Shown piece by piece: positions 1-38,717 of a stretch of 38,717 nucleotides of DNA (positions within the stretch are counted from its first letter, which is position 1; each line of letters opens with the position of its first letter). Both the position numbers and the translations under genes were made by a program. Source of the stretch: a virus; IMG/VR virus record IMGVR_UViG_3300029671_000007; one strand, 5' to 3'. Below the pieces are notes generated by a model. It was not told the DNA's origin. It did no database searches and was given only the letters and a program-made list of their open reading frames with translations.

Positions 1-14
1 TATAGATTTTTTGG

Positions 15-42
15 GTGGGTTCAAATCCCTCCTTCTGCGCCA
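15..42 (+). other. tRNA-Ser-like 3' fragment (T-arm, acceptor 3' strand, discriminator G, CCA) inside the att repeat
   Basis: GTGGG-TTCAAAT-CCCTC, then CTTCTGC-G-CCA. From memory this closely resembles Firmicute tRNA-Ser 3' ends (GAGGGTTCAAATCCCTCCTTCTCCGCCA). The T-stem has one T-T mismatch and no 5' half is present, so it is a fragment and not a gene. Confidence 0.55.
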
Positions 43-47
43 GAATG

Positions 48-84
48 AAAACCCCGTAGCTGTAATGGCTGCGGGGTTTTCTCT
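48..84 (+). terminator. Intrinsic terminator downstream of the tRNA-like fragment
   Basis: A 9-bp stem, 52-60/68-76 (CCCCGTAGC/GCTGCGGGG), with one G-U pair that only works on the + strand. Loop TGTAATG, followed by TTTTCTCTT. Confidence 0.6.
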
Positions 85-168
85 TACTCTCCCAATGGAT
101 TGAGGATTCCAAAAACAAAGATTTTGATTCCGATCTAGAAGGCCGGAAACCGCTTCCGTGAGCAGAAA

Positions 169-192
169 TTACACACGGATTACACACGCGGA
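169..192 (+). promoter_or_regulatory. Tandem TTACACACGG(A) repeats; candidate integrase or Xis arm-type sites
   Basis: TTACACACGGA (169-179) is directly followed by TTACACACGCGGA (180-192). The near-identical tandem TTGCACACGGA occurs twice at 38566-38588, on the other side of the att core. Confidence 0.4.
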
Positions 193-213
193 ATACCGTG
201 CTGGATATGAACG

Positions 214-241
214 CAGAAAACCCGCCCCATAGCGGGGCGGG
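214..241 (-). terminator. Intrinsic terminator of the leftward accessory operon (distal)
   Basis: An 8-bp GC stem, 221-228/234-241 (CCCGCCCC/GGGGCGGG). On the minus strand it is followed by TTTTCTGCG. Confidence 0.55.
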
Positions 242-280
242 TAGTATCTAAGTTAGCATCCGGCGCGGCGGAGGCCTCCA

Positions 281-317
281 CCGGAAAAGAAAAGAGAGCC
301 TACTTAGTAAGCTCTCT
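281..317 (-). terminator. Intrinsic terminator of the leftward accessory operon (proximal)
   Basis: Stem 293-299/311-317 (AGAGAGC/GCTCTCT) plus an inner TAC/GTA pairing. On the minus strand it is followed by CTTTTCTTTTCC. Confidence 0.5.
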
Positions 318-415
318 CTTCTTGCCGTATTAATATACATATCTATATTTCAATCCGTGGGGCCAGGGTCGAGGCCCACCAGAAAGCTGCGCCTCAGCCT
401 CCCGACGCTTTTATA

Positions 416-679
416 TTACACCTCGCGGCGGCCTTTGTCAACTCCCAGGTCAATAGCGGATTTGAGCAGAGACATAACCTCTCCGATATGCTGGGCAGGG
501 TACTTGCTCCACCAATCATCCGGGATAAAGTCCACCAGCTCGGCACAAGTGTCAGGGTAGGCTCTCCAGCCGCTACACTCTTTTGCTTGTTCAACTTTTA
601 GCGCCGACCGGCGCTCTTCGGCGGTTAGCCCCTCATAGGCTTCGCGGGTGAATACCTCTTTAGCAGTCAGCTTTTTCAT
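416..679 (-). CDS. Hypothetical protein, 87 aa (MKKLTAKEV...)
   Basis: Internal ATG of track ORF 416..793, preceded by the SD GAAGGGAG. It is the last gene of the leftward operon. I recognise no domain. Confidence 0.7.
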   Translation of the reverse strand: MKKLTAKEVFTREAYEGLTAEERRSALKVEQAKECSGWRAYPDTCAELVDFIPDDWWSKYPAQHIGEVMSLLKSAIDLGVDKGRREV

Positions 680-716
680 GGTTTGTTCTCCCTTCTCCCC
701 TGCGCGGGGCCTCCAT

Positions 717-752
717 TGTGTTGATTGTAGCATCTGTGTTGATTGTAGCATC
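717..752. repeat. Perfect 18-bp tandem duplication (TGTGTTGATTGTAGCATC x2), intergenic
   Basis: 717-734 is identical to 735-752. It lies between the stop of the 148-aa gene (781) and the start of the 87-aa gene (679). Confidence 0.9.
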
Positions 753-780
753 CCATGGCGCGTCTGGCAAGGGGGGGAAG

Positions 781-1227
781 TTATCTCTCCCACGCCTTGC
801 GCTCAATATCCACGTTGAGCTTGATGCCGGGGCGGGACCTTTGCAGCGCCTCAAACGCCTTCAAGGCCTCACGGCGCTGCGTGCCGGGGTAGGTGGTGCT
901 CTCCTCCGCCTCCTCGTGCCCATCTTGGTACACGCGGACCAGAGCGACAGTATAGGTGACGTGCTTGTCATACCAGCCGCGATGGCGCACAAGGTCCAGC
1001 CGGTACTCGTAGGGCGTGGCCGCCAGGGTAGCATATCGGGCCGCAAGCGCCTGCCGGTAGCCCTCCAGGGCCTCGGCGGTCTCACGCAGCCGCTTGATGG
1101 TCTCCGCCGCGCTCCGGTCATAGTAGGCCACGCGCTCCGGGGCGGTCAGCTGGTCCGGGTGCTGGAAGTATCCAGACACCCGGACCTCGGCCTCACGACC
1201 CCGCCAAAACAGGTCCTGCCAACTCAT
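781..1227 (-). CDS. Hypothetical protein, 148 aa (MSWQDLFW...)
   Basis: The start forms an ATGA overlap with the stop of the J-domain gene, which suggests translational coupling. I recognise no domain. Confidence 0.75.
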   Translation of the reverse strand: MSWQDLFWRGREAEVRVSGYFQHPDQLTAPERVAYYDRSAAETIKRLRETAEALEGYRQALAARYATLAATPYEYRLDLVRHRGWYDKHVTYTVALVRVYQDGHEEAEESTTYPGTQRREALKAFEALQRSRPGIKLNVDIERKAWER

Positions 1228-1712
1228 GCTGTCGCCTCGTCCAACCGGATGGCGCCGCTGCTGCGGTAGGTCTGGCTGCCGTACTTCGCGCGGATCTGGC
1301 TCATGGAGCTCTTGCCGCGATGCCAGCGGTGGCCGTCCTCGGCGTGGTGCCAGTACCAAAGCTTCTTCGTGCTGCTCCAGCGGCACCCGGCCGCCTTCAA
1401 CGCCTCTTTGTGCTCCCTGGTGTTGCCGCCGATCCAGAGCCAGGAGCCGCACAGCTCCACCTCCAGGCCGTCCAGACGGAGCAGCGCCGCGATGATGTCC
1501 CGGAACTCCTCTGGCGTCTCGGTGGTCTGGTGGTGCTCGTCGGCGGTGGCGTTATGGGCCCGCTTCAGCTGCTCGAAGAGCTCGTCGTGCTCCGCGTTGA
1601 TGGCCTGCATGGTGGCTGTGTCGCCGCCCACGTCCGGGTGGTGTTTCATGCAGAGTAGCCGGTAAGCCCTCTTCAGCTCGTCCAGGGTCTTGACGTTGGA
1701 AAAGTATTTCAT
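1224..1712 (-). CDS. J-domain (DnaJ-like co-chaperone) protein with a Trp-rich C-terminal domain, 162 aa
   Basis: N-terminal J-domain with the HPD motif (YRLLCMKHHPDVGG). The C-terminal domain reads CGSWLWIGGNT...KKLWYWHH. The SD is GGAGGGGAG. Confidence 0.9.
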   Translation of the reverse strand: MKYFSNVKTLDELKRAYRLLCMKHHPDVGGDTATMQAINAEHDELFEQLKRAHNATADEHHQTTETPEEFRDIIAALLRLDGLEVELCGSWLWIGGNTREHKEALKAAGCRWSSTKKLWYWHHAEDGHRWHRGKSSMSQIRAKYGSQTYRSSGAIRLDEATA

Positions 1713-1848
1713 GGTGCGCTCCCCTCCGGTCTATTGCTTTTCCCTGCCGGTTGTGTTATAGTGGAGGCGGCCAGATGGCAGGCTCTAACCGCCTCCGCTG
1801 GGTCTTAGATAGTCGCTTGCTTGTTCAGGGCTGGGCGGCTATCTTTTT

Positions 1849-1980
1849 TTACTGCTTGGGAATGGCTTCCCGGATAATGCGGGCCGCGTCCTGCGCGTCC
1901 TTAGCCGTGGCCTCTACCAGCTTCGCCAGGGTTTCAAGATAGGATGCTAACTCGGTCTGGGTCATGCTATCAATCTCCAT
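1849..1980 (-). CDS. Small hypothetical protein, 43 aa (MEIDSMTQTELASYLETL...)
   Basis: Below the ORF-track size cut-off. It has a strong SD (GGAGGTAAACGAA before the ATG) and is the first ORF downstream of the leftward promoter. Confidence 0.55.
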   Translation of the reverse strand: MEIDSMTQTELASYLETLAKLVEATAKDAQDAARIIREAIPKQ

Positions 1981-2037
1981 TTCGTTTACCTCCTGCCAGG
2001 TGGATTCCGCTTGGCTGTTGTCCCTTGCGGTGATTTC

Positions 2038-2066
2038 ATGATAGCACGGTTATACAGTGCTGTCAA
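2038..2066 (-). promoter_or_regulatory. Sigma70-like promoter of the leftward accessory operon
   Basis: On the minus strand: TTGACA (2066-2061), a 17-nt spacer, then TATCAT (2043-2038). The spacer is occupied by operator A. Confidence 0.6.
2045..2059. promoter_or_regulatory. Operator A (CACGGTTATACAGTG), imperfect palindrome
   Basis: Its reverse complement matches operator B (2114-2128) at 13 of 15 positions. The half-sites are CAC(G/T)GT. Confidence 0.5.
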
Positions 2067-2113
2067 TTAGACTTGTTGCACAAGGTTCTTTGGGCGGTTT
2101 TGTGGAAACTATA

Positions 2114-2150
2114 CACTGTTAAACCGTGAAAAGACATGATACAATATAAT
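2114..2150 (+). promoter_or_regulatory. Operator B (2114-2128, CACTGTTAAACCGTG) plus the rightward promoter of the RHH gene
   Basis: There is an extended -10 TGATACAAT (2137-2145) and an overlapping TATAAT (2145-2150). Operator B covers the -35 position. GGAGG and the ATG at 2173 follow. Confidence 0.5.
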
Positions 2151-2172
2151 AAAGATTTCGGGAGGTGATCAC

Positions 2173-2367
2173 ATGGTAACCTCGGCAAAACGCAAGAGCA
2201 ATAACGCATGGGACAAGGCCAATATGACGGTACTAGGGTGTAAGGTGCGCAAGGACTACGCCGACCGTGTGCGGGCAGTCTGCGCCGCTCACGGGGACAC
2301 TGTTAACGCCTTATTACGGGACGCACTGGATAAGTATTTAGAAGAGCACGAAGAGCGAAAGTCATAA
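2173..2367 (+). CDS. Ribbon-helix-helix (Arc/CopG-like) DNA-binding protein, 64 aa
   Basis: The N-terminal basic strand followed by two helices (ADRVRAVCAAHGDTVNALLRDALDKYLEEHE) is typical of small RHH regulators. The SD is GGAGGTG. Confidence 0.7.
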   Translation: MVTSAKRKSNNAWDKANMTVLGCKVRKDYADRVRAVCAAHGDTVNALLRDALDKYLEEHEERKS

Positions 2368-2441
2368 CTTTTTGAGGAAATTAGTCTGCCTAACTGTCAC
2401 ATAACACTAAGTCTTAAATGACCAAAAATAAAAAATTTTTG

Positions 2442-2478
2442 AATCCGCTATCTGTTGCAGTACAATAGATAGCGGATT
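2442..2478. terminator. Perfect 12-bp hairpin in an AT-rich spacer (bidirectional terminator or packaging-site candidate)
   Basis: AATCCGCTATCT (2442-2453) pairs with AGATAGCGGATT (2467-2478). It is flanked by A/T runs (AAAAAATTTTTG upstream, TTACTTT downstream) and lies 100 bp upstream of terS. Confidence 0.5.
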
Positions 2479-2579
2479 TACTTTAGCGTAATGTATTTTA
2501 CAAAACGCGATTTTCGATCGATCTCCTGGATAGGAGCAGAGGCTCACAGGTTAAGGGCGAAAGGAGGCGCACCAGCCAC

Positions 2580-2975
2580 ATGTATAAAACAGATAAGCAG
2601 AGAGCGGCGGAGGGGAAACCATCATACTACACCGCCCCGGAGCTGGACGCAGCTTGTGCCGCCTACTTTGAGGACTGCGACGCCAATGGCCGGCAGCCTA
2701 CCAAGCCTGGACTCCTTCTCCATCTTGGGGTGACGGAGAAGGAGTGGAAAGTTTGGGAGGCGGGGGAGCCTGGATATACCAGACACCCGGCGATCTGCCA
2801 AAAAGCGTTGCTGGAAATGCGCGACCGACTGGAGCAGCGCAAGGACACGGCGGCTATATTCCTACTCAAGCAAAAGCCGTATGGAGGCTATACAGACCGG
2901 CCAGAGCCGGATAGTGTAGGCGGAATAAAGATCCACGTTTCATTCGGCAAGGATAAGCCCAACTCAACAAAATAG
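2580..2975 (+). CDS. terS: Terminase small subunit, 131 aa
   Basis: The pattern YF..C......PTKPGLLLHLGV...LLKQKPYGGYTD is typical of phage TerS HTH-type proteins. It is the first gene of the packaging module. The SD is AAGGAGG. Confidence 0.7.
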   Translation: MYKTDKQRAAEGKPSYYTAPELDAACAAYFEDCDANGRQPTKPGLLLHLGVTEKEWKVWEAGEPGYTRHPAICQKALLEMRDRLEQRKDTAAIFLLKQKPYGGYTDRPEPDSVGGIKIHVSFGKDKPNSTK

Positions 2976-3276
2976 TGATTCTATTGAGTTGAACGAGGAG
3001 GCAAACCATTGCGGCGCAATGAGTGAGAGGCTTTGCATACTGTATTCGCAATATGCAGTCTTCAGACCACAATATATGGGGGTGTCTGCACGGGCTGCAC
3101 TGCATGGATAACCAGCGCCCCAGGGCGTGCAGGTGAGCGAGGGAGCAGGGGAGAGGGGAGGCCCTACCCCCGCCCCGCCCCCACCCGGTACGGGGGTAGC
3201 GGAAAATCGGGGGTGCCTTTCCAGGAAGGGTATAGGGGTATCACCGCTTTCACCAAACGCCTCCAAAGCATTACAC

Positions 3277-3350
3277 AGGGGATTCGCCAAGCGGTAAGGT
3301 ATGAGGTTTTGGCCCTCATATCGCAGGTTCGATTCCTGCATCCCCTGCCA
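3277..3350 (+). tRNA. tRNA-Gln: tRNA-Gln (anticodon UUG), 74 nt with encoded CCA
   Basis: Manual cloverleaf. Acceptor AGGGGAT/ATCCCCT. D-arm GCC-AAGCGGTAA-GGT. Anticodon stem TGAGG/CCTCA with loop TTTTGGC. Variable loop TATC. T-arm GCAGG-TTCGATT-CCTGC. Discriminator G, then CCA. It is close to bacterial tRNA-Gln. Confidence 0.9.
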
Positions 3351-3371
3351 CCGGCGTGAGCCGGACTTTTC
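3351..3371 (+). terminator. Small hairpin plus T-run immediately after the tRNA
   Basis: CCGGC-GTGA-GCCGG (GNRA loop), followed by ACTTTTC. Confidence 0.4.
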
Positions 3372-4623
3372 CCGCATCCTCCTTTTCTACCGCCCGGCGC
3401 CGAGGCGGTAATATCGGGCCCCTACGCTGCACGGCTGAAAACCACCCGATAAACTGGGCGGAGGGTCGCGCCCTCCATGCGGCAAATGACTGTGGAGAGA
3501 CACTATACCGGGAAGCCTAGAGCGTCTGACGGCCCCGGAGAAGGGGCATGACGCCCGCCTGTCATGGAGGCGGAAGCGGTGGCAGCTATGACCTGCCCCG
3601 GCGCTATCCCACTGAAAACTGCCCTGCGAGTGGCTAATCATGATGTCGCCGCCGAGACCAGGGTGTGACAATCTAAGCGGGAAGCGCACAAAAAGTTGCA
3701 AAAATGGGATGGTGTAAAGTGAGTGGTGTACTCATAATCATTGCAGAACTTATCTGCCTTGTTCTTATGGTTGTAAATGCTTATTTAGCTTTCAAAGCAA
3801 AGCAGAAAGACGACCTTAATGGAATGGTTTGGAATTTGGCATTTATGATCCTAATGAGCACTTGTATTAGATAACCAAAAATATGCCGAGTGCTGTAGCA
3901 GAAGCGCCTGCGGCGGCCCGTTACGTCGCGGACGTGTGGCGGCTCAATGCCGCCTCTCGGCTCCAAACGCAGATGGAAAGCAAAAGAGGCACTGCGCGAT
4001 TAAATTAAATGCCAATGGGCGGCTGGACAACCTACTGTCCGCCATATGCCGCTCCTCGCCGCATGAGGCGGGCGGTGGCACCAGATGTATGGCACCACAG
4101 GTTAAAAGCAGACGGGCCTTCCTTGTGCGCTGTGCGAAAGCGGCAAGGCGAAGAAAATTATTGTTGGCTGACCCCGGCTCTATAAAGATGAACGGTTCCG
4201 ACTGACGACACCAGCGGAGGGGTTGAGATGTACCGTGATTATCAAGGCTGTTCCTATGGATGGAGTATGTGAGGTGAGGATGGAAAGGTGTGGCAACGTA
4301 GACCGACCAGCGGTGTCTAAGCGTCAGTAGCAGAAACGGAAATAGGTTGCTGATTGTAATACAGCCTTGATGATTGTGATGTGATCCCGCATAGCGGGTT
4401 ACATACCATTGAGCGGTGGCGGAACAGACACTAATTGTGGTAAAGCTGGTGCGATTACCAGCAATAGTAGACGCTGACAGTGAAGAAGAGTAACCGTCTG
4501 TGAAGAACAAAGCAACAGCGGCGAAGTCGTGGGCGTAGAGCTTTGGTGAGGCCCATATGTGAGGTGCAAATCCTCACCCGCTCAAATTTGCCGCCCCGCA
4601 GTTGCAGGAGACGGGGGCGGGGG
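3372..4623 (+). ncRNA. Candidate large structured non-coding RNA(s), ROOL/GOLLD-class or novel; boundaries uncertain
   Basis: There is no credible CDS apart from a doubtful 56-aa AT-rich ORF. GC-rich hairpins are dense. Long-range pairings include 4241-4251/4361-4371 (11 bp, extended by G-U pairs valid only on the + strand) and 4409-4416/4578-4585, stacked on a T-arm-like hairpin at 4559-4577. A terminal hairpin lies at 4591-4620. Confidence 0.35.
3704..3874 (+). CDS. Possible small hydrophobic protein, 56 aa with two predicted TM segments, in an AT-rich island
   Basis: MGWCKVSGVLIIIAELICLVLMVVNAYLAFKAKQKDDLNGMVWNLAFMILMSTCIR. By eye the region is about 36% GC within flanks above 60% GC. There is no convincing SD. 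Confidence 0.3.
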   Translation: MGWCKVSGVLIIIAELICLVLMVVNAYLAFKAKQKDDLNGMVWNLAFMILMSTCIR

Positions 4624-4653
4624 TACTACAAAACAGGGGGTGGGGATGTTTTC

Positions 4654-4827
4654 ATGGCAGACCCGAAAATTTCAAAACAGAGAGCTGTGGTTCAGGGCGG
4701 ATGGGTATTGTGTCCGGTGACCTGGGCCAAGATCGGGGCGCTGGAGAAGGGTGCCCACGGGAGCGGGGTGGCTCCCTACTGCCCCAAGTGCAAGGCATCC
4801 CATCCGGTGATATTGAAAGAGCCCTAG
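4654..4827 (+). CDS. Small Cys-rich protein, 57 aa, resembling the Cys-rich KTR family
   Basis: Internal ATG of track ORF 4543..4827, with a G-rich SD (GGGGGTGGGG). WVLCPV...APYCPKCK...ILKEP resembles, from memory, the WILCPVCG...LYCPKCK...VIKEP consensus, but the first CxxC is degenerate (CPVTW). Confidence 0.55.
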   Translation: MADPKISKQRAVVQGGWVLCPVTWAKIGALEKGAHGSGVAPYCPKCKASHPVILKEP

Positions 4828-4887
4828 AGGCCAACTACCGAGGAAAACTCGGCGGTTGGCCTCTTTTCGTTTGTCTGGAGGTAGGTT

Positions 4888-6306
4888 GTGGCAAGGCGGA
4901 AACCGAATCAGCCCACGGGGGAAATCAAGCTGGAGCTGGGGGAGCTGTATCCCAAGCAGTGGCAGTTCATAGAGAGCAAGACCCGGTACACGGCCTATGG
5001 CGGCGCGCGGGGCGGCGGCAAGACCCACGTGCTGATCCGGGCCTGCATCCGGGGGGCCTTGCAGTATCCGGGCATCAAGATTCTGATTCTGCGGCGTACC
5101 TACCCGGAGCTGGAGCAGACTATCATCCAGCCCATGAACAAACTGGTTAACTCCGCTACGATGGACGGGCGGCCCTGCGGCGACCTGATTGCCACCTACA
5201 ACGGCACCATGCGAATGCTGTTCTTTGCCAACGGTTCCACCGTGAAGTTCGGCCACTTGCAGAGCGCAGCGGCTATCACGGAGTACCAGGGCCAGGAATA
5301 CGACTGGATTTTCATGGACGAGGCCACCCACTTCACCGAGTATGAGTTCCGCACCATGGGCGCGACGCTCCGTGGCGTCAACGAGATTCCGAAGCACTTC
5401 TATTTGACCTGTAACCCCGGCGGCGTCGGGCATCAGTGGGTGAAACGGCTGTTTGTCACACGGGAGTATGAGGGCGTCGAGAGCGGACGGGATTACTCCT
5501 TCATCCCCGCCACGGTGGAGGACAACAAGGAGCTGCTGAAAGCGTCCCCGGAGTACATCCAGATGCTGGACACACTGCCGGAGGACATCCGGGCGGCCCA
5601 CCGCTACGGCGATTGGGATGCCATGGCCGGACAGTATTTCAGCGAGTTCCGGCGGGAGCGGCACGTGGTGAAGCCCTTTATTGTGCCTAAGGAGTGGCCC
5701 CGCTACCGGGCGTTTGACTACGGACTTGATATGTTCGCCTGCTACTGGTTCGCCATTGACTTTGACGACCGGGTGTGGGTGTACCGGGAGTATTGCGAGA
5801 GCGGCCTGATTGTGTCCGAGGCAGCGGCGGCCATGCGTCGGCTGACCCCGCCAGAGGAGCAGATTCAGTTTACTGTTGCCCCGCCGGACATGTGGAGCAC
5901 CCAGAAGGACACGGGGCGCACCATGGCCGAGATTTTCATGGAGAACGGCATCGGGATTGTCCGGGCCTCCAGCCAGCGGGTGCAGGGCTGGATGGTGGTG
6001 AAGGAGTTCCTGAAGGAGCGACCGGACGGACGCCCGGGGATGCTCTTCACCGAGGACTGCCCTCGGATGATCCGGGATTTGCCCGCCCTCCAGCACGACG
6101 AAAAGAACCCCTCGGACTGCGCCAAAGAGCCCCACGAGATTACCCACAGTCCCGACGCCCTGCGCTATGGGCTGATCTACCGGATGATGGGGGCACGGCT
6201 GGAGCCGGTGCGGCCGGAGCGGGACGATGTGGACTATGTGGAGGAGTACGACGACTACATGACCGGCGGAGAGGCCGCCGACGGATATCTGAGCTACGGA
6301 GGATAA
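4888..6306 (+). CDS. terL: Terminase large subunit, 472 aa
   Basis: Walker A GGARGGGKT, a Walker B-like WIFMDEA, and a C-terminal nuclease region. It has a GTG start 6 nt after GGAGG. Confidence 0.95.
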   Translation: MARRKPNQPTGEIKLELGELYPKQWQFIESKTRYTAYGGARGGGKTHVLIRACIRGALQYPGIKILILRRTYPELEQTIIQPMNKLVNSATMDGRPCGDLIATYNGTMRMLFFANGSTVKFGHLQSAAAITEYQGQEYDWIFMDEATHFTEYEFRTMGATLRGVNEIPKHFYLTCNPGGVGHQWVKRLFVTREYEGVESGRDYSFIPATVEDNKELLKASPEYIQMLDTLPEDIRAAHRYGDWDAMAGQYFSEFRRERHVVKPFIVPKEWPRYRAFDYGLDMFACYWFAIDFDDRVWVYREYCESGLIVSEAAAAMRRLTPPEEQIQFTVAPPDMWSTQKDTGRTMAEIFMENGIGIVRASSQRVQGWMVVKEFLKERPDGRPGMLFTEDCPRMIRDLPALQHDEKNPSDCAKEPHEITHSPDALRYGLIYRMMGARLEPVRPERDDVDYVEEYDDYMTGGEAADGYLSYGG

Positions 6307-6310
6307 GGAC

Positions 6311-6550
6311 ATGAACAAGCTGATTTCGCTTGCCCTGCACGTGGGGCGGCTGGAGGCCCGCCTGGAGGCTCTGGAGAAACGGCTGGAGTGGGAACCGCCC
6401 GCGCCGGAGGTGCACGTGGAGCTGGGACATGCGGCCACGGGGGCCGACCCGAAGGCGGAGGAGGACGCACGCCAGGCGGAGCGGCTGTTGCAGGAGGGCA
6501 TTGACAATATCATGGGCTATCAGTGGCCGCCCCGGCGGGAGGGTGAGTGA
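6311..6550 (+). CDS. Hypothetical coiled-coil protein, 79 aa
   Basis: It is tightly packed between terL and the portal gene, with an ATGA overlap with the portal start. Confidence 0.65.
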   Translation: MNKLISLALHVGRLEARLEALEKRLEWEPPAPEVHVELGHAATGADPKAEEDARQAERLLQEGIDNIMGYQWPPRREGE

Positions 6551-8256
6551 TGGCAAAGAAGGAAATCACCCCCGAGTCCGTGTGGAACGAGTACGAGACG
6601 GCCTGCAACTTCAAGGCCGGGCTCAATCTGTATGACAATGTGCGGGCCAACGAGAACTTTTACATCGGGAAGCAGTGGGAGGGAGTGCAGTCCAACGGCC
6701 TTCCCACCCCAGTGTTCAACTTCATCAAGCGGATCATCCTCTATGTGGTGGCCTCTACAGCCACGGATAATCTCAAAATGGCGGCGTCGCCTCTGTCCTC
6801 CTCCGGCATGGCGGCCCTGGGGGATCTGGAACAGCTGACGGATGTGGTCAACGCCCAGTTTGAGGCCCTGTTTGAGCAAAATAAGCTAGGGAAACAGACC
6901 CGCGAGTTCATGCGCAACGCCGCAGTAGACGGAGACGCCTGCATTTACGTTTGGTTTGACCCCGATGCGGAGACCGGGCAGACGGCGAAGGGCACCATCC
7001 GCACAGAAATTTTGGAAAATACCCGCGTGTCCTTCGGTAACCCCACAAACCGGGATGTGCAGAGCCAGCCCTATCTTCTGATCTCCCGCCGGGAGCTGCT
7101 GGACGAGGTAAAGGAGCAGGCCAGGGCGCAGGGCGGCGCGGCGGAGGACATCTTATCGGACTGCGACGAGACCGGCGACCGCTTTGACGCTATGACCGAC
7201 GGAAAGGTGACCACCATCACCCGCTTCTGGAAAGATGGGGGAACCGTCCGCGCCATCAAGACCACCAAGGACGCGGTGGTGCGCAGCCAGTGGGACACGG
7301 GGATGCAGCTCTATCCCATTGTTTGGATGAATTGGGACTACGTGCAGAACTGTTATCACGGCCAGGCGGCGGTGACCGGGCTGATTCCAAACCAGATCTT
7401 CGTGAACAAGATGTTTGCCATGACGATGATCTCCCTCATGACCACCGCCTATCCGAAGATTGTATACGACAAGACCCGGATTGCCCGGTGGGACTCCGGG
7501 GTGGGGAAGGCCATCCCGGTCAACGGCGGAGACGTGACCAACGTGGCCCGTGCCATCGACCCGGCGGCCATCTCGCCCCAGGTGAGCCAGTTTATCGAGC
7601 TTGCCATCTCCCTCACCAAGGAGTTTATGGGGGCCACAGACGCGGCCCTGGGCGATACCAGGCCGGACAACACCTCCGCCATCATCGCCTTGCAGAAAGC
7701 CTCCTCGGTGCCCATGGAGCTAACCAAGCAGAATTTCTTCCAGTGCGTCGAGGATTTGGGGCGTATCTGGCTGGATCAGATGCGGGCCTACTATGGGGTT
7801 CGCTATGTGGACTTGAAACCAACCGAGGAAGAGAAGCAGGAGATGCTCTACCTGGGGCAGGTGCCGGACGACAAGCCGCGGCCCACGGAGTTTGACTTCT
7901 CCCTGCTCAACCAGGTGCCGTTGTCCATTAAGCTGGACGTGGGCGGCTCGGCCTACTGGAGTGAGATTGCGCAGATGCAGACCCTGGACAATCTCCTGAT
8001 GAACGGCCAGATTAACGTGGTGGACTACCTGGAGCGGGTGCCCAACGGCTACATCTCCAACCAGCAGGAGCTGATTCAGACCCTGCGGGAGCGGATGGGG
8101 ATGGTTCAGCCAGCCATGCAGGGGCAGACGGGAGCCGTACAGGCTGGGCAGGGTAACACAATCGACCTGGCGGCGGGTTCCGGCTACGGGAACCTACAGA
8201 GGGCCATCAATCAGACCGGCATGGAGGGAATGGACCTCTCCCAGATACGGGTATAG
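6547..8256 (+). CDS. Portal protein, 569 aa
   Basis: Its size and its position after terL fit a portal. The N-terminal motif NENFYIGKQWEG is typical of portal proteins. Confidence 0.85.
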   Translation: MMAKKEITPESVWNEYETACNFKAGLNLYDNVRANENFYIGKQWEGVQSNGLPTPVFNFIKRIILYVVASTATDNLKMAASPLSSSGMAALGDLEQLTDVVNAQFEALFEQNKLGKQTREFMRNAAVDGDACIYVWFDPDAETGQTAKGTIRTEILENTRVSFGNPTNRDVQSQPYLLISRRELLDEVKEQARAQGGAAEDILSDCDETGDRFDAMTDGKVTTITRFWKDGGTVRAIKTTKDAVVRSQWDTGMQLYPIVWMNWDYVQNCYHGQAAVTGLIPNQIFVNKMFAMTMISLMTTAYPKIVYDKTRIARWDSGVGKAIPVNGGDVTNVARAIDPAAISPQVSQFIELAISLTKEFMGATDAALGDTRPDNTSAIIALQKASSVPMELTKQNFFQCVEDLGRIWLDQMRAYYGVRYVDLKPTEEEKQEMLYLGQVPDDKPRPTEFDFSLLNQVPLSIKLDVGGSAYWSEIAQMQTLDNLLMNGQINVVDYLERVPNGYISNQQELIQTLRERMGMVQPAMQGQTGAVQAGQGNTIDLAAGSGYGNLQRAINQTGMEGMDLSQIRV

Positions 8257-8318
8257 CGGCGGACCAGCCGTGACCAAATAAAAGCCGCCCAGACCAGGGC
8301 GGGAAGGAGCGAAGCAAT

Positions 8319-9134
8319 ATGGACGAGACCATGGAGACCGTGCAGGGCGACATTGAATCCGCCTGGAGCGCGGAGGACCCGGCGGGCGAAGCAGAGGGGA
8401 CGGAGGCGGCGGCTGCGGCAGACCAGCCGAAGGGCGGCGAGGAAACCCCTCCTGCGGAACCAAAAGCGCCGGATGCGCCGGTAGCGCAGCCGGAGCTGTT
8501 TACCCTCAAGAACCGGGACGAGACCCGCCAGGTGACCCGTGACGAGCTGGTCGCCATGGCGCAGAAGGGGTGGGACTACGACCATGTGCGGCAGGAGCGA
8601 GACCAGCTCCGGCAGTACCGACAGGAAGCGGATCCCGCCCTGGAGCTGGTGAAATCCTACGCCCAGCGCAACGGTATGTCGGTTGGCGATTACCTGGACT
8701 ATTGCAGAAAGCAGGAGCTCATCGCAACCGGCATGAACGAGCAGGACGCGGCAGCCAGGGTGAGCATGGAAAAGGAACGGGCCGACCTTGCGCGGCAGCG
8801 GGCCGAAATCCAGGCGTATCAAGACCAGCAAAACAGCGTTCTGAAGCATGCTCAGCAGCAGGCCCAGGCCCGGAAGCAGGACATTGAGGCGTTCTATCAG
8901 TCATACCCCGGCGTAGATCCCAAGAGCATTCCGCCCGAGGTGTGGGGCGCGGTGCGCGGAGGCGACACGCTCACAAATGCGTACACCCGCTGGGAGAACA
9001 AGCGCCTCCAGGCTGAGCTGGCCGCTGAGCGGCAGAACAAGGCCAACCGGGACAAGACCCCCGGCAGCCTGGGCGGGGACACCGCAGACGACAACGCCGG
9101 CCTCATCTCCAAATACTGGGACGAGGCAGATTAA
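8319..9134 (+). CDS. Putative scaffolding protein, 271 aa
   Basis: Acidic, Ala/Glu/Gln-rich and predicted coiled coil. It lies between the portal and capsid genes. Confidence 0.6.
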   Translation: MDETMETVQGDIESAWSAEDPAGEAEGTEAAAAADQPKGGEETPPAEPKAPDAPVAQPELFTLKNRDETRQVTRDELVAMAQKGWDYDHVRQERDQLRQYRQEADPALELVKSYAQRNGMSVGDYLDYCRKQELIATGMNEQDAAARVSMEKERADLARQRAEIQAYQDQQNSVLKHAQQQAQARKQDIEAFYQSYPGVDPKSIPPEVWGAVRGGDTLTNAYTRWENKRLQAELAAERQNKANRDKTPGSLGGDTADDNAGLISKYWDEAD

Positions 9135-9215
9135 GGAAAAGAGCCCAAGAGGCCGAACCGGAGACGGTGAGGCCCATCCCTCCGCCCGGTTCGGTGAGGG
9201 CGGAAAGGAAGTATT

Positions 9216-10274
9216 ATGGCAATCAATTTAGCGGAAGCCTTCTCCAAGAAGGTAGCCGAGGCATTCAAGCAGGACTCTCTGACCGACAGCGCCACCGGCC
9301 ACGACTACTCCTTCTCCGGCACCCGCACGGTGCGGGTGTGGAGCGTGGACACCGTGCCCCTGGTGGACTACCAGCGCACCGGTTCCAACCGGTACGGCAC
9401 CCCCGTGGAGCTGGGTGATACCGTCCAGGAGATGACCATGCGGGACGAGAAGTCCTGGACGTTCACCATCGACAAGGGCAACCAGTCCGACCAGTACAAC
9501 ATCAAGGGAGCCACCCGCGCCGCCAAGCGGCAGATTGAGCAGCAGGTCATTCCCTATGTGGACAAGTACCGCTTCCGCGAGTGGTGCACCAATGCGGGTA
9601 TTATTGAGGGCCTGTCTGCTGCGCCGACCAAGGGCGACATTGTGGACGCGATCTTCGACGCTGGCGCGGCCATGTCCGACCGGCTGGTTCCCTGGAGCAA
9701 CCGCACCCTCTACATCCCCAACGAGTATTTCAAGCTGCTGGCCCTGTCTGACCAGTTCATCTCCATCGAGGCCCTGGGCAAGAAGTCCGTCAGCAAGGGC
9801 GAGGTGGGAGAGATTGACAATATGGTAGTCAAGCGGGTGCCCGCCTCCTATCTGCCCGCCGGGGTGTACTTCCTGGTGAAGTACAAGGGCTCCACGGTAG
9901 ACCCGGTGAAGCTGAACGACATGAAGATCCACCAGGATCCGCCCGGCATCGGCGGCAATCTGCTGGAGGGGCGCATCTATCACGACTCCTTCGTGCTGGG
10001 TACCAAGGCCAACGGACTGTACGTGGCCGGAGCATCTGGCAGTGTGACGGCGGCTCCCACCATTAAGGACACCACCGGCACTGTGACCATCACCAAGAAG
10101 GGCACCTGCAAGTACACCGTGGACGGCACCGACCCCCGCTATTCCGCTACGGCGCAGGTGTATTCCAACACGTTCAGCGCGGAGAAGGGCGTTGTGGTCA
10201 AGGCCGTGGACGTGGAGACCGGCAAGTTCCCCTCCGCGGTGGCCAGCTACACCGTGGTAGGCGCCGGCGGTTAA
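9216..10274 (+). CDS. Major capsid protein with a C-terminal Ig-like/chitobiase-C-like domain, 352 aa
   Basis: Its position after the scaffold gene and its composition fit a capsid protein. The C-terminal 80 aa (CKYTVDGTDPRYSATAQVYSNTFSAEKGVVVKAV) resembles the FN3/CHB_HEX_C surface domain. A strong hairpin follows. Confidence 0.75.
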   Translation: MAINLAEAFSKKVAEAFKQDSLTDSATGHDYSFSGTRTVRVWSVDTVPLVDYQRTGSNRYGTPVELGDTVQEMTMRDEKSWTFTIDKGNQSDQYNIKGATRAAKRQIEQQVIPYVDKYRFREWCTNAGIIEGLSAAPTKGDIVDAIFDAGAAMSDRLVPWSNRTLYIPNEYFKLLALSDQFISIEALGKKSVSKGEVGEIDNMVVKRVPASYLPAGVYFLVKYKGSTVDPVKLNDMKIHQDPPGIGGNLLEGRIYHDSFVLGTKANGLYVAGASGSVTAAPTIKDTTGTVTITKKGTCKYTVDGTDPRYSATAQVYSNTFSAEKGVVVKAVDVETGKFPSAVASYTVVGAGG

Positions 10275-10286
10275 GCAGAAAGGGCC

Positions 10287-10310
10287 CGGGCGGGGCTTCA
10301 GCCCCGCCCG
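10287..10310 (+). terminator. 10-bp GC hairpin after the capsid gene (attenuator or RNA-stability element)
   Basis: CGGGCGGGGC-TTCA-GCCCCGCCCG with no T-run. It probably acts as a partial terminator or stabiliser, as is common after capsid genes. Confidence 0.45.
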
Positions 10311-10338
10311 ACTGCCAACAGAGAGGAGGAAGAACGGC

Positions 10339-10776
10339 GTGGCAACGACCGCCCAATGGATTTTTGAAAAGGCCATGAACCTGATGGACGAGGTGAACGA
10401 GTCCACTGGTGCCACCGACACGGCGGATACCCGCGAGTATAAAAACCGCACAATCCCCATTCTCAACATACTGCGGGTAGAGTGCTTTCCGGCCTCGGAT
10501 ACCTACCGGGTGACGGAGCCGGGCAAGCGGCCTATCTGCCCGGAGATTGCGGACTTTGACACCCCGATCGGGCTGGACGACGGTATTTGCCAGGGCGTTC
10601 TTCCCTATGGGCTGGCGGCCCATCTGCTTCTGGATGAAAATCCGGACGTGGCCGCCTACTTCAACCAGAGGTATGACGAGCTGCTGGAGGAGTACCGCAG
10701 TGCGATTCCGGCGCAGGCGGAGGACATCGAGACCATGTACGGCGGGATTGAGTACGGATGCTTCGGGAGGTGGTGA
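10339..10776 (+). CDS. Hypothetical virion protein, 145 aa (possible head-tail adaptor)
   Basis: GTG start 9 nt after AGGAGG. The call rests on position only. Confidence 0.6.
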   Translation: MATTAQWIFEKAMNLMDEVNESTGATDTADTREYKNRTIPILNILRVECFPASDTYRVTEPGKRPICPEIADFDTPIGLDDGICQGVLPYGLAAHLLLDENPDVAAYFNQRYDELLEEYRSAIPAQAEDIETMYGGIEYGCFGRW

Positions 10777-10777
10777 C

Positions 10778-12553
10778 GTGGCGAACATTGTCAGCACCAG
10801 TGAGACCAAAATCTATCAGATTAAGAAGTGGCTTGGCCTGAACGAGTCTCCCGACGGCGACACACACATGAAAATGGGAGAGGCCGCCGAGATGCGCAAT
10901 TTCCGCATTACCGCCGAAAACCATCTGCAAATCAGGCCCGGCTACGGTCTCTTGGCGGAACTGTCCTCCGGGAACCCGGTCCGAGGGATGTGGAGCGGCT
11001 ACATCGCGGGGAAGCACCATGTTCTGGCGGCCTGCGGCGGACACCTGTGGGACTTGGATCTGGAGGAGCACACGGCGGCGGACAAGGGGGCCATCCACGA
11101 CAGCCAGACCTCCATGTTTGGCTTTTCCGATAAGCTCTACATCCTCACCGGCACGGAATACTATTCCTGGGACGGTGAGGGGGCCCCGGCGGCGGTGGAG
11201 GGATACATACCCATTGTCACTACTGCGGCCCCGCCCACTGGCGGCGGCACGCTTCTGGAGCCGATGAATCTGCTGACAGGGAAGAAGAGGGCGGAGTATT
11301 CCCCGGATGGCGAGGCCAAGGAGTTCCAGCTCCCTGAGAACAAGCTGGACGAGGTCATCTCGGTGGAGGGCACCGAGATCAAGTATACGGCAGACCTGGA
11401 AAAAGGAAAGGTGACCTTCGACTCTGCGCCGCCAAAGGGTGTTAACACAATTACCTTTACATGGCGGAAGGGCACGGGAGAGCGGGCCAAGGTAACCGGA
11501 ATGCGGTTTGCAGAGCTCTACAACGGCGAATCGGACAGCCGGGCATTCTTGTATGGAGACGGCACCAACGAGGCGATTTTCTCCGGCCTGGACGAGAACG
11601 GGCAGGCGTCGGCAGAGTATTTCCCGCAGTACAACACGGTGGCGGTGGACAGCGCCAATACACCCATTACCGCTATGATCCGCCACTATGACCGCCTACT
11701 GATCTTCAAAACAGACTCGGCCTACTCCTGTTCGTACTCCACCCTTACCCTGGGGGACGGCAGTGTGTCGGCGGCGTTCTACACTTCGTCGCTGAACCGC
11801 TCCATCGGAAACGCGGCACCGGGCCAGGCAAAGCTGGTGGACAACAACGCCCGCACAGTCTACGGGCGTTCGGTCTACGAGTGGTCACTGGCGGCCAACT
11901 CCGTCCGCGACGAGCGCAATGCCAAGCGGGTCTCTGATAAGGTGGCCGCCACCCTGGGAGCGTTTGATCTGACGCAGGCCATTTGCTTTGACGACGAGTG
12001 GAACCAGGAATATTACATTTTCTACGGCGGGCAGGCCATCGTCAACAACTACCAAAATAATTCCTGGTACTTTTACGACAATCTTCCGGTAAACGCCGTG
12101 GTGGCCGTGGAGGGCACGCTCTATTTCGGGACGCTAGATGGCCGGATCATGGAGTTCTCCAGGGAGTACCGGAATGACAACCTTGAGGACATCAACGCAT
12201 ACTGGGAGAGCGGTTCCATGGATTTTGACCTGGATTGGAGGCGTAAATACTCCTCCACCGTCTGGACAGCCATGAAGCCGGAGAGCCAGGCCATTGTGAC
12301 GCTGACGGCGGAGTCCAACGTCAAGTCGGAGTACCCGGACAAGATTGTCTCCGCCGGTCTGGCGACCTTCCTGAACATGAGCTTTGAGCACTGGAGTTTC
12401 GGCACCAACCGGAAGCCGCAGCTCATTCGCTCCAAGCTGAAGGTGAAGAAGGTAACCTACTACAAGCTCATTATCCGCAGCAAGTCTGCCTCCGCCACGG
12501 CGACCGTGCTTTCCGTGGATTTGCAGGTGCGCTACACCGGAAACGTGAAATGA
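10778..12553 (+). CDS. Virion structural protein, 591 aa (putative tail/nozzle, beta-rich)
   Basis: GTG start just after the upstream stop, with the SD GGGAGGTGG. This is the in-frame internal start of track ORF 10547..12553. Beta-propeller-like repeats are present (GTLYFGTLDGRIMEF). Confidence 0.7.
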   Translation: MANIVSTSETKIYQIKKWLGLNESPDGDTHMKMGEAAEMRNFRITAENHLQIRPGYGLLAELSSGNPVRGMWSGYIAGKHHVLAACGGHLWDLDLEEHTAADKGAIHDSQTSMFGFSDKLYILTGTEYYSWDGEGAPAAVEGYIPIVTTAAPPTGGGTLLEPMNLLTGKKRAEYSPDGEAKEFQLPENKLDEVISVEGTEIKYTADLEKGKVTFDSAPPKGVNTITFTWRKGTGERAKVTGMRFAELYNGESDSRAFLYGDGTNEAIFSGLDENGQASAEYFPQYNTVAVDSANTPITAMIRHYDRLLIFKTDSAYSCSYSTLTLGDGSVSAAFYTSSLNRSIGNAAPGQAKLVDNNARTVYGRSVYEWSLAANSVRDERNAKRVSDKVAATLGAFDLTQAICFDDEWNQEYYIFYGGQAIVNNYQNNSWYFYDNLPVNAVVAVEGTLYFGTLDGRIMEFSREYRNDNLEDINAYWESGSMDFDLDWRRKYSSTVWTAMKPESQAIVTLTAESNVKSEYPDKIVSAGLATFLNMSFEHWSFGTNRKPQLIRSKLKVKKVTYYKLIIRSKSASATATVLSVDLQVRYTGNVK

Positions 12554-12562
12554 GGTGCTTTT

Positions 12563-14395
12563 GTGGCAATCACACCTTTTGAAAAGGACATTGAGATCAT
12601 CCAGAAGCTGGACGACGAACCCAACGACGTACAGGGCCTTACCCCGGAGGAGCTGAAAAAGCGATTCGATCAGGCGGCTATCTGGCTCAAAGAGTACATC
12701 AACGGGACGCTGATCCCCGCCATTACCGGGGACGGCGGCACCGGCGGCGCGTCCAACATTGGCGCGGCGGTGGATGACTTCCCCGGCGAGACGGTGCAGG
12801 AGGTGCTGGACGCCTTCAACGACGCGCTGACCGACCGCTATACTAAGTCTGAGACAAACAGCTACGTGGGCCAGGAGACGGAAAACCTGGTGGAGACCGT
12901 GCATGTGGATCTGACCACCGGAGTGATTACCGTCACCAAGAAGGACGGCTCCAAGGAGACCTTCGACACGGCGCTGGAGAAGGTGCCTGCCACCATGGCC
13001 CTGGTGGACGAGCAGGGCGGCACCTATCTGGTAATCACCAACGTGGATGGCAGCCAGACCAAGACGGATGTTTCCAAGCTGATCGACACCTACACCTTCC
13101 AGAACTCCGCCGAGGTGGCCTTTTCCGTAGACGGGAGCGGGAACAATAAAACGGTGACGGCCTCCATCCGCCCCGCCTCCATCGGCCCGGATCGCTTTAC
13201 TTTGGAGGTTACACAGAAGCTGGAGCAGTACAACGCCACCAGCAAGGCCAACGCCGATGCGGCGGCGGCCTCCGCCCAGGCGGCCAAGGCCAGCGAAACC
13301 AACGCGAAAGGGAGCGAGACGGCGGCGTCCGGGAGTGCGTCCCAGTCTGCACAGAGCGCCGGAGCGGCATCCGGCAGCGCATCCCAGGCCGCGCAGAGCG
13401 CAGGGGCAGCGGCGGCCAGTGCGGAGAGCGCACAGAGCAATGCGGCCCAGGCGCTGGCGGCGAAGAACGCGGCGGAGGCCAGCGCTACACTCTCTCAAAG
13501 CTGGACCGAGGGTGGCACTGGAATCCGGGAGGGTGAGAATACCAATAACGCCAAATACTGGGCGGGTGTAGCGCAGGGCGCGGCGGGCGGCGGCGTGACG
13601 ACCTTCAACGGACGCAGCGGAGCCGTGGTTCCCGCCGAGGGAGACTATACCGCGGAAATGGTAGGGGCGAGGCCGGAAAGCTGGATACCGTCGGCGGCAG
13701 ATACCGGGGCGGTTCCCATCACCGAGAAGGGAGCGCCTAATGGCGTGGCGACGCTGGGGCCCGATGGCAAGGTGCCCGCCGGGCAGCTCCCAAAGATGGA
13801 CTATGACCCGGCGGGCAGCGCGGAGGCGGTGCAGCAGGCCCTGACCGCCCACACCGGGAACAAGAACAACCCCCACGCCGTTACGGCGGAGCAGGTGGGG
13901 GCTCTTGCAAGTTCCGGTGGAGTCATGTCCGGGGCAATCAGCATGAGTGGTCACAAGATAGCCAATCTGGCCGCTCCTGCTGATTCCACGGATGCCGCTA
14001 ATAAGCAGTATGTGGACGAGCACGCGGGGGCGAAGGTTATTTTGGGGAGCTATGTGGGGACAGGAAAAACAGGTAAAAGCAACCCTAATCAAATAACCTT
14101 AGCCGAACCCTTTAAAATACTCTGTATTTATGGCATGCAATGGCCAGATTCGTATCGAAGTATCGACAATTCTGGTACTGGCGAAACTTCTGTCATTATT
14201 CCCGGCAGCATTATCCCTACTGAGTATACAAGCGGCTTTGGTTTTTTCTACTCTAGCAACTCAAGAGATTCTTACGGTAAAAAATCAGCGGATGGAAAAA
14301 CTTTCAGTTGGTATTATAACTATACTCCATCTGATGCAGCAACTGTGCAGCTTAATTTATCTCAAGTTGTATATCACTACTACGCCATAGTTTAG
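12563..14395 (+). CDS. Tail fibre / receptor-binding protein, 610 aa
   Basis: The N-terminus (PFEKDIEIIQKLDDEPN...LTPEELKKRFD) is typical of Firmicute phage fibres. There are Ala/Ser/Gln coiled-coil repeats and a low-GC C-terminal domain. Confidence 0.8.
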   Translation: MAITPFEKDIEIIQKLDDEPNDVQGLTPEELKKRFDQAAIWLKEYINGTLIPAITGDGGTGGASNIGAAVDDFPGETVQEVLDAFNDALTDRYTKSETNSYVGQETENLVETVHVDLTTGVITVTKKDGSKETFDTALEKVPATMALVDEQGGTYLVITNVDGSQTKTDVSKLIDTYTFQNSAEVAFSVDGSGNNKTVTASIRPASIGPDRFTLEVTQKLEQYNATSKANADAAAASAQAAKASETNAKGSETAASGSASQSAQSAGAASGSASQAAQSAGAAAASAESAQSNAAQALAAKNAAEASATLSQSWTEGGTGIREGENTNNAKYWAGVAQGAAGGGVTTFNGRSGAVVPAEGDYTAEMVGARPESWIPSAADTGAVPITEKGAPNGVATLGPDGKVPAGQLPKMDYDPAGSAEAVQQALTAHTGNKNNPHAVTAEQVGALASSGGVMSGAISMSGHKIANLAAPADSTDAANKQYVDEHAGAKVILGSYVGTGKTGKSNPNQITLAEPFKILCIYGMQWPDSYRSIDNSGTGETSVIIPGSIIPTEYTSGFGFFYSSNSRDSYGKKSADGKTFSWYYNYTPSDAATVQLNLSQVVYHYYAIV

Positions 14396-14415
14396 AAATA
14401 AGAGGTGAATTAAAT

Positions 14416-14730
14416 ATGACCATCATCCAAATTGACCCGTTGGAGACCGGCCAGCACCCGATCCAGAGCCAGAGCGGGCGGCGCGCCTGCTGGCTGGAGG
14501 GCTACATAGAGGTGCCCGCCCACCTCCATGACACGGTGTGGGCGACCTATGGCTGGTGTAACCTCCAGATTGAGGAGGGCAGGCTGGTGGGTGTCACGCC
14601 CACTGAGCGGCCCCCTGAGCCAGAGCCGGAGCCCCAGCCGCCCTCCGCAGAAGATACCACCCTGGACATGCTGGCCGAGCACGAGGCGCGGCTGTGTATG
14701 CTGGAGCTGACTACCACCGCTGCCACATGA
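14416..14730 (+). CDS. Hypothetical protein, 104 aa, with a PEPEPEPQPP linker
   Basis: The SD is AGAGGTGA. It lies between the fibre and XkdX-like genes. Confidence 0.65.
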   Translation: MTIIQIDPLETGQHPIQSQSGRRACWLEGYIEVPAHLHDTVWATYGWCNLQIEEGRLVGVTPTERPPEPEPEPQPPSAEDTTLDMLAEHEARLCMLELTTTAAT

Positions 14731-14743
14731 GAAAGGAGACGCC

Positions 14744-14893
14744 ATGACAACCGTATACAACCTCTGCAAGCTGCTCATTGACCGGGGCCGCACCGACGGC
14801 CTCCAGGACAAGATGGATGTCTATCTCGCCGCCGACCGGCTCACCCCGGAGGAGTACCAGGAGCTGGCCGGGCTACTGGCCCCGGAACAGTAA
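14744..14893 (+). CDS. xkdX: XkdX-like small protein, 49 aa
   Basis: Below the track cut-off. The SD is AAAGGAG. MTTVYNLCKLLIDRGRTDGLQDKMDVYLAADRLTPEEYQELAGLL fits the XkdX pattern (...V..fv....it.eeY.eitG). Confidence 0.6.
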   Translation: MTTVYNLCKLLIDRGRTDGLQDKMDVYLAADRLTPEEYQELAGLLAPEQ

Positions 14894-14931
14894 TCAACAG
14901 CGGGATCGCTGGATAAAAGGATGTGAATCAA

Positions 14932-16281
14932 ATGAGTAAGCTCATTACATACATCCCGCTCTCGTCCGTGGAGCGGATTGAGCTGAGAGTCACCAACTGC
15001 CGCAAGACGCTCTCTCAGGTCAAGGCTGAAACAAAGGCTCATTACGTGCTCAATGGCGGCATGTGGAACCCAGACGGCACCCCCTGCCCGCTGCTTAAGG
15101 TGGGCGGGGCGATGCTCTCCGGCACGCCCTGGCGTCCGATGGGCTACGCCTGGGACAAGGGCCCGGACATCCGCATGACATCCGAGTACAGGGGAGCGGC
15201 CAACTTTATCGCTGTGACCGCCCTCGTTACCTCCGGTAAGCCGGTGGATAAGCCCTCCTACGGATCAGCCCAGGGAGGCAAGAGGGGGCGCAGCGCCATT
15301 GGCCTGCGTGGTGGCAGTCTGGCCCTCTATTGCTCTGGCGATGGGACCGGAGACGCAGCCACGCCGGAAACTCTGAGGGACGAGCTGGCCGGGCTGGGCT
15401 GGTCCTCCGCCGTCATGCTGGATGGGGGCGGCTCCAGCCAGTGTGACTTTGGTGGCGAGCGCATCACCGCCAGCCGCAAGGTGCACAACTGGATTTGCGT
15501 GTATCTCAAGCAGGCGGGCCAAGCACCGCCGGAACAGGAGGACAAGCCTATGAACAAGCACACTGTATGCCTTGACCCCGGACACGGGCCGGGCAACGTC
15601 AACGGCTCCCCGGATGGTACATACAAGGAGTGGGAGTTTACCTTGGATATGGCCCAACGCATCAAGCCGTTGCTGGAGGCCCAGGGGGTGGGCGTGGTGC
15701 TCACCAAGACAGCGGACAACTACCCCAGCCTCACGGAGCGGGCCAACATCAGCAACAAAGCAAAGCCGGACTGCTTTGTGAGCATCCACACCAACGCGGC
15801 CGTGGAGGGCGGCTGGTCGAGCGCGTCCGGGCTGGAGATCTACACCAGCGCCGGGCCCATGACGGCCTCCCGCAATGTGCTGGCCTCCAAGCTGGTCAAC
15901 GCCTTCCACGCCGCCGGGGTTTCCCTGAGAAGTGAACCTATCAAGCATGAGATGTATACCGTGCTCGCCAAGACGGACGCTCCCGCCTGCCTGATTGAGT
16001 ACGGCTTCCATACCAATAAGACCGACGTGGAGTATCTCAAAGATACCAAGTATCGGGACAAGCTGGCCGAAGCCACCGCAAAGGGCATCTGTGAGTTCCT
16101 GGGCGTGGCGTGGCAAGCCGAACCGGGAGAGGACAATGCAGAGGATACCCCGGACAGTTGGGCCGCTGAAGCGTGGGGAAAGGCCAAAGACAAGGGCGTA
16201 CTGGACGGCACCCGTCCCCGCGATAATATGACCCGGCAGGAGCTGGCCGTCGTACTGGAGCGCTTAAACCTATTGAGCTGA
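14932..16281 (+). CDS. Endolysin with three parts: a phosphodiester-glycosidase (NAGPA/DUF2233)-like domain, an N-acetylmuramoyl-L-alanine amidase (Amidase_3) domain and an SLH-like C-terminal motif
   Basis: YVLNGGMW...MLDGGGSS matches the NAGPA-like domain. VCLDPGHG...SIHTNA...GLEIY matches Amidase_3. DSWAAEAWGKAKDKGVLDGTRP..MTRQELAVVL is the SLH-like motif. The ATG at 14932 lies 10 nt after AAGGA, and the track alternative is a GTG at 14923. Confidence 0.9.
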   Translation: MSKLITYIPLSSVERIELRVTNCRKTLSQVKAETKAHYVLNGGMWNPDGTPCPLLKVGGAMLSGTPWRPMGYAWDKGPDIRMTSEYRGAANFIAVTALVTSGKPVDKPSYGSAQGGKRGRSAIGLRGGSLALYCSGDGTGDAATPETLRDELAGLGWSSAVMLDGGGSSQCDFGGERITASRKVHNWICVYLKQAGQAPPEQEDKPMNKHTVCLDPGHGPGNVNGSPDGTYKEWEFTLDMAQRIKPLLEAQGVGVVLTKTADNYPSLTERANISNKAKPDCFVSIHTNAAVEGGWSSASGLEIYTSAGPMTASRNVLASKLVNAFHAAGVSLRSEPIKHEMYTVLAKTDAPACLIEYGFHTNKTDVEYLKDTKYRDKLAEATAKGICEFLGVAWQAEPGEDNAEDTPDSWAAEAWGKAKDKGVLDGTRPRDNMTRQELAVVLERLNLLS

Positions 16282-16303
16282 ACAAGCTGGAAAGGAGGAC
16301 GAA

Positions 16304-17812
16304 ATGGCAAGCATCAAGGATTTGCAAGACCAGATGAACAAGAACTCCCAGGCGTGGCATGGAGCCAATAAGGCCGAGCAAGACCGCCTGCACAAGGAGA
16401 ACGAACGCCTGCAAAGCCAGATTGACAGCATGACGGGAGGAAGCTCCACCTTCAATCCCGGTACTGGCAAGTGGACAACCACGGGTGGCTCCAGCGGCTC
16501 CAAGGGAAGTTCTTCCTCCGGGAAAGGAAGTTCAGGCGGGGGGAGCTCGGGAAAGGGGAACAGCGCCTCCGGGGTAGGAGTAAACACCGGAATCCAGCAG
16601 CAGATTAAAGACCAGATGAATCAAAACTCAAATGCCTGGTGGGGGGCCAGCGACGAGGAAAAGAAGCGGCTGGAGGAGGAAAACAAGTATTTGTCCGGCC
16701 TGTTGAACCAGAACGGGGGGAACGTCAGCTTTGACCCGGTTACAGGTACTTGGAGCGGCAGCGCGGGTGGATTGACAACGCCGCAGCTTCCTCAAGTTGA
16801 GGACTATTCCAACTATCTGGAGGAGATGTATGCGGCGCAGAAGCGGGCCGCTTTGGCGCAGATTAACAACGCCTACCAGCAGAACGTCAATGCAATCAAC
16901 CGGGCGGGGGAGGGTGTGGACACCCGGTATCAGAACGCCCGGAACCAGGCGGCAGGGGCCAGTGAGCTGGCAGCTCGTAACTTCAATGAGTATGCGGCGG
17001 CGGCTGGTTTGAACTCCGGCGCGGGCGGCCAGGCCGAGCTAGCCCGCAACGTAGCCTTGCAGAATAACCTGAACGAACTGAGCACAGCGGAAGCGCAGAC
17101 CTACGCAGACCTGGAACAGCAGATGGCGAACGCCGAGGTGGAGTACAACAACGCCATCGCGGAGGCGGAGGCCAACGGCGACGCCGCTCTGGCGGCGGCC
17201 TTGTATCAGGAAAAGGTGCGTGTCCAGCAGGCAAACATGGAGGCTCTGATGCAGCAGTATCAGATGGATCTCCAGAATCAGCAGCTCCAATATCAGCAGC
17301 AGCAGGATGCAGCCAGTTCAGCTCTGGCCGAGCGCCAGCAGATGGCCCAGTACGGAAACGCCTTTCTTGAGATGGGGCTTATGCCCTCTCAGGAGATGCT
17401 GGACGCCATGGGCATTACGGCGGCGGATGCACAGGCGTATATCAATCAGCTTTCGCTCCAGGCGTCCCTCACGGCCGCGGGAGGCCGGAGCGGAAATGCC
17501 GGGAGAGGTACTGGAGGAACTACCGGCAGTGGCACCGTCGAGAACGTATCCGCCCCAACCTCTAACGCAGGAGGTTCGGTTGGTGGCAGCCAGGTGCAGG
17601 GGAACAATTCAGAATGGAGTGGAATCGACATGTCCAGCGTGACGGCGCTCGGCTATGGGCCGGTCAGCAGGGCCTACCTGGAGCAGATGGTGGATAGTGG
17701 ACAGGTGGAAGCATATCAAGATCCTGCTACCGGGCTGATCAAATTCCGGCGCGGAACCACTTCGACAGTCCCTTCCCGGCCCAGTTTCGGTAATATTCAG
17801 TCCTTGATTTAG
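16304..17812 (+). CDS. Repeat-containing Gly/Ser- and Gln/Ala-rich protein, 502 aa (virion or lysis-associated, unknown function)
   Basis: The SD is AAAGGAGG. It contains two copies of a module QMN.NS.AW.GA....RL..EN..L......F.P.TG.W. Confidence 0.8.
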   Translation: MASIKDLQDQMNKNSQAWHGANKAEQDRLHKENERLQSQIDSMTGGSSTFNPGTGKWTTTGGSSGSKGSSSSGKGSSGGGSSGKGNSASGVGVNTGIQQQIKDQMNQNSNAWWGASDEEKKRLEEENKYLSGLLNQNGGNVSFDPVTGTWSGSAGGLTTPQLPQVEDYSNYLEEMYAAQKRAALAQINNAYQQNVNAINRAGEGVDTRYQNARNQAAGASELAARNFNEYAAAAGLNSGAGGQAELARNVALQNNLNELSTAEAQTYADLEQQMANAEVEYNNAIAEAEANGDAALAAALYQEKVRVQQANMEALMQQYQMDLQNQQLQYQQQQDAASSALAERQQMAQYGNAFLEMGLMPSQEMLDAMGITAADAQAYINQLSLQASLTAAGGRSGNAGRGTGGTTGSGTVENVSAPTSNAGGSVGGSQVQGNNSEWSGIDMSSVTALGYGPVSRAYLEQMVDSGQVEAYQDPATGLIKFRRGTTSTVPSRPSFGNIQSLI

Positions 17813-17822
17813 AGGTGCCCTT

Positions 17823-20800
17823 ATGGCGAAGCTGTCAGAGCTGCAATCCAAGGTAACAGGGAGCGCAATCAATGTTGACCCGCTTGGGAAAAAGCGGCCG
17901 ACAACGCAGACGGTTTTTAACACCTTGCAGCAGAGTGTATCACAGAGCGCTGCCCCGTCTCCACGTATCAGTAAAACCACAGCTCCCTCCTCTTTGCCGG
18001 AGAGCAAGGGAAAGAAGGTCACACTTCCGACAGTTAAGCAGAAAACCAACCCACTGACCACCCCAGCCAAGAGTGGATTTTTTGAAGGTCTCAGTATTTT
18101 GCCGTCTTCTGCGGATGAACTCATTAGTCCATACGCATGGGGACGGGCTGGTACCGCTCTTTTAGGGGCGGCGGAAGGGGTTACAGACTTCATCGGCAGC
18201 GGCTTCTATAAGGGAGTGCAGGGGATCAGTTCTCTTGGTGGCCTGGCTCCCAACCCGGTATCAGAGTGGGCCGGCCGAAACGCAGATGCTTTTTTAGATA
18301 ACAGTATAACGCAAGACCTGGAGCAGAAACTGGCGGAGAAGTACAACCCCAGCCAGGGCGCGCAGAACGTGACGGGTATCGGGCAGACCGTGGTGCAGAT
18401 GCTGCCCGGCATCGGCGCGTCCAAGGTCGTGTCCGCAGCAGGGAAGGGGCTCAACGCGGCCCAGGCGCTTTCCCGCGGGGAGAACGTGGGCCGGGCGCTG
18501 TTCGGCATTCAGGCGGCGGGCAACGCGGCCAGCCAGGCCAAAGCGGAGGGGGCGGACACCGGGCGGGCGCTGGCCTTTGGCGCGGCCTCTGGGGCCCTGG
18601 AGACCGCCATTGAGGGCATCGTGGGCGGCATCCCCGGCCTGGGCGGCGGAAAGGTGGGGAAGATTGCCGAGGCAGTCAAGGCCAGCCCCCTGGTCAGCCG
18701 GGCCCTGGATATCGCAGGCGAGGGCGGCGAGGAGGCGCTTTCCACCGTTCTCACCCCTTATTTGCAGCGGGCCATTTATGACCCGGACGCCCCCAACGCC
18801 ACACCGGAGGAGATTGCGCAGAGTGCCATCATGGGCGCGGTGGCCGCCGGAGTGCTCCAGGGCGGCCTAGAGCTGCCGGGGGCGATTTCTAATGCGGCGT
18901 CCGACATCAGAACCACCCGGAGGGCTATCGGGAGCAACGAGGACATTACCCAGAGAGCCACCGCCAATATCCAGGCGGGTCAGAACATGGCCCGGTATTC
19001 CAGCGGAAATCCGCTGGCCGTTACCTTACCGACGGTCGAAGAGGCCAAAAGTGGCCTCTTCCTGCCCGGTTCCCCCGCCTATCAGCAGGCGGATAACCGC
19101 ATGCCGGGCGAGCAGGTTATCCGGGCGGAACTTCCTGGAGCTGTGCAGAAAAATGCAGATGTGGAACCTCTTGTTTCAATAGATAATATACGCCGGTATC
19201 AATCTGCAATCGACGGCGTTTTTATGGGCACGCTTCCTACTGGCGCCGATATCGTGCTCGGGCAGACGCCATCCATTCTCGCTGAGTATGGAGCGCCTGC
19301 GCTTGATCTGCACATGCGGCAAAGCGTCGCAAGGAAAATTGCATATCCATCCGGATATATGGGTGGAAAGCATAATCTTGGGCTATCAGCGCTTAAAAAT
19401 CTCCCTTATCAACTTGCAGACCCCATTGCAATTATAGAGAACCCGCAAAGCAATTCGAGAGGTCTTGCGAGTAAGATCGTTCTTACAGAATGGAACGATT
19501 TGGACGGAAAACCTGTTATTATTCCGATCCACCTAAATGCACAGGGTGCAATTGATGTTCAAAACGATGTTGCATCTGCATTTGGGGCGGATTATATCCA
19601 AAGAATCATTGGTAATAATGGCGAAAATGTGCTGTATACAAAAAATAACGAGGACATTTATCAGCTTCTTTCCAAAGGGCGTCCAGTGCCCCAGGCGATG
19701 GCTGATGATGTCCTCGCTAGAAACAGTATACCCCCAGCCGGGCAGGATGTCAACCTACAGCAGGGCGATCGCGGTGAAACACAGGATACGCCCAGGGAGG
19801 GGCCTGGGCCTGCCTTTGAGACAGGCCCGGAGAGTTCCGTCGGCGCAGCTCGGAAGGGCTTCGACCCCTGGTCGGAGTTCCAGGGCACCAAGAGCGAGTT
19901 CTTCCCCGAAGGGGCCAACGCGGCCCGACCGGTGGACGTGCCCACCACCGACCCGCAGGGGCGGCCCATCCGCAAGACCGCCTCCACCGCCATGGGGGCA
20001 AAGGCTATTCCCGACGAGGCGGTGGGCGACATTCAGAACATGGTGCTGCGCGGGGAGCTGTCCTATGACCGAGTGAGTGACAGGGCTTCCATTGACCGGG
20101 CCGTGAAAACCATTGAGATGAAGGGATATCAGCGGGCGCTGGAGGAGTTCTCCACCCAGGTGCGCAAGGGCTTAGTTTCCAAGGACATTGCCACCCTGGG
20201 GCAGCAGCTTCTGGTGAATGCAGCCAACGCGGGAGACGGGAAGGCCACGGCGGAGTTGCTTTCCCTCTACGCGCAGATGGAGACCACCGCCGGGCAGGCA
20301 GTACAGGCGGCCTCCATCCTGCGCAAGCTGGCCCCCAGCGACCAGCTTTACGCCGCCCAGCGCGTGGTAATTGAGCTGGAAAAGGCCATCCAGAAAAACT
20401 ACAAGGATCTGGAGATCACCATCGACCCGGCGTTGATTGAGGAGTTCAACCAGCAGACCGACCAGACGGGCCGGGACGCAGTGCTGGATAAAATCAAGGA
20501 TAACGTGGCCGCCCAGGTGCCCGCCACATGGCAGGATAAATGGAACGCCTGGCGGTACATGGCGATGCTCTTTAACCCCAGGACGCATATCCGAAACGTC
20601 GTAGGCAACGTCGGATTTCAGCCGCTGCGCTGGACAAAAGACCGCGTGGCGGCGGCTATCGAGGCGGGAGTCTCCAAGGCCAGCGGGGGAAAGCTGGAGC
20701 GCACCAAATCGTTCGCGGCCAACCCGGCGCTCTACAAGGCGGCGTGGGCGGACTGGACAAATGTGCAGGACGTGCTTTCCGGGAATAAGTATGACGACAT

Positions 20801-22700
20801 CAGGAGCGACATCAACAGCCGACGGAGGATTTTCAAGACACTGCCGCTGGAGGCAGCCCGCAAGGGGAACTCATGGGCGCTGGAGGCGGAGGACGCCATT
20901 TTCAAGCGCATCACCTATGCCGACGCCCTGGCCGGATACCTCCAGGCAAACGGCGTGACGGCAGAGCAGATGCGGAACAACACGGTGGACGCGCAGCTTC
21001 TCAGCCGGGCGCGGGACTACGCAGGGCAGGAAGCGCTAAAGGCAACCTATCAAGACCGAAACGCGGTGTCGGATTTTGTCTCCACTCGATATCAGGGCAA
21101 AGGGAGAAAGGTTGTAAACTCTGCGATAGACGCAGTGCTTCCGTTCCGACGTACCCCAGCCAACATCCTTGTGCGGGGCCTGGAGTACAGCCCGGCGGGG
21201 CTGGCTAAGGCACTGAGCTATGATCTGGTGAAGGCGAAGAAGGGTGAGATGACGGGAGCGGAAGCCATCGACCACATTGCCGCCGGGTTGACCGGCTCTG
21301 GTCTCATGGCCCTGGGCGCATACCTGTTTGCCCAGGGGATTGTCACCAGCGGCGGCGGGGACGACGAGGGGCAGGACACCATAAACGATCTGACGGGTGT
21401 TCAGAATTACGCGCTGAACCTCCCCGGCGGCGGGAACGTCACGCTGGATTGGCTGGCACCAGAAGCCCTGCCCTTCTTCATGGGCGTGGAGCTGATGGAT
21501 TCCATGGGGCAGGGGGGGAACACGGCAGAGAGTATTTACACCGCCCTGAAATCCATCTCCGACCCCATGCTGGAGCTGAGCATGCTCCAGTCTCTCAACG
21601 ATATCATCGACAGTTGGTCTTTTGCGGATAACAAACTGGGGGCGTTGCTTTCCTCCACTCTAATCAGCTACTTTTCCCAGGCGGTGCCCACTGTGGGCGG
21701 ACAGATTGAGCGCTCCGCCGAGGACGTGCGCATGACCACCTACACCGACAAGAACCTGCGGCTGCCCACCGATATCCAGTACGCCATCGGGCGGGCCAGC
21801 GCCCGGATTCCAGGCTGGGACTACCAGCAAGTGCCCTATATCGACGCATGGGGGAGAGAGGAGAAGAGCGGGACGCTGCCCATGCGGGCGATGGACAACT
21901 TCCTGAATCCGGCCTATACCTCTAGTATGCAGGTGACGGACGTAGACAAAGAGATTCAACGGCTCTACAACCAGACCGGAGACGGCGGCGTGGTGCCGGA
22001 TCGGCCGCAGAAGTACATCACGGTGGACGGCGAGCGGGTGGATCTGACCGGGGAGCAATATGTGGAATATGCCACGAAGCGAGGGCAGACACAGTTTAAG
22101 CTTCTGGAGGAATTGCTGGACAGCAGCCTGTACCGAAGCCTTGGAGACGAGGAGAAGACCCAGGCGGTGAGCAGCGTGTATAACTACGCCGATATGCTGG
22201 GGAAGGCTGCGGTCAGTGATTATCAGCCGGAAGATTGGGTAGCGGAGGCCCAGAACGCAAAGAAAGAATTTGGCATTTCGACATCGGAATATCTTCTGCT
22301 GCGTGGGCAGTATGGGGGCTCTCTCCTCAGAGGAAAGAAGGTGCGGGAGGCATATCAGGCCGGTATGCCGGCACAGGACTATCTGCACTGGGCCGTCCAG
22401 GAAAAGGATACGGACGGAAGTGGAAGGACGAACCAGGCTGAGACCATCGCCGCCATTGAAACTAGTGGATTGAGCCAGGAGGAAAAGGAAGTGCTCTATG
22501 CCGTGGAACAGGTATCGGATGCGGGACGCCGGAAATGGGAGCGGGCACGAGACTGGGGCCTGAGTGTTGAGGACTACCAACGATACTACGCCATCTACGC
22601 CGGAGAAGGAAAGAAGGAGGAAAAACTGGCTGCATTGCAAAGGGCCGGTATGACTTCGGCCCAGGCAAACTATTTCTGGAGCCTTATGAGCAAGAATTAG
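17823..22700 (+). CDS. Giant virion-associated (polyvalent or ejection-type) protein, 1625 aa
   Basis: A single uninterrupted ORF. It has a Gly-rich hydrophobic region (aa ~180-330), a low-GC MuF-C-terminal-like domain (aa ~450-630), a Pro/Gly linker and a long helical C-terminal part. Confidence 0.9.
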   Translation: MAKLSELQSKVTGSAINVDPLGKKRPTTQTVFNTLQQSVSQSAAPSPRISKTTAPSSLPESKGKKVTLPTVKQKTNPLTTPAKSGFFEGLSILPSSADELISPYAWGRAGTALLGAAEGVTDFIGSGFYKGVQGISSLGGLAPNPVSEWAGRNADAFLDNSITQDLEQKLAEKYNPSQGAQNVTGIGQTVVQMLPGIGASKVVSAAGKGLNAAQALSRGENVGRALFGIQAAGNAASQAKAEGADTGRALAFGAASGALETAIEGIVGGIPGLGGGKVGKIAEAVKASPLVSRALDIAGEGGEEALSTVLTPYLQRAIYDPDAPNATPEEIAQSAIMGAVAAGVLQGGLELPGAISNAASDIRTTRRAIGSNEDITQRATANIQAGQNMARYSSGNPLAVTLPTVEEAKSGLFLPGSPAYQQADNRMPGEQVIRAELPGAVQKNADVEPLVSIDNIRRYQSAIDGVFMGTLPTGADIVLGQTPSILAEYGAPALDLHMRQSVARKIAYPSGYMGGKHNLGLSALKNLPYQLADPIAIIENPQSNSRGLASKIVLTEWNDLDGKPVIIPIHLNAQGAIDVQNDVASAFGADYIQRIIGNNGENVLYTKNNEDIYQLLSKGRPVPQAMADDVLARNSIPPAGQDVNLQQGDRGETQDTPREGPGPAFETGPESSVGAARKGFDPWSEFQGTKSEFFPEGANAARPVDVPTTDPQGRPIRKTASTAMGAKAIPDEAVGDIQNMVLRGELSYDRVSDRASIDRAVKTIEMKGYQRALEEFSTQVRKGLVSKDIATLGQQLLVNAANAGDGKATAELLSLYAQMETTAGQAVQAASILRKLAPSDQLYAAQRVVIELEKAIQKNYKDLEITIDPALIEEFNQQTDQTGRDAVLDKIKDNVAAQVPATWQDKWNAWRYMAMLFNPRTHIRNVVGNVGFQPLRWTKDRVAAAIEAGVSKASGGKLERTKSFAANPALYKAAWADWTNVQDVLSGNKYDDIRSDINSRRRIFKTLPLEAARKGNSWALEAEDAIFKRITYADALAGYLQANGVTAEQMRNNTVDAQLLSRARDYAGQEALKATYQDRNAVSDFVSTRYQGKGRKVVNSAIDAVLPFRRTPANILVRGLEYSPAGLAKALSYDLVKAKKGEMTGAEAIDHIAAGLTGSGLMALGAYLFAQGIVTSGGGDDEGQDTINDLTGVQNYALNLPGGGNVTLDWLAPEALPFFMGVELMDSMGQGGNTAESIYTALKSISDPMLELSMLQSLNDIIDSWSFADNKLGALLSSTLISYFSQAVPTVGGQIERSAEDVRMTTYTDKNLRLPTDIQYAIGRASARIPGWDYQQVPYIDAWGREEKSGTLPMRAMDNFLNPAYTSSMQVTDVDKEIQRLYNQTGDGGVVPDRPQKYITVDGERVDLTGEQYVEYATKRGQTQFKLLEELLDSSLYRSLGDEEKTQAVSSVYNYADMLGKAAVSDYQPEDWVAEAQNAKKEFGISTSEYLLLRGQYGGSLLRGKKVREAYQAGMPAQDYLHWAVQEKDTDGSGRTNQAETIAAIETSGLSQEEKEVLYAVEQVSDAGRRKWERARDWGLSVEDYQRYYAIYAGEGKKEEKLAALQRAGMTSAQANYFWSLMSKN

Positions 22701-22717
22701 AAAGGAAGGTACTTACC

Positions 22718-22903
22718 ATGAAAGAACGACTGTCCAGACTGCTGACCGTGAAGTCCATCGTCACCCTTATTCTGACGGTGGTATTTGCTTATCTTTCCGC
22801 CAGTGGGATGGTGGGCATCGACCAGTTCCTTACCGTGTTCACCGTTATCATTGCGTTCTACTTCGGAACACAGGCCGAGCGGGCACAGGGGAAGGGGGCG
22901 TGA
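22718..22903 (+). CDS. Putative holin, 61 aa, two TM segments
   Basis: Two hydrophobic segments and a charged C-terminus, directly upstream of the XhlA-like gene. Confidence 0.65.
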   Translation: MKERLSRLLTVKSIVTLILTVVFAYLSASGMVGIDQFLTVFTVIIAFYFGTQAERAQGKGA

Positions 22904-22906
22904 CCG

Positions 22907-23218
22907 ATGTCGGAGCACGAGTGCAGCGGGACGGACTGCGCTTCCCTCGTCCGCATCAAGGCACTGGAGAGGACGCTGGAGGACGAGAAGAAGGAGCGCT
23001 CACGCTCTCACGAGAAGATCTACAACCGCCTTGGGGCCTTGGAGCGTGGTATGACGGCTGTTACCACCCAGTACAGCCAGATCATTGCACAGCTTGCCAC
23101 CATGTCCGCTGATATAAACGCCCTGAAAGAGAAGCCGAACAAGCGCTGGGAGACAGTGATCACGGCCATCATCACCGGAGTGGTTGGATTCCTCTTGGCC
23201 AGGCTTGGAATGGGGTAA
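22907..23218 (+). CDS. xhlA: XhlA-like (haemolysin XhlA family) lysis protein, 103 aa
   Basis: A coiled-coil N-terminal part plus a single C-terminal TM (WETVITAIITGVVGFLLARLG), which is the architecture of B. subtilis PBSX XhlA. Confidence 0.65.
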   Translation: MSEHECSGTDCASLVRIKALERTLEDEKKERSRSHEKIYNRLGALERGMTAVTTQYSQIIAQLATMSADINALKEKPNKRWETVITAIITGVVGFLLARLGMG

Positions 23219-23374
23219 AGGCATGTCAATGGCCCGCGTGCGGTTCCAGGAGCGTTTCTGACCTCAGAAATGAAGCTGGCAATCCAGAAGGCGAACTGGG
23301 GCTGATAGCACGAGAAAATGGTGGATGATGTGGCCCACATAAGGGTCATGCTCGACCAATACAGGCTATAAAGA

Positions 23375-23402
23375 AAGCGCAGGGGTCAACGCCCCTGCGC
23401 TT
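23375..23402. terminator. Bidirectional hairpin terminator between the convergent late and early operons
   Basis: AAGCGCAGGGG (23375-23385) pairs with CCCCTGCGCTT (23392-23402). A-rich sequence lies upstream and TTCTTGTT downstream. It overlaps the stop of the sigma-factor gene. Confidence 0.65.
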
Positions 23403-23880
23403 CTTGTTCGGCTTCGACCTGTAGTTTTTGCCAGGCGGCCCGACTGATATTGTAGACGGTTTGACGAGAACACCCCAGCTTGGCGGCGATAACTGGCTTG
23501 GATTCTCCGCGCATCAGAGCCAGCAGCACCCTTCGCTCCCGGCTTCGGCGGGGGAACAATTTATAAACCAGAGCAAGAAAGTCCTGGTCCTCATAGGATT
23601 GGAGAGCTGCAATGTTCTCCTCGGATGGAATGTCCTCCTCCAACGAGTCATCCGGGTGTATTGAGCGTATGTAATCAATAATGTTGCAGCGGATGCAGCG
23701 GCGGGCTAGAGGCTCAAAGGGACGGTTTCCGTCCCACCTTTTGGTTGCTTCCCATAAACCGATCAGACCATTTTGTAGGGCGTCTTCGTCTTTAGCTGCC
23801 TCATTGGAGACAGAATAGGCCACGGAGCGTACCAGATAGCGATATTTGATAATAAGGGCCTCCTGCTCTGCACGGTTCAA
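23386..23880 (-). CDS. Sigma-70 family (ECF-like, regions 2 and 4) RNA polymerase sigma factor, 164 aa
   Basis: Region 2-like NGLIGLWEATKRWD and a region 4 HTH (IAAKLGCSRQTVYNISRAAWQKL). TTG start with the strong SD AAGGAGGG. Confidence 0.85.
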   Translation of the reverse strand: MNRAEQEALIIKYRYLVRSVAYSVSNEAAKDEDALQNGLIGLWEATKRWDGNRPFEPLARRCIRCNIIDYIRSIHPDDSLEEDIPSEENIAALQSYEDQDFLALVYKLFPRRSRERRVLLALMRGESKPVIAAKLGCSRQTVYNISRAAWQKLQVEAEQEAQGR

Positions 23881-23883
23881 GGG

Positions 23884-24096
23884 CTATCCCTCCTTCGGCG
23901 GGTCTGGGAGAGGCATCCAATGCGTAACCTCCATTGACCCTCCACCCATCTTTAGACCTGGTGTATAAACTTTTCCATCTTCCAGTCTAAACATCCAGTT
24001 TCTGAAGCCTGTAATAACGGTTAATCCGTCGGTAACTAAGACCATCTCATTTTCTTTTTCCGGCAGCCTCTCCTTGACGCTGATCCACTCACTCAT
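23884..24096 (-). CDS. DUF551 domain protein, 70 aa
   Basis: The hallmark WISVKERLPE...THWMPLPDPP. Internal ATG of the track ORF, with the SD GAGGAGG. Confidence 0.75.
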   Translation of the reverse strand: MSEWISVKERLPEKENEMVLVTDGLTVITGFRNWMFRLEDGKVYTPGLKMGGGSMEVTHWMPLPDPPKEG

Positions 24097-24100
24097 GCCG

Positions 24101-24319
24101 TCAATCCTCCTCGAAGTCGTAGTGGTCAAATAGCCACCGCAAGGCCTCCACTAACTCGTCCTTGGTGATGCTGTTGTGCGTCTCCATGTGGGCCACATGG
24201 TCAATGGCAAGTACCCGTGTTTTGATGGAAATGCTTTCATCAGCCAGACCCGTTTTTACAATATTTATCGCTTGACCGAGAGAGACATTGAAAGTCGGGA
24301 AAAGGATTTTACTGCTCAT
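24101..24319 (-). CDS. Hypothetical protein, 72 aa
   Basis: Start MSSKILFP, with the SD GGAGGAGGG. Confidence 0.65.
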   Translation of the reverse strand: MSSKILFPTFNVSLGQAINIVKTGLADESISIKTRVLAIDHVAHMETHNSITKDELVEALRWLFDHYDFEED

Positions 24320-24602
24320 GCTGTCCGCCCTCCTCCGTCTTGAAGCAGACCACCCGCACCACATCATAGACCTGTATCTCTTTGCTCTTGAATGGGAACT
24401 GTTTGCAGTGTGGGCAGGTTATCGTTTCGAGCATTTCTTCCTCTGACAGATCATATCCGGTCCAGTTTTGCGTGGTTTCAATGTAAGCGGCATTTTTCTC
24501 GCACTCAATAACCGGCTGCTCAATATCAGTGTCGCTCCCATCATAGAGGAAAGTATCAACCAACAGATGCCCGATTTCCTTTCCGCATTTCTCGCATTTC
24601 AT
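24309..24602 (-). CDS. Zinc-ribbon-like hypothetical protein, 97 aa
   Basis: MKCEKCGK...CPHCK (two CxxC pairs). The SD is GGAGGGCGGACA. Confidence 0.65.
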   Translation of the reverse strand: MKCEKCGKEIGHLLVDTFLYDGSDTDIEQPVIECEKNAAYIETTQNWTGYDLSEEEMLETITCPHCKQFPFKSKEIQVYDVVRVVCFKTEEGGQHEQ

Positions 24603-25015
24603 TGTCCGCCCTCCCCGTCGTGGATGGAGTCGATGATTTTCAGGTACTTTTCGATGGCTTCGTTTAAATTGGCCTCCACCTTTGTGTATGGCACCCAGCA
24701 AGTGCCGTCCTCTTTCTTGTGTTGGCAATCCTCGTTCTCGTACCAGAAGCAACAGGGGCCTCCGTGAGCACAGTCGCAGCACATACCTTCTATGGCGTTG
24801 GTTTCCTTATGTTTTGCCGCCTCCGGCATATCATCCTCCACCACCTCGTAGCCCATCAGGCGGGCGGCTTCGTAGGGGCGGGACCTTCTAAACCCAATGC
24901 AATTTTCTTGGGTTTGGTTCATCGGACATTCACAGCAATTTCTACCCCTACAAAATTGCCCGTGTGCTTGCTCGTCTGTCACCACTTCCCCCGTCTCAGG
25001 GTTCCGAAACTTCAT
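24599..25015 (-). CDS. Cys-rich hypothetical protein, 138 aa
   Basis: Start MKFRNPETGEV, with the SD GGAAGGAGGGGAG. It forms an ATGA overlap with the next gene and contains many Cys clusters (CCECP, CCDCAHGGPCC). Confidence 0.7.
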   Translation of the reverse strand: MKFRNPETGEVVTDEQAHGQFCRGRNCCECPMNQTQENCIGFRRSRPYEAARLMGYEVVEDDMPEAAKHKETNAIEGMCCDCAHGGPCCFWYENEDCQHKKEDGTCWVPYTKVEANLNEAIEKYLKIIDSIHDGEGGQ

Positions 25016-25155
25016 ACTTGTTTCTCCCCTCCTTCCCATTTCTCGCACCCATCATCATCATCATCCCTAAAATCTCCTCGCCACTCGCTGTCTCCGTTAC
25101 AGCACACGCCCTCAAATTCGGCGTACCAGCGGCAGGTGGCGCAACACTTAGTCAT
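25012..25155 (-). CDS. Cys-rich small protein, 47 aa
   Basis: MTKCCATCRWYAEFEGVCCNGDS..., with the SD GAGGAGG. Confidence 0.55.
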   Translation of the reverse strand: MTKCCATCRWYAEFEGVCCNGDSEWRGDFRDDDDDGCEKWEGGEKQV

Positions 25156-25456
25156 GCTCGTCCTCCTCGTCCATGCGAGCAGTACATTCTGGGCAATGCT
25201 TGTAAAAGCACATTTCCGCTTCATTTTCTGTCGCTACAAGTGGAATTTCAAACCCGCAAACACTGCATTTTTGGTATGGAGCGAAATGGTCAAAGTGGAC
25301 AATCCATCTCCCGTGCCTCACCTCCGCAACTTCGGCGGCGGGGATACTATTCAGGCTCACATCTTCCGTACAGTATCCACAGTATTCTCCGTCAGAAATC
25401 AGTTGAGCGGTTTCAAGCATATTCTCAACAGCCGCCTTCTCGATGTACTCCTTCAT
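25148..25456 (-). CDS. Hypothetical protein with a C-terminal zinc ribbon, 102 aa
   Basis: Start MKEYIEKAAV, with the SD GGGAGGCGGAGG. Contains CSVCG...CPEC. Confidence 0.65.
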   Translation of the reverse strand: MKEYIEKAAVENMLETAQLISDGEYCGYCTEDVSLNSIPAAEVAEVRHGRWIVHFDHFAPYQKCSVCGFEIPLVATENEAEMCFYKHCPECTARMDEEDEHD

Positions 25457-25593
25457 TCCTCCGCCTCCCACTGTTTCTTCATGTCTTCGTATAACTCTTC
25501 CATCTTTCGATTCCACCCCTTGAGCTTCCACAGGACAAGCAGGCCAAGCGCCATCCACTCCACAGCAGCTATGATCGTCAGAATATCAGCCAT
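25453..25593 (-). CDS. Small membrane protein, 46 aa
   Basis: MADILTIIAAVEWMALGLLVLWKL..., with the SD GGAGGGAG. It forms an ATGA overlap with the downstream gene. Confidence 0.5.
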   Translation of the reverse strand: MADILTIIAAVEWMALGLLVLWKLKGWNRKMEELYEDMKKQWEAEE

Positions 25594-25861
25594 CCTGCTC
25601 CCTCCGTAGTGCGGCTTCCTCGCGGGCGAGGAACACGGTTTTGCCAATTTCATTCAATGGGAAAGCACAGGTTTGAGTATGGCACAGGATGTCTCCACCT
25701 TTTAACAGAGAAACATACTGAATTGTCGTTCTTTGAATGAGGCTTGGCTTTGTCTGGAAAATGTTTAAGTATTTTGCTTGCGCCCAAACTTCTTTCCCGA
25801 TCATCCTGTCCGCCTGGGCCAGTTCACGGAGTCTCGTCTCCGAAATCCCGCAAAAATCCAT
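25586..25861 (-). CDS. Hypothetical protein, 91 aa
   Basis: Start MDFCGISETRL, 1 nt after the upstream stop (TAAGATG). Confidence 0.6.
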   Translation of the reverse strand: MDFCGISETRLRELAQADRMIGKEVWAQAKYLNIFQTKPSLIQRTTIQYVSLLKGGDILCHTQTCAFPLNEIGKTVFLAREEAALRREQDG

Positions 25862-25862
25862 C

Positions 25863-26498
25863 TTATCCCGCCTTTCTTTGATGGGGCTTTTCTTCGATTG
25901 CCCGTTCGACACTCCATCCAGATTTTAGCCTACTATAAATTATCCCGCGACTATACCCAAGTGCTTCTTCCCAGCCACGAACGGTTTTTGTCTCTCCGTT
26001 ATAAGTGATATAGTGGCAACACCTGGTATTGTTTCCTTGCTCTTTTGGTGTCGCCCAACGACAATTTTCCGGCTCATAATTCCCGTCGTTATTTATCCTA
26101 TCAAGCGTTAGATTATCCTGATAGCCATTAGATAAAGCCCAATCCCTAAACGGGATAAACTCCTCCCATTCTGCGCAGACGCTTATCCCACGGCCACCAT
26201 ATAGTTCATACGCCTTATTGGTTTCTGTTTCGCACCTTGCCTTCATATTGCTCCAAATTCTATAAATTCGGCTATGGCTCATTCCGTGCTTGTATTTCGT
26301 TTTAGACCGGACCTCTTTTTGGTAGCAACCGCAACTTTTCACTTGCCCACTCGTGAGGTTGTTCGTTGTCACAACTGCCTCGCCGCCACAATCGCAAACA
26401 CATTTCCACCGTTGCTTGTGCCCTTTTGCCGTTCCATATAATTCAGTAACTGTTAGCCTCCCGAATTTTTGTCCTACCAAATTTGGTTTCTTTCCCAT
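25863..26498 (-). CDS. Cys-rich DNA-binding / HNH-like phage protein, 211 aa, low GC
   Basis: FGRLTV...WKCVCDCGGE...SCGC, then HGMSHSRIYRIWSNMKARC...YGGRGISVC..W..F..F..W..., then LDRINNDGNYEPENCRWAT. From memory this is a recurrent phage family often annotated as HNH or AP2-like. The gene is clearly more AT-rich than its neighbours. Confidence 0.7.
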   Translation of the reverse strand: MGKKPNLVGQKFGRLTVTELYGTAKGHKQRWKCVCDCGGEAVVTTNNLTSGQVKSCGCYQKEVRSKTKYKHGMSHSRIYRIWSNMKARCETETNKAYELYGGRGISVCAEWEEFIPFRDWALSNGYQDNLTLDRINNDGNYEPENCRWATPKEQGNNTRCCHYITYNGETKTVRGWEEALGYSRGIIYSRLKSGWSVERAIEEKPHQRKAG

Positions 26499-26500
26499 GC

Positions 26501-26917
26501 TCACCCCTCCTCCGGGCCGCGCCACTTAAAGCAATCGTTCACATAAAATCCGGGGCATTCTGCGGTTTGTCCATTTTCCCCTACTGGTGGCAAATCATAC
26601 TCACAAAGTCCGCAAAGGTCTATTCCTGTTGTCTCCAGCCGATATTGATTCACCACAAATGTCAGATCACTGACCGCCGCATCCCTCTCCCGCTTCACCT
26701 GCTCCAGCTCGGCCAATACAGCATCCCGGTCTTTCTCCGCGGCACATCCACCCTCGGAGCGATGGCCTTTACGGTAGTTTTCCAGCTCGGCCCGCAGCTT
26801 CTCGTTTTCTTCCTGGAGCGTGGAGAGGGCGGTGGCAGCGTCAAGCGCAACGAATCTTTTCAAATCCTTCCCTTCAAAATATCCATTTAGCTGCTCAATC
26901 AGCTTCTCAATGTCCAT
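26501..26917 (-). CDS. Hypothetical coiled-coil protein, 138 aa
   Basis: Start MDIEKLIEQL, with the SD GGAGGAGGG. It forms a TGATG overlap with the upstream gene. Confidence 0.65.
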   Translation of the reverse strand: MDIEKLIEQLNGYFEGKDLKRFVALDAATALSTLQEENEKLRAELENYRKGHRSEGGCAAEKDRDAVLAELEQVKRERDAAVSDLTFVVNQYRLETTGIDLCGLCEYDLPPVGENGQTAECPGFYVNDCFKWRGPEEG

Positions 26918-27138
26918 CACTTTCCCTCCTCCGGCGGCCCATCCCAGGCCGTCCAGTATTGTCCGTACAGATCCATAGAAAACGGCTTGATGTGCTTGCA
27001 GTACAGATACCCATCCCTGCACCCCTCTGCAATCTCCAGGCCGCCCCATTGGAGCTGGGCTATCCCTGCTCCCTCAATGTATATTGCGGTCTCCTGGGTG
27101 ATGGATTCCAGCTCCTGGCGGGTGTATTGGCGTCTCAT
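26917..27138 (-). CDS. Hypothetical protein, 73 aa
   Basis: The SD is GGAGGT. It is operon-packed, with an ATGA overlap with the upstream gene. Confidence 0.6.
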   Translation of the reverse strand: MRRQYTRQELESITQETAIYIEGAGIAQLQWGGLEIAEGCRDGYLYCKHIKPFSMDLYGQYWTAWDGPPEEGK

Positions 27139-27791
27139 GGCGATACCTCCGGCGGGCGGCGGTATAATAAATATCTTTCCCCATAGTCAGCCGCACAGAA
27201 GGTTTTAAATCCATCAAAATCACAGCACGTCCACCAATCTTCTGAAACATTTTTAACCAGCATGAAACGGGGCTTGTGTAATCCAAATGCAAGATTGTGT
27301 ACCCATAGCGCATTTACACCATCCATCTCCCGCAGCTCCTTCAGCGTCAGCGGATCGTTCGGCGCTTCGTTAGGGACATTATTGCCCTCACCAGGCGGTG
27401 CGGGGAGTGGCATCCAGTGGGTGATTCCAGCGCCGTCATAGATTCTATCCCAATGATATTTCCATCGTTCTATCATTTTCCCTCTAACCTGTGCACGCTC
27501 CCAAATCATCGGTGCTACATGGCCATTTTTATCGCAAGAAATAACCATTTTGCTGCACCAATCCTTCTCTGGCAGTTCCGGAAGCCTTTCCTCCACGCTC
27601 ACCCACTCGTTCTGAGGGGTGAGGGTGGGCGCAGTGCCTGTTCCGTTTCTTGCTCCGCAGCGGCGGCAGAAAATAAAATTTTCGTTGAACGTTTGCTCCC
27701 CGAAGTCCTCTCGGAACTCATGATAATCGTGGCAATTCGGGCAGATATATTGAGTTGTACCCCTTTCTGTTTCTCTACGTATCCATCCCAT
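27135..27791 (-). CDS. Zinc-ribbon + DUF551 domain protein, 218 aa
   Basis: ICPNCHDY...FCRRCGA, then WVSVEERLPE...THWMPLPAPP. The SD is GGAAGGAG. Confidence 0.8.
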   Translation of the reverse strand: MGWIRRETERGTTQYICPNCHDYHEFREDFGEQTFNENFIFCRRCGARNGTGTAPTLTPQNEWVSVEERLPELPEKDWCSKMVISCDKNGHVAPMIWERAQVRGKMIERWKYHWDRIYDGAGITHWMPLPAPPGEGNNVPNEAPNDPLTLKELREMDGVNALWVHNLAFGLHKPRFMLVKNVSEDWWTCCDFDGFKTFCAADYGERYLLYRRPPEVSP

Positions 27792-27993
27792 CCGTTTTCT
27801 CCTTCCCGTAGGGCAACCACCTACTGTTCCACTCTTTTATCGCTCCACGTTTTGTGAGCTTCCAGCCCGAACCAGGTATAGTTGATCTACCGCAGCGGGA
27901 GCAACAAACAGAGAATCGCAGTCTCCACCGTCCAACCCGTCTGACTTTGGTCTCTCCTCCACAATACGGGCAAGGTTTAATCGCCCTTACCAT
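27775..27993 (-). CDS. Lar-family restriction-alleviation-like protein, 72 aa
   Basis: IKPCPYCGG...CCSRCG...AIKEWNSR matches, from memory, the Lar consensus (CPFCGG...C..CG...AI..WN.R). The SD is GGGAGGAG. Confidence 0.7.
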   Translation of the reverse strand: MVRAIKPCPYCGGETKVRRVGRWRLRFSVCCSRCGRSTIPGSGWKLTKRGAIKEWNSRWLPYGKEKTDGMDT

Positions 27994-28210
27994 CGTTCAG
28001 CTCCTCCCATCTCTCCATCACCATCTCCACGGCCTCGTCCGTCATGGGCGCGCCGCAGATAGGGCAAAATTTGGGTATTCTCGTCGGATTCAGCCGTTTG
28101 GGACTTCCAGGTGAATCGTTATGGTCCATTTCAATTCTAACAATTTTAATTGTATGTTTTTTTACAGTATTCGCACCCAGACCACACCTTCTCCACATGC
28201 TCCTGTGCAA
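27977..28210 (-). CDS. Small zinc-ribbon protein (up to 77 aa; start uncertain)
   Basis: The TTG at 28210 lies 8 nt after GGAAGGTG. Alternative ATGs are at 28198 and 28129. Contains FCPICGAPM. Confidence 0.5.
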   Translation of the reverse strand: MHRSMWRRCGLGANTVKKHTIKIVRIEMDHNDSPGSPKRLNPTRIPKFCPICGAPMTDEAVEMVMERWEELNDGKGD

Positions 28211-29011
28211 TCATTTAGCACCTTCCAATCTGCTCTTTGCGACCTCGAATATCGCAAGGTCGTTTTCCATTCCAATGTATTTTCTGGCATTCTGTAAACA
28301 AGCAACTCCGATAGACCCGCTTCCCATGCAACAATCCAGTACTGTGTCTTCCGGGTTTGTGTAAGTAAGTATCATCTGTTCGCACAACCAAACAGGCTTT
28401 TGCGTTGCATGTAGACATGATTTTTGTTTGTCGCTCGGCCCTCGCAAAACATCACGGGGGTAACGGTCTGTACTGTCATATCCCGTTTTCCCGTAACCAT
28501 GATACACTTCCCCTGTCCTACAGTTCCGTTTATGCGCCGCAGTCGAAACTTTTCGTTCGTGTCCGTGAGTTATCTGTGGGTTGTAGGTTGGCAAATGGTC
28601 GTAGAATATCAGGATGTTTTCGTGAGCTTTCATCGGCATCTTTTTAGCATTTAGATGCCCAGTAGCTTGAGTCTTTTCCCAAATCCACTCATAGCGCAGT
28701 TCATTCAGATTGCTGCACCCTAAAATCTTATCAAATGGGGTCTGTGCGAACAGAGCCTTACATCCACCTTTGCGCACTACTCTCTTTGCCTCATGCCAAA
28801 ACCTATTGAGATCAATGGGTGTGTCCCATCTGCAGTTTGTCGTTCCATATGGGAGGTCGGTAAAAAGGAAATCCACGCAATCATCCGGCAATCCAGCCAT
28901 GAGATCTATGCAATCTCCGTATATCAGTTTACATTCCAGCAGCACCCCCGCATCCGTCAGGCGCTTGGCCGCCTCATGGTCGCCCAGCAGGGCGCGCGTC
29001 TTATCGTCCAT
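28211..29011 (-). CDS. Orphan DNA methyltransferase (N6A/N4C, beta-class), 266 aa
   Basis: DPPY-like FTDLPYG near the N-terminus and the SAM motif VLDCCMGSGSIGVA near the C-terminus, with ATQKP between them. No adjacent restriction endonuclease gene. Low GC. Confidence 0.9.
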   Translation of the reverse strand: MDDKTRALLGDHEAAKRLTDAGVLLECKLIYGDCIDLMAGLPDDCVDFLFTDLPYGTTNCRWDTPIDLNRFWHEAKRVVRKGGCKALFAQTPFDKILGCSNLNELRYEWIWEKTQATGHLNAKKMPMKAHENILIFYDHLPTYNPQITHGHERKVSTAAHKRNCRTGEVYHGYGKTGYDSTDRYPRDVLRGPSDKQKSCLHATQKPVWLCEQMILTYTNPEDTVLDCCMGSGSIGVACLQNARKYIGMENDLAIFEVAKSRLEGAK

Positions 29012-29029
29012 CGTTCGGTTCCTCCTTTA

Positions 29030-29383
29030 TCAGCGGCCATTGAGAAATGCCATCCTGGCTTGCGGAGACCTACTGTTTGATGGCAGGTTATTCCGAGCCC
29101 TCCATGCGGCGATTGGATTTTTTGATAAGCCAAAGTGCTTCCCAATCTTGATATCGCTCATGCCCTTCTGGTACAGTTGCATACATGTTGCCTCGTCAAA
29201 TACAGCCTTTGGCCTCCCGTTTGGATTCGGCGGGGTGCGTTGAACTGTCTTTTTCTCTGTGCAGCGTGCGCCCGGCGGGCAGATCAAAGAGCGGGCATGC
29301 CTGGTATAGCCTATGTAGTCGCAGCAGTACAGCCCGGCGGTGATATAGCATCTGTAGATGCAGTCAGCACAGTGCTTATCCAC
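29030..29383 (-). CDS. Cys-rich + HTH-like protein, ~117 aa
   Basis: The GTG at 29383 lies 7 nt after AGGAGG, and the track alternative is an ATG at 29404 with no SD. CADCIYRC...CCDY...CPPGARC, then an HTH-like KGMSDIKIGKHFGLSKNPIAAWR. Confidence 0.65.
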   Translation of the reverse strand: MDKHCADCIYRCYITAGLYCCDYIGYTRHARSLICPPGARCTEKKTVQRTPPNPNGRPKAVFDEATCMQLYQKGMSDIKIGKHFGLSKNPIAAWRARNNLPSNSRSPQARMAFLNGR

Positions 29384-29816
29384 GGGACAGCCTCCTGCGA
29401 GCATACTCTGCCATTAATAGGGCCTCTGCCATACCGTCATTGTCTTTTCGACCGCCCTCTTTTCGCAAATTAGCGGTAGGGAACAGCCGCTTGCACACCT
29501 GAATGGAACTGTTTTTGTCCCCGGTGATGGAAAACTCTTTTTTCCATTTCTGCGGACGTACTAGTTCATAAGGGATTCCGAAAGCTGTGAGAAGCCCTTG
29601 GATAAAACCGAAGTTCTCTCCAAAGTGAAACATGGAGTTGACTCCCTGTCCCGGCATGGCTCCCACATGCTCCAGGCATACGATGCAGTCCGCTTCTGAA
29701 AACTCCAACTCGTCTGCATATGACTGCGGGCCATAAGGGACAATTCGGAAAGTCCTGTCCTCCTTAAGCACTGCCATAGCTCCGTTTTTCCCCGGATCAA
29801 TTCCGATGTATGTCAT
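29376..29816 (-). CDS. RuvC-like Holliday junction resolvase, 146 aa
   Basis: MTYIGIDPGKNGAMAV has the catalytic Asp in the IGIDPG motif. The SD is GGAGGAA. It forms an ATGA overlap with the upstream gene. Confidence 0.8.
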   Translation of the reverse strand: MTYIGIDPGKNGAMAVLKEDRTFRIVPYGPQSYADELEFSEADCIVCLEHVGAMPGQGVNSMFHFGENFGFIQGLLTAFGIPYELVRPQKWKKEFSITGDKNSSIQVCKRLFPTANLRKEGGRKDNDGMAEALLMAEYARRRLSRG

Positions 29817-30358
29817 GTTGATTCCTCCAACGCCAGCCGTTCGGCCAGCCCTCCAATCATCTGTTTTATGTCGCCGGGCAGCGCCTGGAACTCGGCCTCC
29901 TGCTTGGCCCGCTCCTGATAGGAGCGCTGGAAGTTGGAGCCGATGACGCTCTGCACTGTATTGGCATCCATCCGTGCCCAGGCTTTGAGCTGCTCCGGTG
30001 TCCCCACCAATCGGCGGAGCATGGGCGGCAGCCGCTTGAACTCCTCCCGGCTGTTGTAGGCCGACCGCTGTACGGCCCGCCATACCAACCCCCAAGCCTC
30101 CTGCGGGGCCATCTTTGGCCGCTCCGTAAGCTGCCTTATCTTGGCCTTTACCGCGCCGATGTGGGGCGGATAGCCCTTGCTGTCGGTGGCGATCAGCGCC
30201 TTGACGGCGGCGGCCACGATTGCGGCGTCATCCTCGGCAAACATGTCTGTCCACAAGGAAATAGTGTCCAATGCCTCCTGCCGCCCCACGTCCCGGTAAA
30301 ACTGCGGGTAGGCACCACGGAGCACAGACATGAGCTTAATCACGTCTTCGCGTTTCAC
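29813..30358 (-). CDS. G39P-like replicative-helicase loader/inhibitor family protein, 181 aa
   Basis: GAYPQFYRD....W..MF.D......AAV.......KGYPPHIGAVKAKI matches the SPP1 G39P-type N-terminal pattern. GTG start in a GTGA overlap, with the SD AGGAGGG. Confidence 0.6.
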   Translation of the reverse strand: MKREDVIKLMSVLRGAYPQFYRDVGRQEALDTISLWTDMFAEDDAAIVAAAVKALIATDSKGYPPHIGAVKAKIRQLTERPKMAPQEAWGLVWRAVQRSAYNSREEFKRLPPMLRRLVGTPEQLKAWARMDANTVQSVIGSNFQRSYQERAKQEAEFQALPGDIKQMIGGLAERLALEEST

Positions 30359-31014
30359 ACGATGCCCTCCTCTCGGGCAATATCCAGAAACACATTTCCG
30401 CCCCTCCGCGGTGCCTGCCCGGATTTGAGCCGGTCGAAGATGATGCCCTGCCAGTTGTTGGCCATGCACTCCCCGATCAGGTCTATCACAGCCTGTTCCC
30501 CGTAGGTCTCCGCCGCCTTCTGCACCTGAGTCACCAGAGACTGGAGGCCCGTGGGCTTGTAGTCCTGTCGCTTCTCATGCTTGTACCGGATCCAGGCGGC
30601 AAAGGCATCCTGTAGGGCGGGCGAGCCCCCCGGAAGGGGGGTATGGGGGGTAATTAACATTTGTTCTTTTTCTTGTACTTGTTCTTTTTCTTGTACTTGT
30701 TCTTGCTTTCGCTCTGCCCTTGCTTCCGTTCTGCTTTCGCTTTTCTTCTCATTTGCTTTCGGCTTGCTTTCCGTTTGCTTTGGCCTTCCCCCGGACTTGC
30801 CTGCCTCTGATTTCCGCCTGCTTGCGTCTAGGTTTGGCTTACTCAGCTCAAACGCAATCGCGGCGGAATCAGGCAGTTTATCAAGGTCCGGGAGTATCCC
30901 GGTGAGCGCATAGGCGCATATTGCGTCGTATGCGTCACACCGGGCCGCCTTATTACGGATGCGGGAAACAGCCCGGAAGAAAGAAGCGTAGAATGTAAAC
31001 TGTTCCCTGTTCAT
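30355..31014 (-). CDS. Phage replisome organiser / replication initiator-like protein, 219 aa
   Basis: The N-terminus (FTFYASFFRAVSRIRNKAARCDAYDAICAYAL) is typical of Firmicute phage replisome-organiser N-domains. It has a Lys/Glu linker with EQVQEK repeats and a DnaD-like C-terminal part. Confidence 0.7.
   Translation of the reverse strand: MNREQFTFYASFFRAVSRIRNKAARCDAYDAICAYALTGILPDLDKLPDSAAIAFELSKPNLDASRRKSEAGKSGGRPKQTESKPKANEKKSESRTEARAERKQEQVQEKEQVQEKEQMLITPHTPLPGGSPALQDAFAAWIRYKHEKRQDYKPTGLQSLVTQVQKAAETYGEQAVIDLIGECMANNWQGIIFDRLKSGQAPRRGGNVFLDIAREEGIV
30661..30782. repeat. 18-bp tandem repeat (x2.4) followed by six phased TTGCTTTC-like iterons; candidate origin of replication
   Basis: TTGTTCTTTTTCTTGTAC at 30661-30678 is identical to 30679-30696. 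(T/C)TGCTT(T/C)(C/G) starts at 30703, 30720, 30731, 30753, 30764 and 30775, giving spacings of 17, 11, 22, 11 and 11 bp. Confidence 0.5.
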
Positions 31015-31023
31015 AGGTACACC

Positions 31024-31599
31024 TTAAAATGGCAGTTTCCCGCCATCACCGAATGACTCGCCAAATTGACCAGACGAAGAAGGCTGAGACCAATCGCTAG
31101 AAGCGCCCCCAAAGGCGGGAGAGGGCTTTCGGTTCTCTGCCAGGCGTTTGAGTTCCGGCACCTTGAAATCCCCCTTTTGGATCGCCTGGATAGAGCGGGT
31201 CTGATACACATACAGCCGCGTCTTTACCTCGCCGGTGTTTTTGGTGTATTCCTCTTCTCCCAGCACCACGCCGAAACGACGGCCTACCATATCCCGCAGA
31301 TTGAACTCGTCGAAGCGGTAGCCGGGGTTGGAGTCTTCCAGGGCGGTCTTGAAGGACTTGAAAAAGCCCAGAGCAGAGGGCTTGTAGCTGCGGCGGAGCT
31401 GGATAGGCCAGAATCCCGCACGGGCGAAAGTGTCGTTGTTATTCCCCTTGTATGTCCCCTCAGCAAAGTCCCACTCAATCAAGAGGTATTCCTTTTCCTC
31501 CACGTCTTCCACGCGGCAGATTGTGGCAATATAAGCGCCGGGCTTGGGGTTGTCAAACTCGGAAGCCTCCTGAACCTCGTCCCAGTTGATTTTATTCAT
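31024..31599 (-). CDS. DUF669-family ssDNA-binding-like protein with an SSB-type C-terminal tip, 191 aa
   Basis: DNPKPGAYIATI...EWDFAEGTYKG fits DUF669. The C-terminus is Gly/Ser-rich and ends in DGGKLPF, as in the SSB DDDIPF tail. It is adjacent to the Sak4-like ATPase. Confidence 0.75.
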   Translation of the reverse strand: MNKINWDEVQEASEFDNPKPGAYIATICRVEDVEEKEYLLIEWDFAEGTYKGNNNDTFARAGFWPIQLRRSYKPSALGFFKSFKTALEDSNPGYRFDEFNLRDMVGRRFGVVLGEEEYTKNTGEVKTRLYVYQTRSIQAIQKGDFKVPELKRLAENRKPSPAFGGASSDWSQPSSSGQFGESFGDGGKLPF

Positions 31600-32227
31600 G
31601 CTCGGTTTCCTCCTTCTTGGGGGTCAGGCCCCAGTATTCACGGATGGTGGTGTCCACCAGCTTCAAATCGTTGTCTATCTCTTCTGGAAACATGTCTATG
31701 GGAGATTTTGCGGTGCTGAACCCCTCAGACTGGGTGATGAAGTAGTGCTTGTCTTTCTCGGAACGGCAGAGGAGGACGATGGAGAACAGACCCTCTACCG
31801 TCAGTTTCTCGTCCAGCATCTTACCGATGGTCTTGGCTTTCAGCGTGCCGTCCGGGTTGGACTCGGTATGATGGAGGAAGTAGACGATGCAGTCCGGCGG
31901 GGTTTGCGTGATGACAAACTGGATCAGGTTGCGGAAGTTCAGGGCGATGTCGGTAAACTTGTTATAGCCCGTCTCCTTGGCCCGGTCGAAGAACTCGAAG
32001 GCCAGCAGATACTGGCTGTCGTCGATGGCATAGGTTTTCAAACTCGGCGCGGAAAGAGACTTAATGATGGTGGGGTAGGTCGCGCCGTTGATGGTGGGGA
32101 GAGACTTGCGGAATGGCAGGGGCTTGGAAGCTACATTGAAGACGCCGATCTCAGTAGGGTCAAAGTTACGCAGGGCGGTGGACTTGCCGGAGCCAGACTC
32201 GCCCAAAATCAAAACCGGAATGCCCAT
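31592..32227 (-). CDS. Sak4-like AAA/RecA-fold ATPase (single-strand annealing helper), 211 aa
   Basis: Walker A LGESGSGKST and Walker B-like YAIDD. The ATG at 32227 forms a TGATG overlap. The track start is a GTG at 32230. Confidence 0.8.
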   Translation of the reverse strand: MGIPVLILGESGSGKSTALRNFDPTEIGVFNVASKPLPFRKSLPTINGATYPTIIKSLSAPSLKTYAIDDSQYLLAFEFFDRAKETGYNKFTDIALNFRNLIQFVITQTPPDCIVYFLHHTESNPDGTLKAKTIGKMLDEKLTVEGLFSIVLLCRSEKDKHYFITQSEGFSTAKSPIDMFPEEIDNDLKLVDTTIREYWGLTPKKEETEHE

Positions 32228-32715
32228 CACTTCACCCCCACACTGCGGCCTTGCTCAATCGAGGCATATGGAACGGGCACGCCCTCCTTAATGAGCTTGC
32301 CAATGCCAGTCTTGCTGACCTCCGGTTCCTTGTACTTGACGCACTCCGCGTCATAGCCGTTCTGCTCCAGCCAGCGGATTAAAGCTTCTGGATTAGACAC
32401 TTGAACGGACGAGGTTTTGCGGAAAATGACGGAGCACCTGGCCGTCTGGAACTTCTCGCCGTCTAATGCAAGGGACAGATAGGATTTCAGTCGTTCCGCC
32501 TTGTTCTCCAGGGCCTTTCTGCGCTCATTGAGTGTGTCCGCCTCCTCCTTGATTGCCTTGGCGTCGGCCATCAAATCCTTGTACCAAAGGGCCATATTCT
32601 CAATCTTAGCGTCCCGATCCATCTGGAGCGCAGCAAACGCCTCATAGTCCATTAGTTCCCCTGTCTCCGGGTCTACCAGACCTTGAATCGCCTGGTCAAT
32701 TTCATACAGTGTCAT
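32227..32715 (-). CDS. Siphovirus Gp157 family protein, 162 aa
   Basis: The N-terminus MTLYEIDQAIQGLVDPETGE and the coiled coil are typical of the Gp157 family. The SD is AAGGAGG. Confidence 0.75.
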   Translation of the reverse strand: MTLYEIDQAIQGLVDPETGELMDYEAFAALQMDRDAKIENMALWYKDLMADAKAIKEEADTLNERRKALENKAERLKSYLSLALDGEKFQTARCSVIFRKTSSVQVSNPEALIRWLEQNGYDAECVKYKEPEVSKTGIGKLIKEGVPVPYASIEQGRSVGVK

Positions 32716-32845
32716 TTTGTTCCTCCTTACATTTCTGGCACATTTCTTCGTTTTGGTAAAGTTCTGCTCCGCAATTTGGGCAATTCCCTGCGGTTGGATC
32801 CTGTTGCATATCCCGGTATGGTGAAAATGGAAGCCACCACTCCAT
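32702..32845 (-). CDS. Small zinc-ribbon protein (47 aa; start uncertain)
   Basis: CPNCGAELYQNEEMCQKC. The ATG at 32845 lies 1 nt after the upstream stop, but there is no clear SD. The track alternative start is at 32917. Confidence 0.45.
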   Translation of the reverse strand: MEWWLPFSPYRDMQQDPTAGNCPNCGAELYQNEEMCQKCKEEQNDTV

Positions 32846-32846
32846 A

Positions 32847-33029
32847 TCAGGCAATCGCCGGAAGCACCGCCCGCGGGCAGCCATCCTCACCCATATAAAG
32901 GAATCCGGTTCGGCCATCCGAGAGGCGGATATGTATTGTCCCGTCCAGGGCGTTAATCTCGTCGATTGGGTAGCCGATATTCTCCATCGCCCAGCGCAGC
33001 AGGGCAGAAATATTTGTGGTATTCAGCAT
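32847..33029 (-). CDS. Hypothetical protein, 60 aa
   Basis: The SD is GGAAGGAGG. Confidence 0.6.
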   Translation of the reverse strand: MLNTTNISALLRWAMENIGYPIDEINALDGTIHIRLSDGRTGFLYMGEDGCPRAVLPAIA

Positions 33030-33117
33030 TGACTTTTCCTCCTTCCAGCCCTAAAATAAGGGCAGATGTTCTTTCTCTTGCCGCCCTCTGGTCTCGCACA
33101 CCGGGGAGCGGCGCTTT

Positions 33118-33468
33118 TTAATATAGCTCGATTGCAAAGCCATCTTTGATGAGCTTTGGGCGCTTGCCATTTACCTGCTCCGGCCTTATCCCGGTCTTGC
33201 TGATTACGCTGCGCATGGGGATATAAAATCCACTGCTAATCCGATGAACAGCAAAGCCTTTTGGGCTAGTCGTAAAGTGGAAGAGCAGATACTTTCCGGC
33301 CTTGCCAATAAGTACATGAGGCAAAACATTAGGGATACACTTTGCGGCCGAAGAACTAACATATAGGACGCCATTTGGGCTTAATAGCTTTACGTATTGC
33401 TCTGTCCCAACCTTCTGAAATGTTTCTTCCTCAGAGCCGATTTCGATTAAATCGAGGATATTATCCAT
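33118..33468 (-). CDS. Hypothetical protein, 116 aa, low GC
   Basis: Start MDNILDLIEIG, with the SD GGAGGGAAAG. It lies in an AT-rich island inside the GC-rich early operon. Confidence 0.65.
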   Translation of the reverse strand: MDNILDLIEIGSEEETFQKVGTEQYVKLLSPNGVLYVSSSAAKCIPNVLPHVLIGKAGKYLLFHFTTSPKGFAVHRISSGFYIPMRSVISKTGIRPEQVNGKRPKLIKDGFAIELY

Positions 33469-33706
33469 CTTCTTTCCCTCCAGGTATTTCGATGACCGCC
33501 CACACATCGTCGATGCTCTCCGCGCCCTCCAGTCCGGTGATCTGGATGGTGAGCGGGCCGGTGGGCGTGGGGGACGGGGTGGTGGTTGCCGCCGGGGTTT
33601 CAATGGCTGGCTGCTCCGGCTCCTGGTTCCAGATGATTTCAACTAGTGCAACCAGCGCCAGTAAGAGAAACAGAGCCGCAACGCTTGTAATCAGATAGCG
33701 GTTCAT
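33461..33706 (-). CDS. Membrane-anchored small protein, 81 aa
   Basis: MNRYLITSVAALFLLLALVALV is an N-terminal TM, followed by a Thr/Pro linker. Its ATG forms an ATGA overlap with the upstream 39-aa ORF. Confidence 0.6.
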   Translation of the reverse strand: MNRYLITSVAALFLLLALVALVEIIWNQEPEQPAIETPAATTTPSPTPTGPLTIQITGLEGAESIDDVWAVIEIPGGKEDG

Positions 33707-33822
33707 AGTAGCCACTCCACCCAGTTCGGCAGCCCGCAGGCTACCACGATGCAGGCGGTAAACACTACCGCACTCACAGCCTCCCGGCGGGACCGGCGGC
33801 GCTCATTTCGGGTCTTGCTCAT
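33703..33822 (-). CDS. Small membrane protein, 39 aa
   Basis: Below the track cut-off. MSKTRNERRRSRREAVSAVVFTACIVVACGLPNWVEWLL. Strong SD AAGGAGGTG and an ATGA coupling to the next gene. Confidence 0.5.
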   Translation of the reverse strand: MSKTRNERRRSRREAVSAVVFTACIVVACGLPNWVEWLL

Positions 33823-34066
33823 GGTAGCTCACCTCCTTTGCCATGTCTTCCAGCTTGAACAGGGTTTCCATGTTCAGGCGGACGGTGCGGTCGCCGCCCA
33901 AAAGCCGGGAGACGGTTTCGTCCCGGATACCCAGGGCGCGGCCAATATCCCGGTTGCGCAGCCGGTTCCGGCACTTGTAGACGGCCAGACCGTCGGCCAG
34001 GCGCTGGGCCATGGCGTCATAGCGGGCCGCCAGACGCTGGTCAGCGGTCAGATACACTTTCGGCAT
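33803..34066 (-). CDS. HTH DNA-binding protein, 87 aa
   Basis: LRNRDIGRALGIRDETVSRLLGG is an HTH-like segment. The SD is TAGGAGGAG. Confidence 0.7.
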   Translation of the reverse strand: MPKVYLTADQRLAARYDAMAQRLADGLAVYKCRNRLRNRDIGRALGIRDETVSRLLGGDRTVRLNMETLFKLEDMAKEVSYHEQDPK

Positions 34067-34079
34067 TGTGCTTCTCCTC

Positions 34080-34211
34080 CTATCGGTTACACAGGGCCTT
34101 AATCAGCTCCTGGACTTTAATTCCATAGGCGGCGTAGATGATGCGATCCACCAAATGGCGGGTGTTGCGGGCCTGGAGTTCCAAGTCCTTGATTCTGTCG
34201 TTCTCGTTCAC
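34080..34211 (-). CDS. Small hypothetical protein, 43 aa
   Basis: The GTG at 34211 lies 7 nt after AAGGAGG. This is the internal start of track ORF 34080..34268. Confidence 0.45.
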   Translation of the reverse strand: MNENDRIKDLELQARNTRHLVDRIIYAAYGIKVQELIKALCNR

Positions 34212-34283
34212 AAAAATTCCTCCTTGCGCTTGCGGCCGCAGGGAGGTTGTGGTACAATCTTCCTGCAAGCCTGATTGGTTGCT

Positions 34284-34487
34284 TCAATTAGGTTTGCCGC
34301 CCTCGCCGGTGGGTTCAGCACTGGCGGGGGCATTTTCTTTTGTCAGCCATTCCAGGTGTTTGCAGGGCCCCCGGCGGCCCTTGAGGCAGCACCGGCGGAG
34401 GTGGATGTATGCGTCATTCATGTAGCGCTCGTGCAGACGGCACCAGGCCGTCGGGGCCGCTGGGGCCTTCGTCTTGCGGCGAGTCAT
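34284..34487 (-). CDS. Basic Cys-containing small protein, 67 aa
   Basis: It forms an ATGA overlap with the Cro-like gene. Confidence 0.6.
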   Translation of the reverse strand: MTRRKTKAPAAPTAWCRLHERYMNDAYIHLRRCCLKGRRGPCKHLEWLTKENAPASAEPTGEGGKPN

Positions 34488-34699
34488 GGCTTTATGGCGA
34501 GTATGTCGCAGATGGCGTTGACAATGCTGGGCGTCGCAAGCTGGCCGGTTTGGATTTTATACATGTAAGAACTGTCGAAGTATAGCCCTGTCCGGGCCCG
34601 GACTTCTCCGATCAACCAGGCCTGATCCTGCTCCAGATCGATCAGGCGGCGTTTAACGTCCTTCCCGAAGGGGGTAATGGGCCGTTTCTTTTTCTTCAT
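34484..34699 (-). CDS. Cro-like XRE-family HTH regulator, 71 aa (first gene of the early operon)
   Basis: Start MKKKKRPITPFGKDVKRRLIDLEQDQAWLIGEV, with the SD AAAGGAGAAG. The HTH pattern is QAWLIGEVRARTGLYFDSSYMYKIQTG. Confidence 0.75.
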   Translation of the reverse strand: MKKKKRPITPFGKDVKRRLIDLEQDQAWLIGEVRARTGLYFDSSYMYKIQTGQLATPSIVNAICDILAIKP

Positions 34700-34711
34700 G
34701 CTCTCTTCTCC

Positions 34712-34740
34712 TTTACAAGTGAAAGTAAATGGGATAGAAT
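34712..34740 (+). promoter_or_regulatory. Sigma70-like promoter pointing rightward into the non-coding immunity spacer
   Basis: TTTACA (34712-34717), a 17-nt spacer, then TAGAAT (34735-34740). Confidence 0.5.
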
Positions 34741-34746
34741 GTACCT

Positions 34747-35046
34747 GCCACACGTGGCCCCTTCCATGGGCACCCAAGCAAATGAAGGGAGGTGAGGCCA
34801 TCATGGAAAAGCTCGTTACCGCAGCTTCTCTCATGATGCCGAGCCGTTGTCCCATGCCTCCACCCATGAGGCACTGACCCCTGCGGTGCGGACGGGCCGC
34901 AACAGGATATCGGCCAGAACGTAACGGGAGTGCCTTCCCCGCCTACCCCTAAAGCCAACCATAGCGAAAGGGATGTCGCGAACTGGTGAGGACAAATTAA
35001 CCCGGCGGAAATGCGGTGGAGAGGCACCTTCACCGCATTTTCTGTT
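34747..35046 (+). ncRNA. Candidate ~300-nt RNA bounded by a promoter and an intrinsic terminator
   Basis: The promoter is at 34712-34740. The terminator has a perfect 10-bp stem, 35009-35018/35031-35040 (AAATGCGGTG/CACCGCATTT), followed by TTTTCTGTT. The only ORF is 24 aa (34803-34877). Internal hairpin at 34799-34837. Confidence 0.4.
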
Positions 35047-35067
35047 GTCTGGCAGGTATATTCTATC

Positions 35068-35096
35068 TTGACAATTACCGTATTGTGTAATAAACT
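35068..35096 (+). promoter_or_regulatory. Candidate repressor (cI-like) promoter
   Basis: TTGACA (35068-35073), a 17-nt spacer, then TAAACT (35091-35096). Confidence 0.45.
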
Positions 35097-35113
35097 CAAA
35101 GCGTCAACAAGAG

Positions 35114-35134
35114 TTTGTGTGTCACACAGAACGG
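35114..35134. promoter_or_regulatory. Operator-like palindrome TGTGTG-T-CACACA with a CCGTTyTGTG-type half-site
   Basis: 35116-35128 is a perfect 6-1-6 palindrome. CACACAGAACGG (35123-35134) is the reverse complement of the CCGTTCTGTGTG motif, which is also found at 35191-35202 and 35216-35225. Confidence 0.45.
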
Positions 35135-35149
35135 GATTGCCATGTCACT

Positions 35150-35178
35150 ATATTATTACTTTTTGCTGTGATAGTCAA
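35150..35178 (-). promoter_or_regulatory. Sigma70-like early leftward promoter
   Basis: On the minus strand: TTGACT (35178-35173), a 17-nt spacer, then TAATAT (35155-35150). Confidence 0.55.
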
Positions 35179-35190
35179 GGTGAAACAATA

Positions 35191-35225
35191 CCGTTTTGTG
35201 TGGTTTGGAATAATGCACAAAACGG
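35191..35225. promoter_or_regulatory. 10-bp perfect inverted repeat CCGTTTTGTG / CACAAAACGG (operator pair or RBS-occluding hairpin)
   Basis: 35191-35200 pairs with 35216-35225. The 3' arm overlaps the GGAGG SD (35224-35228) of the repressor gene. Confidence 0.5.
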
Positions 35226-35236
35226 AGGTGTATTTT

Positions 35237-35608
35237 ATGTCTATCCTGTCTGATCGGATAGATCTGTTATGTAAAAACAAAGGTATAACAGGATACAGAC
35301 TATGTAAAGACATTGGAATAAGCCCCAATTTGCTCACAGAACTCAGGGGTGGAAGAAGAAACGGAATTAGCGCAAAAACAGCGGATAAAATCTCTAATTA
35401 TTTCGGAGTAAGCGTCGGCTATCTTTTAGGAACAGAGAAAACAGAAAAGCCCGCCGGCCAGGAGGCCGACGGGCGGGGGGACGCAGTGATTATTCACAGG
35501 GGCGGACGCACAACGCGCCGAGTGCTCACCGATGAACAGTGGAAATTGATTGAGGGAATGTTCAACTTGCAGAACACGGGTTCTGAGCGGGAGGATGACG
35601 AGTGGTAG
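35237..35608 (+). CDS. cI-like XRE-family HTH repressor, 123 aa
   Basis: MSILSDRIDLLCKNKGITGYRLCKDIGISPNLLTELRGGRR is an HTH_XRE segment. The SD is GGAGGTG. This is the internal start of track ORF 35117..35608. Confidence 0.85.
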   Translation: MSILSDRIDLLCKNKGITGYRLCKDIGISPNLLTELRGGRRNGISAKTADKISNYFGVSVGYLLGTEKTEKPAGQEADGRGDAVIIHRGGRTTRRVLTDEQWKLIEGMFNLQNTGSEREDDEW

Positions 35609-36188
35609 CTAGGATATACGGCTCAAACTGCCGATAAAGGCACCATTCAGTTCCAGACTGAAAGAAGTAAGAACAACTGCGCTCCTCCATCCACTGGGCA
35701 TCCAGGTCATGCAGACGTTTTAACCGCTGGAAGGCAATTTCGGCGGCCTGCTGACTGATATGGCAGAGCTGACGGATGGCGAAAGGACCACCTACATGCA
35801 GGGCCCGCAGAACACAGGCGGGGGAGAGAAGCTGCGCGGCAAAGCGGTCGGCCTCGATTTCTATTTGAGGACGGGGTTTCTGTTCCTTGGCATCACGGTG
35901 GATGATACCAGTGCCGTGGTTTAAGCAGTAGTGACCGATTTCATGAGCGACGGTATAGCGGCGGCGGCCTGGGCTAAGGTGTGGATTATACAGGATAACA
36001 GCGCCGCGTTTACCGCGGATCAGAAAGCCGTCCGCACCAAAGGTCTCATTGCCTAGGTTGCTTTCCTTCAAAATCTGATACCCTTGCGTGTAAGAGCATA
36101 GGAGGATACCAAGAGATTTGCAGATCTGGTCAAGGTCAATAGGCAGCTTTGTGATATTGCAGTGAATTAGTGTTTCCCAAGCAGTCAT
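35562..36188 (-). CDS. immA: ImmA/IrrE-family zinc metallopeptidase, 208 aa
   Basis: The HEIGH motif (YTVAHEIGHYCLNH). The ATG at 36188 is downstream of the mapped promoter, with the SD GGGGTGG. The 3' end overlaps the repressor gene by 47 nt in convergent orientation. Confidence 0.85.
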   Translation of the reverse strand: MTAWETLIHCNITKLPIDLDQICKSLGILLCSYTQGYQILKESNLGNETFGADGFLIRGKRGAVILYNPHLSPGRRRYTVAHEIGHYCLNHGTGIIHRDAKEQKPRPQIEIEADRFAAQLLSPACVLRALHVGGPFAIRQLCHISQQAAEIAFQRLKRLHDLDAQWMEERSCSYFFQSGTEWCLYRQFEPYILATTRHPPAQNPCSAS

Positions 36189-36222
36189 GTAATCCACCCC
36201 TGAACGGTGATGTGTTGAGCTC

Positions 36223-36251
36223 ATTATAGAACGGTTGTTCGATTTTTGCAA
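36223..36251 (-). promoter_or_regulatory. Sigma70-like promoter of immA
   Basis: On the minus strand: TTGCAA (36251-36246), a 17-nt spacer, then TATAAT (36228-36223). Confidence 0.6.
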
Positions 36252-36358
36252 GACGGAAAATTATACAATTTTGGAACTGCATTTTTACAGTGATTTACAG
36301 AAGAAAGAGATGACTATGGGACAATTAATCGTATATTCATGAAAGGGGAGCAGATAGA

Positions 36359-37123
36359 ATGAAGAGAGAATACAAAGGTTTTGTCGCGGGACTGCTGGTG
36401 GCTGGGGTAATCGCCGGGACGATTGGAACCGCCGGGGCAGTTGTGGGCAGGACTCAGGCGGCATTGGACTATAACAATATCAAGATATCGCTCAACGGGC
36501 AGACCATCACGCCGAAGGATGCCAACGGGAACACGGTGGAGCCGTTCGCGATCAATGGAACCACCTATCTGCCGGTGCGGGCCGTGGGAGAGGCGCTGGG
36601 GTTGGACGTCGATTGGGATGGGGAGACTGGAACTGTCACATTGGATGGGACACCCGGGGAGTTAAGCCGCGAAGATGCACTTTATATTTGGGGACTTGCA
36701 TTGAAGGCGAATCAATTTAAGTCGCTTGCCGACTATGGCCGGGAAATGGAAACGATTGCTCAAGGGTTCGCTGCTTCCGAAGCAATGTTGACATCTGGGC
36801 TACTTTCATCTTCTGCTGCGCGAGAGATAAAGGAGGAGGCAAAAACCCTTTTAGATACTTTTGAATCTGCAATTGAAGCTGAACGCCAATTTATAGATAT
36901 TTCTTACTCAGATGATCAGGATCTCGTGGATTCCATTTCCTACTTAGAGAACGGAACCTCGTCTTTGAGGAAGGCGTTGGATACAATGGGAGACCTTAAT
37001 CTCAATTTTACGGAAAACTATAGTGCTGCACTTAAATTCGCGTCAAATGCAAGGTATGTATGTGACCAGCACTATACTGATACAATGAATGAAATCATAG
37101 CTTATTGTGATGAGGCGACTTGA
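36359..37123 (+). CDS. Membrane-anchored protein with a copper-amine-oxidase-N-terminal-like (stalk) domain, 254 aa; moron
   Basis: N-terminal TM (FVAGLLVAGVIAGTIG). NGTTYLPVRAVGEALGLDVDWDGETGTVTL matches, from memory, the Cu_amine_oxidN1 pattern. The C-terminal half is helical and AT-rich. It has its own terminator. Confidence 0.8.
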   Translation: MKREYKGFVAGLLVAGVIAGTIGTAGAVVGRTQAALDYNNIKISLNGQTITPKDANGNTVEPFAINGTTYLPVRAVGEALGLDVDWDGETGTVTLDGTPGELSREDALYIWGLALKANQFKSLADYGREMETIAQGFAASEAMLTSGLLSSSAAREIKEEAKTLLDTFESAIEAERQFIDISYSDDQDLVDSISYLENGTSSLRKALDTMGDLNLNFTENYSAALKFASNARYVCDQHYTDTMNEIIAYCDEAT

Positions 37124-37211
37124 CAATCAAATACAGGACGGTTTATAATAGACATAGAAAGGCGCTGCAACAAGCGGTTAGCCCGGTATGAGGTTAATAA
37201 AGCAAAGCTCT

Positions 37212-37250
37212 AGAAACCGTCACTTGGCCGAGTGGCGGTTTCTGCTTTTC
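37212..37250 (+). terminator. Strong intrinsic terminator after the moron
   Basis: AGAAACCGTCACTTGG / CCGAGTGGCGGTTTCT, with two G-U pairs valid only on the + strand, followed by GCTTTTC. Confidence 0.7.
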
Positions 37251-37491
37251 ACAATAATCGTAACGGTGAACCGTCCGATATGTAGTGTGATCCGCATGGG
37301 CCTCACCCCCTTTCGGGAGGTGTGGCTAACCGCCTGCCGTTGTGCAGCGCCTGTAGACAGAATAGCACAGCAATCGACAGAAAGCAAGAGAAACCGCCCC
37401 CGGTACTCGCAATACCGGAGGCGGCCATAGAAGGGCAGATGCCTGTGGGCGCTCTGCTCCCTCATTATAGCAGACAGGAGGGATTTTTGCA

Positions 37492-38604
37492 ATGACTGAC
37501 CAGGAAAAGCTATGGGCTAAAAGGCGGGCGAAGGCCGCGAAGCTATCCGGCCCGAAACCCGTCGAGCTGCCCTCCCACTCCTGGCGGTGCCAGGTGATGG
37601 TGGACGGGCGCCGGATCTCCGTCGTGGACGACGACCCGGAGGTTGCACATGCGAAAGCGCTGGCAATCAAAACGGGGATGCTGGTGAGCAAGGACAAAGA
37701 ACAAAAGGTGACGGTTGACGAGGCGATATCACGCTATATCCAGGCTGGAGAAGGAGCGCTGTCGCCTACAACGATACGAGGCTATGAGACGATGCGGAAG
37801 CACAGGTTTCCTGGCCTCATGAGCAGAGACGTACATACAATCACGCGCCTGGACGTGCAACGCGCCGTCTCCGACGAGGCAAAGAAAGTATCCGCGAAGA
37901 CCATAAAGAACGCCTATGGGCTCCTGACCGCGGTGCTGAAAGACTATGGGGTGGACGTGTCCGGCGTAAAGCTGCCCCAGCGGGTGAAGAGGCAAAAGCA
38001 ATATCTTACTGTGGAGGAAGTCGTGAAACTTATCGACTGTGCGGTGGGTGATCCGTGCGAATTGCCTATTGTTATGGCCGTATGGCTGGGCATGAGACGA
38101 TCGGAGATATGCGGTCTGTATTGGGATTGCGTTGACTTCGATGGTGGCAAAGTGGAGGTCCGGCGGGCTATGGTGCCGGACAAAGATAACAAATGGATTA
38201 TAAAGGAATACCCAAAGAACGAAGGTTCGCAGCGGCTTGTCGGATGCCCGGATTATATCATGGAGAAGCTGCGGGGCATGTACCATGGGCAGCAGGGGAG
38301 AGTATTCCAGTGGCACCCGGACACTGTGCGAAAGCATGTCCATGCCATCTGCAAGCGGGCCGGAATAACGGACACCACCGTGCACGGGCTCCGACACGCA
38401 AATGCAGCTATTATGATATTGCTCAATGTGGTGGATCAGTACGCCATGGCCCGAAATGGATGGACTAGCGATTACACCTTTAAGCAGATTTATGGTTATG
38501 TGTTCCCCGACGGAGCCCAGGAAACAGACCAAATCATAAACGCATTTTTGGAGGAGAAACTAAAATTGCACACGGATTTGCACACGGAAAACAGTGGAGA
38601 TTAG
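37492..38604 (+). CDS. int: Tyrosine recombinase (phage integrase), 370 aa
   Basis: Catalytic signature: R (LGMRRSE), H-x-x-R (HGLRHANA) and Y (IYGYVF). The N-terminal arm-binding-like domain reads SHSWRCQVMVDGRRISV. The SD is AGGAGGG. Confidence 0.95.
   Translation: MTDQEKLWAKRRAKAAKLSGPKPVELPSHSWRCQVMVDGRRISVVDDDPEVAHAKALAIKTGMLVSKDKEQKVTVDEAISRYIQAGEGALSPTTIRGYETMRKHRFPGLMSRDVHTITRLDVQRAVSDEAKKVSAKTIKNAYGLLTAVLKDYGVDVSGVKLPQRVKRQKQYLTVEEVVKLIDCAVGDPCELPIVMAVWLGMRRSEICGLYWDCVDFDGGKVEVRRAMVPDKDNKWIIKEYPKNEGSQRLVGCPDYIMEKLRGMYHGQQGRVFQWHPDTVRKHVHAICKRAGITDTTVHGLRHANAAIMILLNVVDQYAMARNGWTSDYTFKQIYGYVFPDGAQETDQIINAFLEEKLKLHTDLHTENSGD
38566..38588 (+). promoter_or_regulatory. Tandem TTGCACACGGA repeats (candidate arm-type sites) inside the 3' end of int
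   Basis: TTGCACACGGA at 38566-38576 and 38578-38588, a 12-bp period. They are related to the TTACACACGGA tandem at 169-192, and the two pairs flank the att core in the circular form. Confidence 0.4.
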
Positions 38605-38618
38605 AGCTGCAATGGATA

Positions 38619-38717
38619 TATAGATTTTTTGGGTGGGTTCAAATCCCTCCTTCTGCGCCAGAATGAAAACCCCGTAGCTGTAATGGCTGCGGGGTTTTCT
38701 CTTACTCTCCCAATGGA
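38619..38717 (+). repeat. 99-bp terminal direct repeat, copy 2 (attR, or assembly overlap of attP)
   Basis: Identical to 1-99. It includes the tRNA-like fragment (38633-38660) and the terminator hairpin (38666-38702). Confidence 0.9.

Follow-up and report, generated by a model that had tools for sequence, protein, structure and literature searches.

A probable phage tRNA island between terS and terL, with a modular structured RNA that is apparently undescribed

What occupies the long gap that separates terS from terL in this phage genome? The window analyzed here is a stretch of 38,717 nucleotides (IMG/VR record IMGVR_UViG_3300029671_000007), in which terS (2580-2975; phrog_606, PF16677) and terL (4888-6306; Terminase_3/6N) are both recognized. 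An initial annotation had proposed that positions 2976-4653 are a candidate single protein-free, helix-dense RNA of about 1.68 kb with an embedded tRNA, belonging to the ROOL/GOLLD class or new. The gap itself is genuine: between the two recognized genes there is no open reading frame that Pfam or PHROG would identify on either strand (15 gap ORFs, E ≤ 0.1, a sub-threshold YwiC match for a small membrane ORF aside). What fills it is a series of distinct small genes: a true tRNA, several look-alikes of tRNAs, a very short gene for a membrane protein, and an intricately folded RNA of ~260 bases that we call element A. We read the stretch as a phage tRNA island placed between terS and terL, made of independent RNA genes on the same strand plus one membrane-protein moron, and we give this reading a probability of roughly 0.7.

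The array runs along the + strand in the order tRNA-Gln, leader, element A, small ORF, modules B, C, D1, D2, and E, and hairpin F. Upstream of it, and outside the RNA island proper, is the native terS-terL spacer (2976-3276, + strand; MFE z-score −1.3), where inverted repeats containing TGCA and, at 3185-3268, a conserved block are found. This block is an 82% match to L011, a relative without the island, and it is the only part of the upstream spacer that blastn aligns there. The pairing 3164-3171/3192-3199 proposed for this region is present in the window, but by eye its 5′ partner is absent from the sequence of L011. The embedded tRNA is confirmed as a tRNA-Gln (anticodon UUG, encoded CCA end) at 3277-3350, found both by the Rfam tRNA model (59.4 bits) and by ARAGORN. 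It is followed by the leader (3351-3425), with a GNRA hairpin at 3351-3364, an anti-Shine-Dalgarno-like tract UCCUCCUUUUCU at 3377-3388, and a second hairpin at 3389-3409. The order hairpin, CCUCCUU, hairpin precedes element A in most loci, and the previously noticed hairpin 3388-3411 belongs to a conserved element. There is a promoter-like site at 2439-2466, and at the other end an intrinsic-terminator-like hairpin with a U tract (4826-4874, + strand; −29.5 kcal/mol, z-score −3.96) stops shortly upstream of the terL start codon. Terminator-like hairpins of a similar kind are found in L048, L207, L277, and L319.

Is this array one RNA or many? Phages whose remaining sequence is 93-100% identical differ here by modules that are lost, swapped, or inserted. 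L005 and L010, with terS and terL 99% identical, are without 3432-4056 and without element A. L003, L004, and L009 have ~80 nt in place of 4084-4403; L004 and the cultured Flavonifractor phage Castelnaud are missing 3691-3880; and L314, L235, L322, L270, and L093 are missing D2 and retain D1 and 4373-4403. In L011 the whole island is missing; a spacer of ~430-470 nt separates terS from terL there, and it holds neither the tRNA nor element A. In other phages, the modules occur in different orders and combinations. Judged from these sequence comparisons, the modules are conserved separately, and they are gained and lost separately; the single RNA is replaced by a mosaic of at least eight modules. 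Near-identical phages do without the island, so any function it has would be accessory. We considered whether the deletion in L005 and L010 was a cassette exchange at unit boundaries and rejected this, since the sequences show a simple deletion between microhomologies (CGCTGCA/CGCCGCA), by which module C is truncated. We also rejected ATAYGCCG as a window-wide repeat signal, because its 4 sites against 1.9 expected are no enrichment; it is merely a local unit boundary.

The hairpins and long-range complementarities named in the initial annotation can all be found in the sequence. In folding energy alone, the helix density of the gap does not go beyond chance: the MFE z-scores of the modules range from −0.8 to −2.8, and those of a terS coding control (−1.8/−3.6) are no weaker. 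We rejected folding-energy z-scores as evidence of structure because they do not tell coding controls apart, and the case for structure is made by covariation instead.

That covariation in homologs is strong for element A (3426-3687, + strand, ~260 nt), which comprises a 5′ module and a core, A3. The 5′ module (3426-3483), delimited by alignments and fold, has a closing helix (GCUGCA 3426-3431 with UGCGGC 3478-3483) around two hairpins, one of them the hairpin 3460-3476 seen before, which is also a conserved element. In other loci, this 5′ module is swapped for a real tRNA. The core A3 (3490-3687, 198 nt) is divided into an M domain (3490-3600), which holds helix H1, a pseudoknot, H3, and H4, and a 3′ Z domain (3601-3687); overall it has four helices, one pseudoknot, and two mutually complementary hairpin loops in addition to the Z domain. 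A covariance model (R1) finds one copy of the core in the window, with 217.5 bits and an E-value of 2e-74.

Using 82 distinct A3 sequences, 92.3% of the alignment cells are paired versus 27-44% when the partners are slid, and 42 of the 50 pairs have changes on both sides, a result reached by 0 of 500 shuffles; this alignment is fitted to the model and inflates the pair counts of the modeled helices, the pseudoknot and the loop pairing being exempt. A MAFFT-only alignment gives 90.6% paired versus 37-44% slid. The pseudoknot PK1 (3522-3554), in which GCGUC 3522-3526 pairs with GACGC 3550-3554, is 97-99% paired with UA/GC/CG swaps, although it was left out of the model structure. The hairpin 3547-3566 of the initial annotation competes with this covariation-supported pseudoknot and with hairpin H3 (3555-3573). 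The Z domain reads GCGCU-AU-CCCACU-GAAAACUGCC-(variable hairpin)-GGUGUGACAAUCUA-AGCGGG-A-AGCGC; its internal-loop nucleotides are invariant, and its helix Z2 is present in 100 distinct cores. The pair tables of A3 include many G-U pairs, which would become A-C mismatches on the opposite strand, and from this we infer an RNA of the + strand.

The two complementary 7-nt loops (3561-3592) are GUCAUGG in H3 (3561-3567) and CUAUGAC in H4 (3586-3592). When the loop pairs are extracted by column from the model alignment, we observe about 10 sequence versions, and complementarity is kept in all of them (for example GUCAUAU/AUAUGAC, UUGAUGG/CCAUCAG, GCCUC/GAGGC, GUCUC/GAGAC, and GCUGG/CCAGC). Given full complementarity between loops whose stems lie just 3 nt apart, geometry suggests that the loops probably pair between copies, in a dimer or a ring, and not within one molecule.

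Element A belongs to a large RNA family outside Rfam, seen for the most part in genomes of Oscillospiraceae and in phage contigs from the human gut. The family has 138 copies and 81 distinct cores of 165-461 nt, and a covariance-model search gives 103 matches in 100 metagenome and genome loci. In GTDB there are 11 genome matches, mostly Oscillospiraceae and including Flavonifractor plautii ATCC 29863; in metagenomes there are at least 120 matches, with the human gut predominating. In INPHARED the matches are to Castelnaud, the one cultured phage with element A, to uncultured fecal phages, and short ones to Chenonceau, and to nothing else. Because the homologs were gathered by exact matching of conserved motifs (CUGUGGARAGRCACUAYAC; GUGUGACAAU..UAAGC), the conservation of these motifs is in part built in by the harvest; related gut phages also make up most of the sample.

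Directly 3′ of the core, there is minihelix C in 25 distinct loci, module B in 13, a tRNA in at least 6, and an F-like hairpin in 3. On the 5′ side, a tRNA (tRNA-Arg, -Ile, -Leu, and -Ser among them) is found 4-168 nt away in many loci; in the window the distance from tRNA-Gln to element A is 75 nt. All the tRNAs that flank the core are on its own strand, and the spacers between core and neighbor are short and of nearly constant length (...AGCGCAC-AUAU, then GCC...). Across loci the M domain is of two unrelated types or missing and the Z domain is constant. L087 has two element A copies in tandem, and the family co-occurs with unrelated terminase families. The Z module is also the end of "Z-only" RNAs, a more numerous class 150-190 nt in length whose members adjoin tRNAs in gut phage contigs; no Rfam family covers the Z domain.

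The companions of element A include three tRNA-like structures. Module B (3885-3965, + strand, 81 nt; fold z-score −2.3) is cloverleaf-like, with acceptor GCCGAG/CUCGGC, a T-like arm GGCGG-CUCAAUG-CCGCC, and an encoded U-CCA end, and it has 24 variants in 67 copies. Module C (4048-4083, + strand, 36 nt) is an acceptor/T-arm minihelix of 6+6 bp with an ACCA end (10 variants, 74 copies; −22.8 kcal/mol, z-score −2.8), and both its stems have compensatory changes. Between B and C there is a spacer (3966-4047, + strand) with the hairpin 4019-4043, which is lineage-specific and present in near-identical relatives only. Module E (4411-4584, + strand; 37 variants) is a tRNA-like RNA with a long variable insert of ~78-148 nt, with acceptor GAGCGG 4411-4416/CCGCUC 4578-4583, a class-II-type D arm, and a T arm at 4559-4577; its acceptor covaries (GCAGAUG/CAUCUGC in L114 and L154), and after the discriminator A the CCA is not encoded. 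All three have a 6-7-bp acceptor-type stem on a T-type hairpin, then the discriminator and CCA (not encoded in E), and their stems covary. ARAGORN calls none of the three, and the Rfam tRNA model (RF00005) leaves all of them unmatched at E ≤ 10.

Other modules are not tRNA-like in this way but are conserved too. The three-hairpin motif D1 (4121-4236, + strand) is conserved separately; its RNAalifold consensus, built from 12 loci of ~75% identity, has 27 pairs, among which 7 show compensatory changes, and D1 is unmatched in Rfam. The insertion D2 (4241-4372, + strand) is closed by the 11-bp stem 4241-4251/4361-4371, and the long-range pairing reported for these positions is conserved. Likewise, the reported hairpin 4591-4620 is conserved as module F (4590-4620, + strand; GCCGCCCCG...CGGGGGCGG), common to Chenonceau and many loci and positioned usually straight after E.

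The gap is not protein-free either, as it contains a conserved gene for a small protein with two transmembrane segments (3704-3874, + strand; 51-56 aa, with an alternative GTG start at 3719). The 32 homologous protein clusters have 68-96% identity and keep both the core and the reading frame. This gene, with a GC content of 0.43, is a low-GC moron placed at the junction of A3 and B; in L004 and Castelnaud it is absent, and 3690 is joined straight to 3881.

Does any known RNA resemble element A? Using Rfam 15 and cmsearch, both at gathering score and at E ≤ 10 with permissive filters, we find no ROOL, GOLLD, HEARO, raiA, or group I or II intron in the gap. The permissive scans covered 2500-5200, 3355-3700, and 3875-4660 as well as 29 related loci; they report the tRNA alone in the window, and drum, RAGATH-21, and GP20-b elsewhere in the related loci. 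The ROOL/GOLLD assignment therefore falls, and it is the other half of the initial proposal, that the RNA is new, that survives for element A, a complex-folded and covariation-supported RNA that fits no described family. RNase P RNA, tmRNA, 6S, and Y RNA/YrlA, the T-box, cobalamin, and lysine riboswitches, and the hammerhead, hairpin, pistol, and twister-sister ribozymes were considered and rejected, as none fits the conserved motifs in a comparison by eye and none has an Rfam match. A literature search by topic and by motif sequence, of incomplete coverage, returned no description of element A, and its motif-sequence matches were all to miR-122. The family is apparently previously undescribed.

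The resemblance to ROOL and GOLLD is one of genomic habit: element A is also found in phages near tRNA genes, with tRNAs or mimics flanking the core in most loci. GOLLD has a conserved 3′ region and a variable 5′ region, sometimes with tRNAs in the linker (PMC12286853). Like GOLLD (RF01998), the element A family is phage- or prophage-borne and sits in tRNA islands with tRNAs adjacent or in the linker, and its layout is GOLLD-like, with an invariant 3′ Z domain, a variable M domain, and linker insertions that include a tRNA-Met in L083. The differences are in size (a core of 165-461 nt, 198 nt in the window, versus more than 800 nt), in hosts (mostly Oscillospiraceae, unlike GOLLD), and in that the GOLLD model has no match in the window or in the 29 related loci. 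ROOL occurs in phages and prophages, often near tRNAs, and has a complex fold with pseudoknots, with neither a protein partner nor a function known for it (PMC5737381, PMC12286853). Element A shares with ROOL (RF03087) the phage or prophage setting near tRNAs and the complex fold; it differs in having a single pseudoknot and a single loop-loop pairing within ~260 nt, as well as a distinctive Z domain, and leaves the ROOL model unmatched. Drum RNA (RF02958), RAGATH-21, and GP20-b are found in the same sort of gut-phage tRNA islands, beside Z-type RNAs, but they do not overlap with element A or with Z-type RNAs and are absent from the window.

Among the alternatives, one would have element A control the packaging genes downstream in cis, as a leader of the riboswitch, antiterminator, or attenuator type. 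In other phages the islands are found just upstream of terS, HNH, terL, and portal genes, irrespective of terminase family, and in the window there is a terminator ahead of terL. But element A has no terminator or ribosome-binding site adjoining it to mask, what follows it varies (minihelix, tRNA mimic, tRNA, moron, hairpin, or other RNAs), it is missing from phages with 99% identical terS and terL, and it can occur as a tandem pair (L087). We find a cis-acting role improbable.

Alternatively, element A could work with the terminase as a packaging-motor RNA, in a ring built by its loops on the portal. The phi29 pRNA is similar in size and also has two complementary covarying loops, and its gene goes with the packaging machinery; element A, too, lies among or beside packaging genes. 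The phi29 pRNA, however, is essential, and acts on the portal of phages that are terS-less and protein-primed. Element A is dispensable, as L005 and L010 do without it although their terS and terL are the same; it is located in tRNA islands and goes with tRNAs and not with one packaging gene family; and the Rfam pRNA model is unmatched. These phages also encode classical terS/terL terminases, and we know of no such phage that requires an RNA. We regard a motor RNA as very unlikely.

The inverted repeats could also mimic RNA helices and be part of a DNA element, such as a pac or cos site, a replication origin, or a recombination hotspot. The terminase genes are alongside, and the TGCA-type repeats of the 2976-3276 spacer are kept in the relative without the array. 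For 3426-4620, on the other hand, the compensatory changes are rich in G-U and appear strand-specific, pseudoknot and loop-loop covariation have no rationale in DNA, and the same RNA is dispensable and occurs beside unrelated terminase families, all of which leaves a DNA-level explanation with little credit.

One giant ornate RNA of ~1.7 kb, belonging to the ROOL/GOLLD class or to some larger relative, would account for the phage setting, the tRNA neighbor, and the many hairpins, and the GOLLD linker can hold tRNAs. Set against it are the ROOL and GOLLD models unmatched at E ≤ 10, the independent deletion, replacement, and insertion of modules in otherwise 93-100% identical phages, their different orders and combinations in other phages, and a conserved protein gene in the middle of the stretch; the odds of a giant RNA are slim indeed. 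Weakest of all is the possibility of decayed or frameshifted protein-gene remnants, since despite long GC-shadow ORFs on both strands no such gene was found (Pfam and PHROG are unmatched at E ≤ 0.1), indels between homologs ignore the reading frame as judged by eye, and the substitutions in helices are compensatory.

Under the tRNA-island reading, how would the island work? It may be transcribed as a polycistronic tRNA-type precursor from the promoter region of terS to the terminator at 4826-4874. The flanking tRNAs and mimics would then guide RNase P to the 5′ ends (with U at −1) and tRNA 3′-end processing to the other side, and each island RNA would be freed as a discrete stable molecule. 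There is a precedent in the tRNA gene cluster of phage T4, where species 1 and 2 are non-tRNA RNAs freed from a tRNA precursor by tRNA-processing enzymes. Both cases have non-tRNA RNAs between tRNAs or mimics, with the processing presumed in ours, and the RNAs of the element A island exceed species 1 and 2 in size and make tertiary contacts supported by covariation. Element A itself may be a trans-acting accessory RNA in lytic growth, a role already proposed for both GOLLD and ROOL. The CCA-ended tRNA mimics suggest that the island as a whole deals with host tRNA-directed machinery or defenses.

A more speculative extension, which we hold only tentatively and think doubtful as a whole, is that element A and its Z-domain relatives are a new class of self-assembling phage RNAs, which would join "hand in hand" into dimers or closed rings. 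They would be freed from a tRNA-like precursor along with the CCA-ended mimics, and these mimics could serve as decoys or cargo against host tRNA processing or tRNA-targeting defenses. For an RNA-only homo-oligomeric cage, the covarying complementary loops on hairpins 3 nt apart are no more than an indirect hint. If true, the assembly of element A would be a miniature counterpart of the ROOL and GOLLD cages or of the phi29 pRNA ring.

Why should such an RNA matter? GOLLD and ROOL are large orphan RNAs that occur in phage tRNA islands; their cage structures have been solved, yet what they do still awaits explanation. Element A is a far smaller modular RNA with the genomic habits of both and no detectable kinship to either. 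It is abundant in human-gut Oscillospiraceae phages, and there is a cultured pair of phage and host in Castelnaud and F. plautii. With its natural deletion variants and its undescribed companions (the CCA-ended tRNA mimics, D1, and the far commoner Z-only RNAs), it offers a tractable system for studying the role of such RNAs and for asking how general tRNA-type processing and assembly between RNAs are in phage RNA islands.

Beyond the stretch first annotated (2976-4653), a conserved small ORF of 57 aa at 4654-4827 (+ strand) has 8 clusters of homologs with 76-100% identity, Clostridium sp. ATCC BAA-442 among them. For genome annotation, a long "empty" gap near the terminase genes of a gut phage can hold RNA genes in a dense array, and present tools either leave such gaps blank or, as happened in the Castelnaud record, place spurious small ORFs in them.

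Two terminase genes bound the gap, as the initial annotation had named them: a small one (ORF 2580-2975; phrog_606, PF16677) and a large one (ORF 4888-6306). The sole feature that Rfam and ARAGORN recognise between them is a tRNA-Gln(UUG) at 3277-3350. The gap had been proposed to encode one giant RNA of the ROOL/GOLLD class or a new one. Membership in that class is not borne out: the ROOL, GOLLD, HEARO, raiA and intron models give no match at gathering score, nor any at E ≤ 10 in permissive scans of 2500-5200, 3355-3700 and 3875-4660. Nor is being "helix-dense" in itself beyond chance in a context of 55-63% GC, because the minimum free energies of individual pieces are only 0.8-2.8 SD under those of dinucleotide shuffles, and a terS coding control does at least as well.

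The gap is instead a mosaic and not a single RNA. Among nine IMG/VR contigs with the same terS (88-100% identity), the gaps differ by whole blocks: L005 and L010 are without 3432-4056, L003, L004 and L009 have about 80 nt in place of 4084-4403, and L004 is also without 3691-3880. The relative L011 (terL 80% identical) has a plain terS-terL spacer of only roughly 430-470 nt, without a tRNA or any module, and within it only block 3185-3268 is in common with the window. Given these whole-block differences and an island-less relative, we conclude that the island (the tRNA, a leader, element A, a small ORF and modules B to F) is an insertion into a pre-existing spacer, and that its parts are individually dispensable. 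The native spacer (window 2976-3276; L011 3104-3531) carries TGCA-containing inverted repeats, and its retained block 3185-3268 (GGGGGUAGCGGAAAAUCGGGGGUG...GGGUAUAGGGGUAUC) could serve as a pac site or in regulation. L005 (4060-4100) and L010 carry a natural deletion of 625 bp, bounded by the imperfect repeats CGCTGCA and CGCCGCA (window 3425-3431 and 4057-4063), in which element A, the small ORF and B are lost along with half of C; the terminase genes of these phages are 99% identical.

In the cultured Flavonifractor phage Castelnaud (ON453903.1), sequence homologous to 3379-3690 and 3881-3975 (81% identity) is placed elsewhere, between a regulator gene and HNH-terS-terL; Chenonceau has only 4044-4084 and 4591-4620 in common with the window. 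At 5970-6470 of Castelnaud, three tiny CDS annotated as "hypothetical protein" cover the element A and module B homologues, and they are probably spurious gene calls on top of RNA genes.

Element A (3426-3687) consists of a 5′ module (3426-3483; a closing helix and two hairpins) and a core (3490-3687). When the first homologues were aligned, invariant sequence blocks alternated with wholly different ones. Searches for short conserved words in IMG/VR, in the genomes of GTDB and in metagenomes supplied many further copies, and anchored extraction gave 138 copies with 81 distinct cores of 165-461 nt. Genome matches are mostly from Oscillospiraceae (Flavonifractor plautii ATCC 29863, Vescimonas, Colidextribacter, Dysosmobacter, Muriventricola), and metagenome matches are for the most part from human gut. 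A covariance model trained on 19 diverse sequences matches the window once, at the core on the + strand (217.5 bits). The core has a conserved 5′ strand, CUGUGGAGAGACACUAUAC. Its M domain (3490-3600) holds hairpin H1 (3508-3512/3534-3538), pseudoknot PK1 (H1 loop 3522-3526 with 3550-3554), and hairpins H3 (3555-3573) and H4 (3577-3600). In the 3′ Z domain (3601-3687), a variable hairpin is surrounded by an internal loop whose GAAAACUGCC and GGUGUGACAAUCUA are invariant, and this loop is framed by two helices, GCGCU/AGCGC and CCCACU/AGCGGG.

Covariation in homologues, the check that the annotation had proposed, gives strong pairing of the core in both sets of sequences. When the 19 sequences are aligned with MAFFT, 90.6% of the cells are paired vs. 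37-44% with slid partners, 14 pairs show changes on both sides, and 0 of 500 shuffles reach the observed values. For 82 distinct model matches (100 loci) the figures are 92.3% vs. 27-44%, with both-sided changes in 42 of the 50 pairs, in an alignment fitted to the covariance model. The homologues in both sets are phylogenetically related and came from searches with exact conserved words. PK1, though outside the model structure, is 97-99% paired in the 82 matches, with UA, GC and CG variants. From the many G-U pairs in the core and the flanking tRNAs, all on the same strand, we infer that the RNA strand is the + strand.

H3 and H4 have 7-nt loops (GUCAUGG and CUAUGAC, respectively) that can pair with each other, and the complementarity is kept in about ten versions (GUCAUAU/AUAUGAC, UUGAUGG/CCAUCAG, GCCUC/GAGGC, GUCUC/GAGAC, UGCAG/CUGCA and GCUGG/CCAGC among them). 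Fully paired 7-nt kissing loops would stack the H3 and H4 stems end to end over about 20 bp. As such a stack would be too long for the 3-nt linker, the geometry makes it more likely that the pairing is intermolecular, in a dimer or a ring.

Past ...AGCGCAC-AUAU, the core is directly followed by another unit: minihelix C at 25 distinct loci, tRNA mimic B at 13, a genuine tRNA at no fewer than 6, an F-like hairpin at 3, and an inserted small ORF or hairpin at the remaining ones. At other loci the place of the 5′ module is taken by a tRNA, invariably on the same strand: tRNA-Arg at a distance of 4 nt, or tRNA-Ile, -Leu, -Ser or -Gln 22-168 nt away. Within the M-Z linker of L083 sits a tRNA-Met, and at L087 two copies of element A are placed between tRNAs. 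At L086, L087, L088, L170, L204, L259 and L301, ARAGORN also finds genes 24-157 nt 5′ of the core that it labels "tRNA-???", with abnormal anticodons of 2 or 4 bases; these are further non-canonical tRNA-like genes of these islands. Between two leader hairpins 5′ of element A, most loci (window 3377-3388; L016, L048, L063, L105 and others) carry the tract UCCUCCUUU, identical to and in the same sense as the anti-Shine-Dalgarno end of 16S rRNA.

The first long gene downstream encodes a small terminase (several unrelated families are represented), a large terminase, a portal, an HNH endonuclease or an anti-repressor; thus the island usually heads the packaging module, whatever the module type, and its terS-terL placement in the window is a variation on that site.

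Pfam and PHROG give no match for ORFs of the gap on either strand. The stretch is not protein-free, though: the low-GC (43%) ORF 3704-3874, for a small two-TM membrane protein, keeps its frame and two-helix hydrophobic core in 32 protein clusters (68-96% identity), and by this sequence evidence it is a real gene. It is a moron placed exactly at the junction of element A and module B, where other loci have tRNA-Thr, another (basic) small ORF, or nothing. B (3885-3965; 24 variants) has a cloverleaf-like fold that combines a 6-bp acceptor stem with a T-like arm, and its U-CCA end is encoded. C (4048-4083), an acceptor/T minihelix of 12 bp, carries an ACCA tail, and both of its stems show compensatory changes among 10 variants. 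Three hairpins (27 pairs, 7 compensatory) make up D1 (4121-4236), a conserved motif of its own without an Rfam family; it also occurs, often 3′ of Z-type RNAs, at L123, L128, L134, L153, L155, L167, L178, L188 and L204. The 11-bp stem of the annotation is the closing stem of D2 (4241-4372), an insertion. In E (4411-4584) the acceptor stem covaries; the module also has a T arm, a variable insert of 78-148 nt in place of the anticodon region, and a D arm like those of class-II tRNAs. F (4590-4620) is a conserved hairpin. The modules are separate, conserved and structured, and they tightly adjoin tRNAs and tRNA mimics on the same strand. The initial observation is confirmed in part, and its interpretation is supported in part.

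What kind of RNA is element A? A pRNA-type essential motor RNA is ruled out, because phages with 99% identical terminases are without it, and so is a cis-leader, because the downstream partners vary. GOLLD and ROOL share habits with it (phages, tRNA islands, a conserved 3′ and variable 5′ part, sometimes a linker tRNA; PMC12286853, PMC5737381), but element A matches neither model and is 1/3 to 1/4 of their size. As no description was found in Rfam 15 or in the literature searched, we rate it new among the orphan ornate RNAs of phage tRNA islands.

The island transcript would be a tRNA-type precursor, in the window probably running from a promoter-like site 5′ of terS to a terminator before terL. 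Flanking tRNA-like structures would guide RNase P and tRNA 3′-end enzymes, each RNA would be released, and element A would work in trans as an accessory RNA. The CCA-ended mimics suggest, speculatively, an interaction with tRNA-directed enzymes or defences of the host. The promoter-like site (TTGAAT-16-TACAAT, 2439-2466), likely the start of the unit, overlaps a hairpin just 5′ of terS (2439-2478 for the two together); a ribbon-helix-helix-like small ORF (2173-2367) lies 5′ of it. Shortly 5′ of the terL start codon, a strong terminator-like hairpin with a U tract (4826-4874; -29.5 kcal/mol, z -3.96) makes for an apparent transcription stop between terS and terL, so that terL expression would depend on read-through or on a separate promoter. 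Directly 5′ of this hairpin, and past the end of the original finding, a 57-aa ORF (4654-4827) with a C...CPKC motif is conserved across 8 clusters (76-100%), Clostridium sp. ATCC BAA-442 among them.

The Z domain by itself is also the end piece of far more numerous RNAs of 150-190 nt in IMG/VR gut phage contigs (...AAUGACAAUGCUCGCUGAAAACUGCG...GCGUGUGACAAUCUAAGCGGGAAG...; L085, L089, L095, L097, L108-L123, L127, L128, L134, L138, L146-L148, L155 and others). No Rfam model covers these Z-only RNAs, which adjoin tRNAs and are found next to RNAs of the drum, RAGATH-21 and GP20-b types.
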